From Bdellovibrionota bacterium (GTDB taxonomy: Bacteria; Bdellovibrionota; UBA1018; CAIPTA01; JAALKR01), in assembly GCA_965207455.1 (NCBI GenBank), contig CBDBMJ010000001.1, forward strand, positions 384,001-448,000: 64,000 nt of DNA, given 5' to 3'. The notes beneath the pieces are model-generated. The model made no database searches, was not told where the DNA came from, and saw only the letters and a list, made by a program, of their open reading frames with translations. Positions 1 to 64,000 of the stretch are shown here, one piece after another; position 1 is the stretch's first letter; each line of letters begins with the position of its first letter. Made by a program: the position numbers and the translations under genes.

Positions 1-217
1 GGGTATGAAATTATCCAAAGAAGATTTTTCTTTGGAAAAAAAAGAAGGGCGTTATTGGATTGGCAATGAATTAAATCTAAGTGAGTCTGACTTTTTAAAG
101 TTAATTTTTGGTCCAGAATTGCCATCAACATACTTTCAGTGTGAAAAGGAACTGCAGAATTACCTGGATGCTCTCTTTCCTCTACGCCTATGGTGGTGGG
201 GTTTAGATTCTGTATAA
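1..217 (+). CDS. C-terminal part of a gene entering the window, possibly a GNAT-family acetyltransferase
   Basis: Open frame ending ...LIFGP...LFPLRLWWWGLDSV, a tail I recall from GNAT proteins in this lineage. N-terminus probably outside the window. Confidence 0.4.
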   Translation, partial: GMKLSKEDFSLEKKEGRYWIGNELNLSESDFLKLIFGPELPSTYFQCEKELQNYLDALFPLRLWWWGLDSV

Positions 218-2214
218 GCAACGGGTTCCAGTTCAATTTTCAGTAGATGGATACTTACTCGAGCTATTTGTACTTCTATCCGGTCGCCTAGGATGATTTT
301 TTTTCCAGACCGTAGTTTTCTAAAAAACATATATTTTTCGTTATACACATAGTCTGCTCCCATTCTATTAATATCTACGAATCCTTCAATTAGGAGAGTG
401 TCTAGTTCCACAAAAGCCCCTTTTCTATTAAAACTCATGATGGTGCCAGTAAATGTATGTCCCAGGTATTTGCTAGCATAGCGAGCTTGTTTTAGTTGTA
501 TCATTTGTCTTTCTGCTTCGATGGCAGCTCGGTCCCTTTCGGAGCAATTTTGAGCAATCGTGGAAAGGTATTTTGGAGAAAATAATTTTTTAGCCTTAGG
601 TAGTGATTGGAATGTAGCTTTGAGGGAGCGGTGAACAGTAAGATCCGCATACCTGCGTATGGGGCTAGTAAAGTGGGTGTAAAAATCAGAGGCAAGAGCA
701 AAATGCTTCAAGTTATTTTTGCTATAAATAGCTTGTTTTAAGCTCCTTAGCAGGAGTATGTTTAATACTTTTTTAGATGGATGATTGTCTATTGCTTTCA
801 AGAAATGTTGATAGGAGGTTTGAATGCCAGAATTTTTTTGATTTTTTACAGGTATACCTAAGGATTGGGCAATGGTTAGAAATGTTTCTGTGGAGTTACT
901 TTCGGGTGGCTCATGAACACGGAAAATAATTGGAACTCTTTTTTCCGATAGAGATTTAGCAGTGGCTTCATTAGCTGCTATCATGCATTCCTCTATTAGT
1001 CTGTGGGAATTTAGTCTTTGAATTTTCTCTACTCCAAGTGGCTTTCCTTCAGGACTTACTTTGATAGCGGACTCCTGTATATCCAGATCTATATTTCCTC
1101 TTTGATTTCTATTTTTTAATAAAGATTCATATATGGCGAATAAGGATTTCAGGCTTTCTTTTATGGGAGAATCAAAGTCTTTCTTCTTTTCAAAGAAATC
1201 TTCCACTTCGCGATAAGTGCAGCGTTTTTGGCTTTGGATAACAGCATTATAAAAGTTAGATTTCTCTACCTCTCCTTTTTTATTAAATTGTATTTCACAA
1301 ACCACAGCTAGTCGGTCCACATTTGGTTTTAGAGAGCAGATTCCATTGGAGAGTTTTTCAGGCAACATGGGCACAGCCATGTGAGGAAAATAAACGCTTG
1401 TTCCTCGAAGGAAAGCTTCTTTATCTATGGGTGAATTGGGTATTACATAATGGGATACATCGGCAATAGCAACCCAAAGGGTATGACCGCCGGATTTTAA
1501 TTTTTCAGCACATACGGCATCGTCGAAATCTTTAGCTGTGGGACCATCTATGGTGATAAATGCCATGTCTCTTAGATCTTTCCGGTCTTTATATTCTTCT
1601 TTTTTTACATGGGAAGGAATTCGCTTTTCTTGATCTACACACGCTTTAGGAAACACAGTATTTAAATTATGCTTAGAAGTGATATATAGATCATCTGTGG
1701 TGAAATCCATGGATTCGCCTAGGATGGAAACAATCTCTCCTTTAGGAAGCTCATATAAATTCTTGCCATAGACGATTTTCACTAGAATAGCATTTCCTGG
1801 CTTTAAATTTTTCATGGATGTTTGCTTTTCGTGTAGTTTGAGAGGAATCATAAGGTCCATGCCCTTACCTTGAACCTCTATCATGGGTTTTTTCCGGTCT
1901 AAAACAAAAGTACCAACCACGGTTTTTAAATTGTGTTTGATAATACGAATTAGTTCACCACTATATTTTTTTGTTGAGCGGTGAGAAGTGGAGACTCGAA
2001 CCTCCACGATATCTCCAGTTATTAAGGGAGCAGCCTCGTCAGCACCTAGGAAAATATCTTCATTAAACCCTTTAACGGGTGGTTGGATAGCTATGAAGGC
2101 AAAACCTTTAGAGTTTTTAATAACCCGACCACAGACAATAGTATTACTCGGATTTTTTTTTGAAAAGTTTCGTTTTCGAGATTTTTTTGCGAAAGATTTT
2201 TTTTTTCTTTTCAT
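160..2214 (-). CDS. rnr: Ribonuclease R (RNB family 3'-5' exoribonuclease)
   Basis: ITIDGPTAKDFDDAV catalytic motif, HFTSPIRRYADL, N-terminal OB/cold-shock (KGFAFI) and C-terminal S1 domain. Start chosen at MKRKKK (2214); ORF is open to 2313. Confidence 0.92.
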   Translation of the reverse strand: MKRKKKSFAKKSRKRNFSKKNPSNTIVCGRVIKNSKGFAFIAIQPPVKGFNEDIFLGADEAAPLITGDIVEVRVSTSHRSTKKYSGELIRIIKHNLKTVVGTFVLDRKKPMIEVQGKGMDLMIPLKLHEKQTSMKNLKPGNAILVKIVYGKNLYELPKGEIVSILGESMDFTTDDLYITSKHNLNTVFPKACVDQEKRIPSHVKKEEYKDRKDLRDMAFITIDGPTAKDFDDAVCAEKLKSGGHTLWVAIADVSHYVIPNSPIDKEAFLRGTSVYFPHMAVPMLPEKLSNGICSLKPNVDRLAVVCEIQFNKKGEVEKSNFYNAVIQSQKRCTYREVEDFFEKKKDFDSPIKESLKSLFAIYESLLKNRNQRGNIDLDIQESAIKVSPEGKPLGVEKIQRLNSHRLIEECMIAANEATAKSLSEKRVPIIFRVHEPPESNSTETFLTIAQSLGIPVKNQKNSGIQTSYQHFLKAIDNHPSKKVLNILLLRSLKQAIYSKNNLKHFALASDFYTHFTSPIRRYADLTVHRSLKATFQSLPKAKKLFSPKYLSTIAQNCSERDRAAIEAERQMIQLKQARYASKYLGHTFTGTIMSFNRKGAFVELDTLLIEGFVDINRMGADYVYNEKYMFFRKLRSGKKIILGDRIEVQIARVSIHLLKIELEPVAYTESKPHHHRRRGKRASR

Positions 2215-2379
2215 GACTTTTGTTTTTATAAAAACGATTCTCAAAGATTCTGAATATACCTTTATAATAGCATAGATAAGGCTAATCGAGAGAAAATACC
2301 TGTTCAAAGGCATAGCTAAGTTTCATTCATATTTTTTTATACTGATTATCGTGTAGGTAATGATGTATTTTTTATACCG

Positions 2380-2409
2380 TTGACTTTTTGATGCGGTATG
2401 GAATAAAAT
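2380..2409 (+). promoter_or_regulatory. Putative sigma70 promoter of first subtilase
   Basis: TTGACT-N18-TAAAAT; a matching TTGACT-N18-TATTAT lies upstream of the paralog (4346-4375). Confidence 0.4.
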
Positions 2410-2465
2410 AATATTTGTAATTATAAAAATAACAATAACACAGTGACAACTTGGAGGTTGCTATA

Positions 2466-4172
2466 ATGAAAAAATATATTTCTATCGTAATGATGATTAG
2501 CATTGGGATTTTATTAGGCAATATTGCCCAAACAAACACAAACAAATATATACAAATGTTAGACACTAAAGATCGTGTGCTAGGGGAAGCTATAGTAAAG
2601 TTTCGTCGAACAGAAGCACAGGTGGTGCAGATGGAAAATACATTGCTCTCTATGAATGTTTCTTCTTTTGAAATGTTTGCAACAGATAGTCGGTTTTTTA
2701 AAATTAAATTGGCTGATGATAAGGATATGGTTCGTTTTTTACAAGAAGCCAATAGAAATCCAAAAATATTGTACGCAGAACCTAACTATATCTATAAAGC
2801 AATCGCTAGTGAGGATTCAGGAACTATTCCTAAAGATACGGATTTTCAGAAACAGTGGGCTTTACACAATACAGGTCAAGAAGATTCTGGAGGACAAGTG
2901 GGAGTGGTTGGTGCAGATATAAATGCATTAAAAGCTTGGGAAGTAACCAAAGGTTCTAAAGATATAATAGTGGCAGTAATCGATACGGGTGTGGACTATA
3001 CTCACACAGAACTTACTAAGAACATATACCGTAATCCTGGAGAGAGTGGAGATGGCAAAGAAACCAATGGCATTGATGATGATGCTAATGGTTTTATCGA
3101 TGATCACGTGGGATGGAATTTTAGTGCTTCTAATAATGATCCCATAGATCAAGATGGTCATGGCACTCATTGCTCTGGAGTAATAGGTGCAGAAGGTAAT
3201 AATGACAAAGGTATAGTTGGTATTTCATGGAATGTGAGTATTTTACCCATTAAGTTTCTTGGGGTAGGAGGAGGAACAGCTGCACATGCTGTTCAATCTA
3301 TACAGTATGCTACAAAAATGGGTGCTCATATTATGAGTAATTCTTGGGGTGGAGGCTTTTTCTCTCAAGCAATCAAGGATGCTATTGGAGAAGCTGAGGA
3401 AGCAGGTATTTTATTTGTGGCAGCGGCTGGAAATTCCGGCAATGATAGCGATGCGCGCCCCCACTATCCGTCCAGTTATCCAGAAAAAAACATCATATCC
3501 GTAGCAGCAACAAATAACTCCGACGACTTAAGTTATTTTAGTACCTGGGGTAAGGAGTCTGTGGATATTGCAGCACCTGGGTCGAATATCTATAGCACAG
3601 TTATAAAGGAGAAGTATGCTAGCTTCAGTGGAACCTCCATGGCCACTCCTCATGTGGCAGGGGCTGCAGCCTTGTTATGGAGTATGGATAAAGAAATGAG
3701 TGCGGCAGAAATAAAAGATCGACTACTTCGTTCCAGGGATCCGAGCTTTGCCCTATACCGCAAGTTAGGCTTTAGTGGACGATTAAATGTCAACAATGCA
3801 GTTCGCGGTATTTTTCCTCCTAGGATTCAAATTCCAGAAGAAAATGAATGGATAGATGGAGAACTTGTTGAGCCTGTTGAATCTGCTCATCCGTATACAG
3901 ACCGTTTTTCCCAAAAATGGGTGATCCGTGGTCCAGAGAATGCGAAATTTATGCGAGTTCATTTCTCTCGACTGGAATTGGAAGATAAATATGATTTTGT
4001 ATACATTCTTGATAGTAAAGGTAGGCGCATGGATACTATTACTAGCACTTCTCCAGATGGAGCAAATTCATGGCTTGTATCGGGAAATGAATTGACGGTA
4101 GAGTTTAAAACAGATTTTTCCCAAGTGAAATGGGGCTTTGCTGTTGATAAATTTCAGTACGTCACAGAATAA
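2466..4172 (+). CDS. Secreted S8 subtilase with C-terminal CUB-like domain (copy 1)
   Basis: Signal peptide; triad VIDTG / HGTH / GTSMATPH; C-terminal ESAHPY...RVHFSRLELE..YDFV; GGAGG RBS before ATG 2466. Confidence 0.92.
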   Translation: MKKYISIVMMISIGILLGNIAQTNTNKYIQMLDTKDRVLGEAIVKFRRTEAQVVQMENTLLSMNVSSFEMFATDSRFFKIKLADDKDMVRFLQEANRNPKILYAEPNYIYKAIASEDSGTIPKDTDFQKQWALHNTGQEDSGGQVGVVGADINALKAWEVTKGSKDIIVAVIDTGVDYTHTELTKNIYRNPGESGDGKETNGIDDDANGFIDDHVGWNFSASNNDPIDQDGHGTHCSGVIGAEGNNDKGIVGISWNVSILPIKFLGVGGGTAAHAVQSIQYATKMGAHIMSNSWGGGFFSQAIKDAIGEAEEAGILFVAAAGNSGNDSDARPHYPSSYPEKNIISVAATNNSDDLSYFSTWGKESVDIAAPGSNIYSTVIKEKYASFSGTSMATPHVAGAAALLWSMDKEMSAAEIKDRLLRSRDPSFALYRKLGFSGRLNVNNAVRGIFPPRIQIPEENEWIDGELVEPVESAHPYTDRFSQKWVIRGPENAKFMRVHFSRLELEDKYDFVYILDSKGRRMDTITSTSPDGANSWLVSGNELTVEFKTDFSQVKWGFAVDKFQYVTE

Positions 4173-4212
4173 CGTAGCCAGCAGTACAGAACAGTAGAAA
4201 GTAGAATTTTAG

Positions 4213-4256
4213 AATCACTCTCATGGGGGACGGAACTCCTTGAGAGTGATTTTTTT
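4213..4256 (+). terminator. Rho-independent terminator
   Basis: AATCACTCTCA...TGAGAGTGATT stem followed by a T run. Confidence 0.75.
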
Positions 4257-4398
4257 ATTTTATTCCTTTATTTATAAATTTAATATAAATTGCTGAAGAG
4301 ATTAGCTGTTAAAAGGTAACGAGAAGCTATGCATTTCTTACACAGTTGACTTTTGTTTCCACTATAGAATATTATTTTATTAACAGTGGAGGATTAAC

Positions 4399-6114
4399 AT
4401 GAAAAAATATATTTCTATCGTAATGATGGTTAGCATTGGGATTTTATTAGGCAATATTGCCCAAACAAATACAAATAAATATACACAAATGTTGGATACT
4501 AAAGATCGTGTATTGGGGGAAGCTATAGTAAAGTTTCATCGAACAGAAGCAGGGGTGGTGCAGATGGAAAGTACGCTGCTTTCCATGAATGTCTTTTCCT
4601 CTACAGTGTTTGCAACAGATAGTCGATTTTTCAAAGTTAAATTGGCTGATGATAAAGATATGGTTCGTTTTTTAAAAGAGGCCAACAGAAATCCAGAAAT
4701 ATCGTATGCGGAACCTAATTATATCTACAGAGCAGTTGGCTATAAGGATTCAGAAATTCTTCCCAACGACACGGATTTTCAAAAGCAATGGGCTTTACAC
4801 AATACCGGTCAAAAAGATCCAAGAGGACTGGTGGGAGTGGCTGGTGCAGATATAAATGCATTAAAAGCCTGGGAAATAACGAAAGGTTCTAAAGATATAA
4901 TAGTAGCCGTAATCGATACGGGCGTGGACTATAATCATACAGATCTTGCTGCTAACATATATCATAATCCTGGAGAGAGTGGAGACGGCAAGGAAGCTAA
5001 TGGTATTGATGATGATGGCAATGGTTTCATCGATGATCATATGGGTTGGAATTTTTATATCTCTAATAATGATCCCATGGATCATATCGGTCATGGTACT
5101 CACTGTTCTGGAATAATAGGTGCAGAAGGCGATAACGACAAAGGCATCGTAGGTGTTTCATGGAACGTTAGCATTTTACCCATTAAATTTCTTGGCGGAA
5201 GAGGATCAGGAACAACTGAGGGTGCTATTCAAGCCATACAGTACGCCATAAAAATGGGTGCCCATATTATGAGTAACTCTTGGGGAGGAAGCAATTTTTC
5301 TCAAGGAATCAAGGACGCTATTGGGGAAGCCAAGGAAGCGGGTATTTTATTTGTGGCATCCGCTGGAAATAATGCTGAGGATAGCGATGCGTATCCTCAC
5401 TATCCATCCGGTTATTCAGAGGAAAATATCATATCCGTAGCAGCAACAGATAATTCCGATAATTTAAGTTCTTTTAGTACCTGGGGTAAGGAATCTGTGG
5501 ATATTGCAGCACCTGGAACAAATATCTATAGCACGATGAGAGATGGGTATGCTAGCCACAGTGGGACCTCCATGGCTGTTCCTCACGTGGCAGGAGCAGC
5601 AGCCTTGTTATGGAGTGTGAATAAGAAAATGACTGCAATGGAGATAAAAGATCGATTGCTTCGTTCCAGGGATCCCTACCTAAATCTATATCGTAAGTTA
5701 AGCGTTGGTGGTCGATTAAATGTTAATAATGCAATTCGCAGTATTTTCCCTCCCCAAGTTCAAATTCCAAAAGAAAATGAATGGATAGATGGAGAGCTTA
5801 TAGAAACCATTGAATCTTCCCATCCGTATGAAAACAATTTTTCTCAAAAATGGGTGATTCGTGGTCCAGAAAATGCAAAGTTTATGCGGGTTCATTTCTC
5901 TCGACTGGATTTGGAAGAGGCCTATGATTTTGTACACATTACTGGTAGTAATGGAAAGCGTATGGATAGTGTTTCCGGCCTATCTCCAGATGGACTGAAC
6001 TCATGGCTTGTGTTGGGAAATGAAATAACCATAGAGTTTAAAGCAGATTTGAACAAAACAGGATGGGGCTTTGCTATTGATAAATTTCAGTACGCTAGAG
6101 AGCATAGCCAATAG
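4399..6114 (+). CDS. Secreted S8 subtilase with C-terminal CUB-like domain (copy 2, tandem paralog)
   Basis: Same architecture, near-identical N-terminus; triad VIDTG / HGTH / GTSMAVPH. Confidence 0.92.
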   Translation: MKKYISIVMMVSIGILLGNIAQTNTNKYTQMLDTKDRVLGEAIVKFHRTEAGVVQMESTLLSMNVFSSTVFATDSRFFKVKLADDKDMVRFLKEANRNPEISYAEPNYIYRAVGYKDSEILPNDTDFQKQWALHNTGQKDPRGLVGVAGADINALKAWEITKGSKDIIVAVIDTGVDYNHTDLAANIYHNPGESGDGKEANGIDDDGNGFIDDHMGWNFYISNNDPMDHIGHGTHCSGIIGAEGDNDKGIVGVSWNVSILPIKFLGGRGSGTTEGAIQAIQYAIKMGAHIMSNSWGGSNFSQGIKDAIGEAKEAGILFVASAGNNAEDSDAYPHYPSGYSEENIISVAATDNSDNLSSFSTWGKESVDIAAPGTNIYSTMRDGYASHSGTSMAVPHVAGAAALLWSVNKKMTAMEIKDRLLRSRDPYLNLYRKLSVGGRLNVNNAIRSIFPPQVQIPKENEWIDGELIETIESSHPYENNFSQKWVIRGPENAKFMRVHFSRLDLEEAYDFVHITGSNGKRMDSVSGLSPDGLNSWLVLGNEITIEFKADLNKTGWGFAIDKFQYAREHSQ

Positions 6115-6133
6115 AAAGAATCTTTAGATCTCT

Positions 6134-6385
6134 TTATTTTGACTTTTTTTTGTTGAAGGATCGTTTTACAGAGTTTTCTGGAAAATAGTCTTTATGGGTG
6201 GCAATAAATCGCCTAAGGGCTGTGTTGACAATTTCATTTTTGCTCATAGAGGCATGTTCCGACATAATGGTTAGGCAGTCGCATACGAATTTTTCCACCT
6301 TCACTTCCACAGTGGTATTAAGATTAAGTTGCTGACCTGGAACTCTCATTCCTTCCCAATACCCCATTATTTTGAATTTTTCCAT
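6134..6385 (-). CDS. Small hypothetical protein, possibly ribbon-helix-helix DNA-binding
   Basis: 83 aa; strand-helix-helix pattern TTVEVKV...SKNEIVNTALRRFI. Confidence 0.5.
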   Translation of the reverse strand: MEKFKIMGYWEGMRVPGQQLNLNTTVEVKVEKFVCDCLTIMSEHASMSKNEIVNTALRRFIATHKDYFPENSVKRSFNKKKSK

Positions 6386-6427
6386 AGAAAATGGCTTGGT
6401 CGGAAAGATGACTCAGTGAATTACCGC

Positions 6428-6976
6428 TTAGTTTTCGTTGGAAGAGTCCACAATCTTTATAACCACGGACTCAATCTGTTGCCATTTCTCTGGACTACCC
6501 GTTAGTTTCAGCTCTATGAGTACACTCTTCTCAATAATACTCATTCTCACTTTAGCCTTCATTTCTGCTCCAACAAGCAATCCCAGTCGATCCTCTCGTT
6601 TGTCGGACTTTTGAGTTACATGTACAGAGACCTTAATATGATCAGGGGCTTTTTCCTGTAGCTCTTGGAGAGCCTCTTCCGATAGTTCGTCTTGGCTCAG
6701 GAAAATGATGAGGCTTTCCTTCTCTTGGTTTTTCAATGGTTGGAGATCTTCGCCGCTGATGTATATGCTGTGAATTACAGGAGAGTCCGTATTTCTTGCT
6801 TGAGGGCCCTCTATAATTAGACTGCTCTCTAGGGGCTGGAGTTCACTTATTAATAGCTCCTCTGGTAGGGATGAGTTGTTCACAAGGGTGCTGGAGGATA
6901 GGGGAGAGCACTGAGTGAAGGCGGTGAAGGCACTGAGGAAGAGTAGTATGGGACTTATGGTTTTTTGTATATTCAT
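6428..6976 (-). CDS. Hypothetical lipoprotein
   Basis: Hydrophobic signal ending AFTQC-S; no family recognised. Confidence 0.6.
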   Translation of the reverse strand: MNIQKTISPILLFLSAFTAFTQCSPLSSSTLVNNSSLPEELLISELQPLESSLIIEGPQARNTDSPVIHSIYISGEDLQPLKNQEKESLIIFLSQDELSEEALQELQEKAPDHIKVSVHVTQKSDKREDRLGLLVGAEMKAKVRMSIIEKSVLIELKLTGSPEKWQQIESVVIKIVDSSNEN

Positions 6977-6988
6977 ACCAATAGATAA

Positions 6989-7004
6989 AGCAAGAATGAT
7001 GCCA
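6989..7004 (-). promoter_or_regulatory. Putative sigma54 (-24/-12) promoter
   Basis: Minus strand TGGCATCATTCTTGCT = GG-N10-GC consensus, just upstream of ATG 6976. Confidence 0.55.
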
Positions 7005-7141
7005 ACAGTACACGGTATGGAATCCTTGAAAAATAAGGGTTTTTTTGTTTTTTGACACTATTATTTTGTCTATTTTTTCGTCACTTGAACAAAGAATTTG
7101 CACATATATGTGGTAGGCTGGTGGGGAAAAAGGAGTCTTGT

Positions 7142-8884
7142 ATGGAAACCTACCTATCCTTGCCCACGTACTTGCGTAGTTACTGTGTGGAGCAGGATTA
7201 TAATGCCTATACGGCAAGGGATCAGGCTGCATGGAGATATATCATGCGCCAAAATCGGAGTTTTTTCGACTCCCACGCATTGCCTATTTATATAAAGGGC
7301 CTAGCTGAGACGGGTATTTCCATTGACCGTATTCCTCGAATTTCTGAGATGGACAAGGCTTTACGAAAATTTGGTTGGGGAGCAGTGTCTGTTTCGGGTT
7401 TTATTCCTCCAGCGGCCTTTTTAGAGTTTCAGGCTCGCGGAGTTTTAGCCATTGCTTGCGACATGCGTACCATTGAAAATATTTTGTATACTCCTGCTCC
7501 GGATATTGTCCACGAGGCTGCTGGCCATGCCCCTATTATTGCGGATCCGTCCTATGCAAATTATTTAAAGCTCTATGCGAAGATGGCCCATCGAGCGATT
7601 TTTTCTTCTGAGGATATCGACGTATATGAGTCCATTCGTTACCTGTCGGACATTAAAGAAAACCCGGACACCACAGCCGCTCAAGTTAAGAAAGCAGAGG
7701 AGCGGTTTCAGGAAATGTCCCGGGCAGTAACCCATGTATCCGAGGCTTCCGAGGTTTCTCGTATGGCTTGGTGGACGGTGGAGTATGGTTTATTGGGTTC
7801 CATGGAAAAGCCGCTTATCTATGGAGCGGGTCTTTTATCTTCGGTGGGAGAGAGTCACGACTATTTGTCGGACAGGGTAAAGAAAATTCCTTTAAGCGTG
7901 GATTGTGTCAATGTATCCTATGATATTACCCGGCCTCAGCCCCAACTGTTTGTGGCAAAAGATATGGAAAACCTCACGAATGTATTGAAGGAATATGAAA
8001 AGACAATGGCATTTTGTACAGGGGGAAAAGAGGGTTTGGAGAAAGCGTTGCGAGCGAAATCCGTTATTACCATAGAGTTGGATTCCCGTTTGCAGATGAG
8101 TGGAACATTAGATTTTTATGAATTCAGCGACACCATAGACTTTATTAAGTTGGAGGGGCCGGTGCAATTAGCAGCTGAAGGTAGGCAGTTATTGGGGCAT
8201 GGAAGAGAACGTCACCCAAAGGGGTTTAGTTCCCCCATTGGTCTGTGGGAGAACTTTGAGGGTTTGCCTAGGGAGGCTAGTGACGAGGATTTGTGGCGTT
8301 TAGGGATTCGACATGGACAGGAGGCTACCCTTGTTTTTTCCAGTGGTTTTACGGTCACAGGCACTGTTGGGGGCTGGTACCGCAGGCAGGGAAAGCTCAC
8401 TTATATTACTTGGCGAAACTGCACTGTACGTTGTGGGGAGAAGGTATATTTTGAACCCAGTTGGGGAGACTTTGATATGGCTGTTGGCTGTAGTGTGGTT
8501 TCTGTTTTTGGTGGACCCGCTTCTTTTGAGGAGTATGGTTCCTATAACGTGGGTAGTGCTTCCACTACGCCTGGTAGAGTGAGTGCGTATAGTGAGCAGG
8601 AGGTTCGCACTTTTGACTTATACCGTAAGATCCAGGACTTTCGGTATAACGGTGTTTCCTCTCAGGAGTTGGAGGATTTTTTTCCATCCATACAGAAGCA
8701 TTGTAATGGGGAGTGGTTGCTTATTTTGGAGGTTATGGAGTTAGCGTTCCAGAAGGCTCATTTGGATCGTAAGGACACGCCATGGTTACAGTCTTTATAC
8801 GCAATGATTATGGATAGCAAAGGTAAGGGAAGTGCCCAAAAATTATTTCAAGAAGGTTTGCGTCTTGTGAATGTGGTTGATTAG
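7142..8884 (+). CDS. phhA: Aromatic amino acid hydroxylase (long-form phenylalanine 4-hydroxylase)
   Basis: YTPAPDIVHEAAGHAP iron-binding motif, WWTVEYGL, IYGAGLLSS, YDITRPQPQLFV; AAGGAG RBS before ATG 7142. Confidence 0.88.
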   Translation: METYLSLPTYLRSYCVEQDYNAYTARDQAAWRYIMRQNRSFFDSHALPIYIKGLAETGISIDRIPRISEMDKALRKFGWGAVSVSGFIPPAAFLEFQARGVLAIACDMRTIENILYTPAPDIVHEAAGHAPIIADPSYANYLKLYAKMAHRAIFSSEDIDVYESIRYLSDIKENPDTTAAQVKKAEERFQEMSRAVTHVSEASEVSRMAWWTVEYGLLGSMEKPLIYGAGLLSSVGESHDYLSDRVKKIPLSVDCVNVSYDITRPQPQLFVAKDMENLTNVLKEYEKTMAFCTGGKEGLEKALRAKSVITIELDSRLQMSGTLDFYEFSDTIDFIKLEGPVQLAAEGRQLLGHGRERHPKGFSSPIGLWENFEGLPREASDEDLWRLGIRHGQEATLVFSSGFTVTGTVGGWYRRQGKLTYITWRNCTVRCGEKVYFEPSWGDFDMAVGCSVVSVFGGPASFEEYGSYNVGSASTTPGRVSAYSEQEVRTFDLYRKIQDFRYNGVSSQELEDFFPSIQKHCNGEWLLILEVMELAFQKAHLDRKDTPWLQSLYAMIMDSKGKGSAQKLFQEGLRLVNVVD

Positions 8885-9027
8885 ATGACTCATTGCGCGT
8901 TGTGTTGTAACGCTTCCTTTTGTTTCTACATTAAAAATTAAGCTCTTGAAACAGAGTAATAGAAGTGGGATAGTTTCGATTGCAACTTAAATTTATAACG
9001 AATGAAAAATAAAGAGAGGAGTACATT

Positions 9028-9639
9028 ATGAGATTAATACCAGCATTATTGATATGTTTACTTACACTTTCAGGGTGTTCGAGTTTTCAGGCTAAGCGAG
9101 TAAGTGATTCTGAGGTGGACAAGGAGGCTTTAGCCATTACGGGTGAGTGGGTGGATGGAGATACCATTCGAGTTATTCAGAAAACCATTAAAAAAATAGA
9201 CAAGCACCGCAGGTTTGGTCGATTTTTGAAAGCTCGGAACAATAAGCCTCTTAGGCTTTTTGTGGGAGAAATTAAGAATAACACCTCTGAGGCGTATTTT
9301 CCTGTGGGAGATATGGAGGAGGCTCTCTTAGAGCAGTTGTCGGACACGGAAACCTTTATCTTAATCGATGCTAAACAGCGGACTGCTTTGCTCAAAGAGT
9401 TGACGTACCAAAATAGTGGAGCAGTGAGTGCCAGAACAGCAAAAAAGATTGGTCGTCAGAGTGGAGCTGATGCGCTTCTATTTGGTACTGTAAATATGCG
9501 TCCTTTTCAGCGAGATGGACAAGCCATTAAGACCTATACAATCAATTTCCGTCTCACAGATTTATCGACGGGAGAGGAATTGCTTCGTACGAGGTCGAAA
9601 ATAAATAAATTTATCGATCAGTCTGCTAGCGGTTGGTGA
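9028..9639 (+). CDS. LpoB-like / CsgG-fold lipoprotein
   Basis: Lipobox LSGC; IKNNTSE, ELTYQNSG, KKIGRQSGAD, FRLTDLSTGE motifs. Confidence 0.75.
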   Translation: MRLIPALLICLLTLSGCSSFQAKRVSDSEVDKEALAITGEWVDGDTIRVIQKTIKKIDKHRRFGRFLKARNNKPLRLFVGEIKNNTSEAYFPVGDMEEALLEQLSDTETFILIDAKQRTALLKELTYQNSGAVSARTAKKIGRQSGADALLFGTVNMRPFQRDGQAIKTYTINFRLTDLSTGEELLRTRSKINKFIDQSASGW

Positions 9640-9655
9640 GCAAAAAAAACAGATA

Positions 9656-11377
9656 ATGTCTCTACAAAAAGTTATTTTGCTATTTTTATCCACAGGTCTC
9701 ATTGCTTGTGGCACGGGACAGTCCGCTCTTAGGTTACAAGCCAGAGATGATTTTTTTAAGGGCAACTTTAAGGAAGCAGAGAAAAAAATAATTACTCCCG
9801 CTGTGGTTGGAGAAACGAAGAATCGTTTTCTTACCTTAGTGGAGTTGGCTTCCATTGCCCACTACCAAGGAGACTTGGAAAAATCCAATATTTTCTTTTT
9901 TCAAGCAGAGAAGCTAGCGCAGCGTTTGTATACGGAATCTATTCGTGAAAAGGCAGCGTCCCTGCTGCTCAACAATAATGCCATTTCCTATGGAGGTACG
10001 GACTACGAGCGATCCCTTATTTATTATTATACGGTGATGAACTTTATTCTCATGAGTCAAGGGGATCACATACCTGCTTGGGAGATGCCTGAAATTCGGG
10101 AGGGCAAAAAAGTTATTTTTGCGAAAAAACTGCATAAAAAGCGCAGCCTGAGTAAAAAAGAGAAGGCAAAAATGTTGAGTCAAGCAAGTAATCAGCTTCT
10201 AGCCTGGGAGTCCTTTCTTTCAGAGGTGCGACGAAAAAATAAAGGAAAGCCTTACTATAAGGATGATTTATTAAATAAAACGTTAGCAGCCTATATCTAT
10301 CGCATGAGCAATCGATCGGGAGACACTTCTCGCATACTCTATAACGATGCTCAAAAAACTTTAGTGCGATCGTATGGAGCCTATCCCACATTCAATAAGA
10401 AAAGTTCTCAGTATGTGGACAAGTATGGTGATTTTCCTAAAATAGGTGAGAAGAGGGTGCTGAAAGAGTATATTCAAAAAACGTCGTATTTTGAAACCAC
10501 AAAGGAAGCCATACAATTTTCTCAAAAGAATTTAAAAAAACAAAAAGGAAACGTGCTGTATGTATTGGAGTATGGAATAGTACCCATAAAGAAATCTAAG
10601 CGATATGTTATCGGATTAAGTACTTTATTCAAAAATGTAAAAAATGCTAAATTACGTGCACAACTGGAACTATTGGGCCTTCAGGCAATTACCGTATTAG
10701 CTCCTGATTTTGGCTTGGTTGTTACGGGAGCGACCCTTATAGGAGATGCTGTAAAAAGAGCTAAAAGTAAACCAAAGGATAAGCCTGTACACCTATCAGA
10801 TACCACAGATCAAATCATTGGTTTTGAATTCCATTTACCCACCTTGGAAAAAGATCCAACTAAGTATCCACTTACCTTAAGTTTTATTCGGGAAAAAGAT
10901 TCCAAGGTGATTGAAAAGAAGATAGCTCTCATGAATCCTTTGAACGACATAGTGGAGTTAGATATAAATAGGAAATCAACTGCATTGGCTTTCGAAACAG
11001 GGGTTCGTGTTGGTTTGAAATATTTAGCAGCGCTGGTGCCTACCATTCTTTTATACAATAAAATAAAAGGTCCAAAGTTATTGAAGGCATTGATTGCCAC
11101 GGCTTCATGGTATGCAGCAAAAAGAATTATAGATAAATCTGAAGCGGCTGATGTTCGTGCTTGGAATTTACTTCCTAAATGGATTGGGCTTACAGAAGTG
11201 GATCTACCCAAGGGGAGGTATAAGGTTTTTATTAACGGTGGTGACGAAAAAGAAAACAAGAAATTGTTTATGGGTTCCGTGAATATAGAGAATGAAAAAG
11301 TGAAAAAGGTGCTAAGAGGTCGAATTTTTACAAAGGATTTCTTGGGGGATTCGTCGGGAGATAATATAATGAATTAG
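9656..11377 (+). CDS. COG3014-like TPR lipoprotein
   Basis: Lipobox LIAC; YGGTDYER, EAADVRAWNLLP motifs; usual neighbour of LpoB-like genes. Confidence 0.7.
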   Translation: MSLQKVILLFLSTGLIACGTGQSALRLQARDDFFKGNFKEAEKKIITPAVVGETKNRFLTLVELASIAHYQGDLEKSNIFFFQAEKLAQRLYTESIREKAASLLLNNNAISYGGTDYERSLIYYYTVMNFILMSQGDHIPAWEMPEIREGKKVIFAKKLHKKRSLSKKEKAKMLSQASNQLLAWESFLSEVRRKNKGKPYYKDDLLNKTLAAYIYRMSNRSGDTSRILYNDAQKTLVRSYGAYPTFNKKSSQYVDKYGDFPKIGEKRVLKEYIQKTSYFETTKEAIQFSQKNLKKQKGNVLYVLEYGIVPIKKSKRYVIGLSTLFKNVKNAKLRAQLELLGLQAITVLAPDFGLVVTGATLIGDAVKRAKSKPKDKPVHLSDTTDQIIGFEFHLPTLEKDPTKYPLTLSFIREKDSKVIEKKIALMNPLNDIVELDINRKSTALAFETGVRVGLKYLAALVPTILLYNKIKGPKLLKALIATASWYAAKRIIDKSEAADVRAWNLLPKWIGLTEVDLPKGRYKVFINGGDEKENKKLFMGSVNIENEKVKKVLRGRIFTKDFLGDSSGDNIMN

Positions 11378-12817
11378 ATGAATATATATCTTTGTTCGGA
11401 ATACAACGAATTGTCAGAGCGGTCAGGCATTGCTCTGTGGGACACGCTTATTTCCAACAATCGAGGTTCCGTTGTATTGGATTCAAAAATATCTGTTAAG
11501 GGAACGTATCGTTTCTTTTTAGACATCATAAAAAATTCCAGCATCAAGCTAGACAGGTTTCACTGGTACTATCCTTTTGAACTTATAGGTTCTTCGGGGG
11601 AAGGGCCTTTGGCCGAGATGCTCCACAAGCATTTGATGAATGAATTAAATATAAATAAAAATAAATTCCATGCTTGGCCTCAAGATAGGTCCAAAGCCCA
11701 GGAAGCGGTTTTGGGTTGGGAAAAAGAATTTGAAAGGGATCCACCCGTTGTTTCTGTATTGGGATTGGATGAAAATGGCGGTATTGGTTTTAATGAGCCG
11801 GGTAGTTCTTTTCTTTCTTCTACTCGACTATTAAAGCTAAAACCAGATGCCCAAGAATCCTTGAAGAAATTTTTTCCAGAAAAAACAGTGCCCAAGGAGT
11901 CTATTGGTTTAGGTATCCGAACTCTCTTGCGTTCTCAAAAAATTATCCTTATCGTCACTGGAAAAGAAAAAGCACGGGCATGGGCTAATGTGCTTCGTGG
12001 AGAAATCAGTCCAAAATATCCAGCGAGTTTTCTTCGACTTCACGATAATGTGGATGTATTTCTAGATACAGAGGCTGCATCGAACTGGCAAAATATTTCT
12101 AAACTTTCTGGAAATGAAAATCATGTTATCCGGGATATTATTGAGGGAAATATATTATTTATGTCTCCGTATTCCAATGGGGCAGGCCTAGTTGCAGGAG
12201 GCTTGTTGAGTCGATTGGCGACTATGCGAAATACAAAGATTATTAATTTTTATTCAGGCCATCGTCACCCTAGTTTGAATGGAACCCGTGAAGAAAGGAT
12301 TGAACTGCGTAGGAAGGAAAGCCTAGAGGAAGCTAAAATACTTAATTTATCCAGCTATTTCGCAGATTTTATGGGTTACGATTTCGACTACAAACTAAAT
12401 ATGCAGGACGTGGAAGCATTGAAAAAACAAATTAATGAATTCGCTCCATGCCATATTTTTATGCCAAAATTAAACCATGTTGAGTTGGGATGGTATGCTT
12501 GTACCCAACTTACGTTGAAGGCACTGGAGGGGGTAGCTATAAACCGTCCTCTATATGTCTGGTTCTATGAAACCCCTTGGAATCTTTTTCAACCGGAACA
12601 AATCAATACTTTTGTGCCGTTGAGTTCCCATGAGCTCAATAAAAAATTATGCGCTATCGGAGTGAATCACTCTCAAGTTCAACACGTTCCCTATAATGAT
12701 GTGGCAATTTCTCTGGCTCGATTTCGCGCTATTGTGTCCGAAAGGAAGCAGTTTTCTAAACAAAATAAAGAACTAAGCAAACATATAGAGTGTTTTCTAA
12801 GGGTACAGATAGCTTAG
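11378..12817 (+). CDS. NagB-like / PIG-L(LmbE)-like fusion protein with degenerate active sites
   Basis: N-half GIGFNEPGSSF, GLGIRT, GKEKA, PASFLRLH..V.VFLD.EAA; C-half R.ES.E.A.IL, YETPW, HSQV. Confidence 0.75.
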   Translation: MNIYLCSEYNELSERSGIALWDTLISNNRGSVVLDSKISVKGTYRFFLDIIKNSSIKLDRFHWYYPFELIGSSGEGPLAEMLHKHLMNELNINKNKFHAWPQDRSKAQEAVLGWEKEFERDPPVVSVLGLDENGGIGFNEPGSSFLSSTRLLKLKPDAQESLKKFFPEKTVPKESIGLGIRTLLRSQKIILIVTGKEKARAWANVLRGEISPKYPASFLRLHDNVDVFLDTEAASNWQNISKLSGNENHVIRDIIEGNILFMSPYSNGAGLVAGGLLSRLATMRNTKIINFYSGHRHPSLNGTREERIELRRKESLEEAKILNLSSYFADFMGYDFDYKLNMQDVEALKKQINEFAPCHIFMPKLNHVELGWYACTQLTLKALEGVAINRPLYVWFYETPWNLFQPEQINTFVPLSSHELNKKLCAIGVNHSQVQHVPYNDVAISLARFRAIVSERKQFSKQNKELSKHIECFLRVQIA

Positions 12818-12820
12818 TTA

Positions 12821-13141
12821 TTATATTTCTAGAGAAGATCGTGTTGAGCGGTTGCTATGAGTAGGGGATTTCTTTTTTGTATTTAGCTTCAGCATTTTTC
12901 GTACATAACGTTCTTCTTCGTTCAATAGTAATTTAGATATTCTTTCTAAAGATGCAGACGGACAAGCCTTTGTAAGTAAAATAAACTTTTTCAAAGGTAG
13001 AGTACACAGCCCCCGTTCGCAGTTGGAAATAAATTGACCGGAGTCATAACCAAGAAATGTTGCTAAGCTTAGTTGGGATAAACCAGCTTTTGAACGATGG
13101 AGTTTAATGTAATCGCCTATTTCGTCAAACCTTTTAGTCAT
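12821..13141 (-). CDS. XRE-family helix-turn-helix regulator
   Basis: R.KAGLSQ..LA..LGYDSGQFISNCERG; AAGGAG RBS before ATG 13141. Confidence 0.85.
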   Translation of the reverse strand: MTKRFDEIGDYIKLHRSKAGLSQLSLATFLGYDSGQFISNCERGLCTLPLKKFILLTKACPSASLERISKLLLNEEERYVRKMLKLNTKKKSPTHSNRSTRSSLEI

Positions 13142-13290
13142 GTCTTCTCCTTTTGTTCTGTTGAACCCTTTGCGCCCCATATGCAACCTTTTTAGCCTAT
13201 TAATGCCGATGTAGTCAAGGGTATTTATGAATAATGACTAGATTATTTTTGCTTTATACTAAAAATAATAGTTTAAGTGTATGATCAATT

Positions 13291-14115
13291 ATGCTCTGGT
13301 CTTCCCGTTTTTATACGATCCGTACTACTTTTTTTTTGCCTTTGCTACTGTTTTTTCTAAGTTGCCTTTTTTATTATGAAATTGCATTGAGTCAAATTCA
13401 TACTTCGAAAGAGGTTGACGCTGAGTGGCGATTGACCCATATTAAGCTTTCCATTGGGGTAGAGTACTTGTCCAACCTTTCTCAAAGGGGAGCTACCTTT
13501 TATGATGCGCCGCAAATTTTTCCTATCTTTGCACTAGAGATTTTTTCTCCCCAATTGCAATTGCTGGGGAGCTCTTTATTTTACCGCACCCGTCTTCGTC
13601 CTAATCTTGTTTACCGTTCTCAACTAAATACCATAAAAGATCGTGTTGTTTATAAAACTAGAGTTCCCCTTACCGATAGAAATAAAAGAGAAAAAACAAT
13701 GGAATTTAGTCAAATAATAGATTGGGAAATTCCCAACCATGGAGAAATTCGATTTTCCGCTGCTCAAGATATAAAAGCCCATGGAGGAATATATTTGTCC
13801 ACCCAATTAAGACTAGTGCCCATGTCTCTAAAGATATATTCCAAAACGATTGAGCCAGCTCTATTTATAACAATTGGAGCAGGAAGCAAAGCCCATAATC
13901 AATACCTATACGGACGGGGCGCTGAAGAGTTTTCTTTTACGGACTATTCCATTGGCTTTTCCCTGTCGTTGCCACCCACAATTGATCCATTTTTTCCGTT
14001 TTTAAAAATACAGCACTATGGAGTTTTAGGGACAAAAAATAAAAATGCTTCTCTTGTTCGAGGAGAGCCTAGGGGATGGCAGTTTTTACTTTTGGGGGCT
14101 GTGAAGGTTTTTTAA
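13291..14115 (+). CDS. Outer-membrane beta-barrel protein, MipA/OmpV-like
   Basis: Signal peptide, amphipathic strands, HNQYLYG (MipA-like N.YYYG), terminal Phe. Confidence 0.55.
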   Translation: MLWSSRFYTIRTTFFLPLLLFFLSCLFYYEIALSQIHTSKEVDAEWRLTHIKLSIGVEYLSNLSQRGATFYDAPQIFPIFALEIFSPQLQLLGSSLFYRTRLRPNLVYRSQLNTIKDRVVYKTRVPLTDRNKREKTMEFSQIIDWEIPNHGEIRFSAAQDIKAHGGIYLSTQLRLVPMSLKIYSKTIEPALFITIGAGSKAHNQYLYGRGAEEFSFTDYSIGFSLSLPPTIDPFFPFLKIQHYGVLGTKNKNASLVRGEPRGWQFLLLGAVKVF

Positions 14116-14122
14116 TTTATTC

Positions 14123-14878
14123 TTAAATTTCTAGAGCAAAGGCAATGGCTGCTGTCTCTGCATCCAGCTTGCCATTGTACAAAGAGGGTCGGAAGTGGAG
14201 CTGGAACGCCCATAAAAGATTTTCTTTTTCTTTAGAGTTTGGCTTTTGGTAACCATACGCCTCCAGCAGAGTAAAAACTTCGTTAGGGCTAGGGAGTTTT
14301 TTTTGAAATTGCTCTTCGTAGTCTAATTTTTTCTTTTCGTCGTACCAAGCACCAATGCCTTCCTTATGGAGCTTTTTCCATGGAAAAAGAGGACCTGGAT
14401 CCCCCTTTCGGGTATAGGCAATATCTGAGTGACCAATCACATTTGTGGGAACGATGCTTGGGTGTCGCTTGAGAATATCTTTACACAAACTGATGATCAA
14501 TTGAATCTGCTCTTCAGGAAATTGAGGGAGACCCGTTGTGGGAGACTGAGGGTAGGTGAACCCAGGGGCAAGGTTTACAATTTCAATTCCAATGGAAGTA
14601 TTGTTCAGGCTTTCAAATTTCTTCCAATGGCTCACACCCGCATGGAATGCTTTTTTCTCTTCGCTTACGAGATTAAATATTCGCATGTCTTCAAAGGGAT
14701 AGGTGGGGTCTGTTTGTAAGGGAATGAGGTAGTGAGCACTTACCGTTGTGGTGAGGTAGCGGATAGAGTTTTTGAAATTTTGTGCCGTATAGTGGAGCAC
14801 TAAAAATTTAGGAGCATCAGTGCGCGATCCATGGGTGGGAGAGATGTGAGTATGGGAATCTATGGGTAGAGAGTTCAT
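14123..14878 (-). CDS. N-acetylmuramoyl-L-alanine amidase (Amidase_2, AmiD-like) with C-terminal PG-binding region
   Basis: LVLHYT, VSAHYL, AFHAG, SIGIE, GHSDIA..RKGDPG; AFQLHFRP tail. Confidence 0.9.
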   Translation of the reverse strand: MNSLPIDSHTHISPTHGSRTDAPKFLVLHYTAQNFKNSIRYLTTTVSAHYLIPLQTDPTYPFEDMRIFNLVSEEKKAFHAGVSHWKKFESLNNTSIGIEIVNLAPGFTYPQSPTTGLPQFPEEQIQLIISLCKDILKRHPSIVPTNVIGHSDIAYTRKGDPGPLFPWKKLHKEGIGAWYDEKKKLDYEEQFQKKLPSPNEVFTLLEAYGYQKPNSKEKENLLWAFQLHFRPSLYNGKLDAETAAIAFALEI

Positions 14879-14934
14879 GCCTTGGTAAATAGTTTACGCT
14901 TCCTTTCCCTTAGGTGTAAAGCACTTTAAAGTAT

Positions 14935-15873
14935 TTATGAACTGCTTAAAATGGATTTCGCTTTTTCCATATCTCGATGAATTTGTTCCACTAGCTCTTT
15001 GGCACCAGGGAAGCGCTTTTCTTCTCGAATAAAATCCACAAACTGTACTTCCTGTTTCTTTCCATATACATTTCCCGTGAAATTTAAAATATGGGTTTCC
15101 ACAGTGATGGGAGGTTTTTTTTCCATTGATTGAAAAGTGGGCGCCTTGCCCACATTGGTAATGGAAAGATATTTTTTCCCATCGATCAAAGAGTAAGTAG
15201 CATAAACTCCTTGGCGAGGAATCTTCCTGTAGCCAATATCCAGATTTGTTGTGGGAACATTTATTTGAGTTCCCCTGCCATGCCCCTTTACGATAATGCC
15301 ACGAATGAAAAAATACCGCCCCAAATAGGAATGTGCTGTGCCCACTTCTCCACTCTCTAGTAGTGCGCGTATTTTGGAACTGGATACCACCACTCCATTT
15401 TTTGCGAAAGGCTCTACTTTGCATACTTTTATTCTTTCCTTTATATGAGCTTGGATAAAGTCCACAGTTCCTGTTCTGTTTTTTCCAAAAGCAAAGTCAT
15501 GGCCCAAATATAGAGTACTTACATTTAGTTTTTTTAAGAGGTAGTCCTCTAAAAATGTTTTTGGAGAAGTATTGCTGAAATCTCTGCTAAAGGGTTCTTC
15601 AATCACTAACTCTATACCGTACTTTTCTAAAAATTCCATTTTTTCGCCGTAAGTATTGATCAGTTCCGAGGATTTCTTGGGCTGGAGGGCAACCTGAGGA
15701 TGGGGACGAAAGGTGACGACTGTGGGCACACTGCTACTTTGTTTTTTTGCACATTCCACCAAGGAACGAAAAATTTTCTGGTGACCAATATGTACACCGT
15801 CGAAATTTCCCACGGTGGTCACACAGTTCTGAGAGTGCGTATCTAGATCAGCTATTCCTTGGTAAATTTTCAT
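14935..15873 (-). CDS. ribF: Bifunctional riboflavin kinase / FAD synthetase
   Basis: GNFDGVHIGH, GHDFAFG, VSSSKIR, PTTN, VETH, IREEKRF. Confidence 0.95.
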   Translation of the reverse strand: MKIYQGIADLDTHSQNCVTTVGNFDGVHIGHQKIFRSLVECAKKQSSSVPTVVTFRPHPQVALQPKKSSELINTYGEKMEFLEKYGIELVIEEPFSRDFSNTSPKTFLEDYLLKKLNVSTLYLGHDFAFGKNRTGTVDFIQAHIKERIKVCKVEPFAKNGVVVSSSKIRALLESGEVGTAHSYLGRYFFIRGIIVKGHGRGTQINVPTTNLDIGYRKIPRQGVYATYSLIDGKKYLSITNVGKAPTFQSMEKKPPITVETHILNFTGNVYGKKQEVQFVDFIREEKRFPGAKELVEQIHRDMEKAKSILSSS

Positions 15874-15886
15874 GTGTTTCGATTAC

Positions 15887-16816
15887 CTAAGAGGCTACAA
15901 AGGAGGATTTCTCTCGCTGTAACACAGTCTCTTTTACTTCCTCCGTCGCCCGTTCCTCTTTTGGACGGGTGGTGGCAATCCTATAGGCAGACTTCTTTGC
16001 CAGTAACGTACGAATGAGTGTGGTTTGTAACTCATGACCAGATTTATGGAGCTCAAAACTTCCTACGATGGGGTAACCTCCCAAGGCAAAATCCCCAATA
16101 GCGTCCAGTATTTTATGGCGTACAAATTCATCGGGAAAGCGCAAGCCCTCTGGATTCACAACTTTCTCTGGGTCCAGCAAAACTGCATTTTCCACAGAAC
16201 CTCCTAAGCCCAATCCCCTGGACTGAATGAGTTCCATTTCACTAAGAAAGCCAAAGGTGCGGCTGGGAGCAATTTCTTTTTCGTAGTCCATACTTTCGGT
16301 ATAGACAAGGTGCTGTTTTTGGATGATAGGGTGGGGAAAGTCAATAAAACATTCTATGCGTAGCTCTTCCGAGGGACGAATGCAGGCATATTTTTCACCA
16401 TCCCGTACTTCCACTTTTTCTTGAACAAATAATATTTTTTGGACTGCTTTTTGCTCTTCAATTCCAACCTTTCGGATCATGGCAAGGAATGGAGCGGAAC
16501 TACCGTCTAGTACGGGCAACTCCTCGGCATTTATGTGGCAAGCTAGGTTTGTTATTCCTAATGCATAGAGGGCGGATAGGAGGTGCTCCACGGTGGCCAC
16601 CTGTATGTGACCGTTGCCGAGTCGGGTGGCGCGCATGGTGGTATACACATTTTTTGCATTGGCAGGGACACAATTGTTTGTTTCAGTGTCGGTGCGTAGA
16701 AAATAGATACCCGTGTTCACTCCCGAAGGGTGCAGTTCTAGGTGAACGGGCTTTCCCGTGTGCAGACCAATACCGTCAATGGAAATGAGAGTCTTTATAG
16801 TTTTTTGGTACTTCAT
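15887..16816 (-). CDS. lpxC: UDP-3-O-acyl-N-acetylglucosamine deacetylase
   Basis: GIGLHTG, TVEHLLSAL, ELPVLDGS, SRTFGF, RHKILDAIGD, KSGH. Confidence 0.96.
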   Translation of the reverse strand: MKYQKTIKTLISIDGIGLHTGKPVHLELHPSGVNTGIYFLRTDTETNNCVPANAKNVYTTMRATRLGNGHIQVATVEHLLSALYALGITNLACHINAEELPVLDGSSAPFLAMIRKVGIEEQKAVQKILFVQEKVEVRDGEKYACIRPSEELRIECFIDFPHPIIQKQHLVYTESMDYEKEIAPSRTFGFLSEMELIQSRGLGLGGSVENAVLLDPEKVVNPEGLRFPDEFVRHKILDAIGDFALGGYPIVGSFELHKSGHELQTTLIRTLLAKKSAYRIATTRPKEERATEEVKETVLQREKSSFVAS

Positions 16817-16844
16817 ATTATCGCTGTACTCCGTCCTATCTCTC

Positions 16845-16860
16845 TGCAAAGGTCGTGCCA
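16845..16860 (-). promoter_or_regulatory. Sigma54 (-24/-12) promoter of lpxC
   Basis: Minus strand TGGCACGACCTTTGCA is a perfect TGGCAC-N5-TTGCA; IHF-like TTTCAAGCACTTA at 16909-16921. Confidence 0.75.
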
Positions 16861-17236
16861 GTATATAATAAGAGTTGACGCATAGAAAGGGAATAAAATA
16901 GTGATAATTTTCAAGCACTTATACCCTTACTCCTTTTCTCTCCCCAATCAAAGCACTCCTGTTTGCACAATAGGAGACACTTTGGGGCTCTCAGACTGTG
17001 GATTTTTTGGTACAAGTGAATAGTCCTCGTATGGTATTTGCTGGCATTATCCATTTTGAAGGAAGCTGTAATATACCAAAATCGCTTAAGCTGATAAAAA
17101 CAGTCGGTTTTTTTTGATGCGAAGTATAAAATAATGCTTGATTTTAAGATTGACTTAATGCACTATTTGCGTACTGACTCGATGCATGGCTCGGCTTGTC
17201 AGTGTAAATTTAATACCAACAGAAAGAAATTGTAAA

Positions 17237-17863
17237 ATGAAAAAACAAAACATAACAACAGCAACACTAGCAATGACCCTTGCCATTGGATTAACAGGAT
17301 ATACTATACCAACGTATGGGGACACGAGTTCACCCGCTAATGATACAGGTCCAGTAGTGAACCTTGACTACAGCAAAATGAAAAAGGCTTTCGAGGAGGC
17401 AGAACCAGCAAAGGCTAGTGATATTGTTGGTTGGATGAGTGGATGGTGCTTTGATAAAGAGCGTGAAGGTAGCGAAAATTACGTTGAAGCCTCAGTCCTC
17501 ACTGGCTTTTTAGATTTAGATAGGGATGGGAAGCACACATTTAGGACTTTTCTTGACGCAGAAAGCGAGGGAGCAACGTATTATGATACTGCTCGTTTCG
17601 ATGTGGAAAAGGCTCAGGCTGTTTTGGAAGAGGCTCAGGCTATTGTAAAGCGGTTTTCGATGCCATCACATGAAGCTAATGGAAGCCTTAGAATCGTTCG
17701 TCCTTTTGACGGCGAGACTAATGTAAGAATGGGAACAGTAGGGTCAGGAGCAGATACATACCTTTTGGCTAAACATGAAACAGGTTTCCCATTGGTTGAG
17801 GGTTTTTTGGGGTTTAAGATGAAAGAGAGATACTGCTATTACTTTATGAAAAAAGGATTCTAA
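17237..17863 (+). CDS. Hypothetical secreted protein
   Basis: Signal peptide MKKQNITTATLAMTLAIGL; G..SGWC near N-terminus and YCYYF near C-terminus suggest a disulfide. Confidence 0.65.
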   Translation: MKKQNITTATLAMTLAIGLTGYTIPTYGDTSSPANDTGPVVNLDYSKMKKAFEEAEPAKASDIVGWMSGWCFDKEREGSENYVEASVLTGFLDLDRDGKHTFRTFLDAESEGATYYDTARFDVEKAQAVLEEAQAIVKRFSMPSHEANGSLRIVRPFDGETNVRMGTVGSGADTYLLAKHETGFPLVEGFLGFKMKERYCYYFMKKGF

Positions 17864-18067
17864 CAGCAAAGAACAGATTTGATGCGTCATGCCTTTTGCT
17901 GAATTGAAAGCATTTTAAAGCGTCCCTATTTCTGTGTGACCGGAACGTGATCGACTCCTTTTGATATTTAGTGGTTGGGATTTTTTTCCTTATTGCTGTT
18001 AGTACTTGGTTAGTGAAAGAATATGCTCAATATGCTAAAGAAATAGGGAAAAGAGGTTTTATAAATT

Positions 18068-19507
18068 ATGAGTGAAATTAATAAGCAGACAATACTGGAG
18101 GCCCTGCAGGGAGTCCGTGATCCAAAGACACAGAAAGATATTGTAACGTTAGGTTGGGTGGGTAACGTGGATACCCGCTTTGGAAATGTTTCCATTACGT
18201 TGCACGCTCCAAAGGAGAGCAATCAGGAAGATTTGCGGAGTGTTGTGGTGGGTGTGGTAAAGCAGATTCCTGGTGTACAGGCAGTGCTACCGAGTTTTAG
18301 CAAGAAGCCGCCACCTAGGGCAAGTCGTTTGTCGTCCACAGGAGACCTTTCTCGTATTCAGAATATTATTGCCATTGGTTCGGGCAAGGGTGGGGTGGGA
18401 AAGTCCACCAGTGCGGTGAACATCGCCTTAGGAGTGGCTCAAAAGGGCTATAAGGTGGGTTTGTTGGATGCGGATATCTATGGTCCCTCTGTTCCCACCA
18501 TGTTAGCTAAGGGGTTGGAATCCACTGCTGGAGTGAAAACTCAAGGGGAGAAGCTCATTCCATTTGAAATGTATGGAATCAAGGTTATTTCGTTAGCGAT
18601 GTTAATAGATAAAAATCAGCCCACGGTATGGCGAGCGCCCATTGCTACGAAGATGATTCACCAGTTTTTAAATGGGGTTGTTTGGGGCGATTTAGATTTT
18701 TTATTTATTGATTTGCCGCCGGGGACGGGAGACATTCAGTTGACCTTAGCTCAGCAGGCAAACATTACAGGAGCCATTGTGGTGACCACGCCACAGCGGG
18801 TGGCTTTAAATATTGCGGAGAAGGGTCTCTTGATGTTTCAGCACCTGCATGTGCCTATTTTGGGAATTTTAGAGAATATGAGTGGTTTTGCTTGTGGATC
18901 TTGTGGGAGTGTTACGCCTATTTTTGGAGAAAAGGGTGCGCGTGAGTTATCCATGAAAAATTCTGTGCCTGTTTTGGGAGAGATTCCCTTGGACGTGGAG
19001 CTAATGCGCAGTGGAGATTTGGGCAAGCCCATTATTTTAAGCGACCCTCAGGCTCCTTCTGCCCAAGCCTATATGACCACGGTCGAGGCTCTTTTAAAGG
19101 CGTTGAGCACTTCGGAAGAGGATAAAACCTTGGCTCCCTTAGCTGTGGAGAGTATACCCAACGACCCTGAAAATAATCAGAAACATAGTATTGCTATTTA
19201 TTGGACCGACGGAATGAAGTACGTCTACGATTGTTTGGATCTTCGTTTGGGTTGCCCTTGTGCTGGTTGTGTGGATGAGTTGACGAAGGAAAGAAAGATT
19301 CAAGCAAAGGATATTAACTCTGATATTTATATTGAAAAAGCGCTTCCCGTGGGTCGTTATGGTTTAAACATAATATGGACGGACGGTCACTCCACGGGTA
19401 TTTATACCTATACGAGTTTGAGAGATTTAAACTGTCGAAAGGTCAAGGAAAGTCCCCATGTACCCAAAGCACACGAGCAGGATGCGGGTGAACATGCGCG
19501 AGTATAG
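18068..19507 (+). CDS. Mrp/NBP35 Fe-S carrier ATPase with N-terminal DUF59 and C-terminal DUF971 domains
   Basis: GSGKGGVGKST, DADIYGPS, DLPPGTGD, ENMS..C..C; N-terminal V.DP...DIV.LG; C-terminal LRLGCPCAGC...GRYG..I.WTDGHSTGIY. Confidence 0.9.
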   Translation: MSEINKQTILEALQGVRDPKTQKDIVTLGWVGNVDTRFGNVSITLHAPKESNQEDLRSVVVGVVKQIPGVQAVLPSFSKKPPPRASRLSSTGDLSRIQNIIAIGSGKGGVGKSTSAVNIALGVAQKGYKVGLLDADIYGPSVPTMLAKGLESTAGVKTQGEKLIPFEMYGIKVISLAMLIDKNQPTVWRAPIATKMIHQFLNGVVWGDLDFLFIDLPPGTGDIQLTLAQQANITGAIVVTTPQRVALNIAEKGLLMFQHLHVPILGILENMSGFACGSCGSVTPIFGEKGARELSMKNSVPVLGEIPLDVELMRSGDLGKPIILSDPQAPSAQAYMTTVEALLKALSTSEEDKTLAPLAVESIPNDPENNQKHSIAIYWTDGMKYVYDCLDLRLGCPCAGCVDELTKERKIQAKDINSDIYIEKALPVGRYGLNIIWTDGHSTGIYTYTSLRDLNCRKVKESPHVPKAHEQDAGEHARV

Positions 19508-20987
19508 CGAAGAAGAAAAAGATCGACGAAAAAAACTTCTTGACCTTAGAAAGGCAGGGGTTAATCCCTACTCCAATGGACTCACTCCCTCCCATGCCAT
19601 AAAAGATGTGGTTGGTCGTTGGGGTTTAAGTTCTGGAGATGAGTTAGGGGAAGATAGGGTTTCCATTGCAGGTAGAATTATGGCTTTTCGTTATTTCGGA
19701 AAGGCTTCTTTTATTGAGGTTAAAGATGGTTCGGGTAGTTTGCAGGCGTATGTGACTGGAGACAATATTCCTAAGGAGAGTTTTGAGCATTTTAAAACTT
19801 TCGACGTGGGAGATTTTGTTTTTCTTGAAGGGGAGTTATTTCGAACCAAAAAAAATGTTCTTTCTGTGCGAGCCAGAGAGTTGACTCTTTTAACAAAAAG
19901 TCTTCGTCCATTGCCAGAAAAGTTCCATGGTCTGGTGAATATGGATCAGAAATACCGGATGCGCTATGTGGATTTATTGGTGAACAAGGGTGTGCGTGAG
20001 GTATTTGAAAAGCGCTCGAAGATTTTACACTACCTACGAACGTTTTTCCAAGAACGGGATTTTCTTGAGGTGGAAACCCCCATGATGCATCCCATAGCAG
20101 GGGGAGCAGCAGCTCGACCTTTTCAAACACACCACAATACATTGGGCATGGATTTGTTTCTTCGAATTGCCCCGGAACTATATTTAAAGCGTTTAGTGGT
20201 TGGGGGTATAGAAAGGGTTTTTGAAATCAATAGGAATTTTCGTAATGAGGGAATGTCCATTCAGCACAATCCGGAGTTTACAATGTTGGAGTTTTACCAA
20301 GCCTACGCCACTTACGAGGATTTAATGGTGATCACGGAAAAACTTTTTATAGAGCTTGCTTTTGCTGTACGAGGGAGTTTGAAATTTATGTACCAGGATA
20401 CGGAGTTGGATTTTTCCACGCCTTGGCAGAAGTTTTCCATGCTGGAATCTGTGCAAAAGTTTAGTGGGCTTCCCAAGGAACTGGTGACGAAAAAAGCACT
20501 CAGTACAGTGGGGGGGCTTTGTAAGGCACTGGAGCATGCAGGAGTAAAGGGAGTGGATAGGAATAAAAAAGCTGGTGTGTTGTTGGAATTATTATTTGGA
20601 GAATGTGTGGAGGGTAAATTAATCCAACCCACGTTTATTACAGAGTATCCCAAAGAGATTAGTTTTCTTTCTCGTTCTAACGAGAAGAATCCAGATATAG
20701 TCGATAGGTTTGAGTTATTTATTTATGGAAGAGAAATTGCCAATGGTTTTAGTGAATTAAACGATCCCATTGACCAACGGGAGCGCCTAGAGGCACAGGC
20801 TAAGGAAAAGGCTCAGGGAAATAAGGAGGCCTGCGATTTGGATGAAGATTTTCTTCGAGCTTTAGAGTATGGCATGCCCCCAACTGCAGGAGAGGGAATA
20901 GGCATTGATCGCTTAACAATGCTCCTTACTGATCAGTCGTCTATTCGTGACGTGATTCTTTTTCCCCAAATGCGTCCTGAATCGTAG
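19494..20987 (+). CDS. lysS: Lysine--tRNA ligase (class II)
   Basis: LPEKFHGL, YRMRYVDL, GGAAARPF, RIAPELYLKR, FRNEG, HNPEF, GMPPTAGEGIGIDR. Confidence 0.97.
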   Translation: MREYSEEEKDRRKKLLDLRKAGVNPYSNGLTPSHAIKDVVGRWGLSSGDELGEDRVSIAGRIMAFRYFGKASFIEVKDGSGSLQAYVTGDNIPKESFEHFKTFDVGDFVFLEGELFRTKKNVLSVRARELTLLTKSLRPLPEKFHGLVNMDQKYRMRYVDLLVNKGVREVFEKRSKILHYLRTFFQERDFLEVETPMMHPIAGGAAARPFQTHHNTLGMDLFLRIAPELYLKRLVVGGIERVFEINRNFRNEGMSIQHNPEFTMLEFYQAYATYEDLMVITEKLFIELAFAVRGSLKFMYQDTELDFSTPWQKFSMLESVQKFSGLPKELVTKKALSTVGGLCKALEHAGVKGVDRNKKAGVLLELLFGECVEGKLIQPTFITEYPKEISFLSRSNEKNPDIVDRFELFIYGREIANGFSELNDPIDQRERLEAQAKEKAQGNKEACDLDEDFLRALEYGMPPTAGEGIGIDRLTMLLTDQSSIRDVILFPQMRPES

Positions 20988-20988
20988 A

Positions 20989-22245
20989 ATGGGATTTATT
21001 AGTCTATTGGCTTGTCGTTTTTTGACGGGGGGAAAGGGGTTTCTTTCCTTTATTTCCGCTTTTTCTTTATTTGGTGTGGCCCTAGGGGTAGCTGCAATGG
21101 TGGTTGTGATGGCTGTCCTCGACGGCTTTCAAGAAAAGCTCCATGAATTAATCACCAGCAACCATTCCCATATCCTACTCTATTCCTTGACGAAGAATAT
21201 TCAGGACAGCAAAGCCATAGAAAAAAAATTAAAAGATCTATTTCCAGAGGAGATAGAGGCCAGCAGTTCTTTTATATTTAGTGAGGTGATGCTTATCCAT
21301 AAGGGACGGGTCTTGGGTTCTCTTTTAGAGGGAATTGATCGGGAGAGTTCCGTGCGCACAACTGATATTTTAAAAAAAATAAACAACAAGAAGCAGGGAG
21401 GACTCTTTAGATCGCAGACAAGCCAATCGACTACACAGTCAACCGGTAACTCCAAACTTCCCCCTATTGTACTTGGATCCGTACTTTTGGAACAACTGGG
21501 AGCCTCTCCCGGCGACACCATATCCGTCATGGCACCTTTTTTAAAAAAATGGGGAATTGTGCCCCGGTCTCAGCGTTTTTATGTTGCGGGTGTATTGTCC
21601 ACGGGCATGTATGAATACGATTCTAAATACAGTTTAATGGAGAAAAAAAATAGTATAGAATTTTTAGGCCTTCCCCCCAACAGTGCCAGTGCTTTGCGAA
21701 TTAAAACCAAAGACCCTAAGACTTCCCATGAGTTGAGTAAGAAAATTAAACAAGTCATGGGATATTCCTATAGCGTTCGGGATTGGACACAACTCAATCA
21801 AAATCTTTTGTATGCTATTAAGCTTCAAAAAATAATTATTTTTATTGTTTTAGTTTCTATTATTCTAGTGGCTGCTTTTAATATTATGAGTACATTGGTG
21901 ATTATGACCGATGAGAAAAAACGAGAGATGGCTATTTTAAGTGCCATTGGTCTTTTACCCCGGCACGCGACCTATATTTTTATGATTATCGGAGGAATTA
22001 TTGCTCTATCGGGTTCTGCGGCAGGGGTGGCCCTTGGTTTAGGAATTGCACAATTTTTAGCAAAGACGAGTTTTATTACATTGCCGCCAGACATATACTT
22101 TATCTCCTATTTGCCTGTAAACATCCATCCTGCTACAGTGGGACTAGTAGTGGGTATTGCCATAGTTACAGCATTGCTGGCAACTATTTACCCATCTATA
22201 CGAGTAGCAAGAAAGTCTCCTATTGAGGTTTTACGATATGAATGA
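20989..22245 (+). CDS. lolE: Lipoprotein-releasing ABC transporter permease (LolC/E family)
   Basis: GVALGVAAMVVVMAVLDGF, GMYEYD, VAAFNI.STL, IYF..YLP, P.EVLRYE. Confidence 0.9.
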   Translation: MGFISLLACRFLTGGKGFLSFISAFSLFGVALGVAAMVVVMAVLDGFQEKLHELITSNHSHILLYSLTKNIQDSKAIEKKLKDLFPEEIEASSSFIFSEVMLIHKGRVLGSLLEGIDRESSVRTTDILKKINNKKQGGLFRSQTSQSTTQSTGNSKLPPIVLGSVLLEQLGASPGDTISVMAPFLKKWGIVPRSQRFYVAGVLSTGMYEYDSKYSLMEKKNSIEFLGLPPNSASALRIKTKDPKTSHELSKKIKQVMGYSYSVRDWTQLNQNLLYAIKLQKIIIFIVLVSIILVAAFNIMSTLVIMTDEKKREMAILSAIGLLPRHATYIFMIIGGIIALSGSAAGVALGLGIAQFLAKTSFITLPPDIYFISYLPVNIHPATVGLVVGIAIVTALLATIYPSIRVARKSPIEVLRYE

Positions 22246-22921
22246 ACAGCATGTGGTTTTACAGTGTAAGCAATTGATGAAGAACTTTTTTAAAGAGGAT
22301 CAATGCACAGAGGTGCTTCGGGGAATTGATCTTTCTTTACTTCGAGGGGAAAGTACCGCAATACAGGGAGTATCGGGGGTGGGTAAGTCCACCTTGCTCC
22401 ATATTTTTGGTACGTTGGAAAAACCAAGTTCGGGAAAACTTTTATTTGAGGGTCAAGACACCGAGACGTTTTCTAGCGCCCAACTGGCAGAATTTCGGAA
22501 TAAAAATCTGGGTTTTATTTTTCAATTTCATTACCTTATGCAGGAGTTTAGTGCTTTAGAAAATATTATTATGCCAGCGTTGATTGCTGGTGAGCCCAAG
22601 GAAAAATATATGGATAGGGCTCAACGTCTTCTTAGGGATGTGGATCTGTGGAATCGTCGTAGTCACAGGCCGGGAGAGCTATCAGGTGGAGAGCAGCAAC
22701 GAATAGCTGTGGCAAGAGCCCTTATACAAAATCCCAAGCTTGTGTTAGGAGATGAGCCCACGGGGAATTTAGATTCGGAAAATGCTCAGCGGGTAACGAA
22801 GCTTCTCCTAGAACTTTGCAACTCAAGGGGTTCCACTCTTGTGGTTGTGACCCATGATGAAAGTCTAGCCAAGAAGTTTTCCCGTCAGATTCTTATGCGT
22901 GACGGTCGGGTGGTTACATAA
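22238..22921 (+). CDS. lolD: Lipoprotein-releasing ABC transporter ATP-binding protein
   Basis: GVSGVGKST, GFIFQFHYL, LSGGEQQR, DEPTGNLD; overlaps lolE stop. Confidence 0.93.
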   Translation: MNEQHVVLQCKQLMKNFFKEDQCTEVLRGIDLSLLRGESTAIQGVSGVGKSTLLHIFGTLEKPSSGKLLFEGQDTETFSSAQLAEFRNKNLGFIFQFHYLMQEFSALENIIMPALIAGEPKEKYMDRAQRLLRDVDLWNRRSHRPGELSGGEQQRIAVARALIQNPKLVLGDEPTGNLDSENAQRVTKLLLELCNSRGSTLVVVTHDESLAKKFSRQILMRDGRVVT

Positions 22922-22940
22922 TTATTTACTACGGAGTGTT

Positions 22941-23702
22941 CTAACGACTCTCTTTAGTCTTAGTTGAGTCAGTTGATTTAGTTGAGGTTGTTGCATTTAA
23001 CTTTGGAGTTATTTTCACTCTGTCACCTTGAACGTCGGGAGAGGAGGGGTTTGCCACGGAAGGGTCGCAGGGAAATAGTGTTTGCATAATTTTTTCAGGA
23101 TGGTAAGGTCCATTAAAATTTTCATCTACTTCGTCTCCTCCTAACTCACAGTGGACTAAACTAAGAATTTCTGCTGATAGTCTTTTGCTATAGTTAAAAC
23201 TAGCGAAACTTTCACCATCGTCGGCGCTCTTTATTCTATCTAAAATGCTCGAGTCTTTTAGATTTTTTGAGCCTTCCAGAAGTTTTAAAACATCCTCTTT
23301 TTTCAAAAAGTTAGCACTGCTCATAGTCATCACATTCCATTGGGTAGAGATTTTGCCTGCAGAAACCACAGTCATCGTACTTCCACTAGCGTAGTTTTTG
23401 GCAATAACCTCAACATTATCCGTGCCTTCTGGAAATACGAGCTTTATTTCTAACGCAACGTCTTCTTCTGGGCAGGGATCCTGCCTTCCCATGCTTGTGT
23501 CTTCTTTGGCTGTTTTCTCGCCTGTGAGCTGGTGTATGATTTCGTTGATCTGAAAGAGCATATTACTTGTAAACTTGTCGCATTTGCTTAGTTTTGGAGG
23601 TTCTGCCTGATCGGAAGATTCTGGATGACCTTTACTGTAGGCAGTCAATGGCAGAAAAATGATAGTACTCAAAAGGGTGAGCGCTTTGATATATCTTCTC
23701 AT
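22941..23702 (-). CDS. Hypothetical secreted protein
   Basis: 253-aa ORF with signal peptide (..LPLTAYS) and 4 Cys; no family recognised. Confidence 0.6.
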   Translation of the reverse strand: MRRYIKALTLLSTIIFLPLTAYSKGHPESSDQAEPPKLSKCDKFTSNMLFQINEIIHQLTGEKTAKEDTSMGRQDPCPEEDVALEIKLVFPEGTDNVEVIAKNYASGSTMTVVSAGKISTQWNVMTMSSANFLKKEDVLKLLEGSKNLKDSSILDRIKSADDGESFASFNYSKRLSAEILSLVHCELGGDEVDENFNGPYHPEKIMQTLFPCDPSVANPSSPDVQGDRVKITPKLNATTSTKSTDSTKTKESR

Positions 23703-23889
23703 GTCTAACTTATATTATAGGGCAAGCAGTATGTATTTCCTAGAGGTTCCGCAGATAGGCGCTATGCAGTGTTTCCGTATTTTTTCTTGAGCTGGATAAT
23801 TATCACCCCATAAACACGCAAATAGTTGAGTAGAGCACCATATTTAGAGTATAGTGCGTGCATAGGTTGGGATTGGTCGTTTTTTAAAT

Positions 23890-26184
23890 ATGATGAAGAA
23901 AAATCAACACGACAGATGGAAATACAGTGTACTTTATGTTTCCCTATGCCTTTGCTTTATGGTTATGGCAAGTTTCGCTCAGGGAGCGGAACGGGTAAAG
24001 AGAATTGAGATTCGTGGAAATCGTAAAATTGAAAAGCAAGCTATTCTCCAGAAAATTAAAAGTGCTAGGGGTAAGCGCCTTTCCAGACGAACAGTGGAAG
24101 GAGATATTCGCCGACTCCATAAACTAGGCTTTTTTCATTCCATAAGAGTGGATTTTAAAAAAGGGAGATTGGTATATTTCGTCCGTGAACGTCCTTCCAT
24201 TAAAAGCATTTCCTTTAATGGAAACGAAGAAATCAATACAGAGGATTTACGGGAACTACTCAACATAGCCACGTATGGTATTTATGATGAAAATCTTGTG
24301 CGCGAGTCTGTGAAAAAAATAAAGGATTATTATGAAGATAAAGGTTTCTATCTAGCAAAAATAACTCACCGGACAAAGTATAATAAAAAAAATGATACCG
24401 TCAATCTTATTTTTACGGTCAAAGAAAATCATAAGGTAAAAGTTAAAAAGATAACTTTTCTGGGAAACAAAGCATTTACGGATGTACAGTTAAAGAGAGT
24501 ATTGCGAAATACAGGGGAAGAATCTTTTTTCTCTTGGCTCACGGGTAGTGGAAGTTTCAAGGGCACAGGTTTTCGCCAAGACATGGAGTTGCTGCAAATT
24601 TGGTATTTAAATGAGGGCTATGTACGCTTTAGCTACGACCCTCCCATTATAACGGTGAGTGAAGATAAAAAATGGGTCTACATAACAGTTAAACTTACAG
24701 AAGGTAAGCAATATAGGGTAGGTGAGGTTGATTTTTCAGGAGATCTTCTCTTTCCTGAGAAAGAGATGAGTTCCATGATTAGTATGAATGCGGGCACAGT
24801 TTTTTCCATCATTAAACGTAACCAAGATGCCTTAGCAATAACAGAAAAATACCAGGATTTGGGTTATGCCAACACCAACGTTATTCCTCGTATGGAAGTG
24901 GACGATGAAACTCTTACCATAAATATTATCTATGAGTTCCAAAAGGGCAGCCTCGTGTACTTTGGGAGAATTTCAGTCAAGGGGAATGTGAAGACTTGGG
25001 ATGAGGTTATTAGGCGAGAGTTGAGAATTAAAGAGGGAGAACTCTATAGTGGTACAAAGGTGAGAGAGTCTAAGGAAAATATCATTCGATTAGGATTTTT
25101 TGTTCCAGAAAAGGTTCGAGTTGTTACGAACTCTCCCCATGGTCAACCGGACATAGTAGACGTGGAAGTGCATGTGGAGGAGCGTCCCACGGGGCAATTT
25201 CAATTAGGAGCTGGTTATGGTACAGCCTCTAAATTTTTCTTTACCACAGAAGTGGCAGAAACAAATTTTAGGGGCTTGGGTCAGGATCTTCGTCTAAAAG
25301 CACAACTTTCTTCAGACAAGCGTTCCCGAAGCTTCACCTTTGGATTAACGGACCCTTACGCCTTTGATACAAACTGGAGCGTTGGAGGTGATATATTCTA
25401 CACATCCTCTGTCTTTCCCAGTCGCTACATAAAAAAACGCATAGGAGTGAGCCTAAATGTGGGTTATCCTATTTTCGATTATACCCGACTGTTTTTAGGG
25501 CATCGATTGGAGAAGATATCCTTAGACGAGATAGAGGATTCTTTTGTGGAAAAGAATAAGGATAGGGAGGAGGGCTTGCTTTCTGCTCTTACGGCCACAG
25601 CAGTGCTGGATAAAAGAAATAATCGTTGGGAACCCAGCTCTGGGCATTACCTGAAAATTAAAAATGAGTTTGCTGGATTGGGTGGAAACCGACACTACTT
25701 GAAACTTGTTCTCGATGCTCGATACTATAAGAAAATTTTAGGAGATTTGGTGTTGAGAACGAAATTTGAAGTGGGCACTTTAATTGCCACAAAAGAAAAT
25801 GGAATACCATCCACAGAGCGCTTTTATCTGGGAGGTCCCAGTAGTTTAAAGGGATACGAGGCATTTACCATTGGTCCTAGTCGTACAGCAGAAGATGGAG
25901 CAACTTTCAACGAAGGTGCTTTGAATAAGATGTTCTATATTCTTGAGTTTGAATACCCACTGGTAAAGGATTTGGGCTTAAAACTACTTGCCTTCTACGA
26001 TGCTGGAGATGCCTATGGCAACGATAGCGGAACACATAGCTTTTCTTTGAAGCAAGACTATGGCTGGGGACTTCGCTGGTTTTCTCCACTAGGACCCCTA
26101 AGATTTGAATGGGGCTATCCCATTAACTCAAAATCAGGCAATAATGATCCTGTTTTTCATTTTATGATTGGACCACCATTCTAA
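23890..26184 (+). CDS. bamA: Outer membrane protein assembly factor BamA
   Basis: POTRA repeats (I.GN.KI, GNVKTWDEVIRRE), RFYLGG..SLKGY, WFSPLGPLRFEWG, terminal FMIGPPF. Confidence 0.96.
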   Translation: MMKKNQHDRWKYSVLYVSLCLCFMVMASFAQGAERVKRIEIRGNRKIEKQAILQKIKSARGKRLSRRTVEGDIRRLHKLGFFHSIRVDFKKGRLVYFVRERPSIKSISFNGNEEINTEDLRELLNIATYGIYDENLVRESVKKIKDYYEDKGFYLAKITHRTKYNKKNDTVNLIFTVKENHKVKVKKITFLGNKAFTDVQLKRVLRNTGEESFFSWLTGSGSFKGTGFRQDMELLQIWYLNEGYVRFSYDPPIITVSEDKKWVYITVKLTEGKQYRVGEVDFSGDLLFPEKEMSSMISMNAGTVFSIIKRNQDALAITEKYQDLGYANTNVIPRMEVDDETLTINIIYEFQKGSLVYFGRISVKGNVKTWDEVIRRELRIKEGELYSGTKVRESKENIIRLGFFVPEKVRVVTNSPHGQPDIVDVEVHVEERPTGQFQLGAGYGTASKFFFTTEVAETNFRGLGQDLRLKAQLSSDKRSRSFTFGLTDPYAFDTNWSVGGDIFYTSSVFPSRYIKKRIGVSLNVGYPIFDYTRLFLGHRLEKISLDEIEDSFVEKNKDREEGLLSALTATAVLDKRNNRWEPSSGHYLKIKNEFAGLGGNRHYLKLVLDARYYKKILGDLVLRTKFEVGTLIATKENGIPSTERFYLGGPSSLKGYEAFTIGPSRTAEDGATFNEGALNKMFYILEFEYPLVKDLGLKLLAFYDAGDAYGNDSGTHSFSLKQDYGWGLRWFSPLGPLRFEWGYPINSKSGNNDPVFHFMIGPPF

Positions 26185-26221
26185 ATTTATGTAATATTTA
26201 AGAATAAAAGGAAAAGAGAAG

Positions 26222-26297
26222 GGGCCCTTAGCTCAGCTGGTAGAGCGCCTGATTTGCATTCAGGAGGTCAGGAGTTCGACTCTCCTAGGGTCCACCA
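26222..26297 (+). tRNA. tRNA-Ala (TGC)
   Basis: 76 nt; acceptor GGGCCCT/AGGGTCC with G3:U70; anticodon arm CCTGA-TTTGCAT-TCAGG; T arm AGGAG-TTCGACT-CTCCT; encoded CCA. Confidence 0.97.
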
Positions 26298-26525
26298 TCG
26301 TAAGTAGCTGAAATTATTGAGTTTTATTTTTTTTATCTTCATTTTTACGGTGATTTCACTGCAATTAATTGGGCTTTTCAGCCTTGGCTTTAAAAAACTT
26401 ATGCCACCTCTAAGTCTAACTCTATTTTAGAATATTCAAGAATAGGTATTTTCACAGCAGATCAGGAGACCGCAGTGGACCAGGAAAATAAAATAGCGCC
26501 TGTGAGCTTTCTTCTTCTCTCATAT

Positions 26526-26571
26526 AAAACAATAGTGAGAACTAATCTTGTGTAGGTTTCACTATTGTTTT
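26526..26571. terminator. Hairpin terminator downstream of 26589..26882, possibly bidirectional
   Basis: AAAACAATAGTGA ... TCACTATTGTTTT 13-bp inverted repeat. Confidence 0.6.
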
Positions 26572-26588
26572 AGATCATTTATGTTTTA

Positions 26589-26882
26589 TTACTTTGATAG
26601 GCATGCTCTTTGTAATTGAGAGTAATAGTGAAGTGTTTCCCCTTCAAACGAAATACCACCAGGAACATAACAGCTTTCAGTAACGCTAGGATCAGAACCT
26701 ACTTGCTTACAATACCTACTCAATGCAGGAGTGTATGTGTATAGATCACACGTTATTTCACAATCGAAATCGCATTTGGGGAAGTTACACTCAGTATGGG
26801 TATAAGCCTCGGCAGTTGTTGATAAAAAGCCGGCAGCTAGACAAAGGACTAGAGCGGTGTATTGTTTTTTTATTTTTTTCAT
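26589..26882 (-). CDS. Small secreted Cys-rich protein, paralog of 35801 and 36732 proteins
   Basis: Signal MKK..KQYT...STTAEA and module C...C...CDLYT.T..L..YC..VGSDP..T..CY...LQRACLS shared with those ORFs; GGAGA RBS. Confidence 0.8.
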   Translation of the reverse strand: MKKIKKQYTALVLCLAAGFLSTTAEAYTHTECNFPKCDFDCEITCDLYTYTPALSRYCKQVGSDPSVTESCYVPGGISFEGETLHYYSQLQRACLSK

Positions 26883-27574
26883 TTTTTGTTCTCCCTTTTT
26901 AATTTTATTTCTATATTAAGCGTTATTGCTTTTGATTTCCCTTTTAGAATAAAACAAACAAATCAACATATCAATAGTTTTACCCTTACATAGCCTTACA
27001 TAGTTTTGTCCTTGCATAGTTTTTTAATAATTTCATTAACGTGTTTTGTAATTTTATTTGACGCAAAAAACTTTCAAATCTCCAATTATTTAAGTTAGAA
27101 AAAAAAAATCATAACTTGTTAAAATTAAATAAACCTGCTCTTTGCGCAAAACAAAACCTAGCTATTGCTGCGCACTCCTTGCTGCAATTACTAATCACTC
27201 CACGTCAACCATGGGAGGAAGATCAATTGTTTTTCTTTGATGCATAAAAAAATACTGACATGCAAAAAATATTCAGTTACTAAACCCTTTATAAAAAAGA
27301 CGCGCAGTGTGTCCCATAAAAATCTTTTTATCTTTTCTTTAACATCTTTTCTTAATTTACGGATTCCAACATGGTTTTCATTTAGTCGGTAGATTCTTTT
27401 GTAAGAGGTGCTTATTTTTTCATTGAACAAATAACTGTTTAATCCAGATTACCTTTTAAATTAGTAAATAAATTCAAGAGTCCAAAAAAGTTTAAAAATA
27501 TATTTAAAGTTTTCCAAAAATTTGTCGTTATGTAATTTTTACGAATCTGAATTAAATTAGGGGGATTTTTAGTT

Positions 27575-30500
27575 ATGAGAAATTTACTTATGAAAATGAT
27601 TGTGAGCCATTATAAACTAATTTTACAGCGTAGGAGGGATGCTCGGCGGATAGAGTATAAAAAAATAAATTTCCGCTTAGTGCCGTTTATACTTTTTATT
27701 TTCATCACGGGTTGTAGCAATGCCTTGAATTCTATTTTCTCCGCTAGTTTTTCCTTTACAATAGAGGAAGGTTATTCTGAGAACGGTATATACTATTCCA
27801 GAAATCCGTCACCAGTTTTTAAATTTTCCAATGTGAAGGCTGGAGCGTTAGTTACTCTGCACGAAGATGCAGAATGTGCTGGAGTGATAATCAGTGAAGA
27901 TGCAGTACCAACAGTGGATCAAGTGGACATACAACTAAAAGAAAGTATTGTATCCGATGGCAGCGAAACTTATTACGCAAAACACGCCTTGGGAGAAAAT
28001 ATTTTTAATTGTATAGAAATAAACTATGTATTGGATAGGATGGCAGCTAGACCCACTCTTGCTCTAGGTAATGAACTTAGCAGCCCTTCCACAGAACCCA
28101 ATCTCAGTTTTCTTGTCTCTGATCTAGAAATTGGATCTGAGGTGAGCTTGCATACAGATAGTAACTGCATAGATGAAAAAGTGACATCAAGCATAGCCAC
28201 AGGTACCACACTAACAATAGCAACTGCTCTAAACAGCGATGGAACATATAACTACTATGCCAAGCAGGTAGACAGAATTGGCAATATTTCTAATTGCTCC
28301 AGTGTGGTAGAGTATGTGCTAGATAGGGAGAATCCTTCTGAACCATCCATAGGTCTAGCTCAAGGAACTACAAGTCCTTCTAGTAATGTAAATCCTAATT
28401 TTCTTGTTTCAGGTGTGGAAGATGGGGCAACTGTAAGCTTGCATATGGATGATGCTTGCAGTGATAGCTCAAGTGCCATCGGAACTGCTTCCAGTAACTC
28501 TATTACACTAGAGTCGATTATAACAAATGGGAACGATACCTATAACTATTATGCCAAACAAGTAGATGGGGCTGGCAATGCTTCTAGCTGCTCTAACTTG
28601 AGTGCGGAATATATACTAGATGACTCTCTTTTCGGTATTCCTGTTGTGGGATTAGCCGGTACTGGTACAAGCCCTTCTCAGAATACCAATCCTAGTTTCC
28701 TTATTACTAATATAGAAGATGGAGCTACTGTAACCCTACACACGGATAGTGCTTGCAGTGATGCAAGTCAAACAGCATCAGGTACATCTTCTGGTGATTT
28801 CATCACACTCTCACTTGCAACCAGTTTAACGGATGATGAAACCTATACCTATTATGCAAAACAAATAAAGCCACCCAACTCCGCATGTTCTAGTACAGGT
28901 CTAACATATGTATTGGATAGAGTGGCACCAACTGTGCCTAGCCTAGTTCTAGGCAGTCCTTCTAGGAATTTGGATCCTAGTTTTGTGGTTTCAGGTGTAG
29001 AGAATGAAGCAACTGTAGGCCTATATACAGATAGCAGTTGTACAGAGGCAAACAAAGTAGCATCAGGTACAGCTACAGCTAGCTCCATTACACTATCACT
29101 TGCAACCAGTTTAACGGATGATAAAACCTATATCTATTATGTAAAACAAGTGGATAGGGCTAGCAATTCCTCTAACTGCTCTAATGCAGTGGAATATGAA
29201 CTAGACACAAATGCCCTGGCACCAACAATAGCATTGCCTTCAGGACTTACAAGCCCTTCAACTGATACAACACCAAGTTTTTCTGTCTCTGGTCTAGAAA
29301 TTGGGGGAGTGGTAAGTTTATACACAGATAGTACTTGCACAGACTCAAATAAAATAGCCTCAAAGACAGTCGCTAGTAGTTCTATTTCAATAGAAGTTAC
29401 TATCAGTAGTGATGGAATATACAACTATTATGCAAAACAGGTGGATAGTTTGGGAAATGCTTCCTTTTGTTCCAGTGCACTGGAATATGAACTGGACATA
29501 ACAGCTCTTACACCAACAATAGCATTGCCTTCAGGAGGTACAAGCCCTTCAACTGATACAACACCAAGTTTTTCTGTCTCTGGTCTAGAAATTGGAGCAG
29601 TGGTAAGTTTATACACAGATAGTACTTGCACAGACTCAAATCAAATAGCATCAAAGACAGTCGCTAGTAGTTCTATTTCAATAGAAATTACTGTTGGTAG
29701 TGATGGAATATACAACTATTATGCAAAACAGGTGGATAGTTTGGGAAATGTTTCTTCTTGCTCCAGTGTACTGGAATATGAACTGGACACAACGGTTCTT
29801 ACACCAACAATAGCATTGCCTTCAGGAGGTACAAGTCCTTCAACGGATACAACACCAAGTTTTTCTGTCTCTGGTCTAGAAATTGGATCAGTGGTAAGTT
29901 TATACACAGATAGTACTTGCACAGACTCAAATAAAATATCGTCAGAGACAGTCGTTAGTAGTTCTATTTCAATAGAAATTACTATCAGTAGTGATGGAAC
30001 ATATAACTATTATGCAAAACAGGTGGATAGTTTGGGAAATGCTTCCTCTTGCTCCAGTCCACTGGAATATGAACTGGACACAACGGCTCTTACACCAATA
30101 ATAGCATTGCCTTCAGGAGGTACAAGTCCTTCAACGGATACAACACCAAGTTTTTCTGTCTCTGGTCTAGAAATTGGGGGAGTGGTAAGTTTATACACAG
30201 ATAGTACTTGCACAGACTCAAATAAAATATCGTCAGAGACAGTCGTTAGTAGTTCTATTTCAATAGAAGTTACTATCAGTAGTGATGGAACATATAGCTA
30301 TTATGCAAAACAGGTGGATAGTTTGGGAAATGCTTCCTCTTGCTCCAGTGTGCTGGAATATGAACTGGACACAACGGCTCTTACACCAACAATAGCATTG
30401 CCTTCAGGACTTACAAGTCCTTCAACGGATACAACACCAAGTTTTTCTGTCTCTGGTCTAGAAATTGGGGGAGTGGTAAGTTTACACACAGATAGTACTT

Positions 30501-33199
30501 GCACAGACTCAAATCAAATAGCATCAAAGACAGTCGCTAGTAGTTCTATTTCAATAGAAATTACTGTTGGTAGTGATGGAATATACAACTATTATGCAAA
30601 ACAGGTGGATAGTTTGGGAAATGTTTCTTCTTGCTCCAGTGTACTGGAATATGAACTGGACACAACGGTTCTTACACCAACAATAGCATTGCCTTCAGGA
30701 GGTACAAGTCCTTCAACGGATACAACACCAAGTTTTTCTGTCTCTGGTCTAGAAATTGGATCAGTGGTAAGTTTATACACAGATAGTACTTGCACAGACT
30801 CAAATAAAATATCGTCAGAGACAGTCGTTAGTAGTTCTATTTCAATAGAAATTACTATCAGTAGTGATGGAACATATAACTATTATGCAAAACAGGTGGA
30901 TAGTTTGGGAAATGCTTCCTCTTGCTCCAGTCCACTGGAATATGAACTGGACACAACGGCTCTTACACCAATAATAGCATTGCCTTCAGGAGGTACAAGT
31001 CCTTCAACGGATACAACACCAAGTTTTTCTGTCTCTGGTCTAGAAATTGGGGGAGTGGTAAGTTTATACACAGATAGTACTTGCACAGACTCAAATAAAA
31101 TATCGTCAGAGACAGTCGTTAGTAGTTCTATTTCAATAGAAATTACTATCAGTAGTGATGGAATATATAACTATTATGCAAAACAGGTGGATAGTTTGGG
31201 AAATGCTTCCTCTTGCTCCAGTGTGCTGGAATATGAACTGGACACAACGGCTCTTACACCAACAATAGCATTGCCTTCAGGAGGTACAAGTCCTTCAACG
31301 GATACAACACCAAGTTTTTCTGTCTCTGGTCTAGAAATTGGATCAGTGGTAAGTTTATACACAGATAGTACTTGCACAGACTCAAATAAAATATCGTCAG
31401 AGACAGTCGTTAGTAGTTCTATTTCAGTAGACGTTACTATCAGTAGTGATGGAACATATAACTATTATGCAAAACAGGTGGATAGTCTAGGAAATATTTC
31501 CTCTTGTTCCAGTGCACTGGAATATGAACTGGACACAACGGCTCTTACACCAACAATAGCATTGCCTTCAGGACGTACAAGTCCTTCAAATAATGCAACA
31601 CCAAGTTTTTCTGTCTCTGGTCTAGAAATTGGGGGAGTGGTAAGTTTATACACAGATAGTACTTGCACAGACTCAAATCAAATAGCGTCAAAGACAGTCG
31701 CTAGTGGTTCTGTTTCAATAGAAATTACTATTGGTAGTGATGGAATATACAACTATTATGCAAAACAGGTGGATAGTCTAGGAAATATTTCCTCTTGCTC
31801 CAGTGTACTGGAATATGAGCTAGATAGAACAAATCCTCCTGAACCTTCCATAGCGCTAGCTCAAGGAGGCATAAGTCCTTCCACGAACACAAATCCTAAT
31901 TTTCTCATCTCAGATGTAGAAGATGGAGCAATGGTGAGTCTATATACAGATAGTACTTGTACGGATTCAAGTCAAGTAGCATCAGGCACAGCTACAGCTA
32001 GCACTATCACTTTAGGAATTACTCTAAGTAGCTATGGAACATATACTTATTATGCAAAACAGGTAAATGATCTGGGTACTGCCTCTAACTGTTCTAGCTC
32101 AAGTGTTATCTATGAATTTATAGAGGCACGAGTTGTAGAACTTTCCATGAGATCACATCATAATTGCATTATTTTAAATGACAGCACTCTGAAATGCTGG
32201 GGTCGTAATATTTATGGACAATTAGGTGATGGCACAACTACAAATCAAAAAGAAGCAGTAGCAGTCCCTAATCTAACAAATGTTACTCAACTTTCTTTAG
32301 GAATTGATCATACCTGCGCTCTTTTAGATGACAGTACTGTAAAGTGCTGGGGTCGTAATATTTATGGACAATTAGGTGATGGTACAACCTCAACTCGAGC
32401 AGAACCAACAGCAGTCTCTAGTCTCACAAATGTTACTCAAATTTCTTCAGGAAATTATCATAATTGCGCTCTTTTAAGTGACGATACTGTGAAATGCTGG
32501 GGTCGTAATAATTATGGAGAGTTAGGTAATAGCATAGCTACAAATCAAACATCACCAGTAGATGTCTCTAGTCTCACAGATGTTACTCAAATTTCTTTGG
32601 GAGGTTATCATACTTGCGCTCTTTTAAGTGACGCTACTGTGGAATGCTGGGGTTGGAACACTTATGGGCAATTAGGTAATGGGACAACTACAAATCAAAC
32701 ATCACCAGTAGATGTCTCTAGTCTCACAGATGTTACTCAAATTGTTTTAGGAGCTCGTCACACCTGTGCTCTTTTAGATGATGCTACTGTGGAATGCTGG
32801 GGTTGGAACACTTATGGGCAATTAGGTAATGGGAGTACTGCAAGTCAAACAGAAGCAACAGCGATCGCAGATCTTGCAGATGTTACTCAAATTGCTTTGG
32901 GAGGTTATAATACTTGCGCTCTTTTAGATGATAAGACTGCTAAATGTTGGGGAGCAAACTCTTATGGACAATTAGGTTTTAGCAGTGCTGTAAGTTCGAC
33001 TACACCAACAGCAGTCCCTGATCTCACAGATATCGCTCAAATTGCTTTCGGAGATATTCATGCTTGTGCTTATTTAACTAACAGCGCTGTAAAATGCTGG
33101 GGAAGTAATAACAATGGGCAATTAGGAGATGGCACAACTGAAGATAAATCTGCAGCAACACCGGTTATCGGCTTTCCAGGGGTAGCAAGTTTTGATTAA
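27575..33199 (+). CDS. Giant surface lipoprotein: about 15 Ig-like repeats plus C-terminal 7-blade RCC1/BLIP-II-like propeller
   Basis: Lipobox ITGC; ~97-aa units (P.IAL..SPS..TPSF.VSG...VSLYTDSTC...YNYYAKQVD..GN.S.CS); seven CWG.N.YGQLG repeats. Start uncertain. Confidence 0.85.
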   Translation: MRNLLMKMIVSHYKLILQRRRDARRIEYKKINFRLVPFILFIFITGCSNALNSIFSASFSFTIEEGYSENGIYYSRNPSPVFKFSNVKAGALVTLHEDAECAGVIISEDAVPTVDQVDIQLKESIVSDGSETYYAKHALGENIFNCIEINYVLDRMAARPTLALGNELSSPSTEPNLSFLVSDLEIGSEVSLHTDSNCIDEKVTSSIATGTTLTIATALNSDGTYNYYAKQVDRIGNISNCSSVVEYVLDRENPSEPSIGLAQGTTSPSSNVNPNFLVSGVEDGATVSLHMDDACSDSSSAIGTASSNSITLESIITNGNDTYNYYAKQVDGAGNASSCSNLSAEYILDDSLFGIPVVGLAGTGTSPSQNTNPSFLITNIEDGATVTLHTDSACSDASQTASGTSSGDFITLSLATSLTDDETYTYYAKQIKPPNSACSSTGLTYVLDRVAPTVPSLVLGSPSRNLDPSFVVSGVENEATVGLYTDSSCTEANKVASGTATASSITLSLATSLTDDKTYIYYVKQVDRASNSSNCSNAVEYELDTNALAPTIALPSGLTSPSTDTTPSFSVSGLEIGGVVSLYTDSTCTDSNKIASKTVASSSISIEVTISSDGIYNYYAKQVDSLGNASFCSSALEYELDITALTPTIALPSGGTSPSTDTTPSFSVSGLEIGAVVSLYTDSTCTDSNQIASKTVASSSISIEITVGSDGIYNYYAKQVDSLGNVSSCSSVLEYELDTTVLTPTIALPSGGTSPSTDTTPSFSVSGLEIGSVVSLYTDSTCTDSNKISSETVVSSSISIEITISSDGTYNYYAKQVDSLGNASSCSSPLEYELDTTALTPIIALPSGGTSPSTDTTPSFSVSGLEIGGVVSLYTDSTCTDSNKISSETVVSSSISIEVTISSDGTYSYYAKQVDSLGNASSCSSVLEYELDTTALTPTIALPSGLTSPSTDTTPSFSVSGLEIGGVVSLHTDSTCTDSNQIASKTVASSSISIEITVGSDGIYNYYAKQVDSLGNVSSCSSVLEYELDTTVLTPTIALPSGGTSPSTDTTPSFSVSGLEIGSVVSLYTDSTCTDSNKISSETVVSSSISIEITISSDGTYNYYAKQVDSLGNASSCSSPLEYELDTTALTPIIALPSGGTSPSTDTTPSFSVSGLEIGGVVSLYTDSTCTDSNKISSETVVSSSISIEITISSDGIYNYYAKQVDSLGNASSCSSVLEYELDTTALTPTIALPSGGTSPSTDTTPSFSVSGLEIGSVVSLYTDSTCTDSNKISSETVVSSSISVDVTISSDGTYNYYAKQVDSLGNISSCSSALEYELDTTALTPTIALPSGRTSPSNNATPSFSVSGLEIGGVVSLYTDSTCTDSNQIASKTVASGSVSIEITIGSDGIYNYYAKQVDSLGNISSCSSVLEYELDRTNPPEPSIALAQGGISPSTNTNPNFLISDVEDGAMVSLYTDSTCTDSSQVASGTATASTITLGITLSSYGTYTYYAKQVNDLGTASNCSSSSVIYEFIEARVVELSMRSHHNCIILNDSTLKCWGRNIYGQLGDGTTTNQKEAVAVPNLTNVTQLSLGIDHTCALLDDSTVKCWGRNIYGQLGDGTTSTRAEPTAVSSLTNVTQISSGNYHNCALLSDDTVKCWGRNNYGELGNSIATNQTSPVDVSSLTDVTQISLGGYHTCALLSDATVECWGWNTYGQLGNGTTTNQTSPVDVSSLTDVTQIVLGARHTCALLDDATVECWGWNTYGQLGNGSTASQTEATAIADLADVTQIALGGYNTCALLDDKTAKCWGANSYGQLGFSSAVSSTTPTAVPDLTDIAQIAFGDIHACAYLTNSAVKCWGSNNNGQLGDGTTEDKSAATPVIGFPGVASFD
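29190..31825 (+). repeat. Nine near-identical 291-bp tandem repeats within the giant lipoprotein gene
   Basis: Shadow ORFs recur at exactly 291-bp intervals (29137, 29428, 29719 ... 31465). Boundaries approximate. Confidence 0.92.
32130..33170 (+). repeat. Seven 150-bp RCC1-like blade repeats
   Basis: TGCTGGGG(T)...GGACAATTAGG recurring every 150 bp. Confidence 0.85.
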
Positions 33200-33735
33200 T
33201 ACAAGTCTTGATCTGAGGATTCGTTATTTACTTTATCAATCAAATACTCAACAACGTCATCCTTGCCCATAAGTTCCACATTAATAACTTTCTTTAGGCA
33301 ATATCCTCCTCGAGCAGAGCAACCAGGAGTATTGACTGTTTTATTAGAAGTTTTGCAAATTCCTCCCTCTTGCGTTTTATCCATAGATCGTAAAGCGGCA
33401 AGAACAGATTTCTTATTTGCATTGGGAGCATATCCCTGTTGCATCTCTTCTACTAAGGTAGACAAGTGGTTCGTTTCTGAATTCGTTTGATTACTTACTT
33501 CCCATAGAAGGCTATACACATATTTATGGTCTGTTCCTATAGCTGTAATAAAATGATTTTTACTATCCATGGATGCAAGTTTCTCTTTAAACTCTTCCTC
33601 ATTAATTTCTTTCGCAGCATACGCATAATAGAGGGCACATGCGGAATTGTGCTCCCATTTAATAGCTGCTAAAGCAGGATCCTGAGCCATGACCAATGAA
33701 ATGGTCGACATTATTATTACTTTTATTACCTTCAT
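33196..33735 (-). CDS. Hypothetical secreted protein
   Basis: Signal peptide MKVIKVIIMSTISLVMAQDPALA; AGGAGA RBS; 4 Cys. Confidence 0.6.
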   Translation of the reverse strand: MKVIKVIIMSTISLVMAQDPALAAIKWEHNSACALYYAYAAKEINEEEFKEKLASMDSKNHFITAIGTDHKYVYSLLWEVSNQTNSETNHLSTLVEEMQQGYAPNANKKSVLAALRSMDKTQEGGICKTSNKTVNTPGCSARGGYCLKKVINVELMGKDDVVEYLIDKVNNESSDQDLY

Positions 33736-33975
33736 CCTTCGCGTTCTCCTTGTATTATAAATTTCCCATTGATGAGATTTTTCAGTCCCAACAATGCAGA
33801 AATTTACTCCAAACAGCGCAATACGTCAATAGAAATATTGCCTCCTGTTTCCTTCGAGTTGACTCATAAAGCTAAAATAGCTTTGAATGCAATACGTTGC
33901 GAGCAATTAATTCATAATATACTCATAGTATACCCTCAAGAAACACACGAGCAGAAGTAGTGTACTGAAAAACTA

Positions 33976-34635
33976 CTATATGATTTCATTCATTGTAATG
34001 TTAAACGTTCCCACCTTTATGGCACTATTAGCATTTTTTTGGAAATCTACGATCACGATCTCTCTTTCCGCTGCCGTTAGATCTTGGAGAATTCTGTCAC
34101 CTTTGTTGAGAGCATCCCCCTTAAAGTACACTTGGGTTGTTAGCTCTCTAAAACCTCTGAGATGGGATTTTAGGTGGATATGGGGCGGTCGTACCCATGT
34201 AGGTGTGGCCCTATACTCTCCAGGTATAATTGTTTTAAAGCTATACTCACCTTTCTCATTGCTAGTGGCTCGACCCCAATATTGAAAGTTAGGATCAAGT
34301 GCTGCCGTGTTAGGATCACGTGGATGTTTGTATCTCCCTGTTGCACAGGCCTGCCATATTTCCACTAAAGCACCGTTAACCGGCTTGCAGTTTTCATCCT
34401 GTACAATACCTTTAAGAATAACCACTTCTCCTAAAGCTTTTTCTGTTGAGCCTTGGATATTTGTCAAATCTCTATCTTTATCTTCTTGATCTACTGCGGG
34501 ATAAAATGGTCCCGAAGTTTGTTGAGGTGTTAAAAAACAGCTCTCTGCTTTACTGATACCACTTGTAATAGCAAGTATGGAACCTGCCGACAAGGCTGTC
34601 TTTTTTATATAATTTCTTCTACTTAGTTTGTTCAT
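33976..34635 (-). CDS. Tat-exported intradiol ring-cleavage dioxygenase-like protein (PcaH-like fold)
   Basis: SRRNYIK twin-arginine signal; GPFYP, VEIWQAC..GRY, PGEY, RPPHIH iron ligands; AGGAGG RBS before ATG 34635. Confidence 0.88.
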   Translation of the reverse strand: MNKLSRRNYIKKTALSAGSILAITSGISKAESCFLTPQQTSGPFYPAVDQEDKDRDLTNIQGSTEKALGEVVILKGIVQDENCKPVNGALVEIWQACATGRYKHPRDPNTAALDPNFQYWGRATSNEKGEYSFKTIIPGEYRATPTWVRPPHIHLKSHLRGFRELTTQVYFKGDALNKGDRILQDLTAAEREIVIVDFQKNANSAIKVGTFNITMNEII

Positions 34636-34775
34636 AATTCCTCCTATTTTTTTGACGCATGAAATATTCAAATACCCATACGTCAGGTTAAGTTTTTTTG
34701 CTCTCAAGGATACTTTCGGACATATCTGGAAATAAATATAATGATATTTTTCATTCTTTGTGATAAAAAAAATTT

Positions 34776-35609
34776 ATGTCAATGAGTTTGGACGATATAA
34801 AGAACTTTGTTGCGGTGAGTGAGAATTTAAATATCACAAGAGCCTCTGAGTTTCTGGGAGTCTCACAACCCACACTGAGCTATTCCATGAAAAGGTTGGA
34901 GAGTGAGTTTAATGAAAAACTTATTATACGGTTAAAAAACGGTATTCAATTAACGAAACTAGGTGAAGAGTTTTATGGGCGAGCAAAAAGATTAATCCTT
35001 TACTGGGAGGATTCTAGAAAAATATTTTCAGTGGAAGATCGCCATAGCTTTGCTGAGTTTTCCATAGGCATCCATCCATCGGTGGCAATATATAGCTTAG
35101 ATAAATTTTTGCCGGAAGTTTACCGTAAGTATCCTCGCTTGAGTTTTAATCTGCTTCATGGTTTGTCGCGAGAAATGTCGAAAAAAGTGATCAACTGGGA
35201 GGTGGATTTTGCCATTGCCATAAACCCCATCGAACACCTAGATATTGTTATTAAAGAGATTGGAAAAGATGAAGTTACATTATTTTCAACGAGTAGAAGC
35301 CTAAAGAAAATTATTTATGATCCACGACTGGCACAGTCGGTTTTTATTATGAAAAAAATAAAAAAATTAAATCTGCATACAAGAGAATATATCCATTCCA
35401 GTAATTTAGAAGTAATCGCAAAGCTCTGCTCTTCTGGATTAGGGTACGGTCTCCTGCCCACAAGAGTTGCCAACAATTATAAGAATTTAAAAAAGTTGGC
35501 GGGCGCACCAAAGTTTATAGATAGAATTTGCTTGATCTACAGAAAAGAGCGTCATGGAAATTCTATCAGTCAAAATATTTTAAAAATAATTAAAGAATCT
35601 ATCTTATAG
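34776..35609 (+). CDS. LysR-family transcriptional regulator
   Basis: NITRASEFLGVSQPTLSYSMKRLE HTH; LTKLG; GLGYGLLP; divergent from the dioxygenase. Confidence 0.92.
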   Translation: MSMSLDDIKNFVAVSENLNITRASEFLGVSQPTLSYSMKRLESEFNEKLIIRLKNGIQLTKLGEEFYGRAKRLILYWEDSRKIFSVEDRHSFAEFSIGIHPSVAIYSLDKFLPEVYRKYPRLSFNLLHGLSREMSKKVINWEVDFAIAINPIEHLDIVIKEIGKDEVTLFSTSRSLKKIIYDPRLAQSVFIMKKIKKLNLHTREYIHSSNLEVIAKLCSSGLGYGLLPTRVANNYKNLKKLAGAPKFIDRICLIYRKERHGNSISQNILKIIKESIL

Positions 35610-35800
35610 ATTGTCACGTTTCAGCAAATGATTAAAAAACTGCTGCAAAGCATTTTCATACAACGGTTGACGGTGCGCGCGTTAAGAAAAAATTGTTTTA
35701 TTCTTGACGTTTTGTTCTTTATTCTCTAGTCTATATTACTAATATAGAAATATAGAAACACACGAAACTAAACTAAACATAACAATAGAGGAGAAGAAAG

Positions 35801-36478
35801 ATGAAAAACAAAAAAAAATATACTGGTATTACTCTAGCGCTTTCCCTAGCCCTGGGGTTTCTGTTAACAACAACTGCTGAGGCTCGTCGGCTCACTCTAA
35901 CAGTGGATCGTAGATATAGTTCGGGTAATGTCATTGAACTGAAAAGAATGGCCAATCGACAATATAACAGGAGTGTTTTGCGAGGCAGAAAATTAATTGC
36001 CATAGAGGTCAAAGGAAATAGCACTCGAAGTACGAGAGCAAGACTGTCCTTAGTAGTAGACGGTGATCAGGAGAGTAGTGAACGCTTGAGGAGATCTCGT
36101 GAGAGAATTATTATGAGAAATCATGGACGCTCTAATGGTTCTTGGGAACTGGAAATAGATCGAGCACCTGCATACATAGAGGAAATCGTTCTTATTGTCG
36201 GAAATAGGAATGGAAATGGAAATGGAAACAGAGATCCTCGTTGTGGGCGTGCGTGTCAGCGAGCCTGTGATCTACACACATCCACATATCGTTTAGAGCG
36301 GCTTTGCAAAGAAATAGGTTCCAGACCTAAGGTTACTAAAGGTTGTAAACGCTTCACGAGTACCCCTTCGTTAGAGGGAGTTTGCTTATCCAGGAGAGTA
36401 AATCCTGGCCATGCGAAAAGATGCTATCGAAACACTCGTACTCAACGAGCAGAGCGAAGGTGCTTAGAAAGATTTTAA
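35801..36478 (+). CDS. Secreted protein: N-terminal beta-rich domain plus Arg-rich Cys-periodic module
   Basis: Signal peptide, GAGGAG RBS, NGNGNGN linker, 8-Cys C-terminal module. Confidence 0.8.
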   Translation: MKNKKKYTGITLALSLALGFLLTTTAEARRLTLTVDRRYSSGNVIELKRMANRQYNRSVLRGRKLIAIEVKGNSTRSTRARLSLVVDGDQESSERLRRSRERIIMRNHGRSNGSWELEIDRAPAYIEEIVLIVGNRNGNGNGNRDPRCGRACQRACDLHTSTYRLERLCKEIGSRPKVTKGCKRFTSTPSLEGVCLSRRVNPGHAKRCYRNTRTQRAERRCLERF

Positions 36479-36503
36479 CTAACACCTAAAAACTGTCAAA
36501 AAT

Positions 36504-36556
36504 AAGCCTGTCTGTTTATTGTTTTTTTTTCTAACAATATGCGTACAGGCTTTTTC
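36504..36556 (+). terminator. Putative Rho-independent terminator
   Basis: AAGCCTGT...TATTGTT / AACAATA...ACAGGCTT nested stem, then T run. Confidence 0.6.
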
Positions 36557-36731
36557 TATTTATAAACATTCCTAATCTTCGTCGAAAATTCACTGCGAAG
36601 CATTATTTATTGACGGCACGCGCGTCAAGAAAGCATTTTTTTTATTATTGATGTTTTGTTTTTTATTCCCTAGTCTGTATATAGAAACACACAAAACGTA
36701 ACTAAGCTTAATATATAGGAGGAGAAGAAAG

Positions 36732-37787
36732 GTGAAAAAACAATATACTGGTATTACTCTAGCGCTTTCCCTAGCCCTAGGTTTGCTGTTAACAACAACT
36801 GCTGAAGCTCGTTGGCTTACTCTAAAAGTGGATCGTAAATATAGTGCGGGTAGTTTCATTGGATTGAAAAAAATGGCCAAACGACAATATGAGAAAAATA
36901 TTTTGCGTGGCAAAAGTTTAATCGCCATAGAGGTCAAAGGAAATAGCACTCAAAGTACGAAATCGGAGTTGTCCTTAGTAGTAAACGATGATGAGCAGAG
37001 TAGTGATCGCTTGAAGACTTCTCTTGAGAGAATTATTCTGAAAAATAATGAAAGCTCAAGTGGTTCCTGGGAACTGGGAATAGACCGTGGACCTGCATAC
37101 ATAGAAGAAATTGTTCTTATTGTCGGAAAGAAAAATAAGCAAGGTGAATGCGGAAGAGCGTGCCAGCGATCATGTGATACATACACATCAAGTGATAGTT
37201 TGGAGAGTTTTTGCAATTATATAGGATCCGATCCTACTACTACTCGCAATTGTTACATACATACCAACACCCATCGTTTACAAAGAGCTTGTTTGTCTGG
37301 GCAACCACTGCGCGATAGTATTACTGGTTGTGATCTGTTTACCAGTAACGATGAGTTACAGGAAATTTGCTTAGAAGAGGGAGTAACCCGGGATTATGCA
37401 AGGAAATGTTATTTCCACAGCGATGATGAGCGCGGGTGCTTAGAAGACTTCAATAAAAGTGAGGATGAGATCTGCGGACCTGCCTGCAAACGAGCCTGTG
37501 ATACATATACGTCCAGTGATGATTTAGAGCGGTTCTGTAGAAAAATAGTTTCCGATCCTACTACTACTCGCAATTGTTACATACATACCAGCGGCGATAG
37601 TTTACAGAGATCTTGTTTGCTTGGGCAACCACCACGCGATAGTATTACTGGTTGTGATATATTTACCAGTAACGATGAATTACAGGGAATTTGCTTGGAA
37701 AAGGCAGTACCTCGCGATTATGCAAGGAACTGCTATTTCCGCAGCGATAATGAGCGTAAGTGCTTAGAAAACTTCACAAAGCCGTAG
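36732..37787 (+). CDS. Secreted paralog of 35801 with two tandem 108-aa acidic Cys-rich modules
   Basis: GTG start with AGGAGG RBS; N-terminal domain highly similar to 35801; modules start at 37149 and 37473 (324 bp apart). Confidence 0.82.
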   Translation: MKKQYTGITLALSLALGLLLTTTAEARWLTLKVDRKYSAGSFIGLKKMAKRQYEKNILRGKSLIAIEVKGNSTQSTKSELSLVVNDDEQSSDRLKTSLERIILKNNESSSGSWELGIDRGPAYIEEIVLIVGKKNKQGECGRACQRSCDTYTSSDSLESFCNYIGSDPTTTRNCYIHTNTHRLQRACLSGQPLRDSITGCDLFTSNDELQEICLEEGVTRDYARKCYFHSDDERGCLEDFNKSEDEICGPACKRACDTYTSSDDLERFCRKIVSDPTTTRNCYIHTSGDSLQRSCLLGQPPRDSITGCDIFTSNDELQGICLEKAVPRDYARNCYFRSDNERKCLENFTKP

Positions 37788-37846
37788 AAATGCCGTAAAA
37801 ATGCCGTAGGGGGTCCGTGTGTTTGTATGGTATAAGTTCTTTTCAT

Positions 37847-39139
37847 ATGGAATATTTAGATCAAACACCGGGCACTGGCTTTCGCTCCTATGTGGCTCAA
37901 CAGATTTTTGCCAAGGAACAGGAGATAGAGAGTTGGTTTGAAAAAAAAGAAGACTGTTGTCCCGTGCCTCCCTATACCAGCATTGACCTTCGGGATTCAG
38001 GGTTTAAGTCTGTTCCTGTGGACTCCAACACCTTTCCAGCAGGCTTTAATAATATATGTATAGAGGACTGGAAGGTGGCTGCCCAAGGGTTTCAAAAAAC
38101 CTTAAAGGCTAAGAACAAGCAATCACCTCAAAAAATCCTACTAATTGCAGAAAGCTATACCTCCAACCCCTTTTACTTTGAAAACCTAAGGGTATTAAGA
38201 GAAATGCTCCAGTTGGCAGGCTTTCCCACTACGATTGGTCACTGCAATTCACAGTTGGAGGGTGATGGGAAAATCTCTGAAATGGAAACCAGTTCTAAGC
38301 AAAAAATTATTCTCGAAAGAGTGGAGCGTAGGGGGCAAGAAATTTTTACTGCTCAAGCAAATTTTTCCTCGGACAAAGATTTAATTCTCTTAAATAATGA
38401 TTTGAGTGGAGGGCTTCCTGAGGAACTGGAGGGTCTTGATTATAAAATTAGTCCCAATCCGTCGATGGGTTGGTTCCAGCGCAAGAAAAGCACTCACCTT
38501 ACTTATTATAATAGGCTTGCTAGGGAGTTGGCTCAGATACTTCAAATCGATCCCTTTCTTATAACAGCACGGTTTTCCCAAGTAAGTGGTATGGATTTTC
38601 AAGAAAGCACGGGGTTGGATACTTTGGCCAAAGCGGTGGACAAGCTCGTGGAGGAAATTCGTTTGGATTATAAGGAGCAGGACATACAGGTGGAGCCCTT
38701 TGTCTTTATTAAGGACAATTCAGGAACCCATGGTCGGTCCATTATGGTGGTAAAAAGTGGGTCGGATATTTTACAAATGAACCGACGAACGAAAACCAAA
38801 ATGAATACGGGTAAGGGCGGCGTACAGGTGAACAACGTACTACTTATGGAGGGCATTCCCACCGACGTGCTAGAAGAAGGCGAAAGTGCAGAACCGGTAA
38901 TTTACCTTGCTGGTAGTCGACCCATAGGAGGCTTTCTCCGTATTCATCCCAAACGAAGTCAGGGGGAGAACCTTAACGCCCCGGGAGCATACTTTAAAAC
39001 CCTATGTTTTGCGAACCTATTAAAAGATCCCAGCCCCCAAACAATTGTGTTGGAGAAGTTTTATGGTATGTTAGGGAGACTATCCACAATAGCTAACGGG
39101 CAGGAAATGAATGAAGAAAATCTCGAATACAGTTGTTGA
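37847..39139 (+). CDS. gshA: Glutamate--cysteine ligase, divergent ATP-grasp (ferrooxidans) type
   Basis: PYTSIDLRDSGFK..PVDSN.FPAGFNN, LNNDLS, GWFQRKKS.H, IKDNSGTHG, AEPVIY, ENLNAPG. Confidence 0.85.
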   Translation: MEYLDQTPGTGFRSYVAQQIFAKEQEIESWFEKKEDCCPVPPYTSIDLRDSGFKSVPVDSNTFPAGFNNICIEDWKVAAQGFQKTLKAKNKQSPQKILLIAESYTSNPFYFENLRVLREMLQLAGFPTTIGHCNSQLEGDGKISEMETSSKQKIILERVERRGQEIFTAQANFSSDKDLILLNNDLSGGLPEELEGLDYKISPNPSMGWFQRKKSTHLTYYNRLARELAQILQIDPFLITARFSQVSGMDFQESTGLDTLAKAVDKLVEEIRLDYKEQDIQVEPFVFIKDNSGTHGRSIMVVKSGSDILQMNRRTKTKMNTGKGGVQVNNVLLMEGIPTDVLEEGESAEPVIYLAGSRPIGGFLRIHPKRSQGENLNAPGAYFKTLCFANLLKDPSPQTIVLEKFYGMLGRLSTIANGQEMNEENLEYSC

Positions 39140-40106
39140 CGCCATTGGAAACACTCCCATTGTGCGCCTCCATTCCGTATCTAGTGGTTTGGAACCCACA
39201 ATTTATGTAAAGCTGGAGGCTTGTAATCCTGGGGGATCCATTAAAGATCGCATAGCGCCCTTTCTCATTGGCGACGCAGAGAAGGAGGGCACTCTCAAGC
39301 CTGGAGGCACTATCGTGGAAGCCACCAGTGGAAACACAGCCATTGGTCTTGCCATGGCAGCCATTAGTGCCAGAAAAGGATACAAGGTAGTGGCTGTAAT
39401 GAGCGACAAGCAATCCATAGACAAAGTAAATACCCTCCATGCCTTAGGGGTGAAAACAGTGGTTACTCCTTCCTCCGTTCCGCCCGACCATCCCGAGTCC
39501 TATTATTCAGTGGCAGAAAGAATTGTGAAGGAAACACCCAACGCTATTCTCACCAACCAGTACCATAACGGGGCCAACCCTCGTGCTCATTATGAAACCA
39601 CGGGTCCAGAAATTTGGGAGCAAATGGAGGGGAATATCCAATACTTTGTGGCAGGTCTGGGTACGGGAGGCACTATTTCGGGAGTGTCGCATTTTTTAAA
39701 AGAAAAAAATAAAAGTATTCAAACCATTGGTGTGGATCCTAAGGGGTCGATCTTGCGACAGTACCATGAAACAAAAACCGTCGGCGAGGCGGGATCCTAT
39801 CTTATAGAAGGCATCGGCGAGGATATTATTCCTAAAAATGTGCACTTTGATTATATCGATACAATGGTTACTGTGGACGATCAGGAATCCATAACTTACT
39901 TACACCGACTAGCCAAGGAGGAGGGGATTTTTGGTGGATCGAGTAGTGGTGCTGCTATTGCTGGAGCTGTGAAAATAGCCCGAACGCTTCCCAAGGGAAA
40001 TATGTTAGTTATTCTTCCCGACGGAGGAGGTAAGTATTTAAGTAAGTTCTACAACTCGAAGTGGTTGCGAGACAATGGGTTGGATCCAAAAGATGGCAAG
40101 CCCTAA
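39111..40106 (+). CDS. Cystathionine beta-synthase / cysteine synthase family PLP enzyme
   Basis: IGNTP, NPGGSIKDR, EATSGNT, K.S.DK...L, PESY, GTGGTI, IEGIG, PDGG.KYLSK; these motifs are CBS-like. Confidence 0.9.
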   Translation: MKKISNTVVDAIGNTPIVRLHSVSSGLEPTIYVKLEACNPGGSIKDRIAPFLIGDAEKEGTLKPGGTIVEATSGNTAIGLAMAAISARKGYKVVAVMSDKQSIDKVNTLHALGVKTVVTPSSVPPDHPESYYSVAERIVKETPNAILTNQYHNGANPRAHYETTGPEIWEQMEGNIQYFVAGLGTGGTISGVSHFLKEKNKSIQTIGVDPKGSILRQYHETKTVGEAGSYLIEGIGEDIIPKNVHFDYIDTMVTVDDQESITYLHRLAKEEGIFGGSSSGAAIAGAVKIARTLPKGNMLVILPDGGGKYLSKFYNSKWLRDNGLDPKDGKP

Positions 40107-41259
40107 AGGTTCTTCATTTGAAACCCTTGCCGTTCATGCTGGTCAAGAGCCGGATCCACACACGGGTGCTATTATAACTCCCATCTTTCAAACCTCCACT
40201 TTTGTGCAGGAAAAAGCGGGAAAAGACAAAGGTTACGACTATTCTCGTGCAAAAAATCCCACCCGGTCTGCCTATGAAAATTGCGTGGCAGCGCTGGAGG
40301 CAGGAAAAGAAAATACAGCCTTTGGTGCTGCTTTTGCTTCGGGCTGTGCTGCTACGGCAACCCTAATCCACTTGCTCCAACCTGGGGATCATGTACTTTG
40401 TATCGACGATCTTTATGGCGGCACTTATCGGCTTTTTCATGACGTTTTACAAAAGCAGGGAATAGAATTTTCTTTTGTGGATCTTGTGGACGAGACTCAA
40501 TTGGAAAAAGAATTTCGCGACAACACAAAAATGGTATGGATAGAAACCCCCACAAACCCTCTCTTAAAAATTGTAGATATTGAAAAGGTGGCCCGTTTTG
40601 CAAAAAGCAGAAACGCGCTTTTGGTGGTGGACAATACGTTTATGAGTCCCTACTTTCAAAAACCCATGGACCTAGGGGCAGATATTGTATTCCACTCGGC
40701 CACAAAATACCTCAACGGTCATTCAGACATAGTGGGCGGAGTGGTGGTGACCCCCAACGCCCAGCTCGCAGAAAAAATTTATTACCTCCAAAAGTGCATA
40801 GGAGCTGTGGCAGGCCCCTTTGATGCTTGGCTAGCCATGCGTGGTATCAAGACCCTTGCCATCAGAATGGACCGCCATGAATCCAACGCCAATGCCATAG
40901 TGAAACTACTGGTAGGCCACAAAAACGTGGAGAAAGTCTATTACCCGGGTCTTCCCGATCACCCTGGCCACAATATTGCCAAAAAGCAAATGACGGGCTT
41001 TGGAGGTATGATTAGCTTTACCCTTAAAGGAGGCTTGGAAAAGGCTCGCACGGTGGTGGAAAGTACCCAAATCTTTGCCTTGGCAGAAAGCCTTGGGGGA
41101 GTGGAGAGCTTAATTGAGCACCCTGGTATTATGACCCACGCAAGTGTTCCCCAAGAGATTCGTGCCAAACTGGGGATTGAGGACAGCCTTGTACGCCTTT
41201 CTGTGGGCATTGAGGCCGAAAAAGATCTTCTTCAGGACTTGGAGCGGGTATTGGATTAA
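40093..41259 (+). CDS. Cystathionine gamma-lyase/synthase
   Basis: YSRAKNPTR, YGGT, ETPTNP, DNTF, HSATKYLNGHSD, LAESLGGVESL, RLSVGIE. Confidence 0.92.
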   Translation: MASPKGSSFETLAVHAGQEPDPHTGAIITPIFQTSTFVQEKAGKDKGYDYSRAKNPTRSAYENCVAALEAGKENTAFGAAFASGCAATATLIHLLQPGDHVLCIDDLYGGTYRLFHDVLQKQGIEFSFVDLVDETQLEKEFRDNTKMVWIETPTNPLLKIVDIEKVARFAKSRNALLVVDNTFMSPYFQKPMDLGADIVFHSATKYLNGHSDIVGGVVVTPNAQLAEKIYYLQKCIGAVAGPFDAWLAMRGIKTLAIRMDRHESNANAIVKLLVGHKNVEKVYYPGLPDHPGHNIAKKQMTGFGGMISFTLKGGLEKARTVVESTQIFALAESLGGVESLIEHPGIMTHASVPQEIRAKLGIEDSLVRLSVGIEAEKDLLQDLERVLD

Positions 41260-41327
41260 ATTTCTATTGCAAAAATAGGTATATGGTAATATAGTTTTCT
41301 CGGTTTAAAAAAATAGGAGATAAAGTT

Positions 41328-41507
41328 ATGGCAAAAAAAAGTGCTCGTGTAATTATTACGCTAGAATGTACGGAAGCTCGAAAAGAAGGCAAATCTCCCT
41401 CTCGCTATTCCACAACAAAAAATAAGCAAGCTACCCCTCAGCGGTTAGAAAAAAAGAAGTATAATCCTGCTTTACGAAAACATACACTCCATCGAGAAAT
41501 AAAATAA
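41328..41507 (+). CDS. rpmG: 50S ribosomal protein L33 (not in the ORF track)
   Basis: Manual translation [59 protein letters not shown] (59 aa); AGGAG RBS. Confidence 0.95.
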
Positions 41508-41579
41508 TTTTCTCCTATTCCGCTCCAAGAACTCCTATAATTTAATAATATAAACAAATAAAGTTTGGATAATGGAAGC

Positions 41580-42908
41580 ATGAAGTTTCTTATAGCTCAC
41601 GGACGGCACGATCTTCTTGAACTCTATGGAGATATCATTGAAAGCGTGGACGAGTCCCTCGTCATACTCAAGGCAGAGTCCTATCAAAAAGCCCAAACCA
41701 TACTGAGAAAAGAAGATATAGATTGCATTATTTGCGATCAAAACCTTCCAGGAGGATCGGGCTTAGATCTGTTTGTTTTTTCAAAAACACAGGGGAGGAT
41801 TCCCTTTGCCCTGTCTGGAGATAAGGAAGCAGAAAGTATTCCTGAATACGAGGAGTACAAGAAGGATATTTTTTCTTATATCCTTCAATCCCAAGCCGTG
41901 CCGTCGATTCTCAACGTGGTAACTGCGCTAAAAAAGAAAAAAAATAAAGCCACAAAAAAATCCTCATACACTCGAGTGCGCATGGGAAATCTATCCAAAA
42001 TGAAAACCATGGTGTGTGATATATACCTGCAATTGTCGGAAAAAAAACATGTGAAGGTTATGAACTCAGGTGGAGCATTTACGAAAAAAGATTTCAATCG
42101 GTATGAAAACAAAGGGCTTGCGTATCTATATATTAAAAAAGAAGACAGTAGAGCGTTTATGCGACAGCTTTTAAAAAGCATTGAAGAATCCTTGAAAATA
42201 AAAGTTTCTCACAAAGATAATGTTATGGATTTAGCAAGAATCTCCCACCTAGCTATTTACGACAGCATACAGTCCCTAGGAGTTACCCCCGAAGCCCAAG
42301 AGCTTATTCAAGTAAACATGCAAATGGCCATAGATACGGTAAAGGATAGCGACATTTCCACAAGACTCTTTTCTAAGCTGGAATCCAACCCAGAAGCTTA
42401 TATTAATGTTCACAGCACAGCCCTGTCCTTCCTCACCTGCGCCCTAGCTTCAGTGATGCCATGGCGACAAGAATCCTCATACTATAAACTCTCCCTCGCT
42501 GCCATTCTCCACGACATTAGCCTAAGCAACCACAAACTTGCTGCCATTCAAAACCTAGAAGATCTGGAAAAAAATAAAGAACTTTTTAAACAAAAAGAAC
42601 GGGAAGAGTATAAAAAACACCCTCTACAAATTGCTCAAATGGTACGAAATATTGAATCCATACCACCGGACGTAGACAATATTATCCTCCAACACCACGA
42701 ACAACCCGACGGGAAAGGATTTCCCCACAAACTAAGAGCCCCTCGTATCAGTCACCTCTCTAGTCTTTTTATTATTTCCCATGATATTATCCACTTCCTT
42801 CTCAGAGAAAACGGCACCATCCAAGACTATTTTGAAAAAAACAAACAAAAGTTTCGTGTGGGACAATTCCGGACCATTTTCGTGGAAGTAGAAAAAATCC
42901 TATCCTGA
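41580..42908 (+). CDS. Receiver-like domain plus HD-GYP-family protein
   Basis: CIICDQNLPGGSG receiver; LHDI; QHHEQPDGKGFP. Confidence 0.8.
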   Translation: MKFLIAHGRHDLLELYGDIIESVDESLVILKAESYQKAQTILRKEDIDCIICDQNLPGGSGLDLFVFSKTQGRIPFALSGDKEAESIPEYEEYKKDIFSYILQSQAVPSILNVVTALKKKKNKATKKSSYTRVRMGNLSKMKTMVCDIYLQLSEKKHVKVMNSGGAFTKKDFNRYENKGLAYLYIKKEDSRAFMRQLLKSIEESLKIKVSHKDNVMDLARISHLAIYDSIQSLGVTPEAQELIQVNMQMAIDTVKDSDISTRLFSKLESNPEAYINVHSTALSFLTCALASVMPWRQESSYYKLSLAAILHDISLSNHKLAAIQNLEDLEKNKELFKQKEREEYKKHPLQIAQMVRNIESIPPDVDNIILQHHEQPDGKGFPHKLRAPRISHLSSLFIISHDIIHFLLRENGTIQDYFEKNKQKFRVGQFRTIFVEVEKILS

Positions 42909-43142
42909 TACTGTAATAAGCCTACCTTGTAAGAGCTCCATTATTGTGTTCAATTGCTTGCCGAGAAGATAAACAAAGACAGCGGAAATAAGAAGCACAA
43001 CAACAGTGATGAGTAATTTTTTGGAGCGAGCAATTTTGGGATTTTGCCATAGAAGGGGAAGGGCAAGGGGACCGGCTATGACTACCCCTATCCAAAAAAT
43101 ACTTATATTTTCTCTCCACGACTTTGGCTTATTTTGGTTCAT
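42900..43142 (-). CDS. Small membrane protein
   Basis: Two hydrophobic segments with GPLALPLLWQNP; start overlaps the ogt stop region. Confidence 0.65.
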   Translation of the reverse strand: MNQNKPKSWRENISIFWIGVVIAGPLALPLLWQNPKIARSKKLLITVVVLLISAVFVYLLGKQLNTIMELLQGRLITVSG

Positions 43143-43668
43143 AGTTTTCTAATGCTAACAATTGCTGCTTTAAATGTACACCTCGATAGGCGCGAAATCC
43201 CACTAAAGCTCCCCCTGCGCCCAAAACGCGATGGCAGGGAACGAGAAAAGGGTAGGGGTTTTTTGCCATGGCCTGTCCCACAGCCCTTGCTCCACGGGGA
43301 GAACCACAATCCCTTGCCACCTCACCATAAGTTAAAACCTCTCCCACGGGAATTTTCCTCACCCGCTTGAAAACAGCGGAATAAAAAGGAGGCAATTTTT
43401 GGGTATATAGGGGCACTTGGGAAAACAGCACGCTTGGCTCGTCCACCGTCCCTCGAGTATATTTTTTTATACTTTCGACCAAACCCCCAAACCACTTTGG
43501 AGGCTCATCCGGGAAAGCACCACCCATACTCTCCTGTATTTCTTTTTCAATACGACGATGAAGACTTTTCCTATCCCTGTCTGGCAGCCAAAGTCGCAAA
43601 ACTTTGTCCTCTTGCCAAGCAAGTCCCATATATCCCAGCGCTGTAGAGAAAGTTCTATATCCTCGCAT
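43129..43668 (-). CDS. ogt: Methylated-DNA--protein-cysteine methyltransferase
   Basis: IPVGEVLTYG, RAVGQA..KNP, VPCHRV active site. Confidence 0.92.
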   Translation of the reverse strand: MRGYRTFSTALGYMGLAWQEDKVLRLWLPDRDRKSLHRRIEKEIQESMGGAFPDEPPKWFGGLVESIKKYTRGTVDEPSVLFSQVPLYTQKLPPFYSAVFKRVRKIPVGEVLTYGEVARDCGSPRGARAVGQAMAKNPYPFLVPCHRVLGAGGALVGFRAYRGVHLKQQLLALENYEPK

Positions 43669-43690
43669 TTTTATTATTCCATCTATTGTT

Positions 43691-44308
43691 TCAATCCTGG
43701 TCGCAATGTTTTAGGTAGGTTTTTTTCTTCCCTCTAGTCCATAACACACGGTCGGTATACGCCTCAAATCCTCTTTCCAAAGAACTCTGCACCTGAGAAC
43801 CCTCCAAAATTCCCAACACACGCGCAATGGCTTCAAATGTGGCCATGCCCTCTGGTCTCGATTCTTTGCGCAACCTGTAGATCGACGGCTCTCCCACAGG
43901 AAGAGCAATCCGGGGAAGGTCTCGAAGGTAAGGGTTGCGAAAAATCATCTTCCGCGCCTGCCTCCAAGAACCGTCTGGCACAATCAACTGCAAAGGCTTG
44001 CTATACTCCTGCCGACCCGTCAACACCTCTGCCTCCTTATTGGGAAACAACACCACAGGCAGGTAGTCCGGGTGGAGCAATTTTTTTGTAATACCATAGT
44101 CAACAGGTTGCCTTAGCACCGTAACACTGGCATTCTCCAAAGCCAGCGTTGCCAAGTGCCCCGTATTGGAAATCTTCCAATACTCCCGATGATGAATAAA
44201 AACAGTCACTTTCGTGGAAAGCCGAAAGGGCTGGAAAAAGGAGCATATGCATAACTCGGCATGCATGCGGCAGGAAATACAACGAATGTGACCTCGGCTG
44301 GAACTCAT
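43691..44308 (-). CDS. DTW-domain tRNA-uridine aminocarboxypropyltransferase (TapT/YfiP-like)
   Basis: RC..C......CIC zinc motif, H.RE...SNTG, DGSWRQARK, T.EA. Confidence 0.85.
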   Translation of the reverse strand: MSSSRGHIRCISCRMHAELCICSFFQPFRLSTKVTVFIHHREYWKISNTGHLATLALENASVTVLRQPVDYGITKKLLHPDYLPVVLFPNKEAEVLTGRQEYSKPLQLIVPDGSWRQARKMIFRNPYLRDLPRIALPVGEPSIYRLRKESRPEGMATFEAIARVLGILEGSQVQSSLERGFEAYTDRVLWTRGKKKTYLKHCDQD

Positions 44309-44401
44309 CTCCACAAAAAGATAGCACAGAACATATGGGATGCCACCCCAACAACTAAAAAAGGCTTGCCCCCCAGCATATCCCATGGGTAATGTCTAAC
44401 T

Positions 44402-44737
44402 ATGTCCTTTGTGATCACAGAAAAATGTGTTTCCGAAGTCTATGCTTCCTGCGTGGGAGTCTGCCCCGTGGAGTGCATTCACTACGTGGAAAAAATGCCC
44501 AAAGGCATGCCCCATAACGGAAAACCCTTTATGGTAATCGACCCCGACATCTGCATCGAATGTGGCGCCTGTGAACTCGAATGCCCCATAGGCGCTATCG
44601 TGGACAACGAAGAAGTAAGCCCCGAATGGACCGCAATCAACGCAAAACTCGCACCAGAAGTAATAGGAGAAACCACAGACGTGCGACCTCCCAGCTCTCC
44701 GCCCAACCGCTCAGAAAATAAACTGACTAATAACTAG
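44402..44737 (+). CDS. Dicluster (7Fe-type) ferredoxin
   Basis: C.......CVGVCPVEC and IDPDICIECGACELECP. Confidence 0.9.
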   Translation: MSFVITEKCVSEVYASCVGVCPVECIHYVEKMPKGMPHNGKPFMVIDPDICIECGACELECPIGAIVDNEEVSPEWTAINAKLAPEVIGETTDVRPPSSPPNRSENKLTNN

Positions 44738-44993
44738 GTCTGTAAAGAAGAGACTGCCTTTCTATGTGGGCATCAGTGCTTAGATATCATAAGAGATTAT
44801 CTATTTTTCTTGATTGTAAGCTGATGAACTTGCCTTATATGCTTTGAGTAGATAAAATCTTTAAGTGGGGCATTTAAAATTATTTATCTAAAAGGCAATG
44901 AAAATTCTTCCAGAGACTAATTCCTCTGTTAAAATGGGAAATGACGTATAGATATTTTTTGACCACAGCAACTTTTCATAGGCGAACCTGATC

Positions 44994-45383
44994 ATGCATA
45001 TAAGAGAAATAGAAGAGAATGTAAAAAATTTAGTAGGGAAATTTACTAACGAGCGATTTATTTTTGATTTCCTATTGTCTTTTGGTTGCCCAAATAAAAA
45101 ATTATTAAGAAAATCGATCAGTTCTGCTAATTCATGGGATAAAAAATATTTGCTTACCCGGTATAGCAAAGAAGAAGATGATTTCAATGAAATACAAGAA
45201 AAATTTGAAAGTGAATTATGGGCAGTAAATGCCTCAGTTCATTTCAATAAATGGGCAGATATGGATAAAAATGAATTTAAAAATATCCTCGCTTATTCTT
45301 ATGACGATGGTAAAAAGAAAAATATGGACTGGTGTCAGTCTTCAAGGAAAATAGCATCTGAAAATGAGAGGCTTGCAAAATGA
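44994..45383 (+). pseudogene. Probable chimeric gene remnant at the left edge of the defence island
   Basis: First ~35 aa resemble the N-terminus of YeeA/MmeI-like methyltransferases; the rest (WAVNASVHFNKWAD) looks unrelated. Recall only. Confidence 0.35.
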
Positions 45384-47359
45384 GTAAGCCAAGATACTTA
45401 ACAAAATCAAGATTTAAGCTAGGTATTGAATGTCCTACAAAGCTTTTTTACACAGGTAAAAAAGAATATCCAGACTCTAAGATGGATGACTTCTTCTTGG
45501 CAGCACTGGCCGAAGGTGGATTTCAGGTTGGAGATTTAGCAAAGCTGTATTTTCCAAATGGGCATGACATTACAACTCTTAACTATGAAGAAGCTGAAAA
45601 TCAAACACTTGAGCTTCTAAAACAAGATAATGTGATTATCTATGAGCCTGCGATACGCTTTCAAGATTTATTTATAAGAATTGATGTACTGGTAAAAAAA
45701 TGGAATCATTTCGATCTAATTGAAGTTAAGGCTAAATCTTTTGACGAGACAGAAGAAGAACCATTTCTTAATAAAAATGGGACGATTAAAGCAACTTGGA
45801 AATCTTACCTTTATGACATTGCTTTTCAAAGGCATGTCTTAGCCGGAGTATATCCAGATGCAAGTATTTCATCATACCTGATGATGGCAGATAAAAATGC
45901 TTCTTGCCTGACAGAGGGATTAAATCAAAAGTTTAGAATTGTGAGAGATGAATCAAACAGAAAAGGAATAAGCATATCTAATACAATGACGGCTAACGAC
46001 TTAAAGCACAAAATTCTTATTCAGGTTCCTGTGGATGATAAAATACAGCTAATTTATGATGGTAAAGATTCAAAAATTGTAAATAAGAGAGGATTTTTTG
46101 AAAATATTGAGTTCCTATCTGAAAAATATAAAGCAGATAAAAAAATAAAAAGTCCAATAGGTTCGAAATGCGCAAAATGCGAGTTTAAAATCTCTGGTTC
46201 TGATAAAAATTCTAAAAGCGGTTTCAAAGAATGTTGGAGTGAAGCTCTTAAATGGAAAGATGCTGATTTTTATGAGTCTAATATTCTTGAGGTTTGGAAC
46301 TTTAAAAGAAAAGATAAATTAATTGAAGAGGGAAAAATTAAACTTACTGATCTTTGTGAAGAAGATATTTCTCCAAAAAATGATAGTAATCCTGGAATTA
46401 CATCAAGTGAGAGACAATGGCTTCAAATAGAAATGGTACAGCTTGGGCAAGAGAAACCTTTCTTTGATGCCCATGGAATGAAATTGGAAATGGATAAATG
46501 GACTTTTCCTTTGCACTTTATAGATTTTGAAACAACTGCGGTTGCGATTCCTTTTAACAAAGGTCGTAAACCTTACGAGGGTATCGCCTTTCAATTTTCT
46601 CACCATATTGTTTCAAAAGATGGGTCAATTGAGCATGTGGGAGAATATTTAAATACTGAACGAGGTATATTTCCTAATTATGAATTTGTGAGACAGTTAA
46701 AGCTACAACTTGAAAAGGATGAGGGAACAATTTTTAGATATACTTCTCATGAAAACACTTATCTGAATTTAATCTATAGGCAGTTGCTGGTCGATGAATC
46801 TGAAATTCTAGATAAAAATGAGTTATGTGATTTTATTAAATCAATAACAAAGTCTGTTAGTTCAAGTGCCGAAAAGTGGAAAGGGCTAAGATCAATGGTA
46901 GATATGTGGGATTTGGTAAAGAAGTTTTACTATTCACCACAAACCAAAGGATCGAATTCGATTAAGGCGGTACTCTCTGCAATATTAAATTCGTCAGAGT
47001 ATTTGCAAAAGAAGTATTCACTCCCTATCTACGGTAAAGACATAAAAAGCCATAATTTTGATAATTGGAAATGGATAGAGATAAAAAACGGCATTATTAT
47101 TGATCCATATAAGAGATTACCAAAAATGTTCCAAGATATATCAGAAAAGAACATGAAAGTTCTCTCCGAAGATGATGAGCTTGCCAATGGTGGCGCAGCT
47201 CTAACCGCTTATGGGAAAATGCAGTTTGCTGAAATAACAGATTATGAAAAAGATGAGCTATGTAAAGCTCTGTTGAAATATTGTGAGTTGGATACTTTTG
47301 CTATGGTGATGATTTATGAAGCTTGGCGAGAGATGGTTAATAATGAAGAAGCAGTTTAG
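45380..47359 (+). CDS. DUF2779-domain protein: PD-(D/E)xK nuclease-like N-half plus DEDD/RNase H-fold C-half
   Basis: LTKSRF...ECP.KL, RIDVL...LIEVKA, YDIAFQ; FIDFET, PYE..AFQFS.H, GSNSIKAVL, YCELDT. Confidence 0.8.
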   Translation: MSKPRYLTKSRFKLGIECPTKLFYTGKKEYPDSKMDDFFLAALAEGGFQVGDLAKLYFPNGHDITTLNYEEAENQTLELLKQDNVIIYEPAIRFQDLFIRIDVLVKKWNHFDLIEVKAKSFDETEEEPFLNKNGTIKATWKSYLYDIAFQRHVLAGVYPDASISSYLMMADKNASCLTEGLNQKFRIVRDESNRKGISISNTMTANDLKHKILIQVPVDDKIQLIYDGKDSKIVNKRGFFENIEFLSEKYKADKKIKSPIGSKCAKCEFKISGSDKNSKSGFKECWSEALKWKDADFYESNILEVWNFKRKDKLIEEGKIKLTDLCEEDISPKNDSNPGITSSERQWLQIEMVQLGQEKPFFDAHGMKLEMDKWTFPLHFIDFETTAVAIPFNKGRKPYEGIAFQFSHHIVSKDGSIEHVGEYLNTERGIFPNYEFVRQLKLQLEKDEGTIFRYTSHENTYLNLIYRQLLVDESEILDKNELCDFIKSITKSVSSSAEKWKGLRSMVDMWDLVKKFYYSPQTKGSNSIKAVLSAILNSSEYLQKKYSLPIYGKDIKSHNFDNWKWIEIKNGIIIDPYKRLPKMFQDISEKNMKVLSEDDELANGGAALTAYGKMQFAEITDYEKDELCKALLKYCELDTFAMVMIYEAWREMVNNEEAV

Positions 47360-47367
47360 GTGATTTA

Positions 47368-50300
47368 ATGAGTGAGAAATTAAAACCTGATATAAAAATA
47401 TACTTAGATGAAATTTCAGAAAGACTTTACTCTGGTCATGCCTCTATTATGATTGGTACTGGTTTTAGTAAAAATGCGGTTCCAAATGCGAATGATTCAA
47501 AATCATTCTTAAATTGGAATGAATTAGCAGATATATTTTTCAAAAAATTATATGATAGAAAACCGGATGAAAAAGATCGGTATTTAAATCCTATTAAGCT
47601 TGCAGAAGAAGTTCAGGCCGCATTTGGAAGACCTACTCTTGATAAAATCATATTGGATAGTCTACCTGATTTAGATTATTCTCCTGCAAAATTACATAAA
47701 GATTTAGTTTCCTTACCGTGGAACAATATCTTTACAACAAATTATGATACTTTGTTAGAACGAGCAGGTGAAAAATCAACGCAGCGGTATGATATAGTTA
47801 TTAATCAAAAAGACCTTGTGTATTCAAAAAATCCTAGAATAGTAAAACTACATGGAAGCTTTCCATCGGAAAAACCTTTCATAATAACAGAAGAAGATTA
47901 TCGCACATATCCAGATCATTTTGCTCTTTATCTTAATACTGTCCAGCAATCTTTGATTGAAAACACATTGTGTTTGATTGGTTTTTCTGGCGATGATCCA
48001 AATTTTTTACATTGGATTGGATGGATTAGAGACAATCTTGGTTATGAACATTCGCCTAAAATTTATTTAATAGGTATTTTTGATATTTCTTCATCAAAAA
48101 TGAAGCTCTTGGAAAGAAAAAATATAACTGTGATTGATTTATCTGATACTGCTCCGCAAGGTAAAGACAAGCATCGAAAGGCTTTGGAAATTTTTATCAA
48201 ATATCTTAATAAAAAAGAAGATGATGAAATAAAATTAGACTGGCCTTCTGATAAAACACTACGGCCTCCTAATTATGATAAAAAAAATGATTTAAAAAAA
48301 GAAATGAGTGAAGTTGCAAACGAATGGAGAAAGGTCAGGGAGGAATATCCCGGTTGGGTAGTATGCCCGTATGAGAATCGCAAAAGATTATGGAGTTATA
48401 CGGAAGATTGGACTTATGAACGGCACTTACAATCAGAGGATACAGATGAAAGAGTCTTACTTTTTTTGTATGAGTTGGTTTGGCGATTAGAAAAATGCCT
48501 CGTTCCCTTGTGGGATGACCTTGCAAAAAGTGTAAATAGAGTTATAGAAGGTTTTCTTTCTTTTGATAAAACTAAACTAGAGAATGAAAATGAATTCGCT
48601 GCAATTCATGAAAAATGGCTATATTTAAATTTTTCGTATTTAAGGTATCTAAGAGAAGAAGGTTTGGATGATAAGTGGAGAGAGTCTTTGAAATTAACTA
48701 AATCAAGGCCTGATTCTTTACCTGAATTATATAAAATAAAAATGTTATTTGAAGAGTGTTACTTCTGCTTATATCGGCAAGATATAAAAGGACTGTTAGG
48801 ATTATTTATGCAGTTGAAAGGAAAAAACCTTTCTCCTTTTGAAAAAGCTCGCTTGGCTTCAATGATGGCTGAGTTTGGACTCCTGAAAGAGTCAAAAGCA
48901 CTGCTTGAAGAATCATTAAACTCTATTCGTTCTTTACAAAACTTAAAACCTATTACTAGCGACTATACTTATCTTTCTCAAGAATCGTATATTTTGCAAA
49001 TATTGAAAATATTAAAAGATGAGGGAAGTTTTTGGTCTAGAAGTAATTCCAATGATAAAAATCCTATTACTAAATATTATGAGAGTTCAACTGAAAAAAA
49101 GAATAAATATGATAAAGAAAAATCAGAAGATCAACCACAAGATAATGATAAACATAGTCGTGATTATATCTCTGAATTTGTAAATCGCTGGTCAACACTT
49201 AAAGATTACAAATGTGACCCATGGGGTGAGCTAGAGTTTTTTAAATTAAAATTGGAAGATCAGCCAATTCCATATGAGAGAGAAGTCAAAATTGATGGCT
49301 TTGATATTGGTCATTATTCTACATCATACAAATTAGGAGAGAATGATCCAGAGCCACTGAGAGCGTTTAATTTTTTAAGGTTTATTGAAGATATTGCAAT
49401 GCCTTTGCGAGTTTCTAATATGACATATGGGCAAGAATCTGTAAATGGAGCTATCTTACGACTTCATCAAGTAGCCCCTAATTGGGCATTGAGTATGATG
49501 TTAAGAGCTGGTGATAGCAAATCACTCGATAAAATATTAGATAGAGAAACCTTATATAGAATGAAGCAGGAAAAAGTTAATTATTTACTAACTTTTTATC
49601 TGGACTTACTCAATGAGGTGGAAGAGCTTGTAGGAATGTCAGATAGTTGGAAAACCTCTAATATTGGAATTAGAATTGCCCAACTGGTTCCAGAAATATT
49701 GTCAAGGTTGATACTAAAAACAACATTAGAAAATCGTGAAAAAGTATTAGAATTTTTAATAAAAGTTTATAGCTTTAAAGCAAAAAGTAATTATAGCGGT
49801 ATTGGAAATTTATGTAAAAGGCTCATTTCTTCTTGGCCACAAAAAGATTACAATAAATTAGTGAATACAATTCTGGTCAATTTTACTTGTCAGCAGGAAA
49901 GTAATCATATTATTCAAAGAGAATTTCCTGATCCATTTCTTTCATTAAATATTAAAGGCATTAAAGATCATAATGTTATGATTTCGATTCCAGATGTTGT
50001 CGTGAAAGATTTATTAGCAGACTTTTCTAAAGCTGAGGGTGAATTCAGACATAATTTATTTATCAGACTAGCCATACTAAATGATATTAGAGCACTGAAC
50101 AAAAATCAGGAGAAAATATTTTCAGAGTTATTATGGTCTCTAACTTGTGAAGATGGTTTTCCATCCGTAGGAGGTGATATTGATAAATACTGGTTCTCAA
50201 CATTACCATACCCTAATAAGATAGAAATATATAAGTTGTTTAAAGTATATCTTTTGAAGCTCATACCACCAGTGCAGGATGGAAATAATGTAAGTATTTC

Positions 50301-51156
50301 TTTGGGGAACTTTGCCATTTATCAAGAATTTATTGGTGCAAGAGAATTCCTTGGGAAAGAAATTGAATGGAATGTTGATGATGCTGAAAAATTATTAACG
50401 ATTATCTTAGATTACTTTGATAAGGATAGAAAACATCTTGAGAAAAAGGAAAAAGATCCAATAGGAGAGAGAAAAAAAGAGTTTCAACGAAGATTTATGC
50501 AGGTAGGCAAGATTATTTCGTTTGCTGTAGTCCCTTTCTTTTCAGATAAATTATTCAAAAAGAAGAAAATCAAGTTGGAGAATTTCATTGAGGTATTGTC
50601 TAAAAATGATGTTAGTGTTTCTAGTCTAGCAGAAGAAATGTTTTCTAATAAAATAACTAAGAATGAAAAGTTCCTAGATATAGTTAAAGATGAGGCAAGT
50701 GAAAAATCCTCGGATAACTGCTTTAGAGGAATAATTTCGATAACAAGAATAATTGAAGTTAGTTACAGGAACGATGAATATTCTAATTACAGAAATTTAA
50801 GTGAGATTTTAGTTGAAATGGTTTACTGGCGAGTATTCCCTCATGTAATTGCTGCCTTGGGGAATATATCTTACTTAATAAATATGGTGGATAAATTTGA
50901 ATTAGGTCAAGTTTTAGACAGACTTATTGTGGGTTTAAATTATTTACGCTATGAGACTGAGTCAGAACGAAGTAATCAGTCTAGAAAATTCTCTGATTTG
51001 TTACATGCGAGAGAGCAAGCTGCCGAATTAGCTTTTTCTATTTATAAAAAGTTAAAAATAGAACAAAAACAAGTTCCTCAAGAAATAATGAAATGGAAAG
51101 AAGTTTGCTCATCAAATGAAGAGTTTGTTGAAGTGAAGAACCAGTGGTTAAATTAA
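47368..51156 (+). CDS. SIR2-domain anti-phage protein, Dsr1-like
   Basis: N-terminal SIR2_2 (IGTGFS, FTTNYD, KLHGS, IITEEDY, LIGFSGDDPNF..WIGWIRD) plus ~1000-aa helical region; 1262 aa fits Dsr1 architecture as I recall it. Confidence 0.8.
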   Translation: MSEKLKPDIKIYLDEISERLYSGHASIMIGTGFSKNAVPNANDSKSFLNWNELADIFFKKLYDRKPDEKDRYLNPIKLAEEVQAAFGRPTLDKIILDSLPDLDYSPAKLHKDLVSLPWNNIFTTNYDTLLERAGEKSTQRYDIVINQKDLVYSKNPRIVKLHGSFPSEKPFIITEEDYRTYPDHFALYLNTVQQSLIENTLCLIGFSGDDPNFLHWIGWIRDNLGYEHSPKIYLIGIFDISSSKMKLLERKNITVIDLSDTAPQGKDKHRKALEIFIKYLNKKEDDEIKLDWPSDKTLRPPNYDKKNDLKKEMSEVANEWRKVREEYPGWVVCPYENRKRLWSYTEDWTYERHLQSEDTDERVLLFLYELVWRLEKCLVPLWDDLAKSVNRVIEGFLSFDKTKLENENEFAAIHEKWLYLNFSYLRYLREEGLDDKWRESLKLTKSRPDSLPELYKIKMLFEECYFCLYRQDIKGLLGLFMQLKGKNLSPFEKARLASMMAEFGLLKESKALLEESLNSIRSLQNLKPITSDYTYLSQESYILQILKILKDEGSFWSRSNSNDKNPITKYYESSTEKKNKYDKEKSEDQPQDNDKHSRDYISEFVNRWSTLKDYKCDPWGELEFFKLKLEDQPIPYEREVKIDGFDIGHYSTSYKLGENDPEPLRAFNFLRFIEDIAMPLRVSNMTYGQESVNGAILRLHQVAPNWALSMMLRAGDSKSLDKILDRETLYRMKQEKVNYLLTFYLDLLNEVEELVGMSDSWKTSNIGIRIAQLVPEILSRLILKTTLENREKVLEFLIKVYSFKAKSNYSGIGNLCKRLISSWPQKDYNKLVNTILVNFTCQQESNHIIQREFPDPFLSLNIKGIKDHNVMISIPDVVVKDLLADFSKAEGEFRHNLFIRLAILNDIRALNKNQEKIFSELLWSLTCEDGFPSVGGDIDKYWFSTLPYPNKIEIYKLFKVYLLKLIPPVQDGNNVSISLGNFAIYQEFIGAREFLGKEIEWNVDDAEKLLTIILDYFDKDRKHLEKKEKDPIGERKKEFQRRFMQVGKIISFAVVPFFSDKLFKKKKIKLENFIEVLSKNDVSVSSLAEEMFSNKITKNEKFLDIVKDEASEKSSDNCFRGIISITRIIEVSYRNDEYSNYRNLSEILVEMVYWRVFPHVIAALGNISYLINMVDKFELGQVLDRLIVGLNYLRYETESERSNQSRKFSDLLHAREQAAELAFSIYKKLKIEQKQVPQEIMKWKEVCSSNEEFVEVKNQWLN

Positions 51157-51259
51157 AGGAAGAACAATATCAGTGTTAGATAAAAATGAGGTAATTGAAC
51201 TAAGAAAAGTATTAGAAGAATTTAAGCCTGTTACAGGCCCTATTTTGAGAAAGAAATAT

Positions 51260-51510
51260 TGCTCTTTCCCGAAAAAACGGACGCTTTTATACAACGCAGC
51301 GTTTTGTTTTTCTAGCATAGTCCATTGAACTCAAATATCCAAGCGAAGAATGCAGCCTTTCTCGATTATACCAACTTATGTATTCAAAAACAGCTCTTCT
51401 TGCCTCAGATATATCCTTAAATTTTGTCTTTCCTAACTCATTTTTAATCGTATGGAAAAAGCTCTCTGCGTAAGCATTATCATAGCAATTCCCCTTTTCG
51501 CAAGATACTA
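51260..51510 (-). mobile_element. IS3-family remnant (3' end of orfB plus right terminal repeat)
   Basis: GNCYDNAYAESFFHTIKNE...YI.WYNRERLHSSLGY; terminal TGCTCTTTCCCGAAAAAACGGAC at 51260. Upstream part missing. Confidence 0.85.
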
Positions 51511-51772
51511 AACTTCTCGATTTTTCCATATTCCAAAGAAATAAATATTATTATAATCCTATATTTATTTTTTAGCTGTCGCAATGTGGCTGTTAAGATA
51601 TCTTGGTAGTTATGATGCGACAGAATCGCTTGCTGATCATATAATTTGGTTTCAAGATTAGATATCTCTACACTGTAAGGGGTGTTTTTTTCTGAAACAA
51701 GAGTTAAATCTCCATAAATGGATAATTATTATATTAATAATTAAAAATTATGTATTTAGTATTTTTTCCTTA

Positions 51773-53546
51773 CTGTGAAACGGAAATAAGTGCATCATCC
51801 TTGCTCAAACTCCATTTTTATGGGTATAGGGATCAAGCTATATCCATATTTATCTCTAATTACCCGTTCAGGCTACTTTAACCTATGAATTTCACTGCCG
51901 TTTACTAAATTGAATAATAAAATCCAGAGAAAAAGGATTTTTCTAAAATTACTTCTGGGAATAGCTTAAAAATGATCTAACCGTATGCAGTGGAATGTAT
52001 CTCTGTTGATAGGTCGTCGAAAATCTTTATTAATTTTTTCCGAACCTCCTTTTTGAATGAGAGGATCAATCGCATAAAGTCAAAAGTTTTCATGATAGCA
52101 AAAGTTGTTTCTGTATACACGATAATATCAGGGTTTTTCTCTTCTGGCCGCTTTTGCCTGTATGTTTTTAATGTGAAATCATCAAGTGAATCACACTCTT
52201 CCGAGTTAAGAAAGAGATTAAAAAGATTATAAGCAATCGTTCCCATTACAACCCTAAAGACAACCTGGGTGTATTTTTTGGAAGGCAGTTTTTCTAGTCC
52301 CTGGAAACATTTCATTTGGCGGTGAGATTCTTCAATTTCTGTGCGCAAGTCATAAGTGCTTAAAACTGCCTTTGCTGATTTATTCTTCCTAGTATCTGCA
52401 AAAATAATGTTTTCTTCCTCACCGTTTCTCTTTGTAAAATTAACTAATACACCACTTTTAAATACAGAAAACGATTTCCAGTCCAAATCGTCCTCCTTAA
52501 GCTCTTTTATTCTTTGTTGGTACCTTGTGGGATGAGGCGCCCATTTATTTTCTGCCAAGGCTTCAGCGACTACGTATTTACTTACCTCTAAACTCTTTTT
52601 TAAGGGAATACAGATATCAATTCCACGATCCTGCTTTAAAGAGGTTATCCATTTGCTATCTAAAAAACCTCTATCCATGATTAAAACGGAATTTCTTTCA
52701 AAATTAAAGTCCTTTACCAGCTCTCTTCCAAGGGTGAGGTCATGCTCATTGATAGGGGCAAATTTCATTGCACGAATAACTCCCTTTCGGTCAATAATTT
52801 CTTGAATCCAGACAACCTTATATCCATACTCAGAATCATTCTCAGCATTTTTTAAAACTCCAGCACCTTGAAAACTTTCGAAAAGATGTTTTGGAACATG
52901 TAACTTAGTTCCATCAATAATATAGTGATGAGTTCTTCCAACCGACTGCTCTTTGAATATATTATTTAGGATACCATTAAACCAATCTACTATATCCTCT
53001 GCCTTAGTTGATAGTAAGACGTGTTTTAGAGTCTCTCCATGAAATGCAGCTTCTCTAGGGTACTTATTTTTTCCATTAAACCCCTCTTCCAGCACTTTGG
53101 CTGAGTATCTTAATTTAGCTATAAGCTCTGCTGAATTTAACATATAAGGCGCTGAAACTAACGAGTGTTCATCATTTAGCCGTTGAATAATCTGCGCTAA
53201 TAAAAGAAACTCAATAGGAACTTCGTATCTTTTTCTTGGATCAGGAAAGGACTTTAATACATCCTGCAAGAACCCTGCATCGAGAGCATACTTGGCAATG
53301 GAATCGACCGGCATTTTTTGGCTTATTCTAACAGACTCTATAATGCCCTTCTTCAGTGATTCAATCGTCTTTTTCTTATCATTTTTTATTATTGGTAGAT
53401 CAGGAAACATTCTAAAAGGTTAAATTATTTTTGATCAAAACGCATGATTATTTTTCATACACGGTATTGGAGTTCAAATGAAGAATTTTTTAACACTCTT
53501 TCTTGTATTTATTTTTTCTTTGACACGAATTCTCTCCGTTTCACAA
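51773..53546 (-). mobile_element. Complete IS4-like insertion sequence (1774 bp)
   Basis: Terminal inverted repeats CTGTGAAACGGAAATAA / TTGTGAAACGGAGAGAA; 9-bp target duplication TTTTCCTTA at 51764-51772 and 53547-53555. Confidence 0.85.
51977..53410 (-). CDS. DDE transposase (IS4-like)
   Basis: IIDGT, IMDRGF, YDLRTEIEESHRQMK (Y-x2-R-x3-E-x6-K). Confidence 0.9.
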   Translation of the reverse strand: MFPDLPIIKNDKKKTIESLKKGIIESVRISQKMPVDSIAKYALDAGFLQDVLKSFPDPRKRYEVPIEFLLLAQIIQRLNDEHSLVSAPYMLNSAELIAKLRYSAKVLEEGFNGKNKYPREAAFHGETLKHVLLSTKAEDIVDWFNGILNNIFKEQSVGRTHHYIIDGTKLHVPKHLFESFQGAGVLKNAENDSEYGYKVVWIQEIIDRKGVIRAMKFAPINEHDLTLGRELVKDFNFERNSVLIMDRGFLDSKWITSLKQDRGIDICIPLKKSLEVSKYVVAEALAENKWAPHPTRYQQRIKELKEDDLDWKSFSVFKSGVLVNFTKRNGEEENIIFADTRKNKSAKAVLSTYDLRTEIEESHRQMKCFQGLEKLPSKKYTQVVFRVVMGTIAYNLFNLFLNSEECDSLDDFTLKTYRQKRPEEKNPDIIVYTETTFAIMKTFDFMRLILSFKKEVRKKLIKIFDDLSTEIHSTAYG

Positions 53547-53622
53547 TTTTCCTTAATCTTTTGTCCATCCTTCCGATAAAATAGATAATGTTTGAGAGAT
53601 TAAAAGATTTAAGGAGAAATTT

Positions 53623-55857
<2,235 letters not shown>

Positions 55858-56228
55858 ATAGAAAATAAAAAATAGAGAAACTAATTATTAGGATAAATTG
55901 AGAATGCTAATATGAGAGAAATTTTTGCTTGAACTTTTATAAATTGTTAGGCCTCAGATTTACAAGAAATTAATAGAGTCCCTGTTTTAGGGAACAATTC
56001 AGTGTGAGCTATGCTATTCAGCTCCTTAACTCGTCGCAATAAATCCTTACTATCAGGCAGATTCACTGTCGAAGGTATAATTTTTTTTAATCACAAAGAA
56101 TAAAAAATATCATTATATTTATTTCTAGCTTTGTTCGATAAGTGTACATGAAAGAGAAGTCAACATACCTGATTCGTGGACATTGGAATGCTTTTGTATC
56201 ATGGGTCAGAAGAAAGGGAATAGGGATT

Positions 56229-57437
56229 ATGGAAAAGCTAGAAAACAGAACAAAAACAGCTACATCGATGGTTTCTGTGCTAAATATGGCTAGTTGCGCG
56301 AGAAGGTCGGACGATTGCTTCTTAACACTCAAGCAAGTAGAGGAGCCATTTCACTCTCTAAAGAATCGAGAAGACGATGGAGGCCTCACAAATGTCGTAA
56401 AGATTTTTGAAAAGCAGGAGGAGCACACCTCCCTCGATAGAGCCACGAAGGTGGCAAAAGATATTATGGCAGAGGTTATGCAGTTCCGTCGCATGCCGAA
56501 CCATGAAAATTGCGATTTGCCCTGCCCCTCGTGCCTCTCGCCCCATCTACCCAAAGTCACTTCTGCAATTCAACAGGGAAAACCCGTTACTTTCGTACTT
56601 CCCGCATTTCCAGGTAAGTCGCCCAATCTTGCGAAGGTTCTTGGAGCAATGCCAGACATAGCCGAGCAACACTCCCTCCAGTTCCTAAATCAACTTTGCA
56701 ATCGCATTCGAAAGCATTACTTGCCAGGCGCTCGAGTTATCTTGTGCTCAGATGGTCGGGTTTTTAGCGACATCGTAGGTATGCGCGAGAAAGACGTAAC
56801 CGACTACCAACACGAACTGGCTCAAATGATCAAAGAACTCAACCTTGAAAATCTTTCAACCTTTAACCTCGATGAACTGTGCGACGGAAGAGACTTCGTT
56901 CAAATGCGTAACGAGCTAATGGACGAATATGGAAAGTCGCTGGAATCTCTTAGAGAAAAAGTTCGACGAGGCGGAAAACTCTCTGAAAACTCAGAAGACC
57001 AAGAAGCACACCGTATGTACTGCGGAATTACCCGATTCTTGTTCGAAGACTCCATGTACCCCGGTCAGACAAAAAGCCGTACAGCAGTCCAAAAAGACTC
57101 CCGAATTAGAGCCTATCAAGTTATCCGTAGAAGCAATGCTTGGAGTGAACTCATTGGAGAACTCTTCCCCGATGCAGTTCGATTCTCCATTCATCCTCAA
57201 ACCTGTGGAGCAAAAAAGCTTGGTATTCGCCTTATGGAAGCCGAAAGCTGGATGACTCCTTGGCATGGAGTCGCGATGAAGACAGATGAGGGCTTTGTCC
57301 TTCTCAAGCGCTCACAGGCCGAAGCCCTAGGAGCTCAAATGGTATGCTCGGAAAATGGACGTCCCAGCCATTATGATTTGACGGCAAGCCAAACAGCGGT
57401 TAACTTAGAAAGCAGAAAAATTAAGGTATCATTATGA
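56229..57437 (+). CDS. pvcA: L-tyrosine/tryptophan isonitrile synthase (PvcA/IsnA/Dit1 family)
   Basis: FVLPAFPGKSPN, LG.MPD.AE, CSDGRVFSD, RSNAWS, RFSIHPQ, WMTPWHGVA. Start uncertain (ORF open from 56142). Confidence 0.93.
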   Translation: MEKLENRTKTATSMVSVLNMASCARRSDDCFLTLKQVEEPFHSLKNREDDGGLTNVVKIFEKQEEHTSLDRATKVAKDIMAEVMQFRRMPNHENCDLPCPSCLSPHLPKVTSAIQQGKPVTFVLPAFPGKSPNLAKVLGAMPDIAEQHSLQFLNQLCNRIRKHYLPGARVILCSDGRVFSDIVGMREKDVTDYQHELAQMIKELNLENLSTFNLDELCDGRDFVQMRNELMDEYGKSLESLREKVRRGGKLSENSEDQEAHRMYCGITRFLFEDSMYPGQTKSRTAVQKDSRIRAYQVIRRSNAWSELIGELFPDAVRFSIHPQTCGAKKLGIRLMEAESWMTPWHGVAMKTDEGFVLLKRSQAEALGAQMVCSENGRPSHYDLTASQTAVNLESRKIKVSL

Positions 57438-58270
57438 AATATACAACCTCAAGACTTGAACCCTTTGGCTTACTGATCGAGCCGCTTCACTCAAACGACG
57501 ATGTACACACCCTCGATGTGGAGGAACTGCGGGATCTTTTTCAGCGCGAACACCTCATTGCCCTAAGGGGTTTTCATACATTTAAGGGAGCAGAGGGCTT
57601 TTCCGAGTACTGTGAACGCTGGGGGGAAGTCAGCCTATGGCCCTTTGGCAAAGTGCTGGAGCTTGTAGAGCAGGATAATCCAGAAGATCATATTTTCGAC
57701 TCCAGCTACGTTCCCCTACACTGGGATGGAATGTATCGCCCCCAAGTTCCCGAGTACCAGATATTTCACTGTGTTCAGGCACCCCCAGCAGATTCTGGAG
57801 GTCGCACTACTTTTTCAAACACCGTGCTTGCCCTAGAACATGCTCCAAGCCATGTACGCTCACTTTGGAGCAAGGTCACCGGTGTTTATCACCGAAAGAT
57901 GGAGTTCTATAACAGCAAAACAGTCTCACCTATCATTACTCGCCACCCACAGAGAGATTACCCTGTGATTCGTTATAATGAGCCTCCAGTGGAGACAGAC
58001 AAAGACTTTGTTAACCCTCCAGTACTGGAGTTTACTGGTCTAAATGCTGAGGATCTTTCAGAATTTCATCGCAGTTTACAGGAAGCGCTCCGTGCTCCCA
58101 GCAATTTTTACGCCCATGAATGGCACACAGGAGATATTGTTATTTCCGACAATTTCACCCTTTTGCATGGTCGAGAATCCTTTGTATCAAAAGCACCACG
58201 ACACCTTCGACGAGTTCATGTACTCAGCGATCCCCCACTGAATAACCCCGGTTTGGAATCCTACAAATGA
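57434..58270 (+). CDS. pvcB: Fe(II)/2-oxoglutarate oxygenase, PvcB/IsnB (TauD family)
   Basis: W.FG.VLELVE, VPLHWDGMY, GGRTTF, DNFTLLHGR; ATGA overlap with pvcA. Confidence 0.92.
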   Translation: MKYTTSRLEPFGLLIEPLHSNDDVHTLDVEELRDLFQREHLIALRGFHTFKGAEGFSEYCERWGEVSLWPFGKVLELVEQDNPEDHIFDSSYVPLHWDGMYRPQVPEYQIFHCVQAPPADSGGRTTFSNTVLALEHAPSHVRSLWSKVTGVYHRKMEFYNSKTVSPIITRHPQRDYPVIRYNEPPVETDKDFVNPPVLEFTGLNAEDLSEFHRSLQEALRAPSNFYAHEWHTGDIVISDNFTLLHGRESFVSKAPRHLRRVHVLSDPPLNNPGLESYK

Positions 58271-59757
58271 ACCAACTTTTGACAGGAAGCCAATACCTAG
58301 AAAGCCTACGCGATGGGCGAAATGTTTACTTGAACGGCGAAAAGGTTAGCGATGTAACCACTCACCCTGCGTTTCGTAATAGCGCTCTATCGATTAGTCG
58401 AATGTACGATGCGCTTCACGATCCTAAAAGCAAGGAAACACTCACAGCCATCGATGAATTTGGAACTCGTACACATAAGTTTTTTAAGCCCAGTAGAAGT
58501 GTGCAGGATCTTGTGGAAGCAAGAGAGGCCATTGCCCACTGGCAAAGAATGGGATACGGCTTTCTTGGTCGCACACCTGAGTATAAGGCATCGTTTATGG
58601 CAGGACTAGCTGTGAATGCGGATTACTACGGGTCATTTTCCGAGACTGCGAAAGGATGGTATCGGGAGTTCACACAAAAGGGTTTATACCTTAACCATGT
58701 GATTATCAATCCTCCAATCGACCGAAAGCGACCCATTCACGAGATGGGTGAAGAGTTTATCCACGCCGTTCGAGAAACCGACGCTGGAATTATCGTTAGT
58801 GGTGCAAAAATGCTTGCCACAGGTTCAGCAATTACACACGCAAGCTTTGTTGCTCCAGTGGCGTCCGCTGTTCTTGAACCAGGCAGGGCCGAGGATTTTG
58901 CCCTCGTATTCTTCGTTCGAATGAATAATCCCAAATTACGCTTAATTTGCCGTGCACCCTTTGGTACACGCGCTCCTTTCGACCAACCACTTTCCAGTCG
59001 ATTTGATGAAAACGATGCGGTTTTGATTCTTGATGAAGCCTTTATTCCTTGGGAGGACGTGCTCGTATACCGGGATATCGATCGTTCCACTCAGTTTTAT
59101 GTCAAGTCCGGTTTTCCCAACCTATACAACTTTCAATCGGCTATTCGACTTTCTACAAAGCTTGAGTTTATGACCGGGCTTCTCTCTCGCTGCGTGCGAT
59201 CCAATGGCACCGATTCCTTTCGAGGCGTTCAGGCAGCACTGGGTGAAATGATTTCTATGCGAAATATGGTTTGGGCTCTGACCAGTGCGATGGCCTACGA
59301 TCCTGAACCGTCAACGGGTGGCACTGTGGTTCCTCGCCTCGATCACGCAACAGCTATGCGCATGTATAATGCGCAGATTTGGGCACGAGTGCATGAACTT
59401 TTTGAAGTAAATTTAGGAGGATCTCCCATTGTCGTTCCTTCCAGTTGCCACGACTTAAAAAACAAGGAACTCAAGCCGCTCATCGATCGCTACTACCGTG
59501 GCGCTGACTGTAGTGCCGAAGAACGAATTCAACTCCTCAAGCTGGCATGGGACGCTATTGGTTCCGAGTTCGGAGGACGAGACGAACTCTACGAACGCAA
59601 TTATTCTGGAAACGGAGAACAGGTTCGATTGGACGCCCTAAAATGGGCAAAAAAAAGCGGATCCCTGGAACGCTTCGAAGGGTTCGTGCAAGAATGCATG
59701 GATGATTACAATGTGGACGGTTGGGTGCGCGGCCCTTGGAAGAATGGGGGCAACTGA
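58267..59757 (+). CDS. pvcC: Flavin-dependent aromatic hydroxylase, PvcC/HpaB family
   Basis: YLESLRDGR, HPAFRNS, GRTPEYKA, NPPIDR, GAKMLAT, PLSSRFDENDA, GSEFGGR.ELYE.NYSG. Confidence 0.9.
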   Translation: MNQLLTGSQYLESLRDGRNVYLNGEKVSDVTTHPAFRNSALSISRMYDALHDPKSKETLTAIDEFGTRTHKFFKPSRSVQDLVEAREAIAHWQRMGYGFLGRTPEYKASFMAGLAVNADYYGSFSETAKGWYREFTQKGLYLNHVIINPPIDRKRPIHEMGEEFIHAVRETDAGIIVSGAKMLATGSAITHASFVAPVASAVLEPGRAEDFALVFFVRMNNPKLRLICRAPFGTRAPFDQPLSSRFDENDAVLILDEAFIPWEDVLVYRDIDRSTQFYVKSGFPNLYNFQSAIRLSTKLEFMTGLLSRCVRSNGTDSFRGVQAALGEMISMRNMVWALTSAMAYDPEPSTGGTVVPRLDHATAMRMYNAQIWARVHELFEVNLGGSPIVVPSSCHDLKNKELKPLIDRYYRGADCSAEERIQLLKLAWDAIGSEFGGRDELYERNYSGNGEQVRLDALKWAKKSGSLERFEGFVQECMDDYNVDGWVRGPWKNGGN

Positions 59758-61628
59758 TGTGCGGAATCACAGGATGGGTCGACTTTAACCAAAATCCAGA
59801 AACTCAAACTCTTCAAGCCATGACGAAAACCCTCGAAAGACGGGGACCAGATGGCAGCGGCGTATGGATGGATAAGCACGTTGGTTTGGGACACCGTCGT
59901 TTGGCAGTGATCGACCCTCAAGGAGGCGCTCAACCCATGTTGAGTCCAGAACAGTCGAAAAAAAATGTTCCACTTGCGGTTATCTCCTATAACGGTGAAG
60001 TATATAACTTTCGCGAGCTAAGAGAAGAACTGAAAACCTTGGGCCATACATTTCGAACTCAGTGTGATACTGAGGTTATCCTTCGCGCATTCCTTGAATG
60101 GAAGTTGGATTGCGTGCAAAAACTTAATGGCATTTATGCGTTTGCGATATGGGACAGTGAGAACGAAGAGCTCTTACTTGTTCGGGATCGCCTTGGTGTT
60201 AAGCCACTTTTTTATTATCCACTTGAGGACGGCATACTCTTTGGTTCAGAACCTAAAGCCATCCTTGCTAATCCACTTGCCCATGCAAGAGTTTCACGAG
60301 AGGAACTTTGCGACGCGCTTCTCTTTTTGCGTACTCCAGGGAGAGTGCCCTTTCAAGGGATGAGCGAACTCAAGCCCGGGTATATTTTACGTGTTCGCCG
60401 TGGAGGAATCCGAGAGGAGCGCTACTGGAGTCTTGAAGCTCGACCCCATACGGATGATATGGAAACTACGATTAAAACCGTTCGCGAACTTTTAGAAGAC
60501 ACCGTAACTCGACAAATGGTTTCAGATGTGCCACTTTGTTCACTACTTTCTGGAGGACTGGATTCCAGTGCAGTGTCTGCTTTTGCTCAGCGAGTTCGTC
60601 GCTCTCAAGGTGAGAAGATTTCAACTTTCGTGGTGGATTTTATTGGTCAGACGGATAATTACCAAGCAGATCCCATTCGTCCCTCTCCAGATTTACCCTT
60701 TGCCCAAGAAGTCGCTGACCATATTGAATCAGACCATCACGAAGTTATACTCGACAAAGCACGTCTCATCGATCCAGAAGTACGTGAAGCCGTGCTTAAC
60801 TCCTGGGATCTTCCCTTTAACTTCGGAGACCTTGATATTTCTCTGTACTTACTCTTTATGGCTGTTCGTAAACACGCAACAGTTGTTCTCTCTGGAGAAG
60901 CTGCCGATGAACTTTTTGGAGGTTATCTTTGGTTTAACGATGAGAACGCCATACAAGCCGAGACCTTTCCGTGGCTCAAGCTAGCTGCCCATAAAGGATT
61001 GAATCCAAGTGCTCTCTTTAACAAATCATTCCTTGAAAAACTTCGACTGGACGAATACCAAAACGACCTCTACCAGTCGGCCTTGCAAGAAGTGCCTCGC
61101 TTAGAAGGTGAAAATTCGAAAGAAGCTCGACTTCGCGAGATTGCCTATCTCACACTCACCCGTTGGCTTCCCATTCTGCTGGAAAAGAAAGATCGAATGA
61201 GTATGGCAGTGGGGATCGAAGGTCGCGTTCCCTTTTGTGATCATCGACTTGTGGAATACGTTTTCAATATTCCTTGGGAGATGAAAAAATCCTTTGCCTT
61301 GGAAAAAGGAATTCTTCGTGAAGCTGTAAAAGACCTTCTTCCTAAATCAGTGGTTCAACGTAAGAAGGCAGCGTATCCGACAGTTCAAGATCCGCAATAC
61401 GATCAAGAATTAGCATCCCTGTTGAACTCAAGTTTGAAAAATCCAAACTCTGCATTGCACGCATACTTGTCGAAAGAAGGTGTGGAAAAGATTGTGGCTA
61501 AGAGCGATCAAGCTGCCCTATCGGAATTTGAGCGCATTCTTGTGGAGTCGACAGTAAGGTTAGATGCTTGGATCACTAAGTACAATATCGAAATGCCAGA
61601 TTGGAGTAATGAAAATGAAAGCCATTAG
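59757..61628 (+). CDS. Asparagine synthetase-like glutamine amidotransferase
   Basis: MCGI N-terminal nucleophile, RRGPD, GHRRL, NGEVYN, LSGGLDSS, SGEAADELFGGY; TGATG coupling to pvcC. Confidence 0.93.
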   Translation: MCGITGWVDFNQNPETQTLQAMTKTLERRGPDGSGVWMDKHVGLGHRRLAVIDPQGGAQPMLSPEQSKKNVPLAVISYNGEVYNFRELREELKTLGHTFRTQCDTEVILRAFLEWKLDCVQKLNGIYAFAIWDSENEELLLVRDRLGVKPLFYYPLEDGILFGSEPKAILANPLAHARVSREELCDALLFLRTPGRVPFQGMSELKPGYILRVRRGGIREERYWSLEARPHTDDMETTIKTVRELLEDTVTRQMVSDVPLCSLLSGGLDSSAVSAFAQRVRRSQGEKISTFVVDFIGQTDNYQADPIRPSPDLPFAQEVADHIESDHHEVILDKARLIDPEVREAVLNSWDLPFNFGDLDISLYLLFMAVRKHATVVLSGEAADELFGGYLWFNDENAIQAETFPWLKLAAHKGLNPSALFNKSFLEKLRLDEYQNDLYQSALQEVPRLEGENSKEARLREIAYLTLTRWLPILLEKKDRMSMAVGIEGRVPFCDHRLVEYVFNIPWEMKKSFALEKGILREAVKDLLPKSVVQRKKAAYPTVQDPQYDQELASLLNSSLKNPNSALHAYLSKEGVEKIVAKSDQAALSEFERILVESTVRLDAWITKYNIEMPDWSNENESH

Positions 61629-62586
61629 AGTAACAGATTCAGGAGGCCCGGAAGTTCTCGTTTACGAAGATCGATCCGATCCCACTCCAGGGGAAAATGA
61701 TCTCTTGGTAGCAACTGATGCCATTAGTGTGAATTTTATCGATCTCTATCGTCGGGAAGGACGCTACCCACAGCCACCTCCGGGTGTTCCGGGGGAGGAG
61801 GGGTCGGGTCGAGTGATTGCTGTAGGCTCTGGTGTCAGTGAATTTTCCGTTGGAGATAAAGTTGCGTGGACAACTGTTATGGGCAGTTACGCAGAGAAAG
61901 TGATTGTGTCAGTTGAAAAAGCCATTCACGTTCCAGAAGGAATAGACATGCAAACCGCTGCCGCTGCTCTTGTGATCGGAATGACTGCCCATTATCTCGT
62001 CTACGATTCCTATAAGGTGAAGGAAGGGGATACTTTGCTTGTGCATGCTGCGGCTGGGGGAGTGGGATCGATTCTTGTGCGAATGATAAAGTCGCTGGGT
62101 GGTCGAGTGATTGGAACAGTTTCTACTGAGTCGAAAGAAAAATCGGCAAGAGAGAATGGAGCGGATGAAGTGATCCGTTACGATCGGATTAAAGATTGGC
62201 CAGCAGAGGTTAGGCGTCTCACCGATGGTAAAGGTGTGGATGCCGTCTACGACGGGGTGGCCGCTGCCACATACAAGGGGAGCATTGCCTCTCTTCGGAT
62301 GCGAGGAACTTTAGTTCTTTTTGGAGGAGCCAGCGGTCCTGTTCCTCCTTTCGACATCATGGAGCTAGCATGGGCTGGTTCTTTAACTCTCACACGTCCC
62401 TATCTTGAGCACTTTCGCGCAACGAGGGAAGAATTTCTTTGGAGGGCAAATGATGTTTTTCAGGGCATACTTGATAATAAATTCGGCGTTACGATCGGTG
62501 GAACCTATCCATTAGCCCAAGCAGCTGATGCGCATAGAGATCTAGCTAGTCGCAACGCTAAAGGAAAACTTTTATTAATTCCGTGA
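61615..62586 (+). CDS. NADPH:quinone oxidoreductase (zeta-crystallin MDR family)
   Basis: GGPEVL, VNFID...R.G.Y, HAAAGGVG, GSLTLTRP, GKLLLIP; GGAG RBS. Confidence 0.9.
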   Translation: MKAIRVTDSGGPEVLVYEDRSDPTPGENDLLVATDAISVNFIDLYRREGRYPQPPPGVPGEEGSGRVIAVGSGVSEFSVGDKVAWTTVMGSYAEKVIVSVEKAIHVPEGIDMQTAAAALVIGMTAHYLVYDSYKVKEGDTLLVHAAAGGVGSILVRMIKSLGGRVIGTVSTESKEKSARENGADEVIRYDRIKDWPAEVRRLTDGKGVDAVYDGVAAATYKGSIASLRMRGTLVLFGGASGPVPPFDIMELAWAGSLTLTRPYLEHFRATREEFLWRANDVFQGILDNKFGVTIGGTYPLAQAADAHRDLASRNAKGKLLLIP

Positions 62587-62594
62587 GGTGATCT

Positions 62595-63446
62595 ATGAGT
62601 AAAATTGTTGGAGCTGGCCTGCTTTCTCATGCGCCAGTGATTATGTTTCCAGAGTCTGTGCGAATTGAAGCAAATGGCGGTCAAGACTTCACACTGGCTA
62701 CGGGGCTTAAGCGTTTACGAAGTGAAGTATTTGATCAAGTTGAGCATGATACGGTGATTGTTTTGGATACCCACTGGGCCACAACCACAGAGTTTGTGGT
62801 GTCTTCTCATAAAAATCGATCCGGCAAATTCACCTCAAGCGAAATGCCCATGCTTTTTCATCAAGTCCCTTACGATTTTTCTGGAGATCCAGAACTTGCG
62901 CATGCGATATGTGAAGAAGCCAACAATTCTTGGGCAGCTCCAGCAGATGATCCTTACCTTCCAATTCAATACGCCACACTCAACCTTCAATCCTACCTCG
63001 CCAAACCCAATCAAGCATGGGTTTCCATTTCGATTTGCCAGACGGCAACTACAGAGGATTTTCTTCGTTTTGGTGCTGCGATCTCTCGTGCCATTGAGAA
63101 AACAGGTCGACGGGTAATGCTTATCGCTTCAGGAGGATTGTCCCATGTGTTTCAACCCCTTTCAGTTTTGCGCGAACACATGGCCGGCGATCCAAAAAAT
63201 ATTATTTCAGAAGAGGCTCGCACAGCAGATCTGGAACGAATCGCTTGGCTTGAAGCTGGCAATCATAAGCAAGTTATAGAGACCATGTCAGATTATATGA
63301 AATTTGAACCAGAGGCGCGCTTTGGTCATTATTTAATGCTCGTTGGAGCTTTGGGAGGAAACGCCTGCACTCTTTCTGGCAAGCGATACAGCGACTATGA
63401 AAGTGGTATTGGCACTGGTCATATTCATCTTTGGTTTCAGCCATGA
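62595..63446 (+). CDS. Class III extradiol dioxygenase (LigB fold, HpaD-like)
   Basis: SHAP, V.DTHW, GDPELA, ASGGLSH, GTG...LWF, matching the HpaD-type layout. Confidence 0.85.
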   Translation: MSKIVGAGLLSHAPVIMFPESVRIEANGGQDFTLATGLKRLRSEVFDQVEHDTVIVLDTHWATTTEFVVSSHKNRSGKFTSSEMPMLFHQVPYDFSGDPELAHAICEEANNSWAAPADDPYLPIQYATLNLQSYLAKPNQAWVSISICQTATTEDFLRFGAAISRAIEKTGRRVMLIASGGLSHVFQPLSVLREHMAGDPKNIISEEARTADLERIAWLEAGNHKQVIETMSDYMKFEPEARFGHYLMLVGALGGNACTLSGKRYSDYESGIGTGHIHLWFQP

Positions 63447-64000
63447 AGACCATACTAATTACTGGAGCAACTTCAGGGCTTGGACGTTACCTAGCGGGGC
63501 GACTTTCTGATCATAAATTGCTCTTGCATGGTCGTAACCAACAGCGCACAGAAGAATTAGCAGCCCACCTCGATGCCCAACCGTACGTGGCAGACTTGAG
63601 TGATCTTTCTCAGGTGCGCAGGCTTGCAGGTGAAGTCCTTGCCGATCAATCCAAGATCGATATTTTAATTAACAACGCTGGAATTGGTTACGGTACTGAA
63701 CGGGAACTGTCTATCGATGGTCACGAGTTAAGATTTGCTGTAATGTACCTTGCTCCCGTTCTACTCACTCGCCTGATACTGCCTTCCATTACTTCACAGG
63801 TGTTAAACATCGGATCAGCGGGGCAAGAGTCCATCGACTTTGACGATATAAATATTGAGAAAAACTACAATGGAGTGACGGCCTACAGGCGAGCCAAACT
63901 TGCACTTGTCATGGCCACATTTGATCTGGCTCAATTGATGCCCAACCTGAGGGTGAATGTCATACATCCAGCAACCTATATGGATACGAATATAGTTCGT
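63443..64000 (+). CDS. Short-chain dehydrogenase/reductase, runs off the window end (not in the ORF track)
   Basis: Manual translation MKTILITGATSGLG...DILINNAG...AYRRAKLA...HPATYMDT; ATGA overlap with upstream gene. Confidence 0.9.
   Translation, partial: MKTILITGATSGLGRYLAGRLSDHKLLLHGRNQQRTEELAAHLDAQPYVADLSDLSQVRRLAGEVLADQSKIDILINNAGIGYGTERELSIDGHELRFAVMYLAPVLLTRLILPSITSQVLNIGSAGQESIDFDDINIEKNYNGVTAYRRAKLALVMATFDLAQLMPNLRVNVIHPATYMDTNIVR

Follow-up and report, generated by a model that had tools for sequence, protein, structure and literature searches.

A nine-gene operon from a Bdellovibrionota bacterium with a predicted pathway to a ring-opened tyrosine isonitrile amide

Described relatives and layout of the operon

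Enzymes of the PvcA family convert L-tyrosine and ribulose-5-phosphate to tyrosine isonitrile. In Pseudomonas aeruginosa, the paerucumarin genes pvcA and pvcB are followed by pvcC, of the HpaB/PvcC family, and pvcD. In the rhabduscin clusters of Xenorhabdus and Photorhabdus, isnA and isnB, the latter with a decarboxylating signature, are accompanied by a glycosyltransferase gene. A further cluster belongs to the Burkholderia pseudomallei group (BP1026B_II0180-0185, the BPSS0160 region and BTH_II0229-0234) and, in the rows of a supplement, is annotated in the order PvcA, PvcB, PvcC, asparagine synthase, quinone oxidoreductase and dioxygenase. Papers from 2019, 2022 and 2023 name it 'predicted pyoverdine', 'isonitrile' and 'putative isonitrile', and the probable Burkholderia pvcB was taken for a taurine dioxygenase in PMC2848565.

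The window analysed here is a stretch of 64,000 nucleotides from a Bdellovibrionota bacterium. An operon of nine intact, co-oriented genes begins near its end and is flanked by remnants of insertion sequences (IS), as follows.

51260..53410, minus strand: IS remnants upstream of the operon, namely a C-terminal fragment of an IS3-like integrase core and a DDE transposase
56229..57437, plus strand: pvcA/isnA-family isonitrile synthase (PF05141, E 1e-76), start codon uncertain, later start possible
57434..58270, plus strand: pvcB/isnB Fe/2-oxoglutarate desaturase of predicted decarboxylating (PIsnB) type (PF02668; 3EAT and 7TCL alignments)
58267..59757, plus strand: hpaB/pvcC-family flavin-dependent phenol hydroxylase, oxygenase component (PF11794+PF03241)
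59757..61628, plus strand: asnB, asparagine-synthetase-like glutamine amidotransferase (TIGR01536, PF13537+PF00733)
61615..62586, plus strand: zeta-crystallin-type NADPH:quinone/ene reductase, QOR (PF08240+PF00107)
62595..63446, plus strand: ligB, LigB-fold extradiol dioxygenase of the HpaD lineage (PF02900)
63443..64000, plus strand: SDR of 247 aa (PF00106), cut by the window end and ending at contig position 448186 (= 64186)
64186-65331 (contig 448186-449331), plus strand: predicted MFS exporter (PF07690), TGATG junction with the SDR
65328-66563 (contig 449328-450563), plus strand: ATP-grasp ligase, PRK07206 subfamily, ATGA junction with the MFS gene
contig 450600-452981, minus strand: downstream IS remnants, an integrase-core remnant and a DDE transposase

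The sequence-only reading had named the first seven of these genes. Each is open, co-oriented, in its assigned place and closed by one stop, and the families proposed for them (PF05141, PF02668, PF11794+PF03241, PF13537+PF00733, PF08240+PF00107, PF02900 and PF00106) were all recovered. As that reading had expected, the operon runs beyond the window; the MFS and ATP-grasp genes lay outside its view and raise the count from seven to nine. The tight junctions that it described also stand, with ATGA overlaps at pvcA/pvcB, pvcB/hpaB and ligB/SDR, TGATG at hpaB/asnB and an 8-bp gap at QOR/ligB, except that the asnB/QOR junction is corrected to an overlap of 14 nt from the QOR ATG at 61615, which has a well-spaced GGAG, or of 20 nt from the ATG at 61609. 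Counts from scans for promoters (18 vs 21.0) and terminators (13 vs 12.8) were at chance level.

The claim of the sequence-only reading that the gene set is undescribed was not borne out, since the six-gene core has the annotation and order of the Burkholderia cluster already listed as 'isonitrile'. AsnB is 63% identical between the two and the B. thailandensis dioxygenase 59%, the other four genes being matched by annotation alone. In the supplement rows, a convergent LysR regulator lies directly downstream of the six Burkholderia genes, where our operon has the SDR, MFS and ATP-grasp genes, and II0176, four genes upstream, carries an SDR annotation. A product of this six-gene core may already be described, either by Brady et al. 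2007 or in a subscription journal, for some strain of Streptomyces, Pseudomonas or Burkholderia. PMC9821509 cites Brady 2007 for BPSS0160 as 'putative Isonitrile', and orthologues occur in well-studied culturable genera. However, the passages on the cluster in the 2019, 2022 and 2023 papers give no compound name, and no product for the gene set was found in the literature searched, a search with most subscription journals outside it; we consider an earlier report unlikely. Judging from the genes, we put the probability at roughly 0.6 that the locus is a horizontally acquired secondary-metabolite operon that would make an exported, ring-opened tyrosine isonitrile amide.

Isonitrile formation and ring hydroxylation

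The PF05141 synthase gene adjoins a gene for a TauD-type PvcB/IsnB oxygenase, the mark of an IsnA/PvcA-type isonitrile cluster, which supports the isonitrile pathway first proposed, and a phenol hydroxylase gene comes next. PvcA, whose substrate may be tyrosine rather than tryptophan, has PDB 3E59 as its best structure match (E 4e-75), and its sole NCBIfam match is the tyrosine model NF045653, at 286 bits and thus under the cut-off of 600. Read from 56229 it has 402 aa, whereas its counterparts in two orthologous clusters have 365 and 359 aa, and the additional N-terminal residues do not align with them. As is usual for its family, PvcA would combine L-tyrosine and ribulose-5-phosphate to give tyrosine isonitrile.

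PvcB carries the motif residues H96-D98-H245, R102 and N182. According to PMC9467999, decarboxylating PvcB-type enzymes have K/R and N/H at two marker positions; this rule is a correlation, and single swaps left the product unchanged. In the 3EAT and 7TCL alignments, these positions are occupied by L and C in the carboxylate-keeping P. aeruginosa PvcB and by R102 and N182 in ours. These residues suggest that PvcB is of the decarboxylating type, so that the product is probably not paerucumarin: the carboxylate needed for the coumarin lactone would be lost. By the published rule, PvcB would decarboxylate and desaturate tyrosine isonitrile to 4-(2-isocyanovinyl)phenol, in agreement with the vinyl isonitrile intermediate of the sequence-only reading.

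That reading had also set the locus apart from paerucumarin and rhabduscin, and we likewise rejected both. On the one hand, the locus shares PvcA and PvcB homologues and the following HpaB/PvcC-family gene with pvcABCD, but PvcB has R102/N182 rather than Leu/Cys, and pvcD is missing; asnB stands directly after hpaB, and the locus has six further genes. On the other hand, the decarboxylating signature and the predicted intermediate are shared with the rhabduscin clusters, but the nine genes include no glycosyltransferase and have hydroxylase and ring-cleavage genes instead. A shorter cassette, pvcA-pvcB-PRK07190-PRK07206, was found at two loci (L005 and L006), with PvcA 54-63% and PvcB 62-69% identical to ours and an ATP-grasp of the same subfamily at 52%; there, one FAD monooxygenase takes the place of hpaB-asnB-qor-ligB-SDR. 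The PRK07190 assignment was tested for L005 only, the others being recognised by N-terminal sequence. The top named PvcA matches include Legionella.

HpaB scores 541 bits against TIGR02310, under the cut-off of 885, and matches PDB 4OO2 and 6QYH (E ~1e-146). It would hydroxylate the phenol to a catechol, drawing reduced flavin from a reductase encoded elsewhere. An HpaC/PvcD-type flavin reductase is absent from the operon; in the host genome (94.7% complete), PF01613 had 0 matches, PF00175 and PF00881 were likewise not found, and one PF03358 gene (FMN reductase) is left as a candidate. QOR, which lacks a CxxC zinc motif, scores 245 bits against NF008024, under its cut-off, and matches PDB 4RVU (E 1e-88); it may keep the catechol reduced or later reduce an enal.

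Ring cleavage and amidation

The homoprotocatechuate meta-cleavage pathway (HpaBC, HpaD, HpaE, HpaG) shares an HpaB-family hydroxylase and an HpaD-lineage dioxygenase with the operon, which is without HpaC, HpaE and HpaG. By sequence, the nearest relatives of the dioxygenase are homoprotocatechuate 2,3-dioxygenases. Its best profile match is TIGR02298, under the cut-off, and its closest structure is 8IQ8, ranked first by sequence and by fold (TM 0.86); as identity to it is only 23%, the cleavage position given below is tentative. Residues H12, H60, Y126, H184 and E240 are invariant in 36/36 aligned sequences.

DOPA 4,5-dioxygenases carry a DHG motif where LigB has xY[AG]. A betalain-type DOPA 4,5-dioxygenase was rejected as its identity: residues 125-127 are QYA instead of DHG, and 8IQ8 is closer than the DOPA enzyme structure 8IN2 (rank 23, 15% identity, TM 0.73). 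Among 80 metagenome loci around LigB relatives, the two at 68-69% identity have all nine genes. The other 78, at 49-56% identity and many on short contigs, have none of pvcA, pvcB, hpaB or asnB (0/78). In the tree these more distant relatives form a separate, supported clade, and those tested are flanked by HpaE-like (3/3) and HpaG-like (4/4) catabolic genes, which score under curated cut-offs. Between LigB and this catabolic sister clade, 24 alignment columns differ (32 vs 4 sequences). A homoprotocatechuate catabolic operon was rejected because HpaE and HpaG are not beside the operon dioxygenase: the nine genes include neither an HpaE dehydrogenase nor an HpaG decarboxylase. A search with the dioxygenase gave six matches in a plasmid collection (at most 54% identical, the one examined being catabolic), and a search of viral contigs gave none.

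With an enzyme of this lineage, the ring would most likely be cut at the proximal 2,3 bond, giving 5-(isocyanovinyl)-2-hydroxymuconate semialdehyde. If the cut were instead distal (4,5) and carbocyclisation followed, the product would be a cyclopentenyl isonitrile bearing an amide chain of three carbons, a bacterial equivalent of dermadin and isonitrinic acid, the isonitriles of Trichoderma. Labelling work reportedly derived the Trichoderma compounds from tyrosine, with the ring cleaved and the carboxyl lost, a likeness on chemistry alone; the atom mapping of this route requires a vinyl isonitrile and 4,5-cleavage, and DOPA 4,5-dioxygenases share the LigB fold. However, LigB is closer to HpaD by sequence and fold, has xY[AG] at the position of DHG and has its sister clade in hpaE/hpaG-like operons, and no paper on such a route was found in the literature searched. 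We regard the distal route as decidedly unlikely.

Proximal cleavage would create the sole carboxylate left in the molecule, which the amidotransferase would turn into an amide. The AsnB-like protein has an N-terminal MCGI and an SGGLDSS loop and scores 509 bits against TIGR01536, over the cut-off of 267. Its nearest structure is the 'hydroxyamidotransferase' 7YLZ (E 9e-167, vs 6e-48 for AsnB); despite this match, a hydroxamate product was rejected because the nine genes lack an N-oxygenase. The orthologues form a discrete group, with 92 clusters besides that of the window at 61-80% identity and then a drop to ~54%. The gene set is consistent with ring cleavage and amidation as the likely tailoring, as the sequence-only reading proposed.

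Alternatively, the catechol (or phenol) vinyl isonitrile is itself the active product, QOR and the dioxygenase serve self-protection or turnover, and other acids are the substrates of the amidotransferase and the ATP-grasp. QORs reduce quinones, and LigB is kin to a catabolic lineage. A related ATP-grasp also occurs in the pvcAB cassettes without ring-cleavage genes (L005 and L006), a cassette type to which Legionella N-acyl histidines are presumably tied. In expression data for B. pseudomallei, pvcA, pvcB, pvcC and asnB were 5- to 8-fold lower at 37 than at 28 C, whereas QOR and the dioxygenase (low counts) showed no significant change, a point that also counts against the ring-opened pathway. 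However, asnB sits between hpaB and QOR in every cluster version seen and is 72-76% identical among nine-gene clusters, yet its enzyme would lack a carboxylate substrate unless the ring were cleaved; the operon also has no dehydrogenase or decarboxylase for onward degradation. We consider a catechol (or phenol) end product quite unlikely.

On the ring-opened pathway, the semialdehyde and ammonia would close to a pyridine, which leads to 5-(2-isocyanovinyl)picolinamide, or a reduced form of it, as our single best structural guess; it is a doubtful one, and a reduced open-chain amide, a lactam or a pyrone is about as likely. Hazimycin, an isonitrile with an amide (PMC13647977), resembles such a product on chemistry alone, its isonitrile being geminal to the amide, an arrangement that a decarboxylating PvcB would preclude.

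The remaining three genes would be accessories of the nine-gene variant, for redox tailoring, for export and for joining an amino acid to the acid or in a side branch. The SDR has TGxxxGxG, NNAG and YxxxK motifs and no informative structure match, and the MFS protein scores 156 bits against NF033135, under the cut-off of 400. The ATP-grasp scores 463 bits against NF005543 (cut-off 302) and 152 bits against DdaF, and matches the 'L-amino acid ligase' PDB 30VH (E 4e-36); a search among representative sequences gave no named clue to its substrate. The amidotransferase and the ATP-grasp would compete for one carboxylate, which counts against the pathway. By analogy, the product would likely act as a metal-binding antimicrobial or a copper-enzyme inhibitor.

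Distribution, origin and significance

Two other organisms share all nine genes and their order, at L004 (54-80% identity; counted once with L023, which is 99.99% identical) and L022 (57-82%), so the arrangement is more than chance. Orthologues of asnB and ligB two accessions apart were found in an Oligoflexales MAG, S. netropsis, S. cinnamoneus, S. sichuanensis, Crossiella equi and B. savannae; the Streptomyces pairing is known here from protein accessions alone, WXH37107-09 in S. netropsis and WP_190110982-84 in S. cinnamoneus, and the C. equi pair falls within MBP2472557-59. In the trees of PvcA and PvcB, a shared origin of the three nine-gene clusters is rejected, which suggests that the tailoring block moves from one pvcAB pair to another.

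The operon is the most GC-rich 10 kb of the host genome, has IS elements nearby and was probably acquired from another bacterium. Searches for the AsnB orthologue found none in a sample of 400 other genomes of the host phylum and none among 399 further scored genomes from the class of G127 (one genome unscored); among 127 sampled genomes of the host class, the dioxygenase was found in the host alone. The upstream IS3-like fragment and the downstream remnant share 92% identity across 238 nt; a composite transposon is a weak reading because the IS3-like remnant also lies at several other sites. In this host, the operon could be a recent passenger unable to run past the PvcAB step, given its foreign composition and IS remnants, no AsnB orthologue found in the 400 phylum genomes sampled, no regulator seen adjoining it and no HpaC-type reductase found. 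However, none of the nine frames is broken, although they have diverged by 18-46% from the nearest clusters, and the host has ribulose-phosphate epimerase, chorismate synthase and the FMN reductase; such a blocked passenger seems highly improbable.

More broadly, at a little short of even odds, this may be a widespread, chemically unreported pathway in which a dioxygenase recruited from catabolism opens the ring of a tyrosine-derived vinyl isonitrile, which would then be rebuilt into an isonitrile of the pyridine-carboxamide or cyclopentene kind. The tailoring block of seven genes would pass between lineages and join the resident pvcAB pair, and the six-gene form of the pathway would be the long-listed orphan cluster of the B. 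pseudomallei group.

In summary, a cluster of an uncultured Bdellovibrionota-type bacterium is tied to a Burkholderia orphan cluster labelled 'pyoverdine' or 'putative isonitrile', and a concrete, testable pathway follows from the gene set, with culturable Streptomyces and Crossiella strains as likely producers. The bacterial PvcA/IsnA isonitriles that could be traced keep their aromatic ring, whereas oxidative opening of the ring and amidation are predicted from this gene set; the product would then have a new scaffold, and three families of enzymes new functions.

Architecture of the operon

The operon is real, and all seven genes that the sequence-only reading had placed from position 56229 onward were found intact and co-oriented. 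The expected continuation past the window was also borne out in the host genome (G000), where an MFS transporter gene and an ATP-grasp ligase gene follow the SDR gene, giving nine genes that end at G000:C1:450563, 2563 bases beyond the window. Seven of the eight junctions are of the types described earlier (ATGA/TGATG overlap or 8-bp gap), but asnB and QOR overlap by 14-20 nt. In order, the products belong to the families PvcA, TauD-type PvcB, HpaB, asparagine-synthetase-like amidotransferase, zeta-crystallin QOR (quinone/ene reductase), LigB dioxygenase, SDR, MFS and ATP-grasp. Just two proteins passed NCBIfam cut-offs, the amidotransferase (TIGR01536) and the ATP-grasp protein (PRK07206); the other seven scored under those of their best models, and therefore the annotation does not set exact substrates.

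Proposed pathway

The chemistry of the PvcA family, which uses an amino acid and ribulose-5-phosphate, is established (PMC13232609). According to PMC9467999, decarboxylating enzymes carry K/R at position 107 (PIsnB numbering) and N/H at 188, where PvcB has L and C, and single residue swaps left the product unchanged. R102 and N182 occupy these positions in the PvcB of the window, and 10 of 11 PvcB homologues that were checked share them. These residues predict 4-(2-isocyanovinyl)phenol as the pathway intermediate and make a coumarin unlikely, in agreement with the vinyl isonitrile and non-coumarin product claimed beforehand. HpaB would convert this phenol to a catechol using reduced flavin; in the host genome, no PF01613 flavin reductase was found and PF03358 is represented by one gene.

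The dioxygenase would then open the catechol ring, making a carboxylate available to the amidotransferase. Decarboxylation leaves no carboxylate, and therefore the amidotransferase would have no substrate until the ring is cut; we consider this requirement, which ties ring cleavage to amidation, to be what chiefly connects the genes logically. In alignment, the dioxygenase retains H12, H60, H184 and E240, presumably the iron ligands and catalytic base, and its fold was predicted with a pLDDT of 88. It is nearest to the A. baumannii 3,4-dihydroxyphenylacetate 2,3-dioxygenase, and the cleavage position, taken from this 23% identity, is uncertain. In the tested loci, a sister clade with 49-56% identity has an HpaE-like gene on one side and an HpaG-like gene on the other. 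This clade is separated from the isonitrile-linked dioxygenases in the tree (97/100), whose root is unsure because the outgroup branch is very long. Many of the control loci, those around dioxygenases of 49-56% identity, are short contigs. Compared with four sister-clade sequences, the isonitrile-linked enzymes differ in 24 columns, these differences including a lost Arg and a lost Lys. The genome also holds a LigB-fold paralogue (G000:C1:842194-844063) with an N-terminus like the 2-aminophenol 1,6-dioxygenase beta subunit; the adjacent gene looks similar, and the two may form an alpha/beta pair.

Both the glutaminase cysteine and the nucleotide loop of the amidotransferase are intact, and its structure matches place it much nearer 7YLZ, a hydroxyamidotransferase and trichostatin enzyme, than asparagine synthetase. 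2-Hydroxymuconate semialdehydes undergo ring closure with ammonia to picolinates. Our best guess is a product of the 5-(2-isocyanovinyl)picolinamide type, the alternatives being open-chain, lactam, pyrone or cyclopentene types. The ATP-grasp enzyme would act on the ring-cleaved acid or in a side branch.

The first three steps are ordinary and the next three unusual, the whole pathway being proposed from its genes. No account of the nine-gene form or of the ring-opening reading was found in the open-access literature searched; subscription papers, above all Brady 2007, and papers on Legionella acyl-histidine and hazimycin biosynthesis may bear on both.

Distribution and the Burkholderia cluster

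Two other loci, L004 and L022, carry all nine genes in identical order; L004 comes from a Gammaproteobacteria MAG, and L023 duplicates its sequence. In B. pseudomallei, the supplement to PMC9040570 annotates BP1026B_II0180-0185 as PvcA, PvcB, PvcC, asparagine synthase, quinone oxidoreductase and dioxygenase, followed by LysR, so that the annotation order agrees with the operon for the first six genes; the same source names it 'cluster 7, isonitrile'. In other papers, BTH_II0229-0234 is given as a predicted pyoverdine cluster (PMC6963729), BPSS0160 as 'putative Isonitrile' with Brady 2007 as source (PMC9821509), and BPSS0161 as a positively selected taurine dioxygenase (PMC2848565). BPSS0161 comes straight after BPSS0160, a position that makes it the pvcB of the Burkholderia isonitrile cluster. 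The suggestion that the gene set is undescribed is not supported: the six-gene core is already catalogued in Burkholderia, so the operon does not represent a system of a new kind, nor is it confined to the host lineage.

Among 8000 candidates scored, the 120 amidotransferase matches listed include 92 orthologue clusters at 61-80% identity, after which identity falls to ~54%. Orthologues of both amidotransferase and dioxygenase were found in Streptomyces, Crossiella, Amycolatopsis, Burkholderia and several MAGs, and Pseudomonas also has an amidotransferase orthologue. Their accession numbers are two apart in six taxa, the apparent linkage in actinomycetes being of these two genes, and 32 of 60 contig sizes from the hand-copied dioxygenase list reappear among 82 from the amidotransferase list. 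Expression in B. pseudomallei counts against the proposed pathway: in the PMC9040570 data, the first four cluster genes move in concert, by 5- to 8-fold, without the last two; counts were low.

Probable acquisition of the operon and possible exchange of its tailoring block

The operon has a G+C content of 46.9%, a value reached by 2 of 2359 same-size genome windows (mean 40.2%, sd 2.9); G+C is ~28% upstream, rises in the operon and falls to 32-39% downstream. IS remnants flank it on both sides, but these elements are also present at other genomic sites. The host appears to be a member of Bdellovibrionota, the PvcA of a relative from its class matching a protein labelled Bdellovibrionia. PvcA-family genes were found in 6 of 60 relatives, with no tailoring genes beside them in the stretches examined, two of the six being at contig ends. 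Across 127 genomes of the class, the dioxygenase turned up in the host alone, and among 400 other genomes of the phylum no amidotransferase orthologue was found. Horizontal acquisition of the operon is the simplest reading.

Features around the operon
Window 45380-55857, upstream: low GC (28-34%), with genes for a DUF2779 protein, a 1262-aa SIR2-like protein, a DDE transposase and a TerB_N/TerB/TerB_C protein (744 aa, including an acidic run); the stretch resembles a defence island
C1:451341-453000, downstream: DDE transposase, with three 99.9-100% identical copies at G000:C3:7258-24887, spaced ~7.4-8.5 kb
G000:C1:453250-459339 (locus L001 14257-20000), minus strand, past the window end: CRISPR-Cas locus of type II, with a 1020-aa ORF (by eye, Cas9-like), the genes cas1 and cas2, and an array in which ~27 repeats recur every 65-68 nt
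G000:C1:475828-479958: ORF run, resembling by eye mevalonate-pathway and isoprenoid genes

Shorter cassettes of pvcA, pvcB and a FAD monooxygenase (PRK07190 in L005) occur in L003, L005-L007, L018, L019 and L102, sometimes with a PRK07206 ATP-grasp gene or MFS remains; their hosts are Bdellovibrionota, Gammaproteobacteria MAGs and B. stagnalis.

A single clade of the three nine-gene clusters was rejected for PvcA (p-AU 5e-62) and PvcB (p-AU 1e-5), in quick trees of 11 rows each, with the divergent L020 left out and clusters labelled by gene content beforehand. L004 joins the gammaproteobacterial FAD-type cassettes (SH-aLRT 99 in the PvcA tree), and L022 joins relatives of the host class. ATP-grasp identity is 60-68% among the three clusters versus 51-53% to FAD-type cassettes, and their HpaB proteins share 80-85%. 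As these trees are unrooted and small, repeated replacement may have run in the opposite direction to the exchange favoured here. The gene comparisons fit a seven-gene tailoring block that would have been swapped in behind resident pvcAB pairs.
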